A stretch of 64,000 nucleotides of DNA, from the IMG/VR virus record IMGVR_UViG_3300032087_004307, positions 1,738 through 65,737 of that record. One strand, given 5' to 3'. The notes below the pieces were generated by a model that worked only from the letters and a program-made list of their open reading frames with translations, was not told the DNA's origin and did not search any database. Shown here piece by piece: positions 1 to 64,000 of this stretch (position 1 is the stretch's first letter; every line of letters begins with the position of its first letter). This DNA comes from a virus (Duplodnaviria; Caudoviricetes). The position numbers and the translations under genes were made by a program.

Positions 1-13
1 TCAATCTAGTGAC

Positions 14-388
14 ATGCGTAAAGTATCTCAATCGGCCATGGAACCAGTATTTCCAGAATGGGACGGTAAACCTGTATACAGATGTAAAGTTATGAAGTAC
101 GAAAAAGGTGAGTATGTTCGTGAACACAGAGACGCAGAATGGATGTGTATGAGTAACTATTGGGCTCCTGGCACAAACAAAAGTTCAGATTCTGTTATGA
201 TAATTCCACTTAACGATGATTATCAAGGTGGTGAATTTACTGTTGATAGACAGGTAATCCCTCAAGAAGTAGGAAGTGTTATTCAGGTTCCTTGTGATGC
301 TTTAGACAGACAAAATAATCCCAAACATGGCGTAAAAACAGTAAAATCAGGTACAAGATACAGTTTAGTATTTTGGAATTTTAAATAA
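14..388 (+). CDS. 2OG-Fe(II) oxygenase (prolyl-4-hydroxylase-like); may extend past the left window edge
   Basis: HxD (EHRD), YQGGEF, distal His (KHGV) and RxS (TRYSLVFW) motifs; frame is open back to nt 2. Confidence 0.8.
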   Translation: MRKVSQSAMEPVFPEWDGKPVYRCKVMKYEKGEYVREHRDAEWMCMSNYWAPGTNKSSDSVMIIPLNDDYQGGEFTVDRQVIPQEVGSVIQVPCDALDRQNNPKHGVKTVKSGTRYSLVFWNFK

Positions 389-847
389 TTTATTAAACCA
401 TGCAACTAGAGATATTCTAGTTCCTTCTTCAATTTTAGTTACTTCATGATATTCTGTAGATGGAAATAATATAGTTTGTCCTACATTTAATTTTACAACT
501 TTATCATTAATTTTTAAAACTCCGCCTTTTAAATCAGGGCTTTCATAAATTAATGTAGTTGAAGACCAAATTCTCTTATTATTACCTTTTGCAATATCTT
601 TATGTTTTGTAAAGTAAGAGCCTTTTTTATATATCAATAGTTCTATTTGGCATACGTTACAATCATCAATACAAGAATTTAATTTTTCAGTTATATCCCA
701 AAAACCCTCCATGGTGAGATAAACTTTGTCTGTTACTCTGGATTTAGATAATCCTCTACTAGTCTTTGCTGGAATAGGATCTGTGTTTATAGCTCTTTCA
801 TAAAGTCTTTTTAATTCGTTAGACGTTAATATTGTTCTATATTTCAT
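365..847 (-). CDS. 2OG-Fe(II) oxygenase (P4H-like)
   Basis: YxxGxYFTKHKD, GGxL, LFPSxxYHEV, GTRISLVAW motifs. Confidence 0.88.
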   Translation of the reverse strand: MKYRTILTSNELKRLYERAINTDPIPAKTSRGLSKSRVTDKVYLTMEGFWDITEKLNSCIDDCNVCQIELLIYKKGSYFTKHKDIAKGNNKRIWSSTTLIYESPDLKGGVLKINDKVVKLNVGQTILFPSTEYHEVTKIEEGTRISLVAWFNKLFKIPKY

Positions 848-1442
848 TTAAAATAGTGTCTATAATTTCCCAATTATCTTCTGCTTTACCATAATTATTT
901 GCGGCACCAACAAAGTCTCCGTCATTTGGTCTTATAATTTTAGGATATATTTTTCCTCTATACCTAGTTGGATATGGCCAGGAAAAATCAAATGTTACTT
1001 TGGTTACAGCATGTTCAGTATTAAGTTCTAAATCATGATAGTCATTATAACGGTGGAACATAGTTTCGCCTGGATTTAAAGTTTTTCTAGCCATTTCTAT
1101 AACTTCAACATTTTCGTGAATAGTAAAATTGCCTCCATCAGTCCAGCACTCTACCCATTCTTCTCTGTATTCTGCTGGGTTGCTTACTGGCTTTATGTCG
1201 TATAATATATTATCATAACTACCATATATTGCTTCTGATGTGAAGTTCTCTCTGTGTGTATGCACATATTTGGAAATGGCTTTTATATATTTGTCTGAAT
1301 AAAAATTTATAAATGTTTGATCTTTCATACATAATCTGATACAACCTAAGCCATGATAATAAGGTTGCAATGGACTACCTACACCACTATGCCGTTGGTC
1401 TTCTTCATCAACAATGTTTTTTCTTAAGTAGTCAATATCCAT
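837..1442 (-). CDS. Cupin-fold metalloprotein (putative dioxygenase)
   Basis: VHTHRENFTSEAIYGSY and LNPGETMF...YHDL match the two cupin motifs. Confidence 0.55.
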   Translation of the reverse strand: MDIDYLRKNIVDEEDQRHSGVGSPLQPYYHGLGCIRLCMKDQTFINFYSDKYIKAISKYVHTHRENFTSEAIYGSYDNILYDIKPVSNPAEYREEWVECWTDGGNFTIHENVEVIEMARKTLNPGETMFHRYNDYHDLELNTEHAVTKVTFDFSWPYPTRYRGKIYPKIIRPNDGDFVGAANNYGKAEDNWEIIDTILNEI

Positions 1443-1944
1443 ATTTGTATTCTGTTTTAAAAAAGTTATAAAATCTTTCTGTATGCCTGATTTTTAAATT
1501 ATGGTGTCTAATTAGTTTATCTATTTCTATTCTGTTAAAAAATAAATCTTCATAATACCAAATTTTATCGGTTGCTGTGGCTTCCAAACGATTAAAAGTA
1601 TCGTAATAAAAGTCCCTGATACCTTTTAATTCTGGTATGCTGTCATCTTGTTTATACTTGTCAACAAAGTTTCTGGATTGTTGTGCCTGTTTATAACTTT
1701 GAAATCCTGCTTCTTTATCCTTCCTGCTTATGTAAATTACTTTATCATAATTATTTATTGTTTGTTCCCAATTATCTTTATGATTTACTAAACTTTTAAC
1801 AATATGTTCTCCCTGTATTGTTACTGGATTCCATTTACTCCAGGGCTCGTAATAAGAATGATATTCAAAATAATTGCTGGAGATTGCCTGATACAAAGCA
1901 CCAGATCCGGATCTAGGAGTTGCTAGTATTAATAAATTTTTCAT
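1432..1944 (-). CDS. Sulfotransferase-family protein
   Basis: N-terminal PAPS-binding loop ILATPRSGS, then YEP, IYISRKD...S and WYYEDL. Confidence 0.75.
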   Translation of the reverse strand: MKNLLILATPRSGSGALYQAISSNYFEYHSYYEPWSKWNPVTIQGEHIVKSLVNHKDNWEQTINNYDKVIYISRKDKEAGFQSYKQAQQSRNFVDKYKQDDSIPELKGIRDFYYDTFNRLEATATDKIWYYEDLFFNRIEIDKLIRHHNLKIRHTERFYNFFKTEYKYGY

Positions 1945-2432
1945 GCTTTTAACTTTATTAAGTCACTTAGCAATATGGGATAAGTCCATTTTCGTTCTTT
2001 ATATTTTGTATCTTTTCTGGCAAATATTTGTGTGACTTTAAAAAGTCTGGGATTTATTTCTATTGCTTCTCGGCCGTGATAATCATTGTCTTTTTGTCGC
2101 CAAAGTTTATATCTGGTAATCTCTTCATCAAAATAATATATATCATCCGTACATTCGTTAAATCTGGAAATATGTTTGAATAAATTTGTGTTTGGGCTCA
2201 ACACAGGATCTAATGGAAGTGGAAACAGATTGCGGTATTTTCTATATACATCTAACACCTGTTTTCCTATTTCAGGTGTAACTTCGCCTATAATGGTAAT
2301 ATCAACATCAGGTGTTTCATTATAGGGAAAATTTCCCATTAGGTAAATATCATGATCTGGAAATTGTTCTATTAATTTATCGCTTTGTATAAGTTCAATA
2401 AAATCATCCAGTTGTTGGCGCATAGTCTCCAC
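1941..2432 (-). CDS. Putative pol-beta-superfamily minimal nucleotidyltransferase-like protein
   Basis: IYLMGNF...PDVDITI resembles hG[GS]x(n)DxD; degenerate, so tentative. Confidence 0.4.
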   Translation of the reverse strand: METMRQQLDDFIELIQSDKLIEQFPDHDIYLMGNFPYNETPDVDITIIGEVTPEIGKQVLDVYRKYRNLFPLPLDPVLSPNTNLFKHISRFNECTDDIYYFDEEITRYKLWRQKDNDYHGREAIEINPRLFKVTQIFARKDTKYKERKWTYPILLSDLIKLKA

Positions 2433-3825
2433 TTACTGTACTCTTAACTGTTGTGTCTGTATGGTACACATAATACCAACCAGGATTAGTTCCCAGATAT
2501 ACTGGATCTACATCTTCCTTTTGATAAGTTGCACCAGTTACTTCCTGGCATGTTCTTCCGTCTTCAGTCTGAGCTTGTAGCATTGCTTCTATAGGTGCCC
2601 AATGAGAGACTCCTGTGGCATCGTCTGTGAGATATATTGGGTGGTCATTTGTTATGTGTAAACCATCCATATCCCAATAACCAGGTCTGTTATGTGTTCT
2701 GGCTTCTGTGACTTCAACATATTGATCAGCAACTGTGGTATCTTCTAGATCACCTCTGGCTAAAATTTTATCTCCCACAACAATGTCACCTATTCTTACA
2801 AGACCACTTCCTTCCTTATATACTTTCATATCTGGCATAATACATGTAAAGCTCGGATATTCGTATGCGTCTGCCTCTAAATCTAGGACGCCAAGGGCAC
2901 TATTATAAGTGTGTATTTGATCATCCTGTCCATTTATTCTAATCTGTAATGCGGCATATCCACTGCTACCGCCGTCTAAAATTGTTTGGCCATCTTCACC
3001 TTCATCAACATTAGTATGAACACCTAAAGAGTTGTAACAAATATTGCCACCACTGCCTCCTAAAATTGCAGGAGTAATCTCTTTCCAAGCACCAGTCCAG
3101 TCACCACTACTAAGGCTATTAGGAATCACAAATTCTTGCTGATTACTATAACTTCCACCAGGCTGAATTCTGGCATATACTCCATCGCCTATTGCATCAG
3201 CATCTCCTTGATAAGTTATACTAACATCTTCTAATATCCATCGAGCTTCTATTTTTGTACACTGAGTTCTTTTACTGTTCCACAGGCCTAGGCCAATACT
3301 TGTAGTACCAGTGGTTGCCGGGCCGCTATAACTATGATCTAGCATTTTTATCAGATCAGCATAATAGTAAAATGTACTACCTCCATAGGTAAAAGAGGAC
3401 TGACTGGTAGCAAAATGTATATTCATTGTGGTTGTTGCTTTAGCATTACCGGTACTGTCGACATCAGTATGAGTAAAGTAACTACTACCAACAGAGGTTG
3501 CTTTATTTCCATTTTCACCCAAAAGTCTCCCTAATGTAAATCCCCAAAGACTGTAAAATTCTGATATTTTAGGGTCGGCAGGTAATTCAGCAAGAGTGTA
3601 CGACCACATACCTGTACCTGGATTAAACGTGGCGGCGGTGGCGTTTTGATATGTTTCAAAAGGAATATTTATATATGCAGAACCACCTGACAGATAATCG
3701 TTATAACTATCACTAGCCAATCCACGTAATGATACATTTGTTGCGGCAGGAAATGTACTAGGGTTACCCAGTTTCTCTAGTAATATATCCCTCATGGATA
3801 TTTCTCCTGATGCTGGTAATGTCAT
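2404..3825 (-). CDS. Fibre-associated virion protein with C-terminal Hint (intein/hedgehog-like) domain
   Basis: N-terminus MTLPASGEISMRDI typical of proteins following fibre genes; Hint block A CIMPDMKV (Cys328), RIGDIVVGD, block B ITNDHP. Confidence 0.65.
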   Translation of the reverse strand: MTLPASGEISMRDILLEKLGNPSTFPAATNVSLRGLASDSYNDYLSGGSAYINIPFETYQNATAATFNPGTGMWSYTLAELPADPKISEFYSLWGFTLGRLLGENGNKATSVGSSYFTHTDVDSTGNAKATTTMNIHFATSQSSFTYGGSTFYYYADLIKMLDHSYSGPATTGTTSIGLGLWNSKRTQCTKIEARWILEDVSITYQGDADAIGDGVYARIQPGGSYSNQQEFVIPNSLSSGDWTGAWKEITPAILGGSGGNICYNSLGVHTNVDEGEDGQTILDGGSSGYAALQIRINGQDDQIHTYNSALGVLDLEADAYEYPSFTCIMPDMKVYKEGSGLVRIGDIVVGDKILARGDLEDTTVADQYVEVTEARTHNRPGYWDMDGLHITNDHPIYLTDDATGVSHWAPIEAMLQAQTEDGRTCQEVTGATYQKEDVDPVYLGTNPGWYYVYHTDTTVKSTVSGDYAPTTG

Positions 3826-3826
3826 A

Positions 3827-6800
3827 TTACTTCTCGTTTAGTTGGCGTTTTAAGTCGTCTACTTCTGCTTTTAAATCTTTTATAGACTCTATTAACAAGC
3901 CTACCATTTTTTCGTATTTAACTGCCAACATACCATCTTCACGTTCTGTTACAACTTCTGGTAATACCTTTTGTACTTCCTGTGCTATAACACCAGTGTC
4001 ATGTCCTTCATATACGTCTTGCTTGTCGTTCCAATCGAACTCAACACCACGTATTTTTGTTAATTTTTCTAATGCATTTTCAATTGGTTTAACATTGTCT
4101 TTTAATCTTTCATCTGAACTATAATAAGCAACAACGTCGCCTGTGGATCTGACCAATCCAAATTGTACTGTACTTGTTGTATCAGTTGCTTGGTTTGAAC
4201 TATACGTTGTATAACCAGGTCCATTTGTAAATTGGTTTAAATTTGAATAAGTTGTATTGGTATCCGTCCAAGGTACATTAACATACATTTGACCACTTGA
4301 TAATTCAACTGGATAGTTTTTACCATTCTCGGAATATCCAATTTTAACAAGACCTAATGTACTAGAAGTTGCTTGTGAATAAGTTGTATCTGTATATGAA
4401 GTTAAATATCTACCGTCTAAATCTACAACATGGTTACTAATTCCAGACATTGATAATGTTAATTGTCCGTTGCCACTATTCCATGTAACACCATCAACAT
4501 AATAGTTATCGTTGGTGTCGGTATTTACTACCGTTTCAGTTCCGTGTGTTAGACCGGTAACATGACCAAATTCATCAAATGTTAATCCTGTAACATACCT
4601 TCTACCACTTGCAGTTAAATCACTAACACTTGAGGTATCTTTATGACTAAACACAGTTCCGTTAAGTTCCAGGCCATTTCCACTAGCAGTATATGTTGTG
4701 TTAGTATTTGTGTCTACCCAAGGAACATTAACATACGCCTGCCCACTTGCATTTAGTTCAATAGGATAATTTTTACCGCTTTCTGGGAATCCAATTTTTA
4801 CAAGTCCTAATGTACCGCTTGATGCTGTTGAATAAGTTGTATTTGTATCTGTCCAGGGAACATTTACAAATGCTTGAGCACTTCCATTAAGTTCTAATGG
4901 ATAATTTTTCCCATTCTCAGTATAACCAATTTTTAATATACCTGCAGTACTGCTGGTTGCTGTACTATATATAGTATCTGTTGTACTATATCTGCCATCT
5001 AGATCTACTGTTTGGTTTGTTGTACCATTTACACTTGCTGTTAATACACCAGTACTAGTATTAAAAGATAAACCGTCTACATAATAATTTGCTGTACTTA
5101 CTGATCCGAAACTAAATGTACCGTCACCGTCAGATTGTAGAACCTGTCCTGCTGAATTAGTTGAGTCTATGTCAGTAAGGTTTACAAGTGTTGTAACACC
5201 TGAAGGCAATGCTGTTGCCTCCCATCTGTTATTAGATCCATTCCAAATAAGAGCTTGTTGGTCGGATGGGCTACTATAACTTACATCTGACAAATCTGTT
5301 AAATCAGCCGCTCCAATTCTGGCATCTGCTCTAGCATTTGTGTAGTATAAATTTGTGCCTTCTGATAAATTAGTTGTTGACTTGGTAGCCAAACTTGTAT
5401 CTGCAGGTGTGAATGTAAAAGTACCGTTTCCATTATTATATGTTAAAGCACCATTACCACTTGCACTATTACTTGTTACACTAAAATTACTGTATGTTGT
5501 AATATCTGTATAAGTACTACCATCATTTGTAAACTGCCATTTGTCTGTGCTTTCGTTCCATCTGAGTCTTACATTTGTAGAACTTCCGCGTTCAACTTCT
5601 ATTCCTGCATTTTCGCTTGGTGTTCCTGTTACATCACTGTTAAGTGTTATTTCATTATCTGCAACACTTAAAGTTGCGGAGTTGACCGTTGTTTGTGTAC
5701 CAGTTACATTAAGATTTCCTGATATTACTACATTTTGGCTAAAGTTTGTGTCATTAGAAAATGTTTTTACACCAGCAATAGTTTGAGCACCACTTGTTCT
5801 AACAACTGTATTATCTACATCTGTAGTTAAAGTTGTACCTGATGCAGATGTTGTTATACCATCACCGCCTGTAAATGTCATTGATGCACTATCTACTGTA
5901 GCATTACCAATTATTACTGCACCTGTGCCTGAGTCACCACCAAAGTCTAAGTCTTGTGCTTTATCTTGAGTTTCAACATAACTCTTTAAGGTAGCAATTT
6001 CTGTATCTACAAAAGTTTTTACTGCTCTTTGTGTAGGTAATTTGTTGTCACTATTAGAAGATAATGAACCAGAGCTATCAAAGTCTGTTATCGATATTGA
6101 ACCGTCAAATAAATCACCAAATGTAATTCTTCCGCTAAATGTTCCATTTATAGCACTACCAATACTTCCTGAATTTATTTGTAAGACATTATCTGTTAAT
6201 GTTGCACCATATATTGTGGCATTACTTCTAATGGTTTGGTTTACTTGTAAATGATTAGTAATATTAACATTGCCTGTTAAATTTGAATTACCTGTTACTG
6301 ATAATATTTCACCTACATTTACGTTTGCGTTAGCATGTACGTCATATGTATAAAGATCTGCAAAAGCCTTTTCTGAATTCCCTAAAATACCTAAATTGTC
6401 TGTTGCAGTTTCTATTTCTGCTTGACCACCGTCGCCTAATTTTACTCTTTGTGCAAAAAGTGTATCAAAGTATTGTGTAGAACTTCCTAAAGTTAAAGAA
6501 CCTGGTGAACCAGTAGGTATAAAACTAATATCGTCAGTAATAATACTTGCCGCTGATACAACCTGACCTGCTCTAAATAGGGCATTTGCCTTTTGAGCAG
6601 TAATGGCTTCTGTTGCCAAATTAACTGCTTCAGCAACATAGTCTTTACGCAAGTTCATACCTTTATTAATAATTACACCAATACCACCTGTAGCATTTAA
6701 TTCTGCATAGTAATTTATGCTGTCGCCTTCTGAATTTGATATTACATTATCTGCTGTAAAGGTTGCATCATGGTTAAATATAGCCATGATTGTTTCACCA

Positions 6801-7372
6801 TTTGTACTGGTACCGTATAATTCATTACTTGTGGAATTGTTTACATAAACTAATGCCATACATGGATGAACTCTTCCTGAAGTATCTTTTAAAAATATTG
6901 CTCTAACTTTAGCACCAAATTTTGTAGGGTTATGTACTAAACTATCACCTGATAATGCACTTGTTTCTTCACCTGCATACCCTGTAGGTTTCCAACTAGC
7001 ACCATCATAAATGTAAAATTTATTATTAGAGGTATCAAAATATCTTTCCCCTATAATAGGAGTAAGTCTTGTAGGTGCTGAATTAGTTACTAATGGTTCT
7101 AAATTTACCCATTCGCCTGATGTTCCTTTATAAACTCTTAATACATTATCTGTTTTGTCATACCATAGTTGGCCAGTTAAAACTGTTCCAGCCGTAGGTG
7201 CAGATATACTTGCAAAATTTTCTAATAGTTGAACATCATTTCTCGCAATCTCGTCTGCATAATTTTCTGCATTAGTTCCTATCATTGACACTGATAGGGT
7301 ACTACTGTCAATGACGCCGTCTTGTATTGTAAATTTTAAACTACTATCTGTATTGTTTACTGAATATGGCAT
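3827..7372 (-). CDS. Tail fibre with C-terminal peptidase S74 intramolecular chaperone
   Basis: GQLWYD baseplate-attachment region, G/S/T/N-rich repeats, SDERLKDNV...GVIAQEV...KYEKMVGLLIESIKDL. Confidence 0.88.
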   Translation of the reverse strand: MPYSVNNTDSSLKFTIQDGVIDSSTLSVSMIGTNAENYADEIARNDVQLLENFASISAPTAGTVLTGQLWYDKTDNVLRVYKGTSGEWVNLEPLVTNSAPTRLTPIIGERYFDTSNNKFYIYDGASWKPTGYAGEETSALSGDSLVHNPTKFGAKVRAIFLKDTSGRVHPCMALVYVNNSTSNELYGTSTNGETIMAIFNHDATFTADNVISNSEGDSINYYAELNATGGIGVIINKGMNLRKDYVAEAVNLATEAITAQKANALFRAGQVVSAASIITDDISFIPTGSPGSLTLGSSTQYFDTLFAQRVKLGDGGQAEIETATDNLGILGNSEKAFADLYTYDVHANANVNVGEILSVTGNSNLTGNVNITNHLQVNQTIRSNATIYGATLTDNVLQINSGSIGSAINGTFSGRITFGDLFDGSISITDFDSSGSLSSNSDNKLPTQRAVKTFVDTEIATLKSYVETQDKAQDLDFGGDSGTGAVIIGNATVDSASMTFTGGDGITTSASGTTLTTDVDNTVVRTSGAQTIAGVKTFSNDTNFSQNVVISGNLNVTGTQTTVNSATLSVADNEITLNSDVTGTPSENAGIEVERGSSTNVRLRWNESTDKWQFTNDGSTYTDITTYSNFSVTSNSASGNGALTYNNGNGTFTFTPADTSLATKSTTNLSEGTNLYYTNARADARIGAADLTDLSDVSYSSPSDQQALIWNGSNNRWEATALPSGVTTLVNLTDIDSTNSAGQVLQSDGDGTFSFGSVSTANYYVDGLSFNTSTGVLTASVNGTTNQTVDLDGRYSTTDTIYSTATSSTAGILKIGYTENGKNYPLELNGSAQAFVNVPWTDTNTTYSTASSGTLGLVKIGFPESGKNYPIELNASGQAYVNVPWVDTNTNTTYTASGNGLELNGTVFSHKDTSSVSDLTASGRRYVTGLTFDEFGHVTGLTHGTETVVNTDTNDNYYVDGVTWNSGNGQLTLSMSGISNHVVDLDGRYLTSYTDTTYSQATSSTLGLVKIGYSENGKNYPVELSSGQMYVNVPWTDTNTTYSNLNQFTNGPGYTTYSSNQATDTTSTVQFGLVRSTGDVVAYYSSDERLKDNVKPIENALEKLTKIRGVEFDWNDKQDVYEGHDTGVIAQEVQKVLPEVVTEREDGMLAVKYEKMVGLLIESIKDLKAEVDDLKRQLNEK
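4250..4970 (-). repeat. Three copies of a ~45-aa fibre module (ATSSTLGLVKIGYxENGKNYPxEL...VNVPWTDTNT)
   Basis: Visible in the translation of 3827..7372; a fourth copy lies at ~57090-57230 in another gene. Confidence 0.85.
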
Positions 7373-7384
7373 ATTAATCTTCTA

Positions 7385-8023
7385 TTAACTTAATTGTATC
7401 CTTACGGTATAAATAATTTCTATAATTCTGTTTTGTGATTTCTGTACTGGGTGGAATACCACGTGTGTTAGCATTTTACTTGTTGTTATATTTGTATTAT
7501 CTGTCGGATAACTAAAAAGTGCCAACTCATCAAATACATAACTTCCATCATTATCTGTACTACTATCAAATAAATCTTGATCGCTTGGCTCTGCGTAACC
7601 CAATGTACATGTAATTTTTAAATCTGTAAATGATGATCCGGATACTACTTCAATTTTGTCTGTTGAAGTATTATTACTTATAATTTTATTATATGATCTT
7701 GAATACAAATCAGCACTTGCTTCAAAACTTTCACTAACACGTGGCGATTTATATACAACTTTACCTGCTGTATCAACACTCGTACCGCCATTACCAAATG
7801 CCATAAAATGTATTTTAGCATTATCTCGTGCAGTCGAATCTCCACCTAGTGCATTTGCAACACCATTTGCCATGTTACCATAGTGAATAGCATTCCTTTT
7901 GTTTACAAGTTCCTCACCTGTTTCTTTATCGCGAATCAGTATGTGACCGTTCATACCTATTCCAGCATGTTCATTAACTGCTTCTGGTTTTTCATTTTTC
8001 ATTTCTTCGCCTTCTTGTTTCAT
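7385..8023 (-). CDS. Virion structural (baseplate/tail-collar-like) protein; start probably 8023 (or 8002) rather than 8038
   Basis: GHILIRD...VNKRNAIH, MAFGNGG, FDELALF, HPVQKSxNR...YTVRI; the track start overlaps the late promoter. Confidence 0.65.
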   Translation of the reverse strand: MKQEGEEMKNEKPEAVNEHAGIGMNGHILIRDKETGEELVNKRNAIHYGNMANGVANALGGDSTARDNAKIHFMAFGNGGTSVDTAGKVVYKSPRVSESFEASADLYSRSYNKIISNNTSTDKIEVVSGSSFTDLKITCTLGYAEPSDQDLFDSSTDNDGSYVFDELALFSYPTDNTNITTSKMLTHVVFHPVQKSQNRIIEIIYTVRIQLS

Positions 8024-8028
8024 AACAC

Positions 8029-8036
8029 TATTTATC
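8029..8036 (-). promoter_or_regulatory. Late promoter GATAAATA
   Basis: Variant of T4 late TATAAATA; ATG 5 nt downstream. Confidence 0.7.
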
Positions 8037-8056
8037 ATCTTCGTTATACCCTGTTT

Positions 8057-11000
8057 TTATTCACGACCATGTAGGAATCGCATTATACTTGAACTATCAC
8101 TAACATTAGCATTTCCTAAGTCTGCTAAACTAACAGCACCATTATCTAACCAAACATTGCTTGATGTTGGGTATTTTTTAAATTGTTCTGAGCTGTTTGC
8201 ATTTATTACCTCAGTACCTGATGCCCAATCTTGTATAGATGTTCCGTTTGTTCCTCTAGTTAAACCAGATAGTTTGTTTGTGTTAGTATTTCTTTTTGTA
8301 TACTCAATTCTTTCTGATCCCACCCATATAATACCTGGAATTCTTGCTAAAGGTTTTGCAAGTACACTTGCATTAGCAACTGTTATTTCATTACTATATG
8401 TGTATAAATTTGCTGAAGTTGTAGTTGTTGTACTTCCATCTTGTTTAATTCTAATAAATTCTGAGTCACCGTATATATTATTTGTGATTTGATATTTAAC
8501 TGTTGAGGCATTTGCACTTGCACTACTTAAACTAGTATTACCTTGTAAATGTTTATGCGATGTAACTCTAAATATTAATGTCTCTAATGGCTCAACCATA
8601 ACAAGTTCTTGTGGTCTTTCTTCACCATATAATACACGTTTAAATGTTACCCCATCAAATCCTTCGTATACTGTTCCATCTCTTTCAAAACTTACTTGAT
8701 TGCCTGCAATAGCGGTATTAAATACACCTTGATAATTTTTTACATCAACTTGTAAATCTATAGGACCACTATTCCATTTAGTTCTATTAAATCCTATTTG
8801 TGATTGGAACGTATTAGTATCAACACCAAATGCTTTATTAAATAAATCTCCATCAATTGTTTCACCTAGGAAATTACCGCCTGTAGCAATTTGTATCAAA
8901 GACAATGTTTTATTTAAACTACCACTATTGACAACTGCTGTGATGTTTGCTATACTACTACTTAGATTAGCACTATTGATTACATTTGTATTTGATACTG
9001 CATCAGTTATACTATAATATGTATTTAATTCTGCCGCAAACTGTGTTTGAATAGCAGGATTAAATTTAAATGCTCTTTCAGAAGCAGTTACAAGTGTGTT
9101 TGCTTGTACATCTGCATTTGATTGTACTGTTAATGTAACCATGTTTCTGGCGATCGCACTATTGGCCGTATCTGCTACTGGAATTACACTAACATTACTG
9201 CCTAGTGCTGACCAGTTTGTACTACTAAAGGAGGAGGCTCCTGCAATGTCTATATTTGCTTTGTAGTATGTTCCATTATTGACTACATATGAGTTGCGTG
9301 GGTAGGTTGCGTTAGCCGTCCATGTAGCAATATTAACTGCTGGTAGATAGTCATGTGGTAATAATTGATAATCCACTCTATCAAATTTAATTGTTGTATT
9401 ACTGTGCCTTATTGGGTCTAAAGATTTATTAGATATACTGTAATAGTTTGTATATGCATTGTTAGTTTGTATAATATTTGAATCTGCTTGTACAAAGTCG
9501 TCTAATATCCTTACATTACCTGTAACAGGGTCTGCATAAGGTGGTTTATCAAAGTCACTTACTGCATTCGTTCCAATTTTTTCTCTAATAGGCGATTTAC
9601 CATCTTTATATTCTCTAACTTTTGCTGTATATGGTTTTACTTCATCAAAATACTGTAATACTTTGTCAAAATTATCAACTTTAAAGCCATTAATTTCGAT
9701 TAAGTCCTCTTCTTCTTTTTCTACAAACACATAACTAGTTTTAAATGCCCAATCTAATTGCTTTTGTTCAGTATATGCATATTTCATAAGTGCAAAGAAC
9801 AGTTTGTTCCATAAATTGGTTCCTGCAAACACATTATCACGTAATGCAACTAATAAAAGCCTTAATTCACTACTTAATGTGTTGTTTGTGTTGTCTGTAT
9901 ATATAGAAGTTTTTAATCTTACATTATCGTTTTGAATTGATATTAAGTCAAACGTTTTAGTTGCAGAAATGTACTTATGTAAAGAATAATACTCTGAATT
10001 AGGACCTTTTACCTGTACAATAGTATTGTCAGGTATGCTTTGTAATGTATCTAGTTCTTGAACACTATTTACTTTATAGATTGGTTTAAATGTTGCATCA
10101 TATCTTACTTTCTTATTGGTTCCTGCGTCTACATATTGCGTACCGTACCAATTTACTGTTTCAATGTATGTTCTTGAAGCAGGTATGCCGTTATCCCAAT
10201 CTGGATAATTAGTTGATAACTGTAAGTCTGCTAATATTTCATTTAAAGTATAATGTAACACTTGTCTAGCACCTTTTAGGTCTTTAAACATACTTTGTCT
10301 AGGTCTAAATTTAACTCCATATGCTTCTACTTCACTTAAAAGTGGATCTGGGACTGCTTGACCTAGTGCATCAGTACCTGCTAAACTGTCAATAAGTTTG
10401 TCACTTAAATCTTCAGGAATTATGCTGTTGTTGTCATCTTGTCTAAGCAGTTTCCATGCTGTATGTTTTTGTCCTACAGGATTTAAGTTTCTGCTAAAGT
10501 TAATCTGTAAGTTTTGCTCATCTTCTCTTAATAATGGAGCAATATTACTTAACACCATTGCTTTATCACTTACAAAACTGATTAGAGGCAGTCCAGCACC
10601 AATAGGATCTGCTAGATATTTTGCTAATGTAAAGGTATCGTACTCTCTTCCTAATTCTTCAATAGCAGTATTTTCTAAATCTGTTTTATTCTGTACCCAG
10701 AAGTAGTAATAGTTGGCATACCTTCCATTTACTGGATTAATTCTTCTCTCTACAACAAACTCTGAATTGTTTTTAGGTGTACCAGTACCATTATAATTTA
10801 CAGGAGGTACAATATCCTCTACCCATTCAAATAATGTAATACCACTACCAGGGAAGGCTTGTCCCCAATTTAACCATCTGTCACGATTTGTGCCTTGCTC
10901 ATACCATTTGTAAGCAATAGTGCTTGTATTCCACCAAACTTTACCGATATCTTTTCTACCAAAACCAGTTCTTGCATTATTATATACTACAGGGTCGCTT

Positions 11001-14000
11001 GGTCCAGTAAATGCGATTTCTTTTTGTATAAATCCTGGTATTACTCCTTTAAAAGGATCATAAAAATGTAAATCGTATTCTTTTTCACCAGTTTCTTGAT
11101 CATATATAATTGCATTGTCTACAAAAGTTGTATCAACCAAATTAGGCTGTGTTGCTTTTGCTACATTGCTTTCTAAATATGCCCAACCTGAATCATTATA
11201 ATTATCAATCCAAACATTGCTTAGTGTTTCTAGGTTTACATTTACACCATCTTTAACAACAACATTGCCATTATTTTTATTGTATCTTGCACTCTCTAAA
11301 TATAACACACTACATTCTTGTTGTAAGTTAAGTGTATTTACTGGCTCTCCACTAGTTGTTCGTAATTCGTACTGGAACATGTCAGTTGTAAATACAACAT
11401 TTGCATCTCCTAAAATACTATTAGGATCTTGACCATTACGCCCTACACCTGAATCTGAATCCCCTGGACTACCATTACTGCCATATCCATCACCAATTGT
11501 GTCAATACAATTAATTGATATTACTGGTGAATCTGGTATTGTTGCTACCTGGAATCTGTTATCGTCTAATAAATTTGTTCCGGATTCTATTTTATTTGCT
11601 CTTCTAATTGGTGAGTTAGGTGTTTCTAATACTGCACTAATACATAAACTGTCAATATTATAATCTCCAGGCGGTATACCTAGTTTTTCTAGGAATCCTG
11701 GTGTAAGTTCATCAATTGCTATACCGTCATATCCAGGTGTTCTGAATTTTAACAAGTCAATTAAGTCATTTACATTTTCTGTATCAATATGTATTTTATC
11801 TGGATCGTATCCTGCATCAAATAATGCATTATTTAAACATGCCGCAATATCTTCTGGGATATTAATATCTATAACTTGATCTGGGAAGCCTAATTTAGAT
11901 TTAGCATCTCCCTTTTCAGAGCAGTCAGGTATTTCCCTTGCTGTTAGGAATACCCTAGCACCAGTACCACCACCAACTAAACCATTAAGTGGGTCATAGC
12001 CTCCTGGTGATTCCAGTCTATCGTTATCGTTTAAAGGATCAAATTGTCCTAATCCTGTACCTTGGAAAAATACTCCGTTTGCATCTACGCCTGATTCGTC
12101 TCCTAAACCAACAGCATCGTACTCCAATGGTACACCTTGTGTTAAGTCTGCAGGAAACTGTTTATAAATTCCTCGATCAATAATTTGTAAACTTGTAATA
12201 GTTCCGTTTGCATCAACACTTGATACAATAAACTTGGCTACTCTAGGTGGTAGTCCTCTTCCGGTACCTATTTTAACAGATACTTCTGCAGGAATTCCAT
12301 TTTGTATAGCACCTTCTCCTAAATCTAGAATTTTTACTTTAGGCGGTCTTGCAAAGTCATATCCTTCACCGCCTGAAATTATTTCTATACTTGCTATTCC
12401 ACCGTTTTCATTTAATATTACAGTACCTGCTTTTGCACCTGAACCTGGTGTAGTACCGTCTCCAATATAAACTTTAACATTTCCGGCACTGGTGTAATTC
12501 ATACCAGGCATATCGATACAGAATTCTGTAATACCACCATATGGATTTTCTATTGGTAACCCACCAACTATTCTTAATCTATCACCAACACCATAACCAC
12601 TACCACCTGTTGTTTTAGAAGTTGTTTTGCTAGAAAGTATTTTACCATTATCCATATCTGGAGATGATACATTTCTTCCTGCTCCTGTATAATCAGTAAC
12701 TGTGCCAGATGCATTATACAAAGTATACATTTGTGATGTGCCTGCTCTAGCATCAACACCTACATTACCATTTGCATATCCGTAACCTGTGGTTGCTGGT
12801 ATTACTGCTGTATTACTTGTTTCTGTTTCGCTTTGTTCAAATCCTCTAACAACATGGAAGTCTAATACTTCTTTGTAAATGCCTCCTGAACAACCGTCTC
12901 TGATTGTTAATGGCGCATTACTACAACTACTAACTCTTAGTGCTGGTTTGCCATCTTTAAACGTATCATGTACCATAAAGCCACTGCCTTGAGTACATCT
13001 TAAAGCATTTTCAACTACTTTGGTATCTGAACCTGGGAATTTAATTTTTGTATTATTAATAATTAATTCATCACCTGGTGTAATACCTGTCATATCATCT
13101 AGTGCAATAGTATGTCCAGGAGTAGGTCTACTTAAATCACAATATACTGTTGGACCTGCTGGAATATAATTTCCATTTTTGTCTTTAATTTTAGGAGTAA
13201 TTCCTATAACTGGGCTTTCACTATATGTAACATTACTGTCATATGGTGAGTCTTCAGCCGGCAATGTATAACCTGGTTCTAGATTAATTGACCCATTATC
13301 AGGATTAGGTAAAATATTAGGTATTTGACCAGGATAGTTTAATATCACATCACTTGCTGGTATGCCACCTGATAAATTAAAGTCGTCAAGTACATTTCCT
13401 ATAACTGTGCCGTCCTGCAATCTAATATCAGTACCTATTTTTCCTGGTGTATATGTAAAGAAAGTATTACCTTTTTTGTAATAATTGTCTCCTGTATATG
13501 TAAGCTCGTTCCAGAACGGATAGTTTGAAATATCTAATGCTCTTAGTTTACCAGGCTTACTTGGTGCAACGTTTCTTAAAGGTTGTGCAAGAGGTAATAT
13601 TTTTCCTCCTGTAACACGTTGTACAGTATTGTTTACAAATTGTGAGCCTGTTAATGGTTGATATTTTCCATAACTATTACTTGCTGTAACTTTAACTGTC
13701 TTTTTAAATATATCAGGAATCATACTGAAACCTGCCATAGGTGCTAATCCCATTCCTCCATAGTTTGCTGAATAATGATGACTGGTACCTGATTGTTTTA
13801 TTGACCCGCCACCGCCTCCACCGCCAGGCTTTCCTATACTCTGATAATAATTATACATCATATTAGACTGTGATCCGTAACTACTATAGCCACCGCCACC
13901 GCCGCCACCGCCACCTACGCCACCATAAGATGCTCCAGTATTTTTCTTAGTGGTTGTTTGGTTACCACCTGGAGAGTAAATAGGTGTCTGTACGCCTGTG

Positions 14001-17000
14001 GAAGGTGTTGGTGTCTGAGGATTATAAATTGCTACATTACAAGATTGGCCTGGTGCAGGATTGCTCTTTGGCTCTGGCGGTTTAGGTGGTGTGTCTGGTA
14101 ATTTGATTACATATCTATATACAATAGAAGGCTTATTAACTTTTACTTTAAGGTAAGTACCATTATTAATATCTACCGCTACAGTTAATTTACCACCATA
14201 TCTTACATTTTGACCAGAGTGTGCGAAGTCTATAACTTTAGAGCCACTACCAAACTTGGTTGCATTGTTTGAACCTGCTTTTGTGAGTATTTCTTGTTTT
14301 TCAGCATCTGTAAGTTTTATAACTGAGCCTTGGTCCATTGTTCCGCCAAGTCTTTTGCTTTCTCCACCTTTACTTACACCTTGGAATACTTCTAATCTGT
14401 CAGCACCGCTGTACATATCAAATAATATTTCTACTACACCACTTCCTTTTAATGTATAAAAATTATTGTCTTCCTGATTTGCTGATCTATTATGTTGCTC
14501 ATGAAATGTAATATTAGAATTACTGTAATTTTGAGATACAGGCAAGTTAGCATATCCTGATGTTGATCCTGGGCCCGGCTGTAGTGATTTAGTACATGTA
14601 TCTAATCCTGATGAGCTTGTAGAAATATGCATACACAAACCATGCCAATGGTTACTACCACCCCTACATGTGCCTTTAAATTGTATTATGTCTCCTGCAG
14701 AAACAGTAAATGCTTTTACTCCACCTGGTCCATTAAAACTAAATCCTTTACCTGTATGTACGGAATTTTGTCTTCCTAAATTTGTTGTACCATTAGTAAC
14801 ATTGTTAATTTTTACATAAGTTCTATCGTTATAACCACTTCTACCTGCATTATAAACATGAGCATAAAAAGTTCCTGCTTTATTGAATTTCAATTTCATA
14901 TTAAAATTCATTGTGCTACCATTATCACTCCATGTCATAACACCTGCTAAACCTCTAGCACTAAGTCCGCCTCTACTTCCACCAACTTGGCTAACATATC
15001 CTGCATTAGGTCCTTTGAGTACATAATGTCCTGACCAATTTCCTCCAAAACGTCTATCTCCATGACCTCTTCCGCTAATACTATAAACTCCAGGATTTCC
15101 TGCTGAGTCTACTAATGAGCCACCAAAGCAGGTTGTTGTCATTACTGGAGGACTTACAACTCCACCTGATACTGGTACAGCCGGAGTTGGAGGTATATGT
15201 ATAGGACTACACATATCAACACAAGGTTTTTTACTAATATTTGCAACTGCTTTTCTAGGATCAATAATTGGTTTAGCACCACTATCTATTCCGGAGCCTG
15301 GTACAGGTGTACCATTCTCATCAGGGAAATTAAATAAAGGAACCTTTGATGGGTCTGTTGGTATACCATAATTGTTTTTACTGCCCAAGTAAAATGGATT
15401 TTTAGTGCCTGTGTTTAAAGTTGTTGCTGGGTCATTACCAACAGCATCAGTTAAATTGGTTGGGAAATCTGGATTATTTGGATCATTTACAAATCCTTTT
15501 TTATTAATTCTATAATTTAAATCACCTGCTTTTGTTAATCCGTCGCCTAATAATGTATTTTCTACATTGTCGGCATTAACATATGGTGAATACCCATCAA
15601 CTTGTCTGTAATCACTTAAAATAGGAGTAAGTTTATTATTATTTTTACCAGTAATCATTGCAAACGATATTTGAGTATGGTCATTATCTACTGCACCACG
15701 TCTTAAAGCCATTGCATTGTTAATACTATCTACAACATCTTCTTCTGATTTAATATCTCCTAATACAATCTCTGTGTTGTTGAGTTTAATTTTATTGTGA
15801 TCTACAGTTGTTAAAAGAGCTGGTTTTCCAACATTTAGATTATCAGATTCAAAAGTTGATCCTGAAGTAAATGCATTTGCGGCCACATAAGTAACAACTC
15901 CATTAAGTATTCTTTCACCTTTTGCAAAAGAAGTACTTGGTGCCCATGCTGTAAACTGAGCATTGGCCACATCAGCAAAACTAAATGCATCAGAAATAGT
16001 AATTGTGTTAGATGTTCCTGTTGTGACTCCTGTCACAGTATAAACTTTGTTGTAATAGTCTGGTTCAGCCATGTGTACAGCAATACGTTTTCCTACATAT
16101 TCTTCGCTGATGCCATGGTCTTTATCAGTGTGAATTACCATACCAGGTTTGATAATATTTCCTGTTTTACTTACATTTGCATTATAAGGTTGGTTAATTA
16201 CAAAAGTATCTTCTGTAGCACTCTCTATGTAATAATATCCACTATATGCACTAGCAATTAATTTTACTACATCACCTTGTGCCAAATTATGGTCTACTGT
16301 ATTGGCTGTAATTTTAGTTTTGCCATAGTAAGCAATGCTTAAAATATCTCCTGAAATATTAGATGTAACATTTGCATCATAAACTGTAAATCCTGCACTT
16401 GTAACATTTGAGATAGTATAATCTTTTGTATGTAAATTACTATGATTATTGTATTTAAATCCTGTAACTCCCATTACAGCAGTATCGATCTTGTCGTAAT
16501 ATATACTTGCATTACTATCTAATGGGAAGTCATCGCTTTGTATAGCGATTGCTGTACCTGAAGGATCTATATCACAAATTGGGTATACTCTTCCATTGTA
16601 ATCACTATTAGTAGAAACTACTTCAATAGAACTTCCTATTTGAACCATATTGGCTGGCCCATAAGTTTGTAAATTGCCACTTACAGAAACCCACAACTTC
16701 GTAAGATCTGTTTTGCGTACGTCTATCGCTTCGCCACTAACACTTAAATAACTTGTTGGTATTGTTAGTGAATTGTTATTTCCTATATACTCTGTAGCAG
16801 TTGTTTTAACAACTGTACCAGTACCTGTGCCGGCTGTAGTGGCTGTAAATATATCACCTACATCATAAGTAACACCTGAAGTACCTGCAGGAAGATTAAA
16901 ATCGGTATTGCCTAATGAATTAATACTGTACTCTACATTTGCTACTATATTACCTGCAGTAACTTCTGCATACTGAGCCGCTTCAATATCATGTATTGGT

Positions 17001-20000
17001 ATCGGATTGGTGTTACCAGCATAAAATACATCTTGCAATGTTAAGTCTTCACTTAATGACATTGTTTGTGTATTACTTCCAACACTGAATATTAATGTTT
17101 CAGTATTAGAATAATGAGTTAGGTTAATTACAGTCATTGATATTTGAGCAGGTTGCCCTTCTCTAAAGCCTATAAGATCACCATTTTCCAGATTATACAT
17201 GCTTGTTGTAATTGTTGCTAAACCTGTTGTAAAAGTAATCTCTGTTCCTGTTGGGAGGGCTACTCCGAAAGGTTGTGACAATGTTAAGGTTGTGCTGTCA
17301 TGTACTGTTGCTATTGTAGATATGTTACCTAGCACAGTACCTTGTGTTGATAAAATCATACCTTGTGTAAGTCCACTTGTATTGCCTACATTTATTGTGG
17401 TATGGGTCGCATTAACATTGGAGGTCAATGTTGCTGTTTTAATTTCTACGTTTGCCACAGCAACAGCATTATCGGAAGTTGCTGGTTCAATGTTACTAAT
17501 TGGCATAACATTTGCTGGTCCAATATTGGCTATGTTTGCCGCAATCATATTTGCACCTGCAAAATCTGTTATCTTGACACCTTTTTTATCTACTACTTGC
17601 TGGTTAGTCCAAACTACAAATTGGTCAGTTAGGTCTGCATCTTTAATTACCAAATGATAGTCTAAATATCTGTTATTATCTTCCCCGCCTATTGCATTGT
17701 TATCAACGTAACTGAATAAATCTACATCGTTCATATACAAATATGCAGTTTCTGTAATATTATCTTGTTCAACAAAGCTCAGTGTTGAGTTTGTATCTGT
17801 AAGTTTATAAACATTCCAATCCTGGTTTTCTGCTTTTGCTATGTGAATTGTATCATTTGCTTCAGGTTTAAAAACTACATTATCACCAAATAATTGTGCA
17901 ATACTTGGAATGTTAAAAGCACTATACGTTACATTACTTGTATTAACGTATCCTGCATTTGGCAATGGCTTAAATTTACTATCTGTAATACCCAATGCAC
18001 TAACATTTGACGTAGTTTTCCAAAGCTCATCTGATCTTAAACCAGTAGGCTTTTTAAGGAATTTACTAGTATCATCAATATCTAAAAGTATGATTTCATC
18101 GTCATTAGCATCTGGTGTAATTTCATAATTTCTTACAGCAGTAATTCTTGCAGTAATATCATCATTTGTTGTTGCTTTTATGTTTAGTGTTGCTCCAGGA
18201 ACGTCGCCTTTAAATGCATCCACAAAATCAATTGTTGAATGCTCAACAATGTAAACATTTGAATTTGTTGTGAGTTGTTTTTTAGGCAATAAATCCACAT
18301 TTGCAAAAGTAATAGTGTTACTTGTTACTGTATAATAAATTATATCGCCTTCGTTTTCAATATAGTCTCCGTCAATATAAACATCAATAAATGCATAATC
18401 ATTATTATCTATAGTAGTGTAATTTGTTGCATCAAAACTTGTACTACCGTTTATAAGATTTGTTGTTAAACCTGTACTAGTTGTAGTTAAACCGTATGTT
18501 ATACTACCTGTTGAAGTATCTGCAAGTGGAGATATCTGCCATCTGTCTCCAGCATCGTAATCATAATTACTACTAGATACTGTTGAGTTATTAACTAATA
18601 CATTTATATTTGCTTTTACAGTATTATTTGCAGTGGATAATTTATAACGTTGTCTAGGTTGATACCTTTTAGAATTTTCTAAATTTAATTTGTTTAATGT
18701 AACATTACTATCATCGTCGCTTAAAGCAAAATCGTTACCTGAAATTTTTAAGTATGTAAAGTATCCAACATTTGAAGCATTGCTACTTATATTGCTTACT
18801 GCACTAGTTGTAATTACACTTGCGGTAATACTAGCATTAATTGTGGCATCTTGGTTTATAAATGTGGCCACATTTGCTAAGTCTGTAATACTGCCTAAGT
18901 TATATGTTGATGAAACATTTGCATTTCCACTTGCATTAATAACAGTTAAATTTCCTAGTCCTGTTATATTTGAAACATCGCTGTTCACTAATAAATTTGC
19001 ATTGGCATTGCTATATTCTTTTAATGTTACATAACCACTAGACATTGCGTCTACTTTAACAAAAGTTTGTGTAGTGTCGTTAGTAACAATGTTTGCTGTT
19101 TCAATTGTTAAGCCTGTTCCTGCAACATATCCTGTTCCTGCATTAGTAATGTTTACGCCACTAAGCTCTCCATTACTATTTAAAATTGCTTCTGCTGTTG
19201 CAACATTACTTCCTGTTGTAGGATTGTTTATTGTAATAGTTGGCAATTCAAAATATCTGTGTTTAGAATTTATAACATCAATTCTGGAAACTGTTCCTGT
19301 TGTATCTTGTGGGAAGGCTAATGATATAAGTTGTGGATCTTGCACAACATTTGCTCTATCTATTTTTAATTCAATACTTTGATTATTAGCAACATCACCA
19401 AAGTCACCAACTTTAATAGCCCATTCGTCATAAACGTTCATATCTCCCTGAACAATTTTACTACTTCTTGCTATTCTGCTTAAACTGGTTCCAGTTCCTT
19501 TATTCTGGATCATTCCTTTATAGAAGTCAAACTGTTGATCGTCTGTAATATCTAATTCGTTAAGATATGATCTTTCCTGATAACCATATAAACGTCTACT
19601 TGCTTCGTATACATCACGTTCTACGGGTACAAATCCTTGCTCTGTATAACGGCCCATTGTTTGAGCTAAATTGTCTAAGTTAGGTATAAGTTCGTCACCA
19701 TTTACAATAAACCCGCTCGTGGTTAATTTTCCGTCCCAATCTAAAGTTCTGGTTGCTTTAATTTTTATACGATTTTGTCTCTGATTTATAACAGGGTCAT
19801 TTACGGTATCAGCAAAGTCTGTTACATTGTCTATTACCATAGCATGTTCTATTTCTTTACTATATAATACTATTCCATATATGTCAGAACCTGTTGGAGG
19901 AGTTATCTCTATACTAGTTCCTTCTCTTAAAATATCACATTCTGTAGGCTCTATTGCTTTACCTGTTTGGTCCATAATTGAGAACATGTCTCTTTCTGAT

Positions 20001-23000
20001 CTATTTACTTTTGCTACAAATCCATTAGGTGGAGTGAATTTTAATTTACCTGCTAAAGGAGAAAGTTCTATGGTGTTACCTACTTGCCAACTTCCTGTAG
20101 TCCAGAATAAATATTGTTTTGCACCAAATAACCAATTTCTAGTATCGCCTATACTCACGTCATATGTTGATAAGTTGTAGCCTGCTCTTTCCTGATACCT
20201 TCCTAAGGCAATTAGGAAATTGAATAAACTTTGAATGTTTGTATATTCTGTTTCATAATAAACACGTTCTACTATGTTTGTAGACTGTTGATAATACGTT
20301 GCACTTGCAGTATCTTCTTGAGGTAAACTACTTATAGATTGCCAAAATACTATGTTAAAAGTATCACTACTTGGTACATCAGATTTGGCTTTGTAGTAAG
20401 CACCGTTATGTATAATATAAGAATTATTTGAATATGAAACGTTTGCTGTCCATGTACTATGACTTACTGTATTACCGCCTACCTGTACATTTTCTGTGGG
20501 GCCGTTGGTATCAAGTTGTAATGTATCAAAGTAACCTAACTTTTTATCATAACCTCTAACTTTCCAACCATCAGCAGTTTTTTCTACAATTACACCACTA
20601 TAATAGTTTCTTGTTTTATATCCTGAGTCATGTATAGCAACTGTGATATTATCATCCGGTAAAATTAAGTTTGTAGAACTACCTGTGGCACTATATTGAT
20701 CTAATGTCAACCTCATTGTGTCTTTGTCCACAAATCCAGCAAACCTATGTCCTAGTTTTATATTTAAAGTTCTTATTTTTTGTGCAAAACTTTCTGAGGT
20801 ATTAAGGCCTTGGAAGTTAAGCCATGAATGTATAAACTGGGTATATCCAATATTTGTAATATTATTTCCATTACTATCTAAATCACCATGAATATTAAAG
20901 TCGTTGCTGTCTGTAAATAACCATTTCTTTCTAGTTACTGTGCTAACTGGATGTCTTTTATCTATATCTGTAATAACAATTTTAGTAGGGTCTGAAAATA
21001 CTGTTGCAAACAAACCTGGTTTTGCAATTAGTAATGCCTCTACTACAGCAAATGGATATGATACTGAATACTTCCATGCATTTTCTACTGGAGCACCATC
21101 TCCTAATTTCCATGGATCACTGATATTATTTGTTGTTGTTTGCACTTCTGAGAACAAACTTTGTAAAGCCATATTTGCAGTAGAATCAAATGTTCCTTGA
21201 TTGTTATTATTTCCTGCATTAGGTAGTGCAAAAAACTTATTACTATATGTACTGTCTTCTGGGTTTGGAACAGTATTGTTTGTAAAGGATTTTGTGCCAC
21301 CACCAATGTGATATGGGAACATTGGGTTACCATTATCATCTTGTGTGCAAACATAATAATAAATTGGTGTGCTTGGTGATTCAGGCGTTTTACCGAATCT
21401 TACATTGTATTTTCCTGCACCATTATTACCTACATATCCTGGTTGACTTGCGAGATTACTATCAAATGTAAAGTCTTCAACAAACTCTCCTGTATGTGCA
21501 CCACCTATTGATGTATCTCTGGTAGCCGATACTTTAAGAGAAAAACAACTCTTTATATTTGTAATTTCGTTATCTGTTATATCACCATTAGTATCTAAAC
21601 CTTTGTAACCATATGGTCCGTAAATTGGTAAGCCGTCAAATGCCCAACCCACTATGCCTGAGTGTGTTGTTGCATTACCCCATGCTGTTTCACCTACTAC
21701 TTCTGCATTTATTGTGTGGTAATATTGCACACCGTCGCTTGTAGTATTTCCTAATGCAAAGGCACTATTTGCCAATTCAACTCTATTGTAATGATAGTCT
21801 GAAGTTCCGTAAAAATTTGTATCCTGAATATTATAAATAGGTAGTCCGTTATTAAGTACTCCAATTGCACCGTCTGTTTGTGCTGTTTCACTTGCTATGT
21901 TACTACTTAAATTTTTCCTTGGAATACTGTACCTAAGTTTTTGCTGTTTTGCATCAGTATATTCTATGCTGTTATCTGCAATACTTACATTATGTGTTAA
22001 GATATTTGTACTTTCAACAAAAACATTTGCATTATTATAATTAACATTTAAACCATCTAAACTTCTAAAACTTGTTGTAACATAACCCTGTGATGTATTA
22101 ACTATTGTATTTGTAAATGTAGGTGTTAAAGTTGTACTTCCTGTTGTTGCAATATCGTAAGGAGATTTTAACTGCCCTTCAGTATTTACAGGTAAGATAT
22201 CAAGTAATCCTATTCTTCTAAATGGATTAAATTCTGCTAATTTATATGTATTATTTGTTAAATTTTCTCTACTACCACTAATAATTTTACCTTGTTCAAT
22301 ATCACTCCACATAGGTGAATTACTACTGCTATAGTCTGTGTACGTTGCAGTAATATATGTACTATCCCACCATGCTGGTTTTTCTGTAAAGCCTAGCATT
22401 TCCCATGGATGAGTATGTGGTCTTACTGTATCATAATAATACTCGTACCAACCTCTCCAATGTCCAGGTGTATCGCTTGTACCCCTATAGTTCCAGGTAA
22501 ATTCATTAGTTAAGTCATAAAAATCATTTGCAATAGGGTCTACTTTATTCTCAGAAGTCCAATTAGCAAAGTTTAAATTTAATAAATCATGCCAATCATT
22601 ATTTTCATAATCTGTTTGTCTAAAATATCCAGGTTTTATATTTACTTGGCTATATAACCCTAGGCCATTAGCATTTCTAAATTCTGCTTTTGCGGAATTA
22701 TACAACCTGTTTTCAAATTCTAGTATTATGTCGTCTCTTCTGTCGCCTAATAATGCAGTTCTTGAACCATCATGACCTACTATTAATGTTTGTGGTGTTT
22801 GGAAACTGCTATCTGTTTCTTTAGCAGGTTGGTAGAGAGGGTATAAACCCATAGCACTTGGTGTTGGAGGACATTGGGCACTATCTCTATCTGTATTGTA
22901 AAATTTAAATGTTATTGTATCACCAGTATTAAAATCATTTGAATTTAAAATACTTATTGTAATTGGGTTGTATGAAGTAATTGTGTAGTCTTTATCAACA

Positions 23001-25759
23001 CACAGTAAAGTTCTTTGACTATCTCTGTCTTTATATACTAGTAAACTATTTTCTATTTTATCTAAATCATAATAGTTTGTGGCTGTGTAATCTACAACTG
23101 TGGTGTCTGCTACCGTAAAACTTTCTTCTACATAATTATCGCCAAAAGGTAGTAAGTATGTTTGGTTAAATACTTTTCTTCCAACACTAAATGATATAAC
23201 ATTCCTAAGAACTTTCTCTAAAACAAATTCATTTGATAAGTCAGTTACGTCATATGAATTAAAATAATTGTTTAATTCATTTAAAAATCTTTTTCTGTAT
23301 TTTGCATATTCTCTTGCATTAAATCTGATAGCGTCAACTAAATTATGTGGCTTATTATCTAATAAAAATACACCTAGTAAAGTGTCTTGTAATGGTTGCA
23401 CAATATCAGTTGCATATTCACTTTGCTTACTGGTTTCAGTAAAGTTATTATCAGCAAGAACATTTCCTGAAAAATCAGTTTGGCCTTTCATATAGTTTGC
23501 AAAATGATCTAAATACTCAGGTTCTGAAATTGTAGATATTTCTGTATTTAATGGATTGTTTTTCCAACTTAATGGTACACTATGTTTGCTAATACTGTTT
23601 TCTGCGATGAGTCCAGTACTAGATTTTACAAAAATATCTATTAAAGTACCTTTAACAAAATTAAATGTATTAAATTTAATAAATCCATCACCGTTATATG
23701 TAAAGTCTGTATTGGTTACTCCATTTACTTTTACTAAAATATCGTAACCACTGTGGTTGTTGGTATCTACATTTGGTACAGCACCACAAAAATATAAAAC
23801 TGTTTCATTATCTACGTCTACACTTGATAGTTCAAAGTGTGTATCAATACTCTGTGTAGATTTTTTATTTGTATCTTTAAATAGAGTATGATATTCAGGT
23901 GTACTTTTGTTTAGTTTGTAATAGTAATATCCTTTTTGTTTAGTTGGTGTTGTAGAACCTATTGCTGTGTATTCATAACTCTCTGTTAAACCAAAATTTT
24001 GATATTCAATTTCACTGGCACTTTTAAATGCTTTATAACTTAATGGGAATCCATATTCTAAATCATTTGCGCCTGTACCTATTTTGTGAGCAAAAAGTTT
24101 GTTACCCTCAAAGTTATTTAATGGGTATAAACTGCTATCTCCTAAATATGTCTTATCATCTTTATAAAGATTAAACAGCGGTGGAGTAGATCTATTTGAT
24201 TTAGTTTGAGCTAGTTTTAATCCTGTCGCAGTATAATAATATTCTAACCCTGTTTGCGATGTCCCTTTGTGTACACTAACAATGTCTCCAACTGCTAATT
24301 TCCTAGATGGAATTGCAGAAAAAGTAAGGTTAGACCCTGATACAGTTATTTCATATATTTCCTGAGAAATTGCTACTGACTCATTAGGGAAAATACATGT
24401 CAAGCCATTTACTAGTTTAATACCATCAACTAATTGATCAGGTGCTAAGTTTTGAGCCTGAGTAAATGTTAAGTCGCTTACTGAAATATCAACATTACCT
24501 TTATATGTAGTACCATGATTATACAACTCTATATGTGCATCATATTCTAAAATAGGTCGCAATGCTCTCTTTTCTGAATTTGGTATTCTATCAGTTGCAT
24601 CTAAATAGTTTTGTTTGTGCCACCAGAAGTTATTTTTACTCCAAATATTATTATTTGTGGCTCCTCTCTCTAAATGAATATAATCTTTAGATGTATTATA
24701 GGTATAAGGTGCAGATTTACTAGACGACATGTCAACAAGTCTAATGCTTGATCCTACACCTTCAACAATGTATTTTTGTCCTATAGTAGTTGTGCTAGAT
24801 ATTACATATGGCTCAATAAATTTTATCACCATTCCATTTCTAAATGCTTTACCACCTGCAGGTGTATAGGACTTTTTGCCTATAATGTCTCTTTCAATAT
24901 CAATATAATTTTCACTACTAGGATTAATGTCTATAGCAGAAGGACCAGTAGAATGTGTAATTTTACCACCTGACGTCCATGCAGTAAAGTTTGTAGTATC
25001 TAATGGATTTCTTAAATCTTTATCTGTAAAAAGTTTAAATGTCCTTGATGTAACCTTTTCAATATAGTATGTTTGATTATTAACTTCAGTCATACCAGAT
25101 ACACCAGTAATTACAATTTCATCTCCTGAGTAAAAATTGTGGTCTTGGTTAGTTGTTACTATTGCTGGTGAACTTTGTGTAATATCTGGGCTAAAGGAAT
25201 AAGTATCCAATGTTGCGTCGTTTACAAAACTACTACCTGAAGTAAAATCTCTATTAGCAATATAATACTCATTTCCGTTTTTAATAACGTCATGAACAAA
25301 AAAGTTTGTGTCTGCTGTCCAAGATGCTACAGTATGACAGTTTGCAGTTGTTTCTGGATCCCAATAATACTCTTGAAAGTTTAAAAACTTATCTGTATTA
25401 ATTGGCGGTAAAAATGTTTTAAAATCACTTGAAAAGACTTTATTTTGATTTATAGTATTTGCACCATATATCTTTAAGGTATTTACTGCTTCATCAAAAA
25501 ATATAAAATCTTCACTATCACCAGTTGTAAGGTTTAAAGTGTTTATTACAGGAGATAGATTATAAAAAGATCTATCTATTGTAGGTTCTTTTAGGAATGA
25601 TATATTTACATTATGATCATCACTAGTTTTCTTTCCAATGAATCCAGTAATAATTTCACTATTTGCCTCTGCAAATAATTGCTCAACAGTACTTTCAAAA
25701 AAGTTTTTAACTGCTGTAGTCTGATGTACTACTGGTAACTGTTCGTAAATTTTTGCCAT
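8057..25759 (-). CDS. Giant (5,900 aa) baseplate wedge/fibre protein with inserted YHYH-like, CBM-like and Gly/Pro-rich segments
   Basis: Uninterrupted 17.7-kb ORF between the gp6-like gene and fibre genes; C-terminal VKPYTAKVRE motif typical of wedge proteins; WxAxxxY...YY modules. Confidence 0.7.
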   Translation of the reverse strand: MAKIYEQLPVVHQTTAVKNFFESTVEQLFAEANSEIITGFIGKKTSDDHNVNISFLKEPTIDRSFYNLSPVINTLNLTTGDSEDFIFFDEAVNTLKIYGANTINQNKVFSSDFKTFLPPINTDKFLNFQEYYWDPETTANCHTVASWTADTNFFVHDVIKNGNEYYIANRDFTSGSSFVNDATLDTYSFSPDITQSSPAIVTTNQDHNFYSGDEIVITGVSGMTEVNNQTYYIEKVTSRTFKLFTDKDLRNPLDTTNFTAWTSGGKITHSTGPSAIDINPSSENYIDIERDIIGKKSYTPAGGKAFRNGMVIKFIEPYVISSTTTIGQKYIVEGVGSSIRLVDMSSSKSAPYTYNTSKDYIHLERGATNNNIWSKNNFWWHKQNYLDATDRIPNSEKRALRPILEYDAHIELYNHGTTYKGNVDISVSDLTFTQAQNLAPDQLVDGIKLVNGLTCIFPNESVAISQEIYEITVSGSNLTFSAIPSRKLAVGDIVSVHKGTSQTGLEYYYTATGLKLAQTKSNRSTPPLFNLYKDDKTYLGDSSLYPLNNFEGNKLFAHKIGTGANDLEYGFPLSYKAFKSASEIEYQNFGLTESYEYTAIGSTTPTKQKGYYYYKLNKSTPEYHTLFKDTNKKSTQSIDTHFELSSVDVDNETVLYFCGAVPNVDTNNHSGYDILVKVNGVTNTDFTYNGDGFIKFNTFNFVKGTLIDIFVKSSTGLIAENSISKHSVPLSWKNNPLNTEISTISEPEYLDHFANYMKGQTDFSGNVLADNNFTETSKQSEYATDIVQPLQDTLLGVFLLDNKPHNLVDAIRFNAREYAKYRKRFLNELNNYFNSYDVTDLSNEFVLEKVLRNVISFSVGRKVFNQTYLLPFGDNYVEESFTVADTTVVDYTATNYYDLDKIENSLLVYKDRDSQRTLLCVDKDYTITSYNPITISILNSNDFNTGDTITFKFYNTDRDSAQCPPTPSAMGLYPLYQPAKETDSSFQTPQTLIVGHDGSRTALLGDRRDDIILEFENRLYNSAKAEFRNANGLGLYSQVNIKPGYFRQTDYENNDWHDLLNLNFANWTSENKVDPIANDFYDLTNEFTWNYRGTSDTPGHWRGWYEYYYDTVRPHTHPWEMLGFTEKPAWWDSTYITATYTDYSSSNSPMWSDIEQGKIISGSRENLTNNTYKLAEFNPFRRIGLLDILPVNTEGQLKSPYDIATTGSTTLTPTFTNTIVNTSQGYVTTSFRSLDGLNVNYNNANVFVESTNILTHNVSIADNSIEYTDAKQQKLRYSIPRKNLSSNIASETAQTDGAIGVLNNGLPIYNIQDTNFYGTSDYHYNRVELANSAFALGNTTSDGVQYYHTINAEVVGETAWGNATTHSGIVGWAFDGLPIYGPYGYKGLDTNGDITDNEITNIKSCFSLKVSATRDTSIGGAHTGEFVEDFTFDSNLASQPGYVGNNGAGKYNVRFGKTPESPSTPIYYYVCTQDDNGNPMFPYHIGGGTKSFTNNTVPNPEDSTYSNKFFALPNAGNNNNQGTFDSTANMALQSLFSEVQTTTNNISDPWKLGDGAPVENAWKYSVSYPFAVVEALLIAKPGLFATVFSDPTKIVITDIDKRHPVSTVTRKKWLFTDSNDFNIHGDLDSNGNNITNIGYTQFIHSWLNFQGLNTSESFAQKIRTLNIKLGHRFAGFVDKDTMRLTLDQYSATGSSTNLILPDDNITVAIHDSGYKTRNYYSGVIVEKTADGWKVRGYDKKLGYFDTLQLDTNGPTENVQVGGNTVSHSTWTANVSYSNNSYIIHNGAYYKAKSDVPSSDTFNIVFWQSISSLPQEDTASATYYQQSTNIVERVYYETEYTNIQSLFNFLIALGRYQERAGYNLSTYDVSIGDTRNWLFGAKQYLFWTTGSWQVGNTIELSPLAGKLKFTPPNGFVAKVNRSERDMFSIMDQTGKAIEPTECDILREGTSIEITPPTGSDIYGIVLYSKEIEHAMVIDNVTDFADTVNDPVINQRQNRIKIKATRTLDWDGKLTTSGFIVNGDELIPNLDNLAQTMGRYTEQGFVPVERDVYEASRRLYGYQERSYLNELDITDDQQFDFYKGMIQNKGTGTSLSRIARSSKIVQGDMNVYDEWAIKVGDFGDVANNQSIELKIDRANVVQDPQLISLAFPQDTTGTVSRIDVINSKHRYFELPTITINNPTTGSNVATAEAILNSNGELSGVNITNAGTGYVAGTGLTIETANIVTNDTTQTFVKVDAMSSGYVTLKEYSNANANLLVNSDVSNITGLGNLTVINASGNANVSSTYNLGSITDLANVATFINQDATINASITASVITTSAVSNISSNASNVGYFTYLKISGNDFALSDDDSNVTLNKLNLENSKRYQPRQRYKLSTANNTVKANINVLVNNSTVSSSNYDYDAGDRWQISPLADTSTGSITYGLTTTSTGLTTNLINGSTSFDATNYTTIDNNDYAFIDVYIDGDYIENEGDIIYYTVTSNTITFANVDLLPKKQLTTNSNVYIVEHSTIDFVDAFKGDVPGATLNIKATTNDDITARITAVRNYEITPDANDDEIILLDIDDTSKFLKKPTGLRSDELWKTTSNVSALGITDSKFKPLPNAGYVNTSNVTYSAFNIPSIAQLFGDNVVFKPEANDTIHIAKAENQDWNVYKLTDTNSTLSFVEQDNITETAYLYMNDVDLFSYVDNNAIGGEDNNRYLDYHLVIKDADLTDQFVVWTNQQVVDKKGVKITDFAGANMIAANIANIGPANVMPISNIEPATSDNAVAVANVEIKTATLTSNVNATHTTINVGNTSGLTQGMILSTQGTVLGNISTIATVHDSTTLTLSQPFGVALPTGTEITFTTGLATITTSMYNLENGDLIGFREGQPAQISMTVINLTHYSNTETLIFSVGSNTQTMSLSEDLTLQDVFYAGNTNPIPIHDIEAAQYAEVTAGNIVANVEYSINSLGNTDFNLPAGTSGVTYDVGDIFTATTAGTGTGTVVKTTATEYIGNNNSLTIPTSYLSVSGEAIDVRKTDLTKLWVSVSGNLQTYGPANMVQIGSSIEVVSTNSDYNGRVYPICDIDPSGTAIAIQSDDFPLDSNASIYYDKIDTAVMGVTGFKYNNHSNLHTKDYTISNVTSAGFTVYDANVTSNISGDILSIAYYGKTKITANTVDHNLAQGDVVKLIASAYSGYYYIESATEDTFVINQPYNANVSKTGNIIKPGMVIHTDKDHGISEEYVGKRIAVHMAEPDYYNKVYTVTGVTTGTSNTITISDAFSFADVANAQFTAWAPSTSFAKGERILNGVVTYVAANAFTSGSTFESDNLNVGKPALLTTVDHNKIKLNNTEIVLGDIKSEEDVVDSINNAMALRRGAVDNDHTQISFAMITGKNNNKLTPILSDYRQVDGYSPYVNADNVENTLLGDGLTKAGDLNYRINKKGFVNDPNNPDFPTNLTDAVGNDPATTLNTGTKNPFYLGSKNNYGIPTDPSKVPLFNFPDENGTPVPGSGIDSGAKPIIDPRKAVANISKKPCVDMCSPIHIPPTPAVPVSGGVVSPPVMTTTCFGGSLVDSAGNPGVYSISGRGHGDRRFGGNWSGHYVLKGPNAGYVSQVGGSRGGLSARGLAGVMTWSDNGSTMNFNMKLKFNKAGTFYAHVYNAGRSGYNDRTYVKINNVTNGTTNLGRQNSVHTGKGFSFNGPGGVKAFTVSAGDIIQFKGTCRGGSNHWHGLCMHISTSSSGLDTCTKSLQPGPGSTSGYANLPVSQNYSNSNITFHEQHNRSANQEDNNFYTLKGSGVVEILFDMYSGADRLEVFQGVSKGGESKRLGGTMDQGSVIKLTDAEKQEILTKAGSNNATKFGSGSKVIDFAHSGQNVRYGGKLTVAVDINNGTYLKVKVNKPSIVYRYVIKLPDTPPKPPEPKSNPAPGQSCNVAIYNPQTPTPSTGVQTPIYSPGGNQTTTKKNTGASYGGVGGGGGGGGGYSSYGSQSNMMYNYYQSIGKPGGGGGGGSIKQSGTSHHYSANYGGMGLAPMAGFSMIPDIFKKTVKVTASNSYGKYQPLTGSQFVNNTVQRVTGGKILPLAQPLRNVAPSKPGKLRALDISNYPFWNELTYTGDNYYKKGNTFFTYTPGKIGTDIRLQDGTVIGNVLDDFNLSGGIPASDVILNYPGQIPNILPNPDNGSINLEPGYTLPAEDSPYDSNVTYSESPVIGITPKIKDKNGNYIPAGPTVYCDLSRPTPGHTIALDDMTGITPGDELIINNTKIKFPGSDTKVVENALRCTQGSGFMVHDTFKDGKPALRVSSCSNAPLTIRDGCSGGIYKEVLDFHVVRGFEQSETETSNTAVIPATTGYGYANGNVGVDARAGTSQMYTLYNASGTVTDYTGAGRNVSSPDMDNGKILSSKTTSKTTGGSGYGVGDRLRIVGGLPIENPYGGITEFCIDMPGMNYTSAGNVKVYIGDGTTPGSGAKAGTVILNENGGIASIEIISGGEGYDFARPPKVKILDLGEGAIQNGIPAEVSVKIGTGRGLPPRVAKFIVSSVDANGTITSLQIIDRGIYKQFPADLTQGVPLEYDAVGLGDESGVDANGVFFQGTGLGQFDPLNDNDRLESPGGYDPLNGLVGGGTGARVFLTAREIPDCSEKGDAKSKLGFPDQVIDINIPEDIAACLNNALFDAGYDPDKIHIDTENVNDLIDLLKFRTPGYDGIAIDELTPGFLEKLGIPPGDYNIDSLCISAVLETPNSPIRRANKIESGTNLLDDNRFQVATIPDSPVISINCIDTIGDGYGSNGSPGDSDSGVGRNGQDPNSILGDANVVFTTDMFQYELRTTSGEPVNTLNLQQECSVLYLESARYNKNNGNVVVKDGVNVNLETLSNVWIDNYNDSGWAYLESNVAKATQPNLVDTTFVDNAIIYDQETGEKEYDLHFYDPFKGVIPGFIQKEIAFTGPSDPVVYNNARTGFGRKDIGKVWWNTSTIAYKWYEQGTNRDRWLNWGQAFPGSGITLFEWVEDIVPPVNYNGTGTPKNNSEFVVERRINPVNGRYANYYYFWVQNKTDLENTAIEELGREYDTFTLAKYLADPIGAGLPLISFVSDKAMVLSNIAPLLREDEQNLQINFSRNLNPVGQKHTAWKLLRQDDNNSIIPEDLSDKLIDSLAGTDALGQAVPDPLLSEVEAYGVKFRPRQSMFKDLKGARQVLHYTLNEILADLQLSTNYPDWDNGIPASRTYIETVNWYGTQYVDAGTNKKVRYDATFKPIYKVNSVQELDTLQSIPDNTIVQVKGPNSEYYSLHKYISATKTFDLISIQNDNVRLKTSIYTDNTNNTLSSELRLLLVALRDNVFAGTNLWNKLFFALMKYAYTEQKQLDWAFKTSYVFVEKEEEDLIEINGFKVDNFDKVLQYFDEVKPYTAKVREYKDGKSPIREKIGTNAVSDFDKPPYADPVTGNVRILDDFVQADSNIIQTNNAYTNYYSISNKSLDPIRHSNTTIKFDRVDYQLLPHDYLPAVNIATWTANATYPRNSYVVNNGTYYKANIDIAGASSFSSTNWSALGSNVSVIPVADTANSAIARNMVTLTVQSNADVQANTLVTASERAFKFNPAIQTQFAAELNTYYSITDAVSNTNVINSANLSSSIANITAVVNSGSLNKTLSLIQIATGGNFLGETIDGDLFNKAFGVDTNTFQSQIGFNRTKWNSGPIDLQVDVKNYQGVFNTAIAGNQVSFERDGTVYEGFDGVTFKRVLYGEERPQELVMVEPLETLIFRVTSHKHLQGNTSLSSASANASTVKYQITNNIYGDSEFIRIKQDGSTTTTTSANLYTYSNEITVANASVLAKPLARIPGIIWVGSERIEYTKRNTNTNKLSGLTRGTNGTSIQDWASGTEVINANSSEQFKKYPTSSNVWLDNGAVSLADLGNANVSDSSSIMRFLHGRE

Positions 25760-25760
25760 A

Positions 25761-28700
25761 TTATCTATCAGTTCTCAAAGTTTGAGATGTTATTTTTTCT
25801 ACTATTGTAATGTCATTAACTGTAGCAGTATTAATAAAAAGTTCATTAGGCTCTGCTTTTACCTGGAATAAATCTCCAAATGTACCTTCTGTGTTCTTAG
25901 GAAGTATAACGATACTGCCTACAGCATTGCCCATATTTTGATGTATGTAACTTGAAAGTTCAGTAAAGTAAAAAGTTTCACCAAATTCCCAATTATCAGC
26001 ATTAAAATAGGAATTAAAAAGTCTTATAATTTTAGATTTAATTTCATTATCACTTAAATTAGTTCCAGGGATTTTTACAATTTTAAACTTTGCCTGATAT
26101 GAGGATTCTGCATCACTACCAAAGAGTGTTTTAAATTTAGCACTTCTATACACTATTGTATCACTAGCACTTTTAAACTCATTTAACTTTTCAAATTCAT
26201 TTGCTAATTCTTCACTTGTAGGTGCTATAGGGTATGGTGTTCCTGGCACATTTATATATTTTTGTATCTCTGTATAATATGTTTGTGTTAATACTAACAT
26301 CTCTACAACATTACTAATACTAGGATCTATCCTTACATCATTAGGTGCTGTATGATTCCATTTTAGTATAACATTTTGTGGGTCTTGTATTGCAGTATTT
26401 TGTGTACTTGCTCTACCCTCTCTCACAATGTAATCTGAAGTTTCTACTAAACTTATTGTAGAAGCATTTGTACTACTTGCCTGCATTTGATAAACTTTTT
26501 TGTTTTCTGTTACATAAATTACTAGCCCATTATACCTTGGTTCTGCTTCTCCAGAATTATTAAGTGTTTGTGCAATAGCAACTGTGTCTACTATTAAGTA
26601 ATTAACTGTCTTCCAGTCTGTTTGATTAATATAACTAGCAGGAGATAGGTAATTAGTATCTGTTAAATTAATACCAGTTTCTCCACGATAATCTAAAAAC
26701 AAACCACTTACTGGTCTGTCATATGTGTAGCCATCAAAGTCTGTGTAATATTCAAAAAATACTAAACTTTGTGGGCTTACAAAATCATCATATTGTAATG
26801 GCTCATCTGGTACTAAATCTTCATCTGAATCTATAGGTGCCACTTTTACTTTTCTAGGGTCTACATACCCGTCTGCTTCTTTAAAGGTGTCTGAAATAGT
26901 CCATTTTATGTCTTTGCTGAGCTTCTCTTTATCGTTTAAATAAATTACGTTTAGTTTATCTACACTAAAGTTTGTACTGCTATCTGAGGCGTGTAATTGC
27001 CCTGTAGAATTTTGTAAGCCTGTATAAATTAATCTACCTGTTTGTGCTGTTGCATTGGCGTTTTCTAAAATTATTCTACCTGTTGCAGATGTATTAGCAC
27101 TACTTCCACTAACTCCGTATGAGTGAATAGATGCGTTACCTCTATAAAATTCTACAAATCCTGTGTTTAGGTTTTCTTGTTTATAGTTTATTTCACCGTT
27201 AGCGTCAAATATATTATATCCAAATGTAGTGTTGTCAAAGTCTACAGTGACGTTTGCGGGTAAATGCTCTACTCTACCTGACACGTTTGCAATAGTAACA
27301 TTAGTTCTTAAACCAAATGCTGTATTGTCTTCATAAAACGTGTTTAAGTTTATTGCGGCTTCGTCAACAAATCTGTCATTTGCAACAACTTGTGCATTAG
27401 ATAAGCCTGTGCTTCTCAAAATACCAAAATTACTTTGCCACTCACAATCAATATCATACCAATAATAGTTTCTACTTCTTAATGGTATCATAGGTACTGT
27501 GGTTTGCGGAGTATAAGTTTGTCCTGTTTCCTGACTTTGCCAAACCTCACCTAAATTATCATCATCATTATCATACCATTTAAACACTTCTGTAACACCA
27601 GGTTTAGTGTTTAGTGTATTAAATGTTATAACATCTCTAACTGCTTTGGTAGAATTATCTGTAACTTTAACACTTTTTACATTATAGAATTTAAGATTTT
27701 CTTTACTCTGTATAACATAGTCAAGTCCTCGTATGCTTACATTATAATCATATGCACTATTAGATATTGCGTTGTATTGAAAATGTATTAAATAACTTGC
27801 GTCTGCATTTGCATTAGATGTATCTTTTGCATTAGCATAAGAAAATTCTGGTAGTACGCCGTTTACTGGTGTAGTTAAATTTTGATTTTGTATTATAAAA
27901 TATTCATCTAATGCAGGGTCATATCCTAAACCAAATGAGCGTTTGTTGTTTATCTCACTAATAATTGTATTTTGCTCTGTGGCAGTGAATGTCTTTCTTA
28001 ATGTACTAATTATTTCATTTGCAGACCATCCGTTAGGTACGTCACTACTTAATGTTATAGGTCCAGTTGATGTACTTAGGCCACTTGATAACTGACCATT
28101 ATTGTCTATTCTGGTAATTCTTACCCATTTATAATCTGTTAAATCAGTAGGATTAACGAACTTAATAAAGTTGTTTTCTTTAAACATTGATGTTTCAGCA
28201 GTAGTGTTTATTAAAACACTTGTGGTTGTTGTACCACTTATTAATGCCGTTTCTGTTATATACCCTGTGCTGTTTAAAGTTTTAACAGGCAATGTTGCCC
28301 ATTTTATATCTCTACCACTAGTGTCAAAAGTAGCAGGAGTTGTAGCAATTACACTTTTTCTGAATGTATTGTACATAAAGTTGCTAAGTTCTTGTTTCTT
28401 TAAGTATAAAGGAATTACACTATTAACAACTTCTGACGCAGTATTATTTTCATTAATTGTGAATTTTTCTGATACATTATTTTTATCAGCATATATTACA
28501 CCATCTTCTGCATAAGATTCTATACTTTGGAATGTTCCTGTAGGATCAGTAATATCAATATACCTACTATGCCCTGCATGTGTTCTATTTGTTGCCTTTA
28601 ATTTTTTAATATTGGATGATTGGCTTGATGGAAAAACCTGATAATCCTGAGCACTAACCATTCTGTTTTGTGTATAGAATGTTTGTGGTGCATTTGCTTT

Positions 28701-29951
28701 TACATTAGTTAATGTTTCTGCAGGTAAACTGTTGTTCACTGCTGATCGTAATCCAAACGATAATGTTAAGTTATGTTCTTCACCACTAGCATTTTCGTAT
28801 GGTACAACTATACTTAAATTTGTTGCATCATCAGGCTGTATTGTATATGTTTCTGCGGCACTGGTTCTATACCATATTCTAAAAATACCGTTAGGGATAT
28901 TTCCAAAGTTGCCATCTGGGAATTTAACTCTAATTCCATCATTGTTTAAATTTTCTACAGCATATAAATTTCTAGTACCCAACTGCTGACTATTATAGTT
29001 TAATGTTTGTCCTACAGTATTTGGAATTTTAGTCCATTGATTTGCTACTGTACCACCTGTTGTAATTTCCTGAACATACACATCAGTTTCGTTAATGTTT
29101 TGTATATTAATATCTTGAGATCTACTTACTACAGGCGTAGTAAAATCATAATCTTGATAAGCAAAAGTTCCTTGTTTAAATAATAAAAAGAAACCTGAAT
29201 TATTACTTGCTATTCCTTGACCATCGTTTCTGTAAAATAGTCCAAAATCTGTTAATGGGTCTGGTGTATCTTCATAAAAATACTTTCCATCTATAAAATC
29301 ACCATTAACAATTTCACAAGTCCTATTTACGCCATTTGCATTTATATTAAATGAATATGCTACTGGCGAACCTATTGTTGTGTTAATTAGATACTTTTCA
29401 GTATTAATGTTTGCAATTTTACCTGTTTTAACAGGAGCAGTAAATCTATTCGTACTGCTCATTGCAGAGTTTAAAATTGTAATAAATTGTTCATAACTGT
29501 CTGGGTTGTTTGCATCGTCCCAAAACACTTTGGTGTTACTTAATTGGTTGCCTTGGCTATCAACTAATGCTTCAGAAGTTTTTACAGCAGACAGTTTCAT
29601 TAATCCACTTGCAGGGATATTTCGCTTAGGATTATATCCTAACATTCTTGCTAGTTTAAATACTGAGTCTCTTCTTTCTGCAGTTTCCAAAAAGTTTTCC
29701 CTAGTATTAACATCCATTCTGAATGCAATACTGGTACTTAGGAATGCAAGTAATTCTAGTATAGCAATAAATTCTGAACTTTCTGTATAGTCGTTAAAGT
29801 TTTCAGGAAAATTTGTTCTTATATATTCAACTAATGCTGTTCTAATTGAATCAAAATCGTATGCCTGAAAGTCTACCTGACTAAAAACTTTATATGCTAA
29901 TTTCCAGTCCTCTGCCGCAAATAAATTATTTTGTCTATTAACTGTTGCCAT
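25761..29951 (-). CDS. gp6: Baseplate wedge subunit, T4 gp6-like
   Basis: DFDSIR, ENFLETAERRDSVFKLARMLGYNP, FPDGNFGNIP, QNRMVSAQDY motifs. Confidence 0.85.
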   Translation of the reverse strand: MATVNRQNNLFAAEDWKLAYKVFSQVDFQAYDFDSIRTALVEYIRTNFPENFNDYTESSEFIAILELLAFLSTSIAFRMDVNTRENFLETAERRDSVFKLARMLGYNPKRNIPASGLMKLSAVKTSEALVDSQGNQLSNTKVFWDDANNPDSYEQFITILNSAMSSTNRFTAPVKTGKIANINTEKYLINTTIGSPVAYSFNINANGVNRTCEIVNGDFIDGKYFYEDTPDPLTDFGLFYRNDGQGIASNNSGFFLLFKQGTFAYQDYDFTTPVVSRSQDINIQNINETDVYVQEITTGGTVANQWTKIPNTVGQTLNYNSQQLGTRNLYAVENLNNDGIRVKFPDGNFGNIPNGIFRIWYRTSAAETYTIQPDDATNLSIVVPYENASGEEHNLTLSFGLRSAVNNSLPAETLTNVKANAPQTFYTQNRMVSAQDYQVFPSSQSSNIKKLKATNRTHAGHSRYIDITDPTGTFQSIESYAEDGVIYADKNNVSEKFTINENNTASEVVNSVIPLYLKKQELSNFMYNTFRKSVIATTPATFDTSGRDIKWATLPVKTLNSTGYITETALISGTTTTSVLINTTAETSMFKENNFIKFVNPTDLTDYKWVRITRIDNNGQLSSGLSTSTGPITLSSDVPNGWSANEIISTLRKTFTATEQNTIISEINNKRSFGLGYDPALDEYFIIQNQNLTTPVNGVLPEFSYANAKDTSNANADASYLIHFQYNAISNSAYDYNVSIRGLDYVIQSKENLKFYNVKSVKVTDNSTKAVRDVITFNTLNTKPGVTEVFKWYDNDDDNLGEVWQSQETGQTYTPQTTVPMIPLRSRNYYWYDIDCEWQSNFGILRSTGLSNAQVVANDRFVDEAAINLNTFYEDNTAFGLRTNVTIANVSGRVEHLPANVTVDFDNTTFGYNIFDANGEINYKQENLNTGFVEFYRGNASIHSYGVSGSSANTSATGRIILENANATAQTGRLIYTGLQNSTGQLHASDSSTNFSVDKLNVIYLNDKEKLSKDIKWTISDTFKEADGYVDPRKVKVAPIDSDEDLVPDEPLQYDDFVSPQSLVFFEYYTDFDGYTYDRPVSGLFLDYRGETGINLTDTNYLSPASYINQTDWKTVNYLIVDTVAIAQTLNNSGEAEPRYNGLVIYVTENKKVYQMQASSTNASTISLVETSDYIVREGRASTQNTAIQDPQNVILKWNHTAPNDVRIDPSISNVVEMLVLTQTYYTEIQKYINVPGTPYPIAPTSEELANEFEKLNEFKSASDTIVYRSAKFKTLFGSDAESSYQAKFKIVKIPGTNLSDNEIKSKIIRLFNSYFNADNWEFGETFYFTELSSYIHQNMGNAVGSIVILPKNTEGTFGDLFQVKAEPNELFINTATVNDITIVEKITSQTLRTDR

Positions 29952-29953
29952 TA

Positions 29954-30325
29954 TTAATCATCCGTACTACTTGTGACGTACTCTAAAAATAAAGTATCTT
30001 CACTATTAAGCAGTTTATATTTTATTTTAACTTCTGCTTGTATAGTGTGATCAAGAACTAACAGGTTTGTTTCCTGATACTCAACTCTTGGATCGCTATT
30101 AACTATTCTTTCTATGTCGTCTTTAATTATTTCTTGTGTTTCAGGATCTTCTGGTTCCATAAGGTAATCCCATATAACACTTCCAAACGTAGGTCTCATC
30201 ACACGTTCGCCTATCCTAGTATAAAAATGATTTAGCAAATCTCTCTTTACTAGATCAGCATCCGTCAGAGTATATGGTGCCCTAACTTTATCTACTGTAC
30301 TAAATCCTTTAAATAATGTTGCCAT
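29954..30325 (-). CDS. gp25: Baseplate wedge/sheath-initiator protein, gp25-like (start 30325)
   Basis: LLNHFYTRIGERVMRPTFGS...DPRV gp25/GpW signature. Confidence 0.9.
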   Translation of the reverse strand: MATLFKGFSTVDKVRAPYTLTDADLVKRDLLNHFYTRIGERVMRPTFGSVIWDYLMEPEDPETQEIIKDDIERIVNSDPRVEYQETNLLVLDHTIQAEVKIKYKLLNSEDTLFLEYVTSSTDD

Positions 30326-30330
30326 GCAAG

Positions 30331-30338
30331 TATTTATC
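30331..30338 (-). promoter_or_regulatory. Late promoter GATAAATA
   Basis: ATG of gp25 lies 5 nt downstream. Confidence 0.7.
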
Positions 30339-30368
30339 ATATTCATTATAACAAGTTTTAATTAATAG

Positions 30369-30397
30369 TTGACTTATAGTACTTTTTATAGTATACT
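30369..30397 (+). promoter_or_regulatory. Sigma70-type promoter TTGACT-N17-TATACT
   Basis: Near-consensus -35/-10 with 17-nt spacer, 6 nt upstream of the GTG at 30404. Confidence 0.7.
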
Positions 30398-30403
30398 CAC
30401 AAA

Positions 30404-31009
30404 GTGAAAAATGCAATCTACTTACATGGCGCAAATGCCAGCCCAGAAAACTTTAATTATTTTACTTTGAAGTTGCCTGAGCATAAATTTATGGCTCCAG
30501 CATATGATATGGAGGACGATCCGTTTGATATTGTAGAAATATTAAGGATTCGTAAAGAAAGAGAGTTTGGTAAAGAGCCAGTAGTGGTTGTGGGGCATAG
30601 TTTTGGTGGTTTAATTGCTAGTTGGTATGCTAGTGTATACCCTAGGCGTGTTAAACACTTAGTTACTATTGCTACACCTTGGGAGGGCACACCAGTCGCT
30701 AGAATATTTGGTATGTTCTTTAAAGGAAAAGTTTTCCAAAATACAAAACCAGGTGCAGAAGTACTATCATTATTACAGGAAAAGAATTTTAATGGTAAGC
30801 ATACTAATATCATATGTACTAGAGGTTCTAATCCTGTTGCAGGGCTAGGTGGTAAAGCAAACGATGGTATGATATCTTGTGATAGTCAGGGTGCAACACC
30901 GCCTGGGTTTAAGAACACTCAAAACATCACAATAGAAGCAGGTCACAGTGAAGTTTTGTTAAATAATACTGTAACAGACCTATTACAGAATATAATTTTC
31001 GAGGAATAA
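30404..31009 (+). CDS. Alpha/beta hydrolase (lipase/esterase-like)
   Basis: YLHG oxyanion motif, GHSFGG nucleophile elbow, IATPWEGT, NDGMI (Asp), AGHSE (His). Confidence 0.85.
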   Translation: MKNAIYLHGANASPENFNYFTLKLPEHKFMAPAYDMEDDPFDIVEILRIRKEREFGKEPVVVVGHSFGGLIASWYASVYPRRVKHLVTIATPWEGTPVARIFGMFFKGKVFQNTKPGAEVLSLLQEKNFNGKHTNIICTRGSNPVAGLGGKANDGMISCDSQGATPPGFKNTQNITIEAGHSEVLLNNTVTDLLQNIIFEE

Positions 31010-31010
31010 A

Positions 31011-31205
31011 ATGGCCGAAGTTTCCACATTAAATAATACATTAGAAGAAGAACTAAGAATTATGTTAGTTGAAAAAAATAACGAGTGTGCGTCTTTAAGA
31101 GCTCATATTGAATTACTAGAAAAAGCAGTTGCTGAAGAACAAGAACAAAAATACAGGTTACTTGTTGAAAATGCTGATCTTAAAAAACTGATAAAAAATA
31201 ATTAA
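31011..31205 (+). CDS. Small coiled-coil hypothetical protein
   Basis: GAGGA SD upstream; heptad-like Leu/Glu pattern. Confidence 0.6.
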   Translation: MAEVSTLNNTLEEELRIMLVEKNNECASLRAHIELLEKAVAEEQEQKYRLLVENADLKKLIKNN

Positions 31206-33982
31206 TTTACTCTATAACCTAATTCTACATATTTGCGATCTTTAGCAAATTTTAGCATCGCTCTAAGTTGGCCAAAGGATAGATTTTTATCTATTTTGTC
31301 AATCCCCATTTCAGCATGAGTTAATTTAAGCCAGTCAGGTGTTGTAAATAACTCTATTTCATACTCACGTCTTTGAACATAGTCTTGTCTAACTTGTACT
31401 AAACTTTCAGAACCAACTTTTCCTGTTCTCCAACGTTTCATATATTTTGGAACTTCTGCATAATTACCTTTATTAAGTTCTACAAGTAATTCGCTATTTG
31501 CAAAATTATTAATACCTATATGTGTAGCAAAACTTACTAATGCAAGAGTTTGGTTTTCACTAATAGGTACTGTAATAAGTTGGGATATCTCTCTTTTAGC
31601 ATAATTTAAATCACTTACTAATGCCATTTGTTGCCCTGCAGGACCTATACCATTAGATACATCAATTACTTTTGTGCCAGTTTTTCTATCTGTGAAGATT
31701 AAACTAGGTCCATCTACAGTCAAGTCTACCCCTTTCTTTTCTAACTCTGCTTTAACTATAGGGAAATTAGTTCCATTAATTCCCATTGAACCCATAGGAT
31801 AACCACTTACAGGGTCTATGGCGTCTCTTGGATCTAGGCTTTTTAATTTATCAGCATGAGTTTTTAGATCTCCTAATTTGCCTTGTAATCCTTCTGCTTT
31901 GTTAATAACATCGGTAGCAGTATTTACAGCATCCATCACTTTGCCTTTTAATGCACTTACATCTAAACCTTCTATGTCTATTGGTAAATCGAACATGTCT
32001 AAACTAAACTGTCCTATTCTGGCTTCTATCTCTTTTAATTGTTTAGCCATACCTATGATTTTATCTGCTTTTGCATTTGCTGTAGGGAACCTAAATGCAG
32101 GAATGGCTATACCCATTGCCGCCATAAGCCCACTCATATTATTAATACTTGCTAAATTTTGTAAACTTGCAGGTAAAAAATTACTGATCATTCCTTGTAA
32201 ATCAGCCATATTAGGTATCATACTTGTGATATCTCCTATAGCATTACCTAAGGCCGCTCCTGCACTATCTAATCCATTTCCTATTGCGTTTGCAACATCT
32301 GTTGCTGTGCCAACAGCACCACTAACTGGGTCTTTAAACCCATTTCCAAGTTTTGTTCCCTCTGGAGTATTAACTTCTGCAGGATTATCATCACCAGGGC
32401 TTGTTTGTCCTGGAAGAGCTTCAGCATCTGCTGTTGCGTCTTCTTCCATTGAATCTTGATCTTCAGTAGTAGGATCGTATTGAGAGTGTCCTACATATGG
32501 CTCTGCTGTTAGCAATGTTCCAACAATGGTTGATATCTTTTGTTTGTTTCCAGGTCTTTTTCCACCACTTGTTAAAGCAACATCACCTTCCCTGTCGTAT
32601 TCTGGTGCATCACTTGATTGATCTTCTACCTCATTTCCGTCTAACGAGTCTGCAGAAATTTTATTTGCTTCTAATCCTGTTAATAATGGTGCCGGCCCTG
32701 TGTTTAAATTTATTATTCCACCTGAAATGCCTGTTAATGGCGATGTAATACCTACACTAGGAGCACCTATACCAACAATTCCTGCAACTGCTTTGATATC
32801 CACACCCACTGTTGTGGATGTAATTGATGTCGCTGTACCACTTGCTGTCTTTAGCATGTTACCACAATTAATATCTATGTCGCCACCTATAGCAGATAAT
32901 TGAGCATTACGAGTTGCCAACATTCCTATATCTGCGGCCGCATGTAAATTAATTTTACCACCTGAACCTAATGGCGGCATACCAATTTTACTGAGTTTAG
33001 AACCTTTATAGTCTCCTCCGATATTATCACCTGCGGCTTTTATTCTTACATTTTGTCCTGCTTCTATATTAACATCATAATCAGCACGAAGATTAAAGTT
33101 CTTTTTGGCTCTTAGGTTAATATCACCTTCACCAAAAACATTTATATTACCCATCATGTCTATTTCAAGCCAGCCTCTGCCGTCTTTATTAATCATGTAG
33201 ATAGTGCCTGTGACGTCGTCTAACAGTATTTGTTGTCCTTTACCACTCCTAAGTCTTATCATTGCAGAGTCAGGATGGTCGTCCATAATAAATTGATGTC
33301 CTGCGTAAACAGGAGTTATCCCATCTTTGCCTCTAGCACCTTTTGTTAAAATACCAGTAACCATGCTGGGAGTTTCTCTCCTAGCACCTGATGTTCCAAC
33401 ACCTCGTATAGTGTCGTTTATAAGGCCTTGTTTTGTGACTGCTTCTGCTAAATCATGATGTATAGGGCTAAGGATATCGTTAAACCCTTGTTGTTCAGAA
33501 TATTTATTTTTTTCTGCTACAGGTGTTTTAAACTTTCCGCCTTGAAAACTTTTTCCTGCTGGAATACCAGGTAACATATTGTTAAATTGATCAGGTAAAA
33601 CATGACTTATTACATATCCATATTTCCTATTACCTTCTGCAAAGGCAACTAGTACCTGACTACCAACATCTGGTGGAGAGAACCACATTCCATAACTTTG
33701 TTGTGTATTCTCAAATTTTTCTGTTTCATCTGGTTTTACATTCTTTGTGTTAGATATACCACCAAATGGAGTTGAAAATTTTACCTTTTTAATTGTTTTA
33801 ACTTTACTACCCGATGTTTTATGTAGCCCAGGAATTTCTACCAATAAGGAACCATTTAAAAACTCGTCTTTATTATTAATAACAGTAGCCAAATATATAC
33901 CGTTATCTATATCTGCATCTTTGTTAAAGTCAGGCTGATGATAACTGTCTGTTAATTTACCTGATTTGTTTATGCCAGCCAT
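31202..33982 (-). CDS. gp5: Baseplate central spike, gp5/VgrG-like, with C-terminal lysozyme-like domain
   Basis: OB-fold YGMWFSPPDVGSQVLVAF, GHQFIMDD, beta-helix repeats, C-terminal NQxxALVSF..IG...RRExExxLF (GH24 C-lobe). Confidence 0.8.
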   Translation of the reverse strand: MAGINKSGKLTDSYHQPDFNKDADIDNGIYLATVINNKDEFLNGSLLVEIPGLHKTSGSKVKTIKKVKFSTPFGGISNTKNVKPDETEKFENTQQSYGMWFSPPDVGSQVLVAFAEGNRKYGYVISHVLPDQFNNMLPGIPAGKSFQGGKFKTPVAEKNKYSEQQGFNDILSPIHHDLAEAVTKQGLINDTIRGVGTSGARRETPSMVTGILTKGARGKDGITPVYAGHQFIMDDHPDSAMIRLRSGKGQQILLDDVTGTIYMINKDGRGWLEIDMMGNINVFGEGDINLRAKKNFNLRADYDVNIEAGQNVRIKAAGDNIGGDYKGSKLSKIGMPPLGSGGKINLHAAADIGMLATRNAQLSAIGGDIDINCGNMLKTASGTATSITSTTVGVDIKAVAGIVGIGAPSVGITSPLTGISGGIINLNTGPAPLLTGLEANKISADSLDGNEVEDQSSDAPEYDREGDVALTSGGKRPGNKQKISTIVGTLLTAEPYVGHSQYDPTTEDQDSMEEDATADAEALPGQTSPGDDNPAEVNTPEGTKLGNGFKDPVSGAVGTATDVANAIGNGLDSAGAALGNAIGDITSMIPNMADLQGMISNFLPASLQNLASINNMSGLMAAMGIAIPAFRFPTANAKADKIIGMAKQLKEIEARIGQFSLDMFDLPIDIEGLDVSALKGKVMDAVNTATDVINKAEGLQGKLGDLKTHADKLKSLDPRDAIDPVSGYPMGSMGINGTNFPIVKAELEKKGVDLTVDGPSLIFTDRKTGTKVIDVSNGIGPAGQQMALVSDLNYAKREISQLITVPISENQTLALVSFATHIGINNFANSELLVELNKGNYAEVPKYMKRWRTGKVGSESLVQVRQDYVQRREYEIELFTTPDWLKLTHAEMGIDKIDKNLSFGQLRAMLKFAKDRKYVELGYRVN

Positions 33983-36801
33983 TATGTATTACCCTTCTCG
34001 TTTTTTTTGGAAATATAAGCATCATATTGTGCTTGTGTAATTCTGCCTTCTTTAAGTAAGTCTTCTGCTGTTTTTCCTTTATTAACACCGTTTGCTAATG
34101 CCCCTTCAACATATATATGATCTCTATTTTCTGGTGTGGAATCATCTGACTCTGTATTAACTCCATCTTGTTTTTGGGCACTTCTAGTATTTCTAAAACC
34201 GTCTACATAACTAAATTTGTCTTTCTGTCGGTCTATGTTAGTTAAACTAATTGCTGTTTCTTTTATACCTTCTACGTCTATTTTATATTCTCCGTTATTC
34301 AAACTATGTACAACCTTTTTTACCTGATATATTCCTGAAATAAAATAGGATGTACCATCACCTTCTTTTATCCACAGTCCTGTGTTATTGTCTTCATTTT
34401 CTACATCTGGGTCAAAAAGCCTAGGAGAATTTAAACTAAACAGGAAGAAATTATCTACACTTGTTGTTAGATAGTTATCACCATCCTCTGATGTTTCTTT
34501 AACAGTTTCGGCGGATTGTCCTGGTGTTTGTTTATCTCCAGTTTTATGAACAGGTTTTCCTAACCACCAAGGGTCTCCCCTTAATTGCATATTTAATTTC
34601 ATTAAAAAATCTTGTGCTTGGTGTTGATCATAAAGATATGTAAATAAGTTGTTTTTAATACCTTTTGTAGTACCCACATTTGCAAAACCCTGCTTATGTA
34701 AATACTCTTTTCTTTGTGCCACACCTGTGGGATTTTCTTCCTTGCTTGTCTCATCTTTACTTGTTCTTGTCTCTTTTATTTTTTGGCCACTTGCAGTAAG
34801 TTGCTCTGCATACTTAGTATTACCTATAAGATCACCACCATATACAAAACCAGACGTTGAAGGGCTAAATTCTTCACTTTGTGTGACTACATTTGCCTGA
34901 GAACTTGCTGATTTTTTTGCGGTTAAATTATCTGCTACAGCCTGTGCTGTTGCCTGAGTAGACAAAACTTCCTGTAATTTTTGTGCGGCTGTGCCGGCAG
35001 TATCTTGTATTAAATTTTTTATTTCTGATTGAGTAAAGTTTGCCGCATTTCCTAAATCATTTAAAAATTGTTCGCCTTTCTTTAGGTCGTCTTTTAACTC
35101 TTTAAGTTGATCAAAAAAGTTTCCTTTTTTATCCTGTGATGCTTTTAGTAATTTATCTACACCTTTTGTTTCTAAATCTTCATTTTTATTAACTGGTGCT
35201 GGATTCATTATATGCGATGCATTTAAACTTACATCTCCTAACATACCTCTATCAGGCGGCAATAATAATGCAATACCATTATTATAACTTAGATCACAAC
35301 TTAATATTTGATCGTTTCTACCTGTAAATATATACTCATAGGCCTTTTTTATTTTCATTTGATTAACACGTTGGCCTGTTTCTGTAACTGTTAGGTTATT
35401 ATTTTTATCTACTTCTTCTGAAAATACAGCAATGTCAGTTCTGTCTGTTAAAAATGTTCTGGGTATTATGTGTGCTTTTTTCTGATAATGTTTATGTTTT
35501 TCATCATAGCCTAAATATTCTACACTACCTGAAAAATTATACCACATAATTTGTTTTGTTGCATCTACATCTTCTACACTTCTTTCTGCTGTAGGCTCTA
35601 GCTCTGTTCTTATTGTTTTGCTCATGAATTCTTTATTCATGGAAAGAATAATTCCTAACACTCTATCCATCGATATGCCTTCTTTAAGTGTAACTGAGAT
35701 AGCATTAGTTTCTGGATTTTTGTTAATTGATGTTCCTTCTTTAGATTTTATGGGTCCTTCTGATTCTTCCCTAGCCGCGTCAACATCTTCCGCTTCAGTA
35801 ACTGCAACATCAATAACCTTACTTAATACTTCTGTATCTTGTATATCTAAACTCTGATCTTGTATATCCAGGCCTGGCACATTTTTACTTGCTTTTTGTT
35901 CACCATTTTTTGATTCTGTAGTTTTATTCTCTAACCCAAAACTTATTCTTTCTGGCAAGTCTTCTTTTTCATTATAATTATTAATCTGAGTTTCCAAGTC
36001 TGACAACATTTCATATATTGTAGAACCTGTGATATCTATCATTGTTCTAGTTCTAAAAAATGCATCTGCCGTGTAACTATCGTCCTTTACTACAGTTTCA
36101 AAGTCATATGTAGAACCGCTCTCGTCGATGTTCATACTGAAATTTTTAAGTAACAACTGATAAACATATGGCCCTGCGGCTGTTATAAATCCGCCACCTG
36201 CTTCAGAATTCCAATTGTCTATATTTTCGTCTGATTCTTTTCTGCCTCTCCATGTTATTTCTAAAAATAATGGACAGTCCATTGCATCAGGTGGAGCACC
36301 CAAAAAAGTTCTTGCCCTAACTATTTGATCTGGAAAGTCTGCGGCGTTAGGCTGTGTAATTGTGAAATTAACTGTTGAAGCGGCTGTACCACTTCCACCA
36401 GGAACTGTTACTATTTCCAAGCCATCTATGCCAACTTCTGTAACACCTGTTTGTGCTAATACTACTGTATTTTCTGGTAGATCATCTACAGAGTTATTTA
36501 AATATCCTCTTCCAGAAGTTGTTAGTGTTCCTTTTTCTGCTTGATCTTTTCTTGATTCTTCGCCGCCAGTTTCTTCAGTATTTTGTTCTGGTGTTGCTTC
36601 GCTACCTGGAGTACCGTTTTTTGATCCTGGACCAATCATGTATAGTTTTAAATTGTACTGTGGTAAATCATATCTATCTAATTGGTTACCTAATATTTCA
36701 CCAACAAATTCATTTATAATTTTAGGAGCACTTTGTTCTGAGGGTACAGTTTCTTTTTTAGGTACACCGCCGTGATATCCCATTTCTTCTGGTAATGGCA
36801 T
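33982..36801 (-). CDS. Baseplate hub/tail protein (gp27/gp44-like)
   Basis: YEYIFTGRNDQIL, LRGDPWWL, SGIYQVKKVVHSLNNGEY; position between gp53-like and gp5-like genes. Confidence 0.6.
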   Translation of the reverse strand: MPLPEEMGYHGGVPKKETVPSEQSAPKIINEFVGEILGNQLDRYDLPQYNLKLYMIGPGSKNGTPGSEATPEQNTEETGGEESRKDQAEKGTLTTSGRGYLNNSVDDLPENTVVLAQTGVTEVGIDGLEIVTVPGGSGTAASTVNFTITQPNAADFPDQIVRARTFLGAPPDAMDCPLFLEITWRGRKESDENIDNWNSEAGGGFITAAGPYVYQLLLKNFSMNIDESGSTYDFETVVKDDSYTADAFFRTRTMIDITGSTIYEMLSDLETQINNYNEKEDLPERISFGLENKTTESKNGEQKASKNVPGLDIQDQSLDIQDTEVLSKVIDVAVTEAEDVDAAREESEGPIKSKEGTSINKNPETNAISVTLKEGISMDRVLGIILSMNKEFMSKTIRTELEPTAERSVEDVDATKQIMWYNFSGSVEYLGYDEKHKHYQKKAHIIPRTFLTDRTDIAVFSEEVDKNNNLTVTETGQRVNQMKIKKAYEYIFTGRNDQILSCDLSYNNGIALLLPPDRGMLGDVSLNASHIMNPAPVNKNEDLETKGVDKLLKASQDKKGNFFDQLKELKDDLKKGEQFLNDLGNAANFTQSEIKNLIQDTAGTAAQKLQEVLSTQATAQAVADNLTAKKSASSQANVVTQSEEFSPSTSGFVYGGDLIGNTKYAEQLTASGQKIKETRTSKDETSKEENPTGVAQRKEYLHKQGFANVGTTKGIKNNLFTYLYDQHQAQDFLMKLNMQLRGDPWWLGKPVHKTGDKQTPGQSAETVKETSEDGDNYLTTSVDNFFLFSLNSPRLFDPDVENEDNNTGLWIKEGDGTSYFISGIYQVKKVVHSLNNGEYKIDVEGIKETAISLTNIDRQKDKFSYVDGFRNTRSAQKQDGVNTESDDSTPENRDHIYVEGALANGVNKGKTAEDLLKEGRITQAQYDAYISKKNEKGNT

Positions 36802-36802
36802 A

Positions 36803-37105
36803 TTAACCTCCTGTAACTGCGTTTACGGATTCCATAGATGGTAATTTAATTACTATGCCTGCTTTAAAATCCCTGATTGGATCTTTTAAAATATCTGGAT
36901 TCCTTAATGCGAATACCCACCATAATGATGTCGCACCATAAACTTTATGGGCTAGTATGTCAGGTCTTCCTGCAACATCTGTTCCTATTTCATATTCTTC
37001 ATCATATATGCCTTTAGGCATTTTAGGCAGGTTATTTACGTCTAAAAAATTGTCGTATGTTCCTGCATTTTTAAGAAAACTATTTGAACTGTGAAATTTT
37101 GCCAT
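36803..37105 (-). CDS. gp53: Baseplate wedge protein, gp53/LysM-like
   Basis: RPDILAHKVYGATSLWWVFALRN...IKLP. Confidence 0.8.
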   Translation of the reverse strand: MAKFHSSNSFLKNAGTYDNFLDVNNLPKMPKGIYDEEYEIGTDVAGRPDILAHKVYGATSLWWVFALRNPDILKDPIRDFKAGIVIKLPSMESVNAVTGG

Positions 37106-38046
37106 TATATAAATCCGTCTGAGTATGCTTGTCCTGATGTAAGTCCAGTTATGTCAAATCTCTTTCTGAGCTTCTGTGGTGTGTAATTTACTGACAAGTT
37201 AATTGAAACTAATGCGGCCGTAGGCACATAAGTTACTGTATCTTTAGCACCCATTTTATAATGTACAGGCACATAGTCTACATCTTCCCCATATTGAATG
37301 GAATAATCTTTTACTATAACAGGAACTTTATTAAAACCATGCTCACCCAAGTATTCAAATAATAATACTGGAGGTGGTGTCCCTGCAACACCTTGTGCTA
37401 CAGCAGAATCTCCTGAAAAACTTTTTGTTATAACTTTTAAAAAACTAAACACGGCCAGCATGTATCTGGCTTCATCAATATCGTTTGCTGTAAATTCTGA
37501 AGCAATAGGTAGTTCTGGTGGTCTGCTATTAATATATGAATGTATTGGATAATTCATACCCTGCAATTCATGTATATTATAATTAGCACCTGCTGATACG
37601 AAAATTTGAGGAGTATATTGCCAAATAAGACCCCCTGAATCTATAATTGGTTGTAATATGTTTGTGCCACTTAATGCACCGTCTTTTGCGTATGCTTGTC
37701 CATATACATAGGCGGCTCCTCCGGCTTTGGGTCTTAATCTTGCTCTCCAATCGTAATTTTCTTGTACTTTACTTGCTGATCCTTCTTTGCCCAATGCACC
37801 AAATTGTTCGCTTTGTTGTTGTAATTCTCCTCTTAATTGGAGTTCACTTAAATTTCTAGCACCAAAAAGTAAATTTTGGTCTGGATTTCTTGGAGGATTA
37901 CTTAGTCCTGGTAAAAATTCTCCTAGAGGACTTGCTCCTAGCAAATTGCCTGCTAGTCTTCTTGCCACAGGATTCTTTATACCACCAATTTTTTGGTTGG
38001 CTAAATTTCCTAAATAACCCTGTGCGATGTTTTTTAAAAAGTCCAT
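37105..38046 (-). CDS. Baseplate tail-tube initiator/cap (gp48/gp54-like)
   Basis: YTPQI, GTPPPVLLF...VPVIVKDYSI; position in the baseplate operon. Confidence 0.6.
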   Translation of the reverse strand: MDFLKNIAQGYLGNLANQKIGGIKNPVARRLAGNLLGASPLGEFLPGLSNPPRNPDQNLLFGARNLSELQLRGELQQQSEQFGALGKEGSASKVQENYDWRARLRPKAGGAAYVYGQAYAKDGALSGTNILQPIIDSGGLIWQYTPQIFVSAGANYNIHELQGMNYPIHSYINSRPPELPIASEFTANDIDEARYMLAVFSFLKVITKSFSGDSAVAQGVAGTPPPVLLFEYLGEHGFNKVPVIVKDYSIQYGEDVDYVPVHYKMGAKDTVTYVPTAALVSINLSVNYTPQKLRKRFDITGLTSGQAYSDGFI

Positions 38047-38065
38047 ATATTCATCCTAATACTTC

Positions 38066-38073
38066 TATTTATC
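38066..38073 (-). promoter_or_regulatory. Late promoter GATAAATA heading the baseplate operon
   Basis: 19 nt upstream of ATG 38046, AGGA SD in between. Confidence 0.7.
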
Positions 38074-38144
38074 AGTTTTATTAAAGCATGTTATAATATT
38101 TCCTATAAACATTTCCAGTTTTCACTTATTGTGGTAAATATTAA

Positions 38145-38172
38145 TTGACAATACACTAGAACTGTGTATAAT
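38145..38172 (+). promoter_or_regulatory. Sigma70 promoter TTGACA-N16-TATAAT for gp55-gp47-gp46
   Basis: Perfect -35 and -10 hexamers; GAGGAG SD before ATG 38215. Confidence 0.8.
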
Positions 38173-38214
38173 ACTAACAATATAAATGAATTATAATTTT
38201 GAGGAGAGTTATTA

Positions 38215-39084
38215 ATGGCACAGCCTAAAAAAGTAAATTATCTTAACAACAAAGATATCCTAAAAGAAATCCATAAAAGTAAAATGACATACTGCTGGTT
38301 AGCAGATGAAAAGTATCATGGGTTTGATATTATACTGGAAGATATAAAAAAGATTAACAGAAATAGTATAAAAGCCGCAAGAGAAAATAAAGCCGCAAGA
38401 ATGCAGTATGATGCATATCAGGCCGCAATGGCATTACATGATCCTAAAGATTACAGAAATAAACCTAAACAAAAAGAGTTCGCTGTAGAGCCTAAAAGCA
38501 TAGACAAGGAAGACTTAATTTTCCGTGTAATGACTATGGAACATATTCCGCTCGAGCCAGGCAGAAAAAAGAATCCTAGGAATGAAGCAGAAACAAAAGC
38601 AAAGGTAAATTTTCCTCCTTTTAAACATTACGCATACGTTGGTGATGAGTTAAAGGAAGTAGCAAGAAGTCATTGGGAAGGTGGATTAGGTAATGGACAC
38701 TTTAATCCAGAACATGGAAAAATCACAAACAAACTAGGAACTATGTTTTTAAAACTAGTTGAAAGATATTCACACAGAGGTAACTGGAGAGGATATACTT
38801 ATGTAGACGAAATGCGTGGACAGGCATTACTGCAATTAAGTTATATTGGACTACAGTTTAATGAGCAAAAATCAGACAATCCATTTGCTTATTACACAGC
38901 CGCCGTTAATAATAGTTTTACAAGAGTACTTAACTTGGAAAAAAGAAACCAAACAATCAGAGATGATATTCTGATTGAGCAAGGGCATTTACCAAGTTAT
39001 GGAAGGCAGATTCAACATCAGAACGAATTGCGTGAGCTTCGTGAAGCCGCAGAACGAAGCCAAAATTCAGATATTAACGATTAA
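38215..39084 (+). CDS. gp55: Late-transcription sigma factor, gp55-like
   Basis: NYLNNKDILKEI, NWRGYTYVDEM, FNEQKSDNPFAYYT...NSF; adjacent to gp47/gp46 as in T4-like phages. Confidence 0.85.
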   Translation: MAQPKKVNYLNNKDILKEIHKSKMTYCWLADEKYHGFDIILEDIKKINRNSIKAARENKAARMQYDAYQAAMALHDPKDYRNKPKQKEFAVEPKSIDKEDLIFRVMTMEHIPLEPGRKKNPRNEAETKAKVNFPPFKHYAYVGDELKEVARSHWEGGLGNGHFNPEHGKITNKLGTMFLKLVERYSHRGNWRGYTYVDEMRGQALLQLSYIGLQFNEQKSDNPFAYYTAAVNNSFTRVLNLEKRNQTIRDDILIEQGHLPSYGRQIQHQNELRELREAAERSQNSDIND

Positions 39085-39090
39085 TTTTTT

Positions 39091-40110
39091 ATGAGCCAAC
39101 TGTTTAAGACAGCGGCTTGCTTTACGGATATTCATTACGGATTAAAGCAGAACAGCCGTTTACACATACAAGACTGCCACAGGTACATAGACTGGTTTAT
39201 TGCTGAAGCAAAGGCCAGAAATGCAGAAACCTGTATATTCCTTGGTGATTGGAATCATCACAGAGCAAGTATTAGTGTTGCAACTATGAATGCGTCTATT
39301 CAAGACTTTAAAAAATTAAATGATGCATTTGAAACTGTTTACTTTATAACAGGCAACCATGACTTATACTATAAAGACAAACGTGAACTTAACAGTATAG
39401 AGTATGCCAGAGACATGTCTAACTTTGTAATGGTGGATGAGCATTTTTTACAAGATGATGTAGCAATCATACCTTGGCTTGTAGGTGACGAATATAAACA
39501 AGTTGCAAAAATGCAAGTTAAGTACATGTTTGGGCATTTTGAATTACCATACTTTAAAATGAATGCAATGGTAGAAATGCCAGATCATGGCGGGGGCATA
39601 AACGACAAAATGCTAGGCGGTCCAGAGTATGTGTTTAGTGGTCACTTTCACAAAAGGCAGTTTAAAAATAATATTCATTATATTGGAAATGCTTTCCCAC
39701 ACAATTACGCAGATGTAGACGACAATGAACGTGGTGCTATGTTCCTTACATGGGGAGAAGAGCCGCAATATGTAAACTGGGCAGAGTGTCCAAAATATAA
39801 AAGATTTACATTAAAAGAACTTTTAGACGATCATCAAAATTTATTAGATGAATACACTTATGCCAGAGTATCTCTAGACGTAAGTATTAGTTATGAAGAA
39901 GCAAACTTTGTAAGAGAGAAATTTGCAGAGCAATATGGGGTAAGAGAACTACAACTTATTCCAATAAAAGAAGAAGAAGAATTTGAAGGCGGTGAAATAC
40001 AATTTGAAAGTGTAGATCAAATTGTACTAGCCCAACTAGATACTATAGACAGTAATACAATATCTAAAGAAGTATTAGTTGACATATATAACAGCATAGA
40101 AACCCAATAA
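39091..40110 (+). CDS. gp47: Recombination nuclease (Mre11/SbcD-like)
   Basis: DIH, LGDW, GNHD, GHF, SGHFH metallophosphoesterase motifs. Confidence 0.92.
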   Translation: MSQLFKTAACFTDIHYGLKQNSRLHIQDCHRYIDWFIAEAKARNAETCIFLGDWNHHRASISVATMNASIQDFKKLNDAFETVYFITGNHDLYYKDKRELNSIEYARDMSNFVMVDEHFLQDDVAIIPWLVGDEYKQVAKMQVKYMFGHFELPYFKMNAMVEMPDHGGGINDKMLGGPEYVFSGHFHKRQFKNNIHYIGNAFPHNYADVDDNERGAMFLTWGEEPQYVNWAECPKYKRFTLKELLDDHQNLLDEYTYARVSLDVSISYEEANFVREKFAEQYGVRELQLIPIKEEEEFEGGEIQFESVDQIVLAQLDTIDSNTISKEVLVDIYNSIETQ

Positions 40111-41876
40111 TGTTAAAGATTAAAAACGTATCAGCAAAAAACTTTATGAGTGTTGGCAACAACACACAGGCAGTTAATTTTGATAACTGTCAACTTACAC
40201 TTGTATTAGGACATAACTTAGACATGGGCGGAGACGGTAGCAGAAATGGTACTGGTAAAACTACTATAATAAATGCATTAAGTTATGCTCTTTATGGCGA
40301 TGCCTTAACAAACATTCGTAAAGATAATCTAATAAACAAAACAAACGGTAAAGGTATGATTACCACAGTTGAGTTTGAAATACAAGGCAAACAGTACCGA
40401 ATAGAACGTGGAAGAAGACCTAATATTTTAAAACTTTACATAGACGGAGAAGATGCTGTTGACGGTGAGCAACAGGGCGATAGCAGAGAAACACAGAAAG
40501 AAATAGAAAAAATTATTGGCTTTCCACATAATATGTTTAAGCATTTAATTGCATTAAACACCTATACTGAACCGTTCTTGAGTATGAAGAACAATGATCA
40601 AAAGGATATGATTGAGCAGTTATTGGGTATTACAGAACTGTCACAAAAAGCAGAAATACTTAAAGAGCGACAAAAAGTTACTAGAGATAGTATAAAAGAA
40701 GAAGAAATTACTATCAATGCTATTAATAAAAGCAATGAACGAATAGAAAAAAACATACAGGAAATAGAAAGTCGTAGCAGAGCATGGCAAAGTAATAAAG
40801 ATGTAAAAATTACAGAACTAGGAACACAAATTATTGACATGGAAAAACTTGATATTGATCAAGAATTAAACAATCATAAAACCATAGTTGAAGTAAAAGA
40901 AAAACTAGCAAACAAACAGATATTAGATACTGAATTAAAAAGATTGGAAACTAGTGTAAACAGGAGTTCAGAAAAACTACTACGTCTAGAAAAAGATTTA
41001 GAAAGTGCAAAAGCAGGTGTTTGCCCAGCATGTGAACAACCTACTGCTCATTTAGACACACATGAACAATATACAAAAGAAGTAGAAGAAGATATTGCTA
41101 CTGAGCATTTATACTTTGCAGAATTAGAGGAACGTAATAAAGAAATACAAACAGGCCTAGAGAAGTTTGATGATATACCAGAAATGCCCGTAACATCATA
41201 CAGCACATTAGAACAAGCATTGCAACATAAACACAATTTAGATACTATGCGTTCTCAACTAGAAGAAAAAGTAGACGAGGAAAATCCTTATATAGAACAA
41301 ATAGAAAGTCTTAAAACATCTGGGTTACAGGAAATTAGTTTTGAGGTTATGAACGAGCTGACTCATTTACAAGAACACCAAGACTTTTTATACAAGTTGC
41401 TAACGAGTAAAGATAGTTTTATTCGTAAGAAAATTATAGACCAAAACATTGCATACCTTAATCACAGGCTATCTTACTACTTGGAAAAACTTGGATTACC
41501 ACATGAAGTAAAATTTGCAAGTGACTTAGGTGTAGAAATTACAGAATATGGCAGAGACTTAGACTTTGATAATTTAAGTCGAGGTGAACGTAACAGACTT
41601 ATACTTGGTTTAAGTTGGGCATTCAGAGACATATATGAAAGTTTAAACAGACCTATGAACCTAATGTGTATTGACGAACTTGTTGATAGTGGCATGGACA
41701 GTATGGGTGTAGAGAATGCACTAGCAGTACTGAAAAAAATGCATCGTGAACAAGGCAAAAATATCATGTTAATATCTCACAAAGAAGAACTGATAGGTCG
41801 TGTAAACAATGTATTAACTGTGGTAAAAGAGGGCGGCTTTACAAGTTATAATACCGATACTGAGTATGTTGGTTGA
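40110..41876 (+). CDS. gp46: Recombination ATPase (Rad50/SbcC-like)
   Basis: Walker A NGTGKTT, coiled coil with CPAC zinc hook, LSRGE signature, Walker B CIDE, ISH. Confidence 0.93.
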   Translation: MLKIKNVSAKNFMSVGNNTQAVNFDNCQLTLVLGHNLDMGGDGSRNGTGKTTIINALSYALYGDALTNIRKDNLINKTNGKGMITTVEFEIQGKQYRIERGRRPNILKLYIDGEDAVDGEQQGDSRETQKEIEKIIGFPHNMFKHLIALNTYTEPFLSMKNNDQKDMIEQLLGITELSQKAEILKERQKVTRDSIKEEEITINAINKSNERIEKNIQEIESRSRAWQSNKDVKITELGTQIIDMEKLDIDQELNNHKTIVEVKEKLANKQILDTELKRLETSVNRSSEKLLRLEKDLESAKAGVCPACEQPTAHLDTHEQYTKEVEEDIATEHLYFAELEERNKEIQTGLEKFDDIPEMPVTSYSTLEQALQHKHNLDTMRSQLEEKVDEENPYIEQIESLKTSGLQEISFEVMNELTHLQEHQDFLYKLLTSKDSFIRKKIIDQNIAYLNHRLSYYLEKLGLPHEVKFASDLGVEITEYGRDLDFDNLSRGERNRLILGLSWAFRDIYESLNRPMNLMCIDELVDSGMDSMGVENALAVLKKMHREQGKNIMLISHKEELIGRVNNVLTVVKEGGFTSYNTDTEYVG

Positions 41877-42648
41877 TATCCATTTAGGGTACAACAAAGA
41901 TTATACCCTTACTTACGAACTTTTTGATAATCGTGTTGCTAAACGTATATGGGAACGTTTCCAGGAAACTGAATTTGACTATGTAAGCAGAACACAGTTT
42001 TATAACTTTGGTGAAACTGAAGAAGATGTAAAAGCTCGTTTAGATGAATCCATACAAAAAATTAAAGAACTAGACCCAAACATGCCTTTAGATTGGTTAA
42101 ACGATCTAAATAAACTTCATACTGCCTTCCCTGACAATGTAAAGCAGAGTACTGGTGAACTAAATCACTGGTGGAGTATGTTCAATTATCATTTACACCA
42201 TTTAGAGGATATCACAAGATACCAAAACAAACGATTTTTATTTTGCTCACAAGATCAAGGAGAGCCTTTGCAGGAAGAAGACTATGATCTTTTTTCTCCC
42301 ACAAGGCTTACAAATCATCTGTATATGAATTACCCACATGTGGGTAAACACATTATGGAGTTAGCAATAGATAATGATGTGGATATACCTGCACATCATA
42401 TTGTGCCTACATCAATACTAAAAAATGATTGTGTTGCCTGGTTTGGTAGAAGTGTGTTTGCGGATAATCCAGATAAAGTTGTAAAACAGATCAGAAGATG
42501 GTGTGTCAAAGTTAATAACAAACTGCCTTACCCAATAGACGACAAAAGACTTGCTATAGGACATATTCCATTAGGCAAATTAACACACGAACCAGATTTA
42601 GACATTATAGCAAACAACCAATATTTTCATAGTGTAACATGTTATTAA
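41866..42648 (+). CDS. Hypothetical protein (260 aa)
   Basis: Overlaps the gp46 stop; His-containing motifs LNKLH, NYHLHHLE; no family recognised. Confidence 0.6.
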   Translation: MLVDIHLGYNKDYTLTYELFDNRVAKRIWERFQETEFDYVSRTQFYNFGETEEDVKARLDESIQKIKELDPNMPLDWLNDLNKLHTAFPDNVKQSTGELNHWWSMFNYHLHHLEDITRYQNKRFLFCSQDQGEPLQEEDYDLFSPTRLTNHLYMNYPHVGKHIMELAIDNDVDIPAHHIVPTSILKNDCVAWFGRSVFADNPDKVVKQIRRWCVKVNNKLPYPIDDKRLAIGHIPLGKLTHEPDLDIIANNQYFHSVTCY

Positions 42649-42664
42649 GTCCTTCGGACTTTTT
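42648..42664 (+). terminator. Putative intrinsic terminator
   Basis: AGTCC-TTC-GGACT followed by a T run directly after the stop codon. Confidence 0.5.
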
Positions 42665-43112
42665 AAGTCTTCGTTAATTCGTTTCGTTTCACTCAACTCA
42701 TTTACTCGACTTAAATTCTCTTCGTTATCACGAAGGTAGGAGTCATAATTCTCCTATACAGGAGAATATGTCATCACGATGGGTCATCGTCATCGTAAAC
42801 TCGGGTGCTATTAGGAACCGGTGAGCCTTCTGTCCCCATACACTACCGTCTCATCTCACGGAAACACTATAACCTAGTTACGTTTAGTTATACTGCTTGT
42901 AGGTTGCTTATTCTCATTCCTACTTCCTTTTAATACTGATTGTCGTGTGTTTGTATCTTGTCCGCTATACATCTCTAAATCCCGCACCAGGATTACTGGA
43001 TTGTCGAAGAGCCCGAATTATAGCCTCGGTTGGGGCCGGTGTATAGTCCTATGTGTGCCTGTGTTGTGCCTTGATGTGAATTGTGTTCTAACTTGCGTTT
43101 TAACACTCCTAC
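42648..43112 (-). ncRNA. Candidate large structured non-coding RNA (unassigned family) downstream of the GIY-YIG gene
   Basis: Longest intergenic region; ~44% GC by hand count over 42721-43080; long-range GUAGGAGU/ACUCCUAC helix and at least 8 internal hairpins. Confidence 0.6.
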
Positions 43113-43535
43113 TTATAAGGTCTTTAAGGCCTCTTTGAGGATTTTCGAACCACCTACTCTGACGTTGATGATTCCGTTATAATAGTCGTCAGTTTCAAGT
43201 ACTCGCCTCTCGAATTGCTCTCGGGCTTCTATGTAACTTGCTACTCCTCGGCTAGGGCAATAGTACAATATTTCTCTACGAAATTTGTCTTCTCCTAGTT
43301 CTAATACATCTGCATTAAGATGATCACTACTACCCCAATAAGTACGCCAGTCACTTTCTTTAGTGCCACGTCTTTTATTCTTCTTGCCTTTTAGTGGGGG
43401 TTTTGTGGTCTTAAATTTTGCTAACTTTTTACCAACATATTTTTTGTTGTTAGTTAGGTTTGTAATTAAGTAAACAAATGCTTCGCAGTCATCTGGCAGT
43501 TCTGTGACTTCTTTGTTATTATAGTGCCAGCTCAT
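43113..43535 (-). CDS. Stand-alone GIY-YIG-family endonuclease (140 aa)
   Basis: AFVYLITNLTNNKKYVGKK, YWGSS, conserved Glu (YIEAREQ) and YYN. Confidence 0.85.
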   Translation of the reverse strand: MSWHYNNKEVTELPDDCEAFVYLITNLTNNKKYVGKKLAKFKTTKPPLKGKKNKRRGTKESDWRTYWGSSDHLNADVLELGEDKFRREILYYCPSRGVASYIEAREQFERRVLETDDYYNGIINVRVGGSKILKEALKTL

Positions 43536-43768
43536 TATAAGTCTTCAGTACCTTGCTGACCATTTTTCTTTTGAACATAATTATTTAAAACTTTGATAAA
43601 TTTATTTCTTTCCATAGGACTCATTGCCCAAACTTCATTGTATGATATTTTACCTTCAGAATAGATTACCATTTCCATTACGTTAGTAATAAGTGCCTCT
43701 GACTCTTTTTTGAGCTTCTCTAGATACCCGAGAATTTCTTCGGGTTCGGCTCTTCCTAGGAAGCCGTG
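43535..43768 (-). CDS. gp51-like extension of the gp26-like gene, reached by a probable -1 frameshift (or a 47-aa ORF from ATG 43678)
   Basis: 78 codons including the stop in the -1 frame from slippery T TTT TTC; GKISYNEVWAMSPMER resembles gp51/GT chaperone tails; stop overlaps next ATG (TAATG). Confidence 0.7.
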   Translation of the reverse strand, partial: HGFLGRAEPEEILGYLEKLKKESEALITNVMEMVIYSEGKISYNEVWAMSPMERNKFIKVLNNYVQKKNGQQGTEDL

Positions 43769-44622
43769 AAAAAATTTACAGGGTCAAAATTAATACCTGC
43801 TTCAAACTCTTTAGGTCCCTTTTCAACCTCACATTCTTCACAAGTAAACATCATAGTTTTTTGTATACCAATTTTATTGACTTCTGTTACTGCTGTTTCT
43901 ACTGCTTTACCAATACTGGCTTCAGTATTATCTAAAAATTCTTTAATATGATCTCTATCTGTAATAGTTTGTTCATCTTTCCCCTTACCAATAGTAACAC
44001 TATGCACAGCATCAACAATTAATTGATAGTTCATATCTGCCATTTTCATGAAACTTTCATTAAAAACTTTCAGTTTGTCCATATCGTCTGGTAGTTCACC
44101 TAAAACTTGTAAACTTCTAGAACTCTGGAAACTGGTGATTCCGGCTTCTATAGTGTTTTTGTATTTAAACGGCTTAATAGAAATTTTTAAATTTTCTGCG
44201 GCGTCTACCTGATAAATTTCTTCTAACTCAACCATACTTTCTATAGCACCTTCAACACTTGCTATGCCTGTGATTGAGTTTTCACAAGAAGGGCAAGGTG
44301 CTGTGACTTCAATATCGTCACCATGTGTTGCTCCTTGTACAGCAATTAGTAAAACATCTACGTCATTGGAAATCATCTCTCTGACATTTTTTACATTTGG
44401 CACACAACTCTTTATAAGTTGGCTAACGGCTTCACCATTGAGTAAAGCATCTGGATTCTTCATTATGAGCTCGTCTTTAGCAGTCATGGGAAAGACTGGC
44501 AGTTCACCACTTTCAGGATATTCCACAATATCTTTTGTGTAAAATTTACCTCCTGAAGGTAACCTCACATATAGTTTGGGCGATCTAAAATATTCGCTTA
44601 ACGGATTTGGTGTATTTGACAT
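43756..44622 (-). CDS. gp26: Baseplate hub assembly/tail chaperone, gp26-like
   Basis: LPSGG, PMTAKDEL, DVDVLLIAV, CPSC and CEEC zinc motifs, NFF terminus. Confidence 0.82.
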   Translation of the reverse strand: MSNTPNPLSEYFRSPKLYVRLPSGGKFYTKDIVEYPESGELPVFPMTAKDELIMKNPDALLNGEAVSQLIKSCVPNVKNVREMISNDVDVLLIAVQGATHGDDIEVTAPCPSCENSITGIASVEGAIESMVELEEIYQVDAAENLKISIKPFKYKNTIEAGITSFQSSRSLQVLGELPDDMDKLKVFNESFMKMADMNYQLIVDAVHSVTIGKGKDEQTITDRDHIKEFLDNTEASIGKAVETAVTEVNKIGIQKTMMFTCEECEVEKGPKEFEAGINFDPVNFFTAS

Positions 44623-44648
44623 TTATTAAAACTCCTGTTAATTATTCT

Positions 44649-44688
44649 GATAAATATATAAGTGATACTTATCCACAAGGTATTTATC
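44649..44688. promoter_or_regulatory. Face-to-face late promoters (GATAAATA on + at 44649-44656 and on - at 44681-44688)
   Basis: 9-bp inverted repeat TGATAAATA/TATTTATCA between the divergent gp26 and tape-measure genes. Confidence 0.7.
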
Positions 44689-44719
44689 ACTATTAAAACT
44701 AGTGTTTATAGGAAAACCG

Positions 44720-47356
44720 ATGTCAACTATTACATATACAGATGATGGAGAACAAAAAAATGTACCCATGTGGGCTACAGAAAGCACTCTTCAGAAACTT
44801 GTAGAAGCATTAGGTGGCAAAACTGACGATAAAAGCACAAAAACTTTAAATGAAAATTTAAAGAACTTAAATGATAATCTTAACAAGAATAATAAGGACG
44901 GCAAAAAGAATGCTGAAACTTATGAAAAAGCAGTAAAAGACTTTGAGGAAAATACAGTAAATTTAGGATTATCCTTTAGAGCAGGAATGGAAAAAACATT
45001 CGGTACTGTAGGTAAAGTTTTAGATAAGACATTGGGATTGGCCGCTTTAGTGGTGGGTACAGCTCTAACAACATTAGGTGCTAAGTTAGTTCAGACAGCA
45101 AATAATTTTGCTACACTTAGCCAAGTTGGTTTAACATTAAATGGATCAACAGCAGAAAACATTGCTAGATTTAATGAATTAGGTATGACCTCAGAGATGG
45201 CAACTCAGTTTATGAGGGATAATGCTCAAGCAGTACAGATTTTAGGTGCTAAATCGATGCCAGCTCTAATGCAGTCGTTCCAACAAGTTACAGTATTTGG
45301 TTCAGACCTTGGATTATCTTTAAAACAAACGAATAAGTTATTTGGTGATGAGATTACATTAAGAACAAACTTAATTAATTTAGGCAGATTAGATGCTAGC
45401 CAAAGAAATAGCATGATAAATCAGATTGCCAAAACCGCTAAAACACAACAGATATACTCACAAGCATTAGGTGTTAGTACAGATGCTATGAGAGATTTTG
45501 CGGCACAGGTTTTAGGTAATAACGAAATGCTAATGGCCAGTTTCTTAAGAATGCCCAATCAAATCAGAGCTCAACTCACAACAGGCATAAGCGAATTTGT
45601 ATCTGTTATGAGAGCAACAGGCGGCGAAGCAGGTGGTGAAATAGCCGCGGCTATAATTGATGCGGCCAGCATGGGAGCAATAGGGTTTAGTGATGCCGCT
45701 TTTGGATTCATCACAGTATTGCCACAATTATCAGACAACATGCAACGTGTAATTAATGACTTTAATAGTGGAATGATAAACGGTGAGCAAGCCGCAATGG
45801 CTATTACTAACGAATTAGGTAATCTTTCAGATGCAGAAAAAAACAGGGTGTTCTTACTAGCCAGGGCCGGAGATGAACAAGCAAAAGCAATGGCGAATGC
45901 TATTACTCAATTTGAACAATCTGCAGACAGAATGAAAAAACAAGGAAATACTCTGGAAGGTGTTCAGCAAGGATTCCAGGTCTTTCAGGCAGTTATAGAC
46001 AAAGTAAAAGGACAGTTTAGTGCCGCTTTTAATTCCTTTATAGAAGGATTTGGATCAGTTTTTACTAATTCAAATGATTTTGCTAATTTGTTGAAAGGCG
46101 TTACACAGGCTTTTCAACCAGTTGTTAAGGAATTGTTTGGCCTTGAGGCAGGTGCAGGAAAAACAAGTGAAAAATTAAAAGATCTTGGAGCCGATCTTGC
46201 TGAAAAATTGTTACCTAGAATACAAAGTTTTGCAAACTGGGTTGCTGACACAATAGTTTTCCTAAAGGGATATTTTAGTCAGTTTAAAAACATGAGCATT
46301 GGTGAAATTTTGATGAGTATGCTCAAAGATGCCGGGTCAAAAATACTGGAAGGTATAAAATATGCTCTAGATCAGGTTCCCTGGTCTAAAGTTGCTTTCT
46401 ATATTGCGGCAGGTATTACAACTGCCTTTGCCGCCATTAAATTAGGTAGTATGCTTGGCTCAGCACTAGGTGGATTGTTTGGCCTGGGCAAAGGCGGAGC
46501 AGGAGCGGCCGCAGGAATGACAGCAATGGCAGGCGGATTAGCCGCATTTTCAAATCCGGCTGTAGCATTAGGTTTAGGTGCAATAACACTAGCAGTTATA
46601 GGATTAGCAGGTGCCTTTTCATTAGCCAGTTTAGGCTTTGAAGCATTTGGTAAAATGATGAAAAGCATACTAGATGGCGTGGGACCAGTAGTGGAGTCAT
46701 TTGGTATAGCCATTAAAAGTGTATTTGAAGGCATAGGAAGTGTAATAGAGAGTGTGGGCGATTCCATATCAGGGATAGTAAACTCTATTGGGAACGTTAT
46801 TGCAAAATATGGCGAAATGAAAGTAGGCAAAATTAATGCTGAAGCAGATGCAATGGTAAAAACCACACAAGCCACAACAGCCGCAATAACGGATTTATCA
46901 AGTCTAGACCCGCAAAATATTATGGGACTAGCAACTGGTATTGATGCAATGGGACTAGCATTGGAAAGTTTTGCAGAAACAATGACTCCTGGATTTTTAG
47001 ACACCATAGGACAAGGTTTTGCAAGTCTAATAGGCGCTGATTCTCCAGTACAAGCAATTATACAATTATCTAATGAAGCAGATCCTGTTAAAATTATGGA
47101 TGTTGCTAAAGCAACTATGGCCACAAATGCCGCAAATGCAGGTGCAACAGCATTAGATCCATCATTAAGTCAAAATAGCACAGATAACAGTAGCCAAACT
47201 AATACTGTTAATAATACAACAAATAACTCAAGCACTTCAGATACTAATATAGATCTTTTAGAAACATTAAATGTATTAGCAAATCAAAACGATTTACAGT
47301 TAGAAGCACTTAAAAAGTCTAATAGAATATTAGGTGAAATATCTAATAAGCAATAA
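44720..47356 (+). CDS. Tail tape measure protein (start probably 44720)
   Basis: Long Ala/Gly/Leu-rich helical protein with hydrophobic segments and amphipathic repeats; AGGA SD; next to the tail chaperone. Confidence 0.72.
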   Translation: MSTITYTDDGEQKNVPMWATESTLQKLVEALGGKTDDKSTKTLNENLKNLNDNLNKNNKDGKKNAETYEKAVKDFEENTVNLGLSFRAGMEKTFGTVGKVLDKTLGLAALVVGTALTTLGAKLVQTANNFATLSQVGLTLNGSTAENIARFNELGMTSEMATQFMRDNAQAVQILGAKSMPALMQSFQQVTVFGSDLGLSLKQTNKLFGDEITLRTNLINLGRLDASQRNSMINQIAKTAKTQQIYSQALGVSTDAMRDFAAQVLGNNEMLMASFLRMPNQIRAQLTTGISEFVSVMRATGGEAGGEIAAAIIDAASMGAIGFSDAAFGFITVLPQLSDNMQRVINDFNSGMINGEQAAMAITNELGNLSDAEKNRVFLLARAGDEQAKAMANAITQFEQSADRMKKQGNTLEGVQQGFQVFQAVIDKVKGQFSAAFNSFIEGFGSVFTNSNDFANLLKGVTQAFQPVVKELFGLEAGAGKTSEKLKDLGADLAEKLLPRIQSFANWVADTIVFLKGYFSQFKNMSIGEILMSMLKDAGSKILEGIKYALDQVPWSKVAFYIAAGITTAFAAIKLGSMLGSALGGLFGLGKGGAGAAAGMTAMAGGLAAFSNPAVALGLGAITLAVIGLAGAFSLASLGFEAFGKMMKSILDGVGPVVESFGIAIKSVFEGIGSVIESVGDSISGIVNSIGNVIAKYGEMKVGKINAEADAMVKTTQATTAAITDLSSLDPQNIMGLATGIDAMGLALESFAETMTPGFLDTIGQGFASLIGADSPVQAIIQLSNEADPVKIMDVAKATMATNAANAGATALDPSLSQNSTDNSSQTNTVNNTTNNSSTSDTNIDLLETLNVLANQNDLQLEALKKSNRILGEISNKQ

Positions 47357-47380
47357 CCTAGCCAGGTAAATAAATTTTAG

Positions 47381-47409
47381 TTGACAATAATCGATAAATA
47401 GTGTAATAT
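47381..47409 (+). promoter_or_regulatory. Late promoter GATAAATA (47393-47400) nested in a possible sigma70 promoter TTGACA-N17-TAATAT
   Basis: Immediately upstream of the portal gene. Confidence 0.6.
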
Positions 47410-47428
47410 AATACATTAAGGTGCATTT

Positions 47429-49147
47429 ATGAGTTGGAAGAAATATTTTTCAAGTGTTGATAACAGTGGATTACCACTAAACGTCACTGGAAATAATACA
47501 AGTACAGACGGTCCAGGAGCCGCATCTAGCAGATATGCTAGTTGGTTACCTGAGGTTTATGCTGGTGCTCCAAACAGATTAATGAGATATATGCAGTATG
47601 ACCAAATGGACAGTGATTTGGAAATAAATGCGGCCTTAGACACTATTGCAGAGTTTGGCACACAGGAAGACGAGCATACAAAACTGCCATTAAGAGTATA
47701 TTACAAAGGCAGACCTAGTGATACAGAAGATAAAATTCTTTCTAAGTCATTACAGCAATGGTGTAACCTTAACGAAATTCATAAAAGAGTATTTAGAATA
47801 TTCCGTAGTACAATAAAATACGGAGATCAGTTTTTTGTAAGAGACCCTCAAACATATAAACTGTATTGGACAGACCCTGCTAATGTAGAAAAAGTTGTTG
47901 TAAATGAAAGTGCTGGTAAAAAGATTGAAACATATTTTATTAAAAATTTAGCACCTAATTTTGGAGAACTATTAGCAACTAATCCAGCCGCACTACATAA
48001 GTCACCTTATGGTGCTGGTAGTGGCCAAATGCTCAACACTAATAATTCCAGTAACCAAGGCAGTTACTTAACAGGCAGTATAGATGGTGTTAACCAAGGT
48101 GTGCCTGTTGATGCAGAACATGTTGTACATATCAGTTTAACAGAGGGTATGGATCATGCTTGGCCATTTGGTATTAGTATTTTAGAACCAATATTCAAAG
48201 TTTTTAAGCAAAAGGAGTTGCTTGAAGACTCTATTATTATTTACAGGGTACACAGAGCACCTGAAAGACGGGTATTCACTATCGACGTAGGTAATATGCC
48301 CCCTCATAAGGCAAGGCAGTATTTGGAACAAATTAAATATGAAGTACAGCAAAAACGTGTACCTAACAAAAACAAGAATGGCGAAAACGTAATTGATGCC
48401 GCTTATAATCCAATGAGTATGTTGGAAGATTATTTCTTTGCCGCAACATCAGAAGGCAGAGGCAGTAAAGTTGATACATTACCAGGTGGTGAAAACTTGG
48501 GACAAATAGATGATCTAAGGTATTTTAATAATAAACTGTTACGTGGTTTAAGAATACCAGCAAGTTATTTGCCAACAGGACCAGAAGATGGAAGTGCAAC
48601 ATATAATGACGGCAAAGTAGGTATTGCTTATATTCAGGAATACAGATTTGCTAGATATGTAGAAAGACTGCAAAAACAAATACAAGAAGATTTAGACAGA
48701 GAGTTTAAACTGTTCCTCAAATTTAGAGGAATAGAGATTGATAGTGGTGACTTTGACGTTAAGTTCAATGTTCCAATGAACTTTAGTAGTTATAGAGATT
48801 TACAATTAGATACAGAAAGAGCTAATTTGTATAACACCGTTGCCGCAATACCGTTCTTGGCTAATCAGTTTAAAATGAAGAAGTTCCTTGGACTTACTGA
48901 TCAGGAAATTAAACAAAACGAGGAAATGTGGAGAGAAGAAAACAAATACGAAAAATTTGCAGATGACAAAACTCCAGCAGACCTTAGAAATATAGGTATC
49001 AGGCCAGAGCCAGACGCCGCAGTAAATCCAGATATGGAATTAAACCCTGATCAGATACCAATGGCAGATCCTTTAGAAGATCCGCTAAATACTGATGCAG
49101 GAGTTATTCCGCAAGTAGGAGCAGGAACACCACCAGAGACTATATAA
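47429..49147 (+). CDS. gp20: Portal protein
   Basis: LLEDSIIIYRVHRAPERRVFTIDVGNMP, MLEDYFF, LPGGENLGQIDD, LRIPASYL. Confidence 0.95.
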   Translation: MSWKKYFSSVDNSGLPLNVTGNNTSTDGPGAASSRYASWLPEVYAGAPNRLMRYMQYDQMDSDLEINAALDTIAEFGTQEDEHTKLPLRVYYKGRPSDTEDKILSKSLQQWCNLNEIHKRVFRIFRSTIKYGDQFFVRDPQTYKLYWTDPANVEKVVVNESAGKKIETYFIKNLAPNFGELLATNPAALHKSPYGAGSGQMLNTNNSSNQGSYLTGSIDGVNQGVPVDAEHVVHISLTEGMDHAWPFGISILEPIFKVFKQKELLEDSIIIYRVHRAPERRVFTIDVGNMPPHKARQYLEQIKYEVQQKRVPNKNKNGENVIDAAYNPMSMLEDYFFAATSEGRGSKVDTLPGGENLGQIDDLRYFNNKLLRGLRIPASYLPTGPEDGSATYNDGKVGIAYIQEYRFARYVERLQKQIQEDLDREFKLFLKFRGIEIDSGDFDVKFNVPMNFSSYRDLQLDTERANLYNTVAAIPFLANQFKMKKFLGLTDQEIKQNEEMWREENKYEKFADDKTPADLRNIGIRPEPDAAVNPDMELNPDQIPMADPLEDPLNTDAGVIPQVGAGTPPETI

Positions 49148-49356
49148 TGAGACTTAACGAATTTTACAATCCAGAATTTGATGATTTCCAGAAAGCAAAC
49201 GCCAAGGAAAGAAGAAAGCCTAAACTTACTTTAGAGCAGTTAAACAAATTGCGTAAAGTAAGAGCTATCAAACGTGCTGAAGATATCGAACACAAGAAGT
49301 TTGTTAGTGTGATGTATCAAGCACCAACAGATGCTGGTACTGGTGGCATTATCTAA
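49147..49356 (+). CDS. Small basic prohead-core/internal protein candidate
   Basis: Coupled to the portal stop (TAATG); N-terminal MRLNE resembles a prohead-protease site. Confidence 0.55.
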   Translation: MRLNEFYNPEFDDFQKANAKERRKPKLTLEQLNKLRKVRAIKRAEDIEHKKFVSVMYQAPTDAGTGGII

Positions 49357-50296
49357 ATTATACGTCGAAATATTAAACGACGGTAAACCCTTAACACCTA
49401 GGCTCGAAGCACAATTAACAAAGTGTGACTCTAATACTCAGGTTGTAATAGACTATAGTACTGAAAGTAATTCTTACTTTGATTCCAGCAAAAACATATT
49501 TAAAACTATACATGAAATAGTGGAAAATGCAAAAATTAAGCCAGAAAATGTTACTTTATATACAGGAAATCTTGTAGTATATAGGGCATACTCACGGTTT
49601 TTAACGCATTTCCAGGGCATAAAACCTTTTAAAAAAGTAGAATATAAAGACTTCTGGTTGCGTCAAACAGTAGAAATGCATAAAGAATATGTTGAAACTA
49701 ATACTGACCTCATAAAACCCAAGTACTATTCCAGTTTAAATAGAGCATGTAGATCCCACAGGGAAATGGCTCGGGAATATCTGATGTATAATGATTTGCT
49801 AGATAAAGGTATTTGTTCTTTTATCTGGATAGGTGAAAGTGCTGATGGAATCTCTGATACAAATGATTACTTTCATTATGTAAAAGAAAACACCAAAGAC
49901 TTTAATTCAGTATTTGACAATACATATTATGATTTAATAACTGAAACAAATACAGGATTAGAATCACCAGATTGGTTTTTAGATGTATTTTTTACAGAAA
50001 AATTATGGAGAAGTATATACTACAAACGGCCCTTTTTACTGATAGGAAATTATAGATCTTTGCATTACTTGAAGGAAATGGGATTCAAAACTTTTGATGG
50101 TGTGTTGTTTGATGAAAGTTATGATGAAGAAGCAGACCATTTAGTCAGAATAGAAAAGGTTTTAAAAGAAAACAAACGCATAATACAAACTAAATCTTTA
50201 AAAGAACTACATAGAATAATGAATTCCACAGAAATGTGCGAAATACTGCAACATAATTATAAAATGATAAATAACATTGCAAAACACAACTCATAA
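49331..50296 (+). CDS. Putative glycosyltransferase-like (GT10-like C-terminus) protein
   Basis: LNR...HR, ITET, FFTEKLWR...PF...G, LKEMGFKTF, FDESYD; family call tentative. Confidence 0.45.
   Translation: MLVLVALSKLYVEILNDGKPLTPRLEAQLTKCDSNTQVVIDYSTESNSYFDSSKNIFKTIHEIVENAKIKPENVTLYTGNLVVYRAYSRFLTHFQGIKPFKKVEYKDFWLRQTVEMHKEYVETNTDLIKPKYYSSLNRACRSHREMAREYLMYNDLLDKGICSFIWIGESADGISDTNDYFHYVKENTKDFNSVFDNTYYDLITETNTGLESPDWFLDVFFTEKLWRSIYYKRPFLLIGNYRSLHYLKEMGFKTFDGVLFDESYDEEADHLVRIEKVLKENKRIIQTKSLKELHRIMNSTEMCEILQHNYKMINNIAKHNS
50266..50273 (+). promoter_or_regulatory. Possible late promoter GATAAATA for the head operon (variant TATAAGTA at 50367-50374)
   Basis: Motif match upstream of the scaffold gene. 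Confidence 0.5.
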
Positions 50297-50439
50297 CAGT
50301 TTTTCACACTGAAGCACACTAATCGGCTCGTTTTGAGCCCATTTAAGCATAAAAACACAGTATTACTATAAGTATATAACAGGCACATCTGAAACATACG
50401 TTTCTGTGTGCAATAATTTATTAAATTGGAGAGACCACA

Positions 50440-51231
50440 ATGTCAGAATCAAGAACACAATTAGAAAACATTCTTGAACTTCTACTTGCTGAAGAAAACG
50501 AAAAAGCGGAAGAGCTTCTTCATGAGTATGTTGTTGCAAAAGCAAGAGCAGAATATGAGAAAGTTTTAGACGAAGACGTTTCTGAAGAAGAAGCAGTTGA
50601 AGAATCAGAAGAATCAGAAGAAGAAGCAGTTGAAGAATCAGAAGAATCTGAGGAAGAGGCTGTAGAAGAAACAGCAGAATACGAAGAAGAAGCAGTTGAA
50701 GAAGAAATCAGCGATGTTGACCCTGCTGGAGACTTTACACAAGAAATTCTTCAAGACGAAGAAGAAATTGAAGGCGACGAGCAAGACGAAGCAGAAGGTG
50801 ATGAAGAATCACATGATGAAGACTTAGAAGATAAAGTTGACAACATTGAAGACGAGCTTGAAGACCTTAAAGCAGAATTTGAAAAATTACTTGCTGACGA
50901 AGAAGGTGACGATGAGCCTAAAGATGAAGATGAAGCAGAAATGGACATGGAAGACGAACTTGATTTAGAGTCAGTTGAATATGACCTAGATGAAGAAGTT
51001 GCAGAAGAAGATGAAGTTGTTGAAGAAGCAACTAAATTATCTGACAATGTAGCGGCTCCAAGTGCACCTGCAGACGACAACAAAGATGCACCACTTCCAA
51101 GTGGCGGATCAAAAGTTGAAGCATCAGGTTCACCTGTTAAAATCAACGATGGCGGCGAAGGCAACCACGGCGATTCAGCAAAAGATCACACACCATCAGA
51201 CAACATTAAAGTAGAACCTAAGAAAGTTTAA
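50440..51231 (+). CDS. Highly acidic prohead core/scaffold protein
   Basis: Glu/Asp-rich, many [LIV]xE sites; between portal and prohead protease; GGAG SD. Confidence 0.7.
   Translation: MSESRTQLENILELLLAEENEKAEELLHEYVVAKARAEYEKVLDEDVSEEEAVEESEESEEEAVEESEESEEEAVEETAEYEEEAVEEEISDVDPAGDFTQEILQDEEEIEGDEQDEAEGDEESHDEDLEDKVDNIEDELEDLKAEFEKLLADEEGDDEPKDEDEAEMDMEDELDLESVEYDLDEEVAEEDEVVEEATKLSDNVAAPSAPADDNKDAPLPSGGSKVEASGSPVKINDGGEGNHGDSAKDHTPSDNIKVEPKKV
50581..50706 (+). repeat. 33-bp-period coding tandem repeat (EEEAVEESEES, about 3.5 copies)
   Basis: gaagaagaagcagttgaagaatcagaagaatc repeated. Confidence 0.8.
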
Positions 51232-51258
51232 TTACTTTTAATAGTTTGAGGAAATTGC

Positions 51259-51882
51259 ATGGCTAACAAGTTATACGAATATATGAGTCCCGAGCAGTCT
51301 GGAGTCCAGATAATGGAATCCAAAGACGGTAAGGACTTGTTTATGAAAGGTTTATTCATCCAGGGCGACGTAAAAAATCAGAATGGAAGAGTTTATCCTA
51401 AAGAAGAGATAGCAAAGGCATGTGAAAGTGTAAAAGAACGTCTTGCAAAAGGCGAGACTGTGATGGGTGAGTTAGATCACCCTGAAGAGTTACAAATAAA
51501 TTTGGACCGTGTAAGTCATATCATTACAGATTTGTATTGCGATGATTCAAACGGTTTAGGCAAACTTAAAATTATAGAAACACCTATGGGAAACATTGCA
51601 AGAGCATTGTTAAAGGCGGGAGCAAAACTTGGTGTTAGTAGCCGAGGTTCAGGAAACGTAAACGAAAGTGGACGTGTTTCAGACTTCGACATCGTAACAG
51701 TAGACATTGTGGCGCAACCAAGTGCCCCTGATGCCTACCCAAAGACTATATATGAGAGTTTATTTAATATGCATGGCGGTGCACAGATGTTTGATACCGC
51801 TTCAGCATTAACACACGATAAAAGTGCAGAAAAACACTTGATGAAAGCAATCACTGGTTTCATCAATGAATTAAAAATATAA
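51259..51882 (+). CDS. gp21: Prohead protease
   Basis: NQNGRVYP, GELDHP, GVSSRGSG, DIVAQPSAPDA. Confidence 0.95.
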   Translation: MANKLYEYMSPEQSGVQIMESKDGKDLFMKGLFIQGDVKNQNGRVYPKEEIAKACESVKERLAKGETVMGELDHPEELQINLDRVSHIITDLYCDDSNGLGKLKIIETPMGNIARALLKAGAKLGVSSRGSGNVNESGRVSDFDIVTVDIVAQPSAPDAYPKTIYESLFNMHGGAQMFDTASALTHDKSAEKHLMKAITGFINELKI

Positions 51883-51895
51883 GTAGGAGACTACT

Positions 51896-53008
51896 ATGGC
51901 AGTGAATTTTACAGAACTACTTGAGAATGCAGAGCTAACAGAAGATGTTAAATCTGCTCTTCAAGAAGCATGGGAAGGTAAAATTTCTGAAGCAAGAGAA
52001 GAGCTTACAGCGGAACTTAGAGAAGAATTTGCTCAAAGATATGATCATGACAAAAGTCAGATTGTTGAAGCAGTAGACAAATTTATTTCTGAAAAAGTTG
52101 AAGCAGAAATTTCTCAAATTGCAGAAGAAAAACAGTCCCTTGCAAACGACAGAGTAAAATACACGAAAGCAATTAGTGAACATGCTAAAGTACTTGACAA
52201 ATTTGTAACTGAAATGGTTGCTAAAGAAGTTAAAGAACTAAGAGCAGATAGAGCTAGAACAACTGAGCACGTTGCAAAATTAGATAATTTTGTAACTGAG
52301 CAATTGGCTAGTGAACTATCAGAGTTCCACGAAGATAAAAAATCTTTAGTAGAACAAAAAGTCAAAATGGTAAGAGAAGGCAAGAAGCAATTAGCAGAAG
52401 CCAAAATGGATTTCATTAGGAAAGCGGCTGACAAAGTGGAAACAGTTGTCAACAAAACTATTACTAATGAAGTTAAATCTTTCCGTGATGATATTACTAA
52501 TGCACGTGAAAACGACTTTGGTCGTAGAATTTTTGAAGCCTTTGCTAACGAATACGGTACTAGTTACTTAAACGAAGCAAAAGAGATCAAGAAAATACAA
52601 AAACAAATTACTGAAATGGAAACAAAACTTAATGAATCTAAGCAAGAAATTGCTGAGAAAGAAGATGCAGTTAAATTAACTGAATCTAAATTAAGAATTG
52701 CAGAAGACACAATTAACCGTAAGGAAACATTGAACAGTCTAATGGCACCACTAGGTAAAGAGAAGAAAGAATTGATGTTAGATTTACTTGAAAGTGTAAA
52801 AACAGACAAACTGGAAGAGTCCTTTAATAAGTACTTACCTTCAGTATTGGATGGAGAAGCACCAAGAGTTAAGAAAACATTATCAGAATCCGTTGTCAGT
52901 GAACACACTGGCGATAAGGCAATTGTTGTTAAAGCAGATGCCGACGAGAAAGCGGATGATATAGTAGAAATTGATATGATCCGCAAACTAGCCGGACTTT
53001 CAAAATAA
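51896..53008 (+). CDS. gp22: Major prohead scaffolding protein
   Basis: Coiled-coil Glu/Lys-rich protein between the protease and the capsid gene. Confidence 0.78.
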   Translation: MAVNFTELLENAELTEDVKSALQEAWEGKISEAREELTAELREEFAQRYDHDKSQIVEAVDKFISEKVEAEISQIAEEKQSLANDRVKYTKAISEHAKVLDKFVTEMVAKEVKELRADRARTTEHVAKLDNFVTEQLASELSEFHEDKKSLVEQKVKMVREGKKQLAEAKMDFIRKAADKVETVVNKTITNEVKSFRDDITNARENDFGRRIFEAFANEYGTSYLNEAKEIKKIQKQITEMETKLNESKQEIAEKEDAVKLTESKLRIAEDTINRKETLNSLMAPLGKEKKELMLDLLESVKTDKLEESFNKYLPSVLDGEAPRVKKTLSESVVSEHTGDKAIVVKADADEKADDIVEIDMIRKLAGLSK

Positions 53009-53023
53009 TTAGGAGTTATAAAA

Positions 53024-54163
53024 ATGGCAAACTTATTTGAAAGCAACTGGTCCGCAACTAAAGACGCTTTACTAGAAGGACTTTCTGGAAACAGAAAATC
53101 TAGTCTAGATGTTGTCCTCGAAAATACAAAGAGACATTTGTCCGAGGCCGCAACAGCAGGTGCCACAGGTGCAGGTTCAGTAGCGACATTAAACAAGGTT
53201 ATGTTACCACTAATTAGAAGGGTTATGCCTTCTGTTATTGCTAACGAACTAGTAGGTGTTCAACCTATGACTGGTCCAGTAGGGCAAATCCACACACTAA
53301 GAGTCAGATATTCTGAAACTGGTGGTGGAGCAACAGCAGGTGACGAGGCTTTAAGTCCTTTTAAACTTGCTAGTACTTATGCAGGTTCTCCAGATGCTAC
53401 GGCAACTGCTGAAGGACAAGCAGGTAGAAAAATGAGCATTCAGATCTTAAAAGAAACTGTTGAAGCGAAAACCAGAAGGTTATCAGCAAGATGGACTTTT
53501 GAGGCGGCTCAAGATGCAGAAAGTATGCACGGCGTTGACGTTGAAGCAGAAATTATGCAGGCTTTAGCACAAGAGATCGTAGTTGAAATCGACCAAGAAA
53601 TTATCGGTTCACTAAGAACTCTAGCAGGTGCTGGAACAACTTTAGACTTTAGTTCACTAAGTGGAACAAGTATTTACGTTGGTGACAGACATGCGGCTTT
53701 GGCTATTGAGATCAACAGAGCGGCTAACAGAATCGCGGCTAGAACAAGACGTGGCGCTGGTAACTACATTGTTGTTTCTCCAGAAGCATTGACAATCCTA
53801 CAAAGTGCGTCAACTTCAACATTTGCTAGAACAACTGAAGGATCTTTTGAAGCACCTACAAATACTAAATTTGTTGGTACTCTTAACGGTTCTATCAAAG
53901 TTTTTGCTGACAACTATGCGGCTGACGGTACTAAAGTACTTGTTGGTTACAAAGGATCAAGCGAAACTGATGCTCCAGCATTCTACTGCCCATATATCCC
54001 ATTAATGAGCACAGGCCCAGTAATGGATCCAAGCAGTTTTGAACCAGTAGTAAGTTTCATGACCAGATACGGTTATAAAGAACTTACAAATACTGCTTCA
54101 TCTCTTGGTAATGCGGCAGACTACGTTGATGCAGTTACTTTAAGTAACGTTGCATTCCAGTAA
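53024..54163 (+). CDS. gp23: Major capsid protein
   Basis: LIRRVMP, VGVQPMTGPVGQI, AKTRRL.ARWT.E.AQD, EIDQEI, FYCPYIPL, FMTRYG. Confidence 0.96.
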   Translation: MANLFESNWSATKDALLEGLSGNRKSSLDVVLENTKRHLSEAATAGATGAGSVATLNKVMLPLIRRVMPSVIANELVGVQPMTGPVGQIHTLRVRYSETGGGATAGDEALSPFKLASTYAGSPDATATAEGQAGRKMSIQILKETVEAKTRRLSARWTFEAAQDAESMHGVDVEAEIMQALAQEIVVEIDQEIIGSLRTLAGAGTTLDFSSLSGTSIYVGDRHAALAIEINRAANRIAARTRRGAGNYIVVSPEALTILQSASTSTFARTTEGSFEAPTNTKFVGTLNGSIKVFADNYAADGTKVLVGYKGSSETDAPAFYCPYIPLMSTGPVMDPSSFEPVVSFMTRYGYKELTNTASSLGNAADYVDAVTLSNVAFQ

Positions 54164-54219
54164 GCCGAAAGACTTACCGGTTTCAAAGTAGACCAGTTAC
54201 TAGTTCAACTAGAAACATT

Positions 54220-54249
54220 AAAAGAGGACTTTTTAAGTCCTCTTTTTTT
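54220..54249 (+). terminator. Rho-independent terminator after the capsid gene
   Basis: AAAAGAGGACT-TTTTA-AGTCCTCTTTT followed by further Ts. Confidence 0.88.
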
Positions 54250-54275
54250 GACTAAAAAATCTATATGTTAAAAAT

Positions 54276-54283
54276 GATAAATA
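54276..54283 (+). promoter_or_regulatory. Late promoter GATAAATA
   Basis: Between the terminator and ATG 54312. Confidence 0.72.
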
Positions 54284-54311
54284 GTCTTTATATATTAAAG
54301 GATTATACTAA

Positions 54312-57300
54312 ATGGCTACAAACAATACCTATATAAATGCTCAAGATGACTTTACAGTTAAGGGTAACCTAACCGTTGAAGGTAATGTAACACAGGTCAG
54401 TACAACTATTAATGAAAACAGAGTTGCGGCTGAAGAATTTATTATCAACTCTGATGGTGAAAACACAACAGCAAAACTGACACTTAACAGTAATAATACT
54501 TTTGCAAACATTAGTTTTATTGATGGCGGCAACATGGTTGTTGAGCCTAATCTACAAGGTAATATTATAATAGGTTCAGGCCAAACACTAACAGTGGCGG
54601 GCGGTGCCAACATTCAGGGTAACATATTTTTTGGTAATGTATCAGGTGTGGCTAGTGAAGCCACAATGTTTACTGATTTGGTTACAGTTGTTTTATCAGG
54701 AGATGCTACAGGCCAAGCACAATTTCAAGGTTCAGGAAATACAGCAACAATACCATTAGTATTAGATTCAGTAAACAGTAATACAGGAAGTTTTGGTGAT
54801 GCCGCGACAATTCCAAACTTTACAGTAAATGCAAAAGGACTACTTACAGCCGCAGGTGAAACAGCAGTAAGTATTACATCATCACAAGTATCTGATTTTA
54901 CAACTTCAGCAAGAGGTGTTTTATCAGGAAGTTTGGGTGTAGAATATAATAATTCATCCGGAGTTGTATCTTTAAGCCAATATGGAGGAGCAGGACAGTT
55001 TGGTAGTGCTACAGCAGTTCCTCAAATAGTAGTAGACGGTGGCGGAAGAATATCATCGTCAAGTAATGTTACTATAGCAATCCCTAGTTCACAAATTACA
55101 GATTTTACATCAAGAGTTAGATCAAATATTACAGTATCAGATTCAGGTGGAGACGGTTCTTTAGCATACAATAGTACATCTGGTGTAATTACATATACTG
55201 GCCCAAGTGCAAGTGAAGTAAGAGCTCACTTTACAGGCGGAACAGGTATAGATATCTCAAGTGGAACAGTTGCTATTGATAATACTGTAGTCCAAACAAC
55301 AGGCACACAAACAATAAGTGGTGCTAAAACATTTACAGGCACAGTTGACTTAACAGGTGCTACATTGCCAGGTAATATAACATTTGCTGGAAATATCACA
55401 GCAACAAATATTGATACAGTAACCCAAACAGATTCAATTATAACAGATAATAACATTTATCTAAACCAAGGTGGTTCAAACAGAGACGCAAAAATTCAAG
55501 TAGAGCGTACACCTGCAAATGCATATTTAATGTGGGACGATGGAACTAGCAGATGGCAGTTTAGTAATGACGGCTCATCAGATAACAATATGCTTACACT
55601 TTCAGACTTTAGTAGTGGTATAACAAGCGATATAGTTACAACAGGAAAAATTTTATATAGTAACATGTATAGTACGGAAGGAGATCTTCCTAGTGCGAGT
55701 ACATATCACGGAATGTTTGCTCATGTACATGCTACAGGAAAAGGATATTTTGCACATGGCGGCAACTGGATCAAATTATTAGATGAAACAAATTCTACAA
55801 CCGCAAACTTAACAGAAGGTAGCAATTTATATTATACCACAGCAAGAGCAAATAGTGCCATGGACGCCTATTTAAGTGGCGGCGACGGAATAGATTATAC
55901 TTCAGGGTCAATAGATGTAGACAGTACTGTTATAAGAACAACAGGAAATCAAAGTTTAGCAGGTGATAAAACATTTACAGGTAAACTAGTAGTACCTACA
56001 ACTGCAACAACAGAAGCAAACGCAATTTATTCAGATGGTAACGAAGCATACATTTATATAGACGGTGTTGCAAAACAGATTACTCCAACAGCAAGTGTTG
56101 GTAGTGTTGAAGATGTTGGCACAGGAGAAATTGATTTATATGCTGGAAACAGAATAGCAAGTAATGTTACATATCATGGTGTTAAAAGTTTAAGTAGTGG
56201 AACATATACAAGTGTTTCAGAAAATGCTAATGTTGTAACAGTTGAAGGTGACATATCTGCAATTAGAGGTGCCTTTAGTGCCGTGGATAATGCAGGTGAC
56301 GGAACATTCACATATAATAGTAGCACAGGACAATTTAGTTACTCTGGTGTTTCACAAAGCCAAATAAGAAGTGAATTTAGTGCAAATGGAAGTACATTAA
56401 GTTACGATAGTGGCACAGGTCAATTTACAAGTACAGCAGATAATTATGGTAATTGGAAATTTGATACAGAGACTGGAAGTCCTTTTACTGTTAGTAGTAC
56501 AGAACAAATTATATTCAACGGTGGTACAGGAATAGATATTACACATAGTGGTAATACTATTAGTATTGTAAATACAAATACAGCAGATATAACTTCAGTA
56601 TTAGCAGGAACAGGTTTAACAGGTGGTGGTACATCTGGAGATGTTACACTTAATGCAAACAGTTCATTTATTAGAGGGTTGTTTAGTGGCAGTGGTGACA
56701 TAAGTTATGACAGCAGTACTGGACAATTTAGTTTCACTGATTCAGATAGAAGTGATGCTACTATAAGAGGATTATTTAGTGGTAGCAGTGGTGTAAATTA
56801 TGATAACTCAACAGGAGTCATTACAGCCGATACAGCAGAAATTAGAGCAATGTTTAGTGGCAGTGGTGACATAAGTTATGACAGCAGTACTGGTGCATTT
56901 AGTTTTACAGATTCAGACAGAAGTGATGCTACAATCAGAGGACTGTTTAGTGCTAGTGGCGATTTAAACTATAATAGTTCAACTGGTGTATTTAGTTTTA
57001 CTAACGATGCTGGTGACATAGAAAGTGTTACAGCAGGAGTTGGACTATCAGGCGGCGGTTCAAGTGGAGCAGTTACATTAGATGTAATAGAAGCAACAAG
57101 TTCAGCATATGGTGGTATAAAGGTTGGATATACAGAAAATAGCCAAAACTACCCTGTAGAATTAGCCAGTGGAAAAGCATTTGTAAATGTACCTTGGGTA
57201 GATACAAATACTAACACAACATATACTGCTGGAACAGGATTAAGTTTATCAGGAACACAATTTAATGTTACTGGACTAACAGTTTCAGAATTAGCAGGAG

Positions 57301-57971
57301 GATCATTACAAACAAGTGGTGAAACTTTTGCAAATAATGATACGTCATTAATGACATCTGCCGCAATAGAAGATAAAATTTTAAGTTATGGTTATTCAAC
57401 CACAACAGGTGATATTACAGCCGTTGTAGCAGGTAATGGTTTAACAGGTGGTGCTACAAGTGGTAGTGCAACATTAACTGTTGACTTGTCAGACACAACC
57501 ACTTTCACAAGTACTAATACTGCCAGTAGAGCAGTTGTAAGAGACGGCTCAGGTAATTTTGCGGCAGGCACAATTACTGCAACAGCAACACAGGCCCAAT
57601 ATGCGGATTTGGCTGAGAAATACGAAGCAGACGCAGACTATGAACCAGGTACTGTTTTAGTTATAGGTGGCGAAAAAGAAGTCACAGTAACAGATGAAGC
57701 CGGAAGTTACAAAGTAGTAGGTGTTGTTAGTACAGACCCAGCATACTTAATGAACAGTCAAGCAAACGGTGTAGCAGTAGCATTACGTGGTAGAGTACCA
57801 TGTAAAGTAATTGGAAATGTAAACAAAGGAGATGTACTTGTTGCAAGTGATACTCCAGGATACGCAATGGTAGGTGCATCAGTACATACTCTTAGTCCGT
57901 TACAAATAGTTGGTAGAGCATTAGAAAGTAAAACTGATGCACAACCAGGCATTATCGAAATTATAGTTTAA
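54312..57971 (+). CDS. Fibre protein with C-terminal peptidase-G2-like autocleaving chaperone domain
   Basis: G/S/T-rich repeats; YADLAEKY...GTVL..GG, GVVSTDPAYLMN, VALRGRVPCKV, GDVLV. Confidence 0.8.
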   Translation: MATNNTYINAQDDFTVKGNLTVEGNVTQVSTTINENRVAAEEFIINSDGENTTAKLTLNSNNTFANISFIDGGNMVVEPNLQGNIIIGSGQTLTVAGGANIQGNIFFGNVSGVASEATMFTDLVTVVLSGDATGQAQFQGSGNTATIPLVLDSVNSNTGSFGDAATIPNFTVNAKGLLTAAGETAVSITSSQVSDFTTSARGVLSGSLGVEYNNSSGVVSLSQYGGAGQFGSATAVPQIVVDGGGRISSSSNVTIAIPSSQITDFTSRVRSNITVSDSGGDGSLAYNSTSGVITYTGPSASEVRAHFTGGTGIDISSGTVAIDNTVVQTTGTQTISGAKTFTGTVDLTGATLPGNITFAGNITATNIDTVTQTDSIITDNNIYLNQGGSNRDAKIQVERTPANAYLMWDDGTSRWQFSNDGSSDNNMLTLSDFSSGITSDIVTTGKILYSNMYSTEGDLPSASTYHGMFAHVHATGKGYFAHGGNWIKLLDETNSTTANLTEGSNLYYTTARANSAMDAYLSGGDGIDYTSGSIDVDSTVIRTTGNQSLAGDKTFTGKLVVPTTATTEANAIYSDGNEAYIYIDGVAKQITPTASVGSVEDVGTGEIDLYAGNRIASNVTYHGVKSLSSGTYTSVSENANVVTVEGDISAIRGAFSAVDNAGDGTFTYNSSTGQFSYSGVSQSQIRSEFSANGSTLSYDSGTGQFTSTADNYGNWKFDTETGSPFTVSSTEQIIFNGGTGIDITHSGNTISIVNTNTADITSVLAGTGLTGGGTSGDVTLNANSSFIRGLFSGSGDISYDSSTGQFSFTDSDRSDATIRGLFSGSSGVNYDNSTGVITADTAEIRAMFSGSGDISYDSSTGAFSFTDSDRSDATIRGLFSASGDLNYNSSTGVFSFTNDAGDIESVTAGVGLSGGGSSGAVTLDVIEATSSAYGGIKVGYTENSQNYPVELASGKAFVNVPWVDTNTNTTYTAGTGLSLSGTQFNVTGLTVSELAGGSLQTSGETFANNDTSLMTSAAIEDKILSYGYSTTTGDITAVVAGNGLTGGATSGSATLTVDLSDTTTFTSTNTASRAVVRDGSGNFAAGTITATATQAQYADLAEKYEADADYEPGTVLVIGGEKEVTVTDEAGSYKVVGVVSTDPAYLMNSQANGVAVALRGRVPCKVIGNVNKGDVLVASDTPGYAMVGASVHTLSPLQIVGRALESKTDAQPGIIEIIV
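56680..56960 (+). repeat. Recent internal duplication, 171-bp period (FSGSGDISYDSSTGxFSFTDSDRSDATIRGLFS)
   Basis: 43 identical nt at 56680-56722 and 56851-56893. Confidence 0.85.
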
Positions 57972-57976
57972 AAACT

Positions 57977-58005
57977 GATGTTTGCGTCGTAAACATCGAT
58001 AAATA
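57977..58005 (+). promoter_or_regulatory. Hairpin (GATGTTTGC/GTAAACATC) abutting late promoter GATAAATA (57998-58005)
   Basis: Inverted repeat after the fibre stop codon; ATG 5 nt after the motif. Confidence 0.65.
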
Positions 58006-58010
58006 TTATT

Positions 58011-59087
58011 ATGAAAATCATTAAAGGCCAAACTCCTACGGAAATTGTTCTGCACGAGGACGAATATCCAACAGGACTTGAACCCACAGACATTGTGGAA
58101 ATATTTCAAACTCCACTAACAGGTGCATATAATTGGGATTATACTGTACAAGACAATCGTGTAAAAAAACTTTACGAACTAGGCAAACAGTTAAACTGGA
58201 ATGCTGAAGTTGATGTTGATTGGTCTCCGGAGTTTAAACCATTATCAGATGAAGAATTTGACTTTGAAAACAATCAATGGGGTAAACATCCTGAGTATGC
58301 TAAATGGGATAATGACAAACGCAAAGAGTTTATCAGAGATTTGAATGCTTGGAGCATCAGTCAATTTTTACATGGCGAACAAGGTGCTTTATTAGTAGCA
58401 AGTCAGTTGGCCAGTTGTGCTCCTACATTTAATGCAAAACTGTATGCGGCTTCACAAACATTTGATGAAGCAAGACATGTAGAAGCATTTAACAAATATT
58501 TACAAACCAGAATACAAAAAACTTGGCCCATAGGCAGAGCCCTAAAAGGATTGCTGGATAAAATATTAACTGATCCACGTTGGGATTTAAAGTTTATAGG
58601 TATGCAAATTGTTATAGAAGGATTGGCACTTGCCGCCTTTCAGGCAAGTAAAGATGCCAGTAACGATCCTGTGTACAAGGAAATGGTAGGATACATTATC
58701 AGAGACGAAGCCAGGCACGTTACGTTTGGTGTAAACTATTTAGAAGAGTATGTAAAAACACTCACAGAAGAAGAACGTAACGACAGGGCACAATTTGCCT
58801 TAGAGGCCTGTACTGTAAGCAGAAACAGATTGAGAGCATATGATGTTTGGGAAAAATATGGTATGGACTTAGAGTTTACAGAAGAATATAATAAAACAAA
58901 TGTGTTTCAAGCACAATTCCAAGATGTATTATTCAGCCGAATAATGCCCAACCTAAAAAGAATAGGACTACTAACTGACGAACTTATACCTGAATATGAA
59001 AAACTAGGTGTAATGGGTTATGCAGATGGCGACTCAGATTTCGAAACCAGTTGGGAAGAACTAAGTAAACCACTTAAAACAGTATAA
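58011..59087 (+). CDS. Ferritin-like diiron oxygenase (AurF/aldehyde-deformylase-like fold)
   Basis: HGEQGA, DEARH, VIEG, DEARH: two ExxH diiron motifs. Confidence 0.8.
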   Translation: MKIIKGQTPTEIVLHEDEYPTGLEPTDIVEIFQTPLTGAYNWDYTVQDNRVKKLYELGKQLNWNAEVDVDWSPEFKPLSDEEFDFENNQWGKHPEYAKWDNDKRKEFIRDLNAWSISQFLHGEQGALLVASQLASCAPTFNAKLYAASQTFDEARHVEAFNKYLQTRIQKTWPIGRALKGLLDKILTDPRWDLKFIGMQIVIEGLALAAFQASKDASNDPVYKEMVGYIIRDEARHVTFGVNYLEEYVKTLTEEERNDRAQFALEACTVSRNRLRAYDVWEKYGMDLEFTEEYNKTNVFQAQFQDVLFSRIMPNLKRIGLLTDELIPEYEKLGVMGYADGDSDFETSWEELSKPLKTV

Positions 59088-59090
59088 AAA

Positions 59091-59098
59091 GATAAATA
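59091..59098 (+). promoter_or_regulatory. Late promoter GATAAATA
   Basis: Directly after the oxygenase stop, before a structured leader. Confidence 0.7.
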
Positions 59099-59103
59099 TA
59101 TGT

Positions 59104-59213
59104 AGACGGAGAAGACTGTGTCGTCACTCATGAATATCATGAGGACACAGACTAGGGTTCTTAAGGCATGGTGTCCTTATCACAACTCCTAGAACTGACC
59201 TGGATAATAAAGT
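59104..59213 (+). promoter_or_regulatory. Structured 5' leader (candidate cis-regulatory RNA)
   Basis: Two adjacent hairpins (59116-59150, 59152-59192) and an alternative 10-bp helix. Confidence 0.5.
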
Positions 59214-60689
59214 ATGGCGATTTTTGGAAATTTTAAGGGTACCACGCAGTCTGAATTTCAGATTGGAAAAACCTCTGAAGGTTCAAAAATATCATCTGGC
59301 ACATTACCCGATAGCGGTATCTCTAACGGTGATATCTATATAGATAGTTCTAATTCAACATTGCAGGTATATAATAATGCCTGGGTAAGTGTAGGAAGTA
59401 CTTTAGCAGACTTGAACGTTGACTCTGGTACATTATTTGTAGACAGCAGTAACGATACAGTCTCCGTCGGCTCAACTAGTTCAAATGACAAACTATTTGT
59501 AAACGGTAGTTTAAGATTAGGAACAAACCCAACATTAAAATTTAGTGGTGCATATTTAGATGTAACCCACAGTAATGGAACTGCTACCCAGTTAAGAGTA
59601 AGAGATAACGGTTCCGGTTCAGACCCAATATTTAAAGTTTATAATGCAAGTAATAATGCAGAAGTATTTAAAGTACAGGGCTCGACAACTACTGTAACAG
59701 GTGATATTAATGTATCCACATCAAATCAAAATGCTTTAGTTCTTGACTCAACAAATAACGATGGTCCTGTTACTGTATTTAAAAATAGCGGAACAGAAAC
59801 AGGGTACATTGGAAATTCAGAAGCATTAATAACAAATGGCGGAACAGCCAATTTTGGAATCAGAGCACAAGGACATCTAACACTATCTGCTAATGGTAAT
59901 AATGAAACATTTAAAATTAGTAGTACAGAAACAATAGTAACAGGTAATGTTGTACCAAGTGCAAACGTAACATACGATTTAGGTACTGATACAGCAAGAT
60001 GGAAAGATTTATACCTAAGTGGCAATACCATAAAATTAGGCACAACAGCAATTAGTGTTACATCAGATAATGAAATAGATTTCTCTGATACTGCTAATAG
60101 TAGTGTAAAAAGGAAACTAGTTGTTGATGAAATTGAACTAGGAAGTGGTAGTGATAAAATTGTTTTAAGAAAAGGTTCAGACGGTAAATTTGAATCCAAA
60201 GCAAAAAACAGAAGTACAAAAGCAGAAAGTTCTGTAAAGGTTGATTTAGATGACAATGATACAGACGACTTATCAGAAGGTTCAACAAATGTATATTTTA
60301 CAACAGCAAGAGCAAATAGTGCCATAGATGCTAAACTTACTGGAGACATTACATTAGGTAATGTTACCTCACAATCCACAAACACTGGTGTAGTTGAGGG
60401 TGTTGTTTTCCAACCAATAACAGATTATGGTAGTATTACAAATTCAGCAAATATAACTATAGACTATGGTGCAGTAAACGAAGCAGGAATAGTTCCAGCA
60501 ATTGGTGACTTTGAATATCTAAATGATATTTTTGGACCAACAGGCGACAGTTTTACAGTATCATCACTTCCAAGTGCGGCACAACCAGGACAAATGATAT
60601 ATGTTTCAGATGAAACTGGCGGTTCAGTTATGGCATTTAGTGATGGCAGTAACTGGAGAAGGATAACAGATAGAGCAGTAGTAAGTTAA
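59214..60689 (+). CDS. Virion fibre/decoration protein
   Basis: VPSANVTYDLGTDTARWKDLYLSG, TDDLSEGSTNVYFTTARA, C-terminal LPSA..G.MIYVSD...FSDGSNW modules. Confidence 0.7.
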   Translation: MAIFGNFKGTTQSEFQIGKTSEGSKISSGTLPDSGISNGDIYIDSSNSTLQVYNNAWVSVGSTLADLNVDSGTLFVDSSNDTVSVGSTSSNDKLFVNGSLRLGTNPTLKFSGAYLDVTHSNGTATQLRVRDNGSGSDPIFKVYNASNNAEVFKVQGSTTTVTGDINVSTSNQNALVLDSTNNDGPVTVFKNSGTETGYIGNSEALITNGGTANFGIRAQGHLTLSANGNNETFKISSTETIVTGNVVPSANVTYDLGTDTARWKDLYLSGNTIKLGTTAISVTSDNEIDFSDTANSSVKRKLVVDEIELGSGSDKIVLRKGSDGKFESKAKNRSTKAESSVKVDLDDNDTDDLSEGSTNVYFTTARANSAIDAKLTGDITLGNVTSQSTNTGVVEGVVFQPITDYGSITNSANITIDYGAVNEAGIVPAIGDFEYLNDIFGPTGDSFTVSSLPSAAQPGQMIYVSDETGGSVMAFSDGSNWRRITDRAVVS

Positions 60690-60707
60690 TTTTAAACAGG
60701 AACACAC

Positions 60708-62144
60708 ATGCCAAGAGCAAAAAAGTCTGCTACGAAGACAGAAAAGAAAGTAGTAGCAAAGAAAGAAGCAGTTAAAGAAACATCTTCGGAAATAGATGTA
60801 AAAAAATTAAAGGCGGCACTTAAAAAAGAATTAAAGAAAGAGTTGCAAAGCCAAATAGATGAAAGTTTTTTAATGTGGGGAGCAGAGACTGAAGATCCAG
60901 AACCCACAGCAGATGCATTTGTAGATATGGATTTGCTAAGAGCTGAGATATCAGCAGAGTTTAAGAAAGAATTTGATAAAAAAATTGCACAAATTAAAAG
61001 TGTTAGTGCAGGAGAAACACAGGCATTAAATTTGTCTAATAATTTAGTTGATATTTCTGCTACAACAGATGGAATAACTGTTAGTAAGTCAGGAGAAGAT
61101 AATGTTGTGTTTACTGTTACAAAAAACGGTGCTTTAGCATTTGGTAACAGATCGCCAAGAACAACTGGCTATGGTACAGCACATTTTAGAATGAAAGGTG
61201 CAGGTAAATCTCCCATACCTACAAATGGTGTAGGTAGTACAAGAGGACTAATAGTAGAGGGAGATGGTGACGATACAAATACATTTATTTTCAGAGCATT
61301 AAGTACTGGAAATAGACAAGGGTTTAATGTAGGTAGTACAGGAAAAGTTTTGTTAGGTACAAATGAAGATCCTGATAATAGTTTATTTACTGCTTACAAT
61401 AATGATTTTGATGTAGACGGATTTAATATAATTACTGCGAGTAAGTATAATGCAGGAAATGTTATTAATTTACAACATGCATCAGATGTAAGTGACGCAT
61501 ATAATTTTATTGATGCTAAAAATAATTGCAATGAAGATATTCAAGCAAGTATGTTTAGAGTAAATGGAAAGGGCGAAACTTTCACACACAAAGGATTTTT
61601 TAGTAATAGTTCAGGTTATGCAGAATTATTTGAATGGGCAGATGGTAATCCACAGAACGAAGATAGAACAGGATTTACGGTTGCCATAAATGCAGATGGC
61701 CGACTTATAGATGCTAATGATGATAATGAAAGTATAATTGGAGTAGTAGTTGAAAGTGCGGCAGTTATAGGTAACACAGGTTGGAATATTTGGCAAGATA
61801 AATTTAATGTAGACAAAACGGACTACCTTAAATATAAAGTTGTAGAATGGAAAGACGATTCAGGAGTATTACATAGTGAATATGTATCAAGTTTAAGTCC
61901 TAGTTTTGCCTTACCAGAAGATGCCATAATTTATGAGACTGATGAAGACGGTAAAGATTTAAAAAGACCGTTGTTATCTAAAACTTACGATGCAGATAAG
62001 GATTACACACCAAGAATTAAAAGAGGATGGACACTGGTAGCATTAAAAGGTACAGTGAACATGTATAGAGGACAAAACATAAGAAGTTCCTGGATAAAGA
62101 TAAGGGACTTAAATGACGAATTAGAACAGCGAATATTGTTATAA
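60708..62144 (+). CDS. Protein with Lys/Glu-rich N-terminus and C-terminal peptidase G2 (autocleaving chaperone) domain
   Basis: GYAELFEWADGNPQNEDRTG, IIGVV, YTPRxxRxWxxVALxG. Confidence 0.72.
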   Translation: MPRAKKSATKTEKKVVAKKEAVKETSSEIDVKKLKAALKKELKKELQSQIDESFLMWGAETEDPEPTADAFVDMDLLRAEISAEFKKEFDKKIAQIKSVSAGETQALNLSNNLVDISATTDGITVSKSGEDNVVFTVTKNGALAFGNRSPRTTGYGTAHFRMKGAGKSPIPTNGVGSTRGLIVEGDGDDTNTFIFRALSTGNRQGFNVGSTGKVLLGTNEDPDNSLFTAYNNDFDVDGFNIITASKYNAGNVINLQHASDVSDAYNFIDAKNNCNEDIQASMFRVNGKGETFTHKGFFSNSSGYAELFEWADGNPQNEDRTGFTVAINADGRLIDANDDNESIIGVVVESAAVIGNTGWNIWQDKFNVDKTDYLKYKVVEWKDDSGVLHSEYVSSLSPSFALPEDAIIYETDEDGKDLKRPLLSKTYDADKDYTPRIKRGWTLVALKGTVNMYRGQNIRSSWIKIRDLNDELEQRILL

Positions 62145-62145
62145 T

Positions 62146-62153
62146 GATAAATA
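62146..62153 (+). promoter_or_regulatory. Late promoter GATAAATA
   Basis: Intergenic, upstream of ATG 62199. Confidence 0.7.
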
Positions 62154-62198
62154 CATTATATAAAATTTTGCTAATAAGTAAATATTAGGGGTTAAAAA

Positions 62199-64000
62199 AT
62201 GGCAACAGCAATTCAAAGACGTCGAGGTACAGCCTCCCAGCATAGTTCTTTTACTGGACTAGCAGGTGAGATAACGATCGACACAACAAACAATACAGTC
62301 GTTGTTCACGATGGTTCAACACAAGGTGGACATAGACTGGCAAAATATTCAGAGATTACAGCATTAGGTGAAGGTGATATCACAGGTATTGTTGCAGGAG
62401 CAGGTTTAACCGGCGATGCAACTTCAGGTGATGCAACATTAGTAGTTGGAGCAGGTAATGGTATAACTGTTAATGCAGATGATGTAGCAGTTAATACAGC
62501 ATACTTTGACACAGGTTCAGGTTGGGACGCAAATATTATTCCAGCATCAAACAACACTTACAGTTTAGGTAGTGTTACTAAAGTTTGGAAAGATGTATAT
62601 GTAGGACCAGGATCACTTTATGTTAATGGACAACAAGTATTATCAGACAATTCAGGTACAATTCAGGTTAGTGCTGATGCAAACCAAAATATTAGTATCC
62701 TAACTTCAGGATCAGGTGATATTGAATTAACATCAGGTGGAGACATTCAACTTAAATCAAACATAGTTTTAAGTGCTGGTAAATCAATTACTACAGCAGG
62801 TGGCGGTGCTACTGAGCAAGGTGGTAATATTGATATGAACAGTAACTACATTAATAATGTAGGAACTCCTCAACAAAATAACGATGCGGCTAACAAAGCC
62901 TATGTTGATGCACAAGTTGATACAGCAGATGCATTAAGTGAACTAAGTGGTGATACAGATGACATTACTGAAGGTACAAGCAACTTGTTCTTTACAGATG
63001 CTAGAGCACAGGCGGCACTTACAGTAAGTGATGCAGGTGGAGACGGAAGTTTAGCATATAGTGGTGGAACACTTACTTACACAGGCCCAAGTGCAAGTGA
63101 AGTAAGAGCTCACTTTACAGGCGGAACAGGTATTACTATATCAAGTGGAACAATAACAACCACAGACGGTGACATTGTTCATGATAGCCTAAGTGGATTT
63201 GTATCAAACGAACATATTGACCATAGTGGTGTTTCATTAACAGCAGGAACAGGTTTAACTGGTGGCGGTGATATTACTGCTAGTAGAACATTTAATGTTG
63301 TAGGTGGTGATGGTATCACAGCAAATGCTGATGATATAGCCGTTGATGCTACAGTTGTTAGAACATCAGGAACACAATCAGTTGGTGGTGCTAAAACATT
63401 TACAGATGATGTTATTTTAAGTGGTAACCTTACTGTAAACGGAACAACAACTCAGGTTAATACAGAAACATTGACAGTAGATGACAACATTATTATACTT
63501 AATAACAACGAAGCAGGTACCCCTTCTGAAGACGCTGGTATTGAAGTAGAACGTGGAACATCAACTAATGTTAAACTACAATGGGACGAAAGTGCAGATG
63601 TATGGCAGTTCACAAACAATGGATCAGATTACTTCTCGATTCCAACAACATCAAATATTAGAACAGCAGTAAGTGTTACTGATGCTGGTGGAGATGGAAG
63701 TTTAGCATATAATAATAGTACTGGTGTAATTACTTACACAGGACCAAGCACAGCCGAAGTTGCCGCTCATTTAAGTGTCACAGATTCAGGTGGAGATGGT
63801 TCATTAACATATGATAATTCAACTGGTGTATTTACATACACAGGACCTAGCAGTACAGAAGTAAGAGCTCACATCAGTGTTACTGATAACGGTGGTGACG
63901 GTTCTTTAAGTTATGATAACAGCACAGGTGTTATAGATTATACAGGCCCAAGTGCAAGTGAAACAAGAGCTCACATCAGTGTTACTGATAACGGTGGTGA
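62199..64000 (+). CDS. Fibre protein with Mtd_N-like N-terminal anchor; runs off the window end (absent from the ORF track)
   Basis: MATAIQRRRGTASQHSSFTGLAGEITIDTTNNTVVVHDGSTQGG; DAANKAYVD; appears open to nt 64000. Confidence 0.82.
   Translation, partial: MATAIQRRRGTASQHSSFTGLAGEITIDTTNNTVVVHDGSTQGGHRLAKYSEITALGEGDITGIVAGAGLTGDATSGDATLVVGAGNGITVNADDVAVNTAYFDTGSGWDANIIPASNNTYSLGSVTKVWKDVYVGPGSLYVNGQQVLSDNSGTIQVSADANQNISILTSGSGDIELTSGGDIQLKSNIVLSAGKSITTAGGGATEQGGNIDMNSNYINNVGTPQQNNDAANKAYVDAQVDTADALSELSGDTDDITEGTSNLFFTDARAQAALTVSDAGGDGSLAYSGGTLTYTGPSASEVRAHFTGGTGITISSGTITTTDGDIVHDSLSGFVSNEHIDHSGVSLTAGTGLTGGGDITASRTFNVVGGDGITANADDIAVDATVVRTSGTQSVGGAKTFTDDVILSGNLTVNGTTTQVNTETLTVDDNIIILNNNEAGTPSEDAGIEVERGTSTNVKLQWDESADVWQFTNNGSDYFSIPTTSNIRTAVSVTDAGGDGSLAYNNSTGVITYTGPSTAEVAAHLSVTDSGGDGSLTYDNSTGVFTYTGPSSTEVRAHISVTDNGGDGSLSYDNSTGVIDYTGPSASETRAHISVTDNGG
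63672..64000 (+). repeat. 102-bp (34-aa) coding tandem repeat SVTDxGGDGSLxYxNSTGVxxYTGPSxxExxAHx
   Basis: Units start at 63672, 63774, 63876 and 63978. Confidence 0.88.

What the first reader, a model, noticed from the sequence alone, without database searches (positions are those of the whole stretch)
42648..43535. Small GIY-YIG nuclease followed directly by a ~465-nt closed, highly structured non-coding element: candidate nuclease-RNA system
Seen: most genes here abut, yet 465 nt with no credible ORF and ~44% GC follow the GIY-YIG gene. On the minus strand the first 8 nt after the stop codon (GUAGGAGU, 43112-43105) are complementary to ACUCCUAC at 42743-42736, closing a ~375-nt domain. Inside are GUGUU-AA-AAC-GCAA-GUU-AG-AACAC (GNRA loop), a CUAUACA/UGUAUAG multibranch domain (CCGAG/UUCGG, CUCU/AGAG, CCAG/CUGG), GUAGG/CCUAC, UAUAAC/GUUAUA, CCGU/ACGG, GGCUC/GAGUU, ACGAUG/CAUCGU and UUCUCCU/AGGAGAA, plus two unpaired A/C-rich linkers. 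Known: compact nucleases with an adjacent co-transcribed RNA are the layout of IscB/TnpB (OMEGA) systems, but those use HNH/RuvC; homing GIY-YIG enzymes such as I-TevI normally carry a separate DNA-binding domain, which this 140-aa protein appears to lack. Inference: the RNA could supply scaffold or specificity (an undescribed GIY-YIG ribonucleoprotein), or be an independent large phage ncRNA. I cannot assign it to any RNA family from memory.
Basis: partly seen in the sequence, partly recalled or inferred. Interest (0 to 1): 0.88.

Follow-up and report, generated by a model that had tools for sequence, protein, structure and literature searches.

The report
Nuclease gene with large structured RNA
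A small GIY-YIG nuclease gene of an abundant group of marine T4-like phages is always followed by a large, intricately folded RNA of no known family, and the two travel together as one 0.9-kb unit, which makes this a new nuclease-linked RNA whose job is still open.

Summary
Window 42647-43112 (minus strand) has no credible ORF and encodes a real structured RNA. On 60 non-redundant relatives, 83 proposed pairs in 13 helices, two of them pseudoknots, are 96.5% paired. 59 of 83 pairs show double compensatory changes, and 0 of 500 shuffles reach this. Invariant G-U pairs put the RNA on the nuclease strand. Rfam, ARAGORN and a phage blastn search find nothing known.

The RNA follows a 140-aa SegE-type GIY-YIG gene on the same strand in 109 of 118 motif-selected loci. 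Seven misses are cut loci and two are not the element. The pair is a discrete unit of about 0.9 kb at the convergent gp46 / gp26-hub junction. It occurs in both orientations, with at least 5 flips on the RNA tree.

Homologues 77-81% identical lack the RNA, including in the complete Melnitz genome. The A/C-rich loop is conserved rather than hypervariable, and the "closing" helix is lineage-specific.

My best reading is a new stable RNA class inherited with a Seg-type nuclease, like SegB and tRNA genes. The RNA's function is unknown.

The parts
43113..43535 (-). Stand-alone GIY-YIG nuclease gene (140 aa, catalytic domain only). Its start ATG overlaps the stop of the upstream 47-aa ORF.
   Evidence: ORF. 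Pfam PF19835 E 5.1e-34. AF2 model with mean pLDDT 97.1. The best Foldseek match is the I-TevI catalytic domain 1mk0 (prob 0.96, TM to target 0.67, E 0.15), and no match reaches E<=0.001. Invariant residues in 49 diverse relatives are F20, Y22, Y33, G35, K37, W63, Y66, S69, Y101, E103 and N120.
43051..43112 (-). Variable 5' leader of the RNA. It is A/C-rich and carries 1-4 copies of (A/C)AAGGCACA and/or GAC-N5-GUC mini-hairpins. A GATAACTA-like motif lies at or over the nuclease stop codon.
   Evidence: Alignments A1 and A2. The leader and the GATAACTA motif are kept in the 14 listed loci where other genes separate the RNA from the nuclease. The leader is poorly conserved in sequence register.
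42966..43046 (-). Domain 1: a three-way junction closed by CUAUACA/UGUAUAG, with hairpins CCGA/UCGG and CCAG/CUGG.
   Evidence: helices 1-3. 10 of 15 pairs have changes on both sides, and 90.5-99.6% of cells are paired.
42899..42957 (-). Hairpins GAUAC/GUAUU (with the conserved A/C-rich loop AAACACACGACAAUCA) and GUAGG/CCUAC (with the conserved loop ..UGAGAAUAAGCAA).
   Evidence: helices 4 and 5. Loop conservation is seen in A2.
42794..42898 (-). Pseudoknotted core. It holds the long hairpin AAGCA-GUAUAACU/GGUUAUAG-UGUUU, whose loop CGUA (42879-42882) pairs with UACG (42794-42797). GUGAG (42855-42859) pairs with CUCAC (42821-42825) in the loop of hairpin UGGGGAC/GUUCCUA. The nearly invariant stretch GACGGUAGUGUAUGGGGA also lies here.
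   Evidence: helices 6-10. Pseudoknot helix 7 has 4 of 4 pairs with double changes. Helix 8 has 4 of 5. Invariant G-U pairs are 271:300, 274:297 and 268:309. The covariance model R1 was built on this part.
42723..42793 (-). GAUG..CAUC hairpin followed by the conserved UGAUGAC; then hairpin UUCUCCUG/UAGGAGAA; then conserved UUAUGACU and UGAUAAC(G).
   Evidence: helix 11 (4 of 8 pairs with double changes). Conservation lines of A2. The fold of the GAUG region is not resolved.
42661..42715 (-). 3' 'ladder' hairpin. The outer stem is UUUAAGUC/GACUUAAA. Inside, Watson-Crick pairs alternate with conserved G-A/A-G steps.
   Evidence: helix 12 (7 of 8 pairs with double changes). Inner pairs covary. 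The module is shared by RNA types A and C, with a related one in type B. It is unique in the window.
42647..42660 (-). Terminal hairpin AAGUCC-GAA-GGACUU. It marks the 3' edge of the cassette. The U-run lies on the opposite (+) strand and an A-run precedes the hairpin on the RNA strand.
   Evidence: helix 13 (5 of 6 pairs with double changes). Similarity between the inverted cassettes of L126 and L147 ends at the base of this hairpin. Sequence.
41866..42648 (+). Convergent 260-aa gene of unknown family (context, not part of the unit).
   Evidence: No Pfam or PHROG hit. It flanks the cassette in either orientation in relatives.
43535..44622 (-). gp26-like baseplate hub gene (43756-44622) and a 47-aa ORF (43535-43678). 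These form the upstream context on the cassette's strand.
   Evidence: Pfam PF12322 E 2.8e-13 and phrog_150. The order hub, then small ORF, then cassette is seen in 18 of 24 hub-selected loci.

Best explanation
The stretch encodes a new family of large (about 400-480 nt), multi-domain, doubly pseudoknotted RNA, made from the same strand as the nuclease gene.

Nuclease gene and RNA gene form one discrete two-gene unit of about 0.9 kb. The unit sits at the convergent junction between the gp46 recombination-nuclease operon and the gp26 baseplate-hub operon of a clade of marine T4-like myophages. It has been turned or re-inserted there several times.

Most likely mechanism (inferred, not shown): the RNA is a stable, independently folding, trans-acting RNA. 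It is not a guide for the nuclease. The Seg-type GIY-YIG nuclease secures or spreads the inheritance of the linked RNA gene. T4-type SegB does this for neighbouring tRNA genes, which there serve as anti-defence cargo.

Shown: the RNA structure, its strand, the linkage, the unit's edges, the two orientations, and purifying selection on the nuclease.
Inferred: transcription as a discrete stable RNA, action in trans, nuclease-driven inheritance, and any benefit to the phage.

The stated confidence is for this mechanism. I hold at about 0.9 that a real, new structured RNA is coupled to the nuclease gene.
For: Structure:
- On 60 sequences, 96.5% of 4877 cells are paired, against 84.0% in shuffles and 34-43% when partners are slid.
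- 59 of 83 pairs have changes on both sides, and 0 of 500 shuffles reach any measure.
- An independent RNAalifold run on 19 sequences gave 42 of 81 pairs with compensatory changes.
- Invariant G-U pairs fix the strand.

No known family.

Linkage:
- 109 of 118 loci found by an RNA motif alone carry the nuclease gene upstream on the same strand. Seven misses are cut and two are not the element.
- Of 24 loci found by the hub protein alone, 23 show the nuclease and 23 show the RNA. The misses are loci that end there.

Unit and mobility:
- Between L126 and L147 a ~900-bp segment is inverted relative to the flanks. It runs from about codon 3 of the nuclease to the base of the terminal hairpin.
- On the RNA tree the orientation label needs 6 changes, at least 5 of them forced by well-supported branches.
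- The nuclease is 78% identical in phage Melnitz, whose gp46 is only 26% identical.

RNA as its own gene:
- In 13 of the 109 loci, 0.5-1.5 kb of other genes separate nuclease and RNA. Some of these genes lie on the opposite strand.
- The RNA and its leader stay intact in these loci.

The nuclease does not need the RNA.

Contigs of four RNA libraries from three studies lie on the element. Two of them bridge the nuclease stop codon. These are contigs, so they give no strand or ends, and DNA carry-over is possible.

Precedent: SegB lies among tRNA genes and drives their preferred inheritance (PMC2330249, search listing only). It amplifies tRNA and other anti-defence genes, and segB is enriched near tRNAs (PMC13096335, abstract and section 10 read).
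Against: - No function of the RNA is shown, and no transcript ends or strand come from reads.
- The nuclease is not sporadic in this clade. It is present in every evaluable hub-selected locus.
- In loci whose hub protein is at most 57% identical, the nuclease is still 77-87% identical in protein. Its four-fold sites are 0.27-0.56 identical, no more alike than those of the flanks at 0.21-0.58. That looks like a domesticated, functionally constrained gene rather than a selfish homing gene.
- Homing copies a unit in one orientation. The repeated flips need another process.
- The strict order nuclease then RNA is kept through flips and insertions. At least four RNA types (A-D) persist at the same place. 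Both facts would also fit a functional partnership.
- No locus was found with the RNA but without the nuclease. For mere cargo one might expect some.
Confidence: 0.4

Rival explanations
1. Ribonucleoprotein: the RNA is a scaffold, specificity module or regulator (activator or inhibitor) of the domain-only GIY-YIG nuclease. In one variant, transcripts read through the terminal hairpin, which has no U-run on the RNA strand. They would then carry flank-derived sequence that directs the nuclease, as in TnpB/IscB elements.
For: - The nuclease has no separate DNA-binding domain. It carries a conserved Lys/Arg-rich beta-hairpin insert, KFKTTKPPLKGKKNKRRG.
- The RNA was never found without the nuclease upstream on the same strand.
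- Order and orientation are kept through at least 5 flips.
- Several RNA types occupy the same position.
- The hairpin's U-run is on the other strand.
- RNA-library contigs run on past the hairpin (records 1, 10, 19), but they give no strand.
Against: - Proteins 77-81% identical exist without the RNA downstream, in about 20 of 76 evaluable loci.
- They show no distinguishing residues.
- The complete Melnitz genome has no match to the core model. Other RNA types were searched only in the 7.4-kb locus.
- Distant homologues are followed directly by genes.
- The RNA can sit 0.8-1.8 kb away, behind opposite-strand genes.
- No hypervariable guide-like segment was seen, and matches to the window are near chance: 4 13-mers against 1.35 in shuffles, none meaningful.
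Confidence: 0.25
2. Cis-acting transcript element: a long structured 3' untranslated region. It would stabilise, terminate, insulate or process the nuclease mRNA at a convergent junction, for example by blocking exonucleases or antisense read-through.
For: - The RNA lies directly after the stop codon in 96 of 109 loci.
- It ends in a hairpin that is terminator-like for the opposing operon.
- RNA-library contigs bridge the stop codon (records 2 and 13).
Against: - About 400 nt with 13 covarying helices, two pseudoknots and long invariant loops is far more than known stabilisers need.
- The RNA is kept intact when separated from the nuclease gene by opposite-strand or other genes.
- Homologous nuclease genes elsewhere do without it.
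Confidence: 0.15
3. Ribozyme or intron relic: a self-cleaving or self-processing RNA, or a derivative of a group I-type mobile intron that lost its exon context. Its link to a homing-type nuclease would be historical.
For: - GIY-YIG nucleases are classic partners of phage group I introns (PMC3984707, search listing only).
- The size and the pseudoknotted, multi-domain architecture with invariant junction nucleotides are ribozyme-like.
Against: - No group I, group II or small-ribozyme model reaches even E 10 on the 801-nt region.
- The element interrupts no gene. Its flanks are a stop codon and the end of a convergent gene.
- The order of helices does not follow the P3-P7 pseudoknot plan. That comparison is mine and rests on recall.
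Confidence: 0.1

Closest known systems
T4-type SegB (free-standing GIY-YIG homing endonuclease) with its neighbouring tRNA genes
   Same: A Seg-type GIY-YIG nuclease of a T4-like phage sits next to stable-RNA genes. The nuclease promotes inheritance or amplification of the linked RNA genes, and it is transferred horizontally yet often domesticated (PMC2330249 listing; PMC13096335 abstract and section 10).
   Different: Here the RNA is a ~430-nt pseudoknotted RNA of no known family, not a tRNA. The nuclease is the catalytic domain alone. I recall that SegB is longer and has a DNA-binding part; I did not check this. Order and strand are fixed, and no cleavage or inheritance test exists for this unit.
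HEARO / IscB omega-RNA (OMEGA systems)
   Same: A compact nuclease gene is paired with an adjacent large structured RNA inside a mobile unit. HEARO was first noticed purely as an 'endonuclease-associated RNA' (PMC9755519 and PMC13565253, listings only; the history is recalled).
   Different: IscB uses RuvC and HNH domains. Only a GIY-YIG domain is found here. By recall, the omega-RNA lies upstream, carries a guide and is obligatory. Here the RNA lies downstream, no guide was found, and close homologues lack it.
Phage group I introns carrying GIY-YIG genes (I-TevI type)
   Same: A GIY-YIG nuclease gene is joined to a large structured RNA in T4-like phages. The best fold match of the protein is the I-TevI catalytic domain.
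   Different: There is no host gene, no exons and no match to Rfam intron models. The ORF precedes the RNA instead of sitting in one of its loops.
Large phage-associated RNAs of unknown function (GOLLD, ROOL)
   Same: Large, intricately folded, phage-borne RNAs known only from comparative analysis. This comparison is recalled; no paper was read.
   Different: No similarity to their Rfam models. This RNA is smaller and is bound to one specific neighbouring gene.

Membership tests
GIY-YIG nuclease superfamily, SegE-type domain (Pfam PF19835) | Profile match above the curated cut-off | tested here: met
   117.6 bits against a cut-off of 25, E 5.1e-34, covering profile positions 1-123 of 123.
GIY-YIG nuclease superfamily, SegE-type domain (Pfam PF19835) | GIY-YIG fold with conserved Tyr (GIY), Tyr-x-Gly (YIG), catalytic Glu and Asn | tested here: met
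   Y22, Y33, G35, E103 and N120 are invariant in 49 relatives. Assigning them to the catalytic roles rests on recall of I-TevI. The AF2 model has pLDDT 97.1. Its top fold match is the I-TevI catalytic domain with prob 0.96 but E 0.15. No conserved Arg was identified, and K37 is invariant.
Free-standing homing endonuclease (Seg type) | Separate DNA-binding domain after the catalytic domain | tested here: not met
   The protein has 140 aa, all within the catalytic-domain profile plus one C-terminal helix. Most of the 150 listed relatives have 130-170 aa.
Free-standing homing endonuclease (Seg type) | Sporadic presence among related genomes, with empty sites | tested here: not met
   No empty junction was found. 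23 of 24 hub-selected loci carry the nuclease and the 24th is cut.
Free-standing homing endonuclease (Seg type) | Horizontal mobility and several genomic contexts | tested here: met
   The gene occurs after the hub gene, after gp46 or the 260-aa gene, and after nrdB. It occurs in both orientations, with at least 5 changes. It is 78% identical in a phage whose gp46 is 26% identical.
Free-standing homing endonuclease (Seg type) | Site-specific cleavage of the allele that lacks the gene | not testable with these tools
   Needs enzyme assays or mixed infections.
OMEGA (IscB/TnpB) RNA-guided nucleases | RuvC-type (with or without HNH) nuclease | tested here: not met
   Only GIY-YIG families match.
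OMEGA (IscB/TnpB) RNA-guided nucleases | Guide segment at an end of the RNA that matches target DNA | tested here: inconclusive
   No match above chance within the 64-kb window. The host genome, the rest of the phage genome and the RNA ends are unknown.
Group I intron | Match to the intron model; interruption of a gene with exons on both sides | tested here: not met
   No Rfam hit at E<=10. The flanks are a stop codon and a convergent gene end.
tmRNA / tRNA | tRNA-like domain and tag frame | tested here: not met
   ARAGORN finds none in the window. No Rfam tmRNA hit.
Any Rfam 15 family | Score at or above the gathering threshold | tested here: not met
   0 matches in the window and 0 in 8 related loci. 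At E<=10 there are only three chance-level hits, all with E of 3.1 or more.

The most novel reading that the evidence does not exclude
The RNA is a functional partner of the nuclease. The domain-only GIY-YIG enzyme would bind this ~430-nt pseudoknotted RNA, which would supply target choice, scaffolding or on/off control. This would be the first RNA-dependent GIY-YIG nuclease, a third nuclease chemistry joining RuvC and HNH in RNA-linked mobile elements. The strict order nuclease then RNA, its survival through repeated flips, and the succession of RNA types at the same place would then reflect co-evolution of a two-part machine.
Probability: 0.2. Interest if true: 0.95.

Novelty: new variant of a known kind. 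Interest (0 to 1): 0.74.

Why it matters
Large RNAs with this much covarying structure are rare, and they have repeatedly turned out to be ribozymes or cores of ribonucleoprotein machines. The nuclease family is very abundant in marine sequence data: 7997 of 8000 scored candidates pass E 0.001, and there are 2094 clusters at 50% identity.

The element gives a defined, short (0.9 kb), testable pair. If the RNA is cargo, it extends the SegB-tRNA principle, in which a nuclease promotes the inheritance of useful RNA genes, to a new RNA class in ocean phages. If it is a partner, it would be a new kind of RNA-dependent nuclease.

Either way, the RNA family deserves a curated model and a structure determination.

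Tried and rejected
tmRNA idea. I recalled that phage Melnitz carries a two-piece tmRNA, and a short frame in the GAUAC hairpin looked tag-like. ARAGORN and Rfam find no tmRNA, and indels in relatives do not keep the frame. Dropped.

T4 endonuclease II (DenA) idea for the nuclease. It was prompted by the nrdB neighbourhood in Melnitz and rests on recall. PDB sequence searches with the protein and with a 49-sequence profile found no nuclease at all. Foldseek ranks I-TevI first, and no EndoII entry appears in the rows shown. Not supported.

Decayed C-terminal domain or pseudogene. The downstream regions of 78 relatives show no consistent frame, and the covariation is RNA-like. Dropped.

Target-site duplication. 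The window has a 12-nt direct repeat at 42661-42672 and 43535-43546 (D3). Across 52 non-redundant loci, the longest shared word between the nuclease start region and the RNA 3' region averages 6.3 nt, against 6.0 in shuffles. I read the window's repeat as chance.

Guide search. 13-mers of the element elsewhere in the window number 4, against 1.35 in shuffles, and none is meaningful. This is a weak test, because only 64 kb was searched and no host genome is available.

K-turn reading of the GAUG...UGAUGAC region. I worked this by eye and found no consistent register. I make no claim.

Covariance model R1 of the core. It finds only the B2 subtype (L070, L034, L027, L030) plus two marginal hits among 69 sources. 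Types B1, C and D therefore cannot be shown to be homologous in the core. Type B1 shows helices with modest covariation on 18 sequences.

Motif scan of 185,579 prokaryote genomes. It gave 35 stretches, which my own arithmetic puts at or below the chance expectation. None of the 35 holds the RNA (nhmmer) or the nuclease (tblastn).

Hub protein search in the Melnitz record and two other records. Nothing was found. The tool itself says an empty answer there shows nothing.

RNA libraries. In the four runs laid, no contig lay on most of the convergent 260-aa gene (41821-42462) or on much of the hub gene. The contigs give no strand, no ends and no proof of transcription.

Rows dropped:
- L092 and L131 were left out of the tree and of my own helix search, because their rows do not align. 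They are still inside the counts.
- One search leaves 8 rows without an orientation label uncounted.
- One search uses only the protein-selected loci (L001-L088 and the window) with at least 500 nt downstream.
- A2 holds 60 of 126 extracted elements, after removing copies at least 96% alike.
- A4 holds 36 of the 58.

Papers. I saw search listings and abstract starts only. The exception is PMC13096335, where I read the abstract and section 10. No supplements were opened, and the SegB neighbourhood tables there may bear on the precedent. I found nothing in print on a GIY-YIG-linked RNA in the searches, which cover only the held library.
Full report
**What is at the coordinates.** The minus strand carries a 140-aa ORF at 43113-43535. 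Its start overlaps the stop of a 47-aa ORF that follows a gp26-like baseplate hub gene. After it come 464 nt up to the stop of a convergent 260-aa gene. No ORF longer than 63 aa overlaps this stretch. Its GC content is 42.7%, against 35.0% for the window. The protein matches Pfam SegE_GIY-YIG over the whole profile, E 5.1e-34. The window is part of a 65.7-kb viral record judged 18% complete, with one copy of the gene.

**Is the RNA structure real?**
- The single sequence folds only modestly better than shuffles: z -2.43, with 2 of 100 shuffles as good.
- Relatives settle the matter. A search with the nuclease protein found at least 595 relatives in IMG/VR. Of 78 downstream regions of 300 nt or more, 25 hold the full element directly after the stop codon.
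- A scan with a 17-nt RNA motif gave 119 further stretches.
- RNAalifold on 19 sequences predicted 81 pairs, 42 of them with compensatory changes.
- On a non-redundant set of 60 sequences I proposed 83 pairs in 13 helices, including two pseudoknots. The pseudoknots are loop CGUA with UACG, and GUGAG with CUCAC.
- 96.5% of cells are paired, against 84.0% in column shuffles and 34-43% when partners are slid. 59 of 83 pairs change on both sides, and none of 500 shuffles reaches any measure.
- The structure was derived from these same sequences, which inflates the paired percentage. The double-change counts and the slid controls are far apart regardless.
- Nearly invariant G-U pairs (57-59 of 60) would be A-C on the other strand. 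The RNA is therefore read from the nuclease strand.

**Anatomy.** From 5' to 3':
- A variable A/C-rich leader carries repeated AAGGCACA and GAC-N5-GUC motifs.
- A three-way junction follows.
- Two hairpins with strongly conserved loops come next.
- A pseudoknotted core contains the almost invariant GACGGUAGUGUAUGGGGA.
- A GAUG hairpin is followed by UGAUGAC.
- A covarying hairpin is followed by UUAUGACU and UGAUAAC.
- A 'ladder' hairpin alternates Watson-Crick and G-A steps.
- A terminal hairpin has its U-run on the opposite strand.

The 'closing' 8-bp helix and the leader GNRA hairpin are confined to the window's own lineage.

**Known families.**
- Rfam gives no match at gathering thresholds in the window or in 8 related loci. 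At E<=10 it gives only chance-level hits.
- There is no tRNA or tmRNA.
- Blastn finds no match among 50,697 phage records.
- A motif scan of prokaryote genomes gave 35 stretches, none of which is the element.

**Linkage to the nuclease.**
- Of 118 loci found by the RNA motif alone, 109 carry the nuclease gene upstream on the same strand. The motif lies 258-303 nt after the protein match in 96 loci, 829-856 nt in 10, 1411 nt in 1 and 1768 nt in 2.
- Seven of the nine others are cut less than 330 nt before the motif. Two (L092, L131) share only the motif.
- Of 24 loci found by the hub protein alone (48-78% identical), 23 show the nuclease and 23 show the RNA. The misses are at locus ends.
- I found no empty junction.
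- In the 13 loci with larger spacing, other genes lie between nuclease and RNA. Among them is a 165-aa gene on the opposite strand. The RNA and its leader, including a GATAACTA-like motif, stay intact. The RNA therefore does not have to be the 3' end of the nuclease message.

**A discrete, movable unit.**
- All RNA-bearing copies lie in the convergent junction between gp46 (with or without the 260-aa gene) and the hub operon. They follow either operon. Among the hub-selected loci, 18 are hub-side and 6 are gp46-side.
- Between the sister RNAs of L126 and L147, about 900 bp is inverted relative to the flanks. Similarity starts at about codon 3 of the nuclease and ends at the base of the terminal hairpin.
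- The RNA tree needs 6 changes of orientation, at least 5 of them forced by well-supported branches. Shuffled labels give a mean of 14.4 changes, and 0 of 500 shuffles are as low. Recombination between RNAs could add apparent changes.
- No flanking repeats were found in general.

**The nuclease family.**
- It is very large.
- The AF2 model is confident, with pLDDT 97.1. It resembles the I-TevI catalytic domain most, though weakly by E-value.
- Nothing suggests a separate DNA-binding domain.
- The protein is under strong purifying selection. In loci whose hub protein is at most 57% identical, the nuclease remains 77-87% identical. Its four-fold sites are 0.27-0.56 identical, no more alike than those of the flanks at 0.21-0.58.
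- In phage Melnitz the protein is 78% identical while gp46 is 26% identical and the context differs. This points to horizontal transfer.

**Does the nuclease need the RNA?**
- Apparently not. About 20 of 76 evaluable loci have a protein 77-81% identical followed by protein genes or other sequence. These lie after nrdB, or after the hub gene.
- No residues distinguish the groups.
- The core model R1 finds nothing in the complete Melnitz genome.
- S-SRM01, P-HM1 and phiM12 homologues are followed directly by genes.
- Conversely, other RNA types (B, C, D) occupy the same place in other loci and share modules with type A.

**Expression.** Contigs from four RNA libraries of three studies lie on the element at 90% identity or more. 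Two of them bridge the nuclease stop codon. They give no strand and no ends, and DNA may be present in such libraries.

**Reading.**
- The dependence is asymmetric. The RNA is never seen without the nuclease, but the nuclease is often seen without the RNA. Together with the RNA's autonomy from the nuclease message, this fits a stable RNA gene carried and kept by a Seg-type nuclease.
- The precedent is SegB and tRNA genes (PMC2330249, listing only; PMC13096335, abstract and section 10).
- Against a purely selfish element stand its universality in the clade, the strong constraint on the protein, and the flips.
- A functional partnership is not excluded. It remains the most exciting possibility, at about 0.2-0.25.
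- A cis-acting role and a ribozyme are less likely.

Noticed in passing
window 43535-43790 and loci L213-L236: The small ORF after the gp26-like hub gene (47 aa in the window, in another frame) is found after the hub gene in all 24 hub-selected loci, at 37-79% identity and about 80 nt after the hub match.
   Followed up: partly
L083, L001, L218, L219, L236 (relatives of window 41866-42648): Some relatives carry two tandem, diverged copies (about 45% and 88% identical) of the 260-aa gene of unknown family next to gp46. The gene has no Pfam or PHROG match.
   Followed up: no
L036, L119, L155, L159, L164 and others: A 165-aa gene on the opposite strand (one or two copies), or two same-strand genes (L097, L172), are inserted exactly between the nuclease stop and the RNA leader. 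That joint therefore seems to be an insertion hot spot.
   Followed up: partly
L092 and L131: The 17-nt core motif, and about 20 nt around it, occurs in two viral contigs that otherwise do not align with the element and have no nuclease gene nearby. This may be chance, or a shared module in an unrelated context.
   Followed up: no
L014, L040, L041 (nuclease loci without the RNA): These share a short conserved stretch, GAGAGAGGTTTAGAGGAGACA, beside a strong hairpin downstream of the nuclease gene. It may be a different small RNA or a terminator region.
   Followed up: no
window 42768-42793 and alignment A2: Conserved UGAUGAC and GAUG motifs flank a small hairpin and resemble box C-like or tandem G-A elements. 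No consistent kink-turn register could be drawn by eye.
   Followed up: partly
window 40110-41876: The gp46-like protein is closest (51% identity) to those of jumbo Pseudomonas phages of the PA5oct type, not to cyanophage-like marine myophages. The record is judged 18% complete at 65.7 kb. The phage may therefore be large.
   Followed up: no
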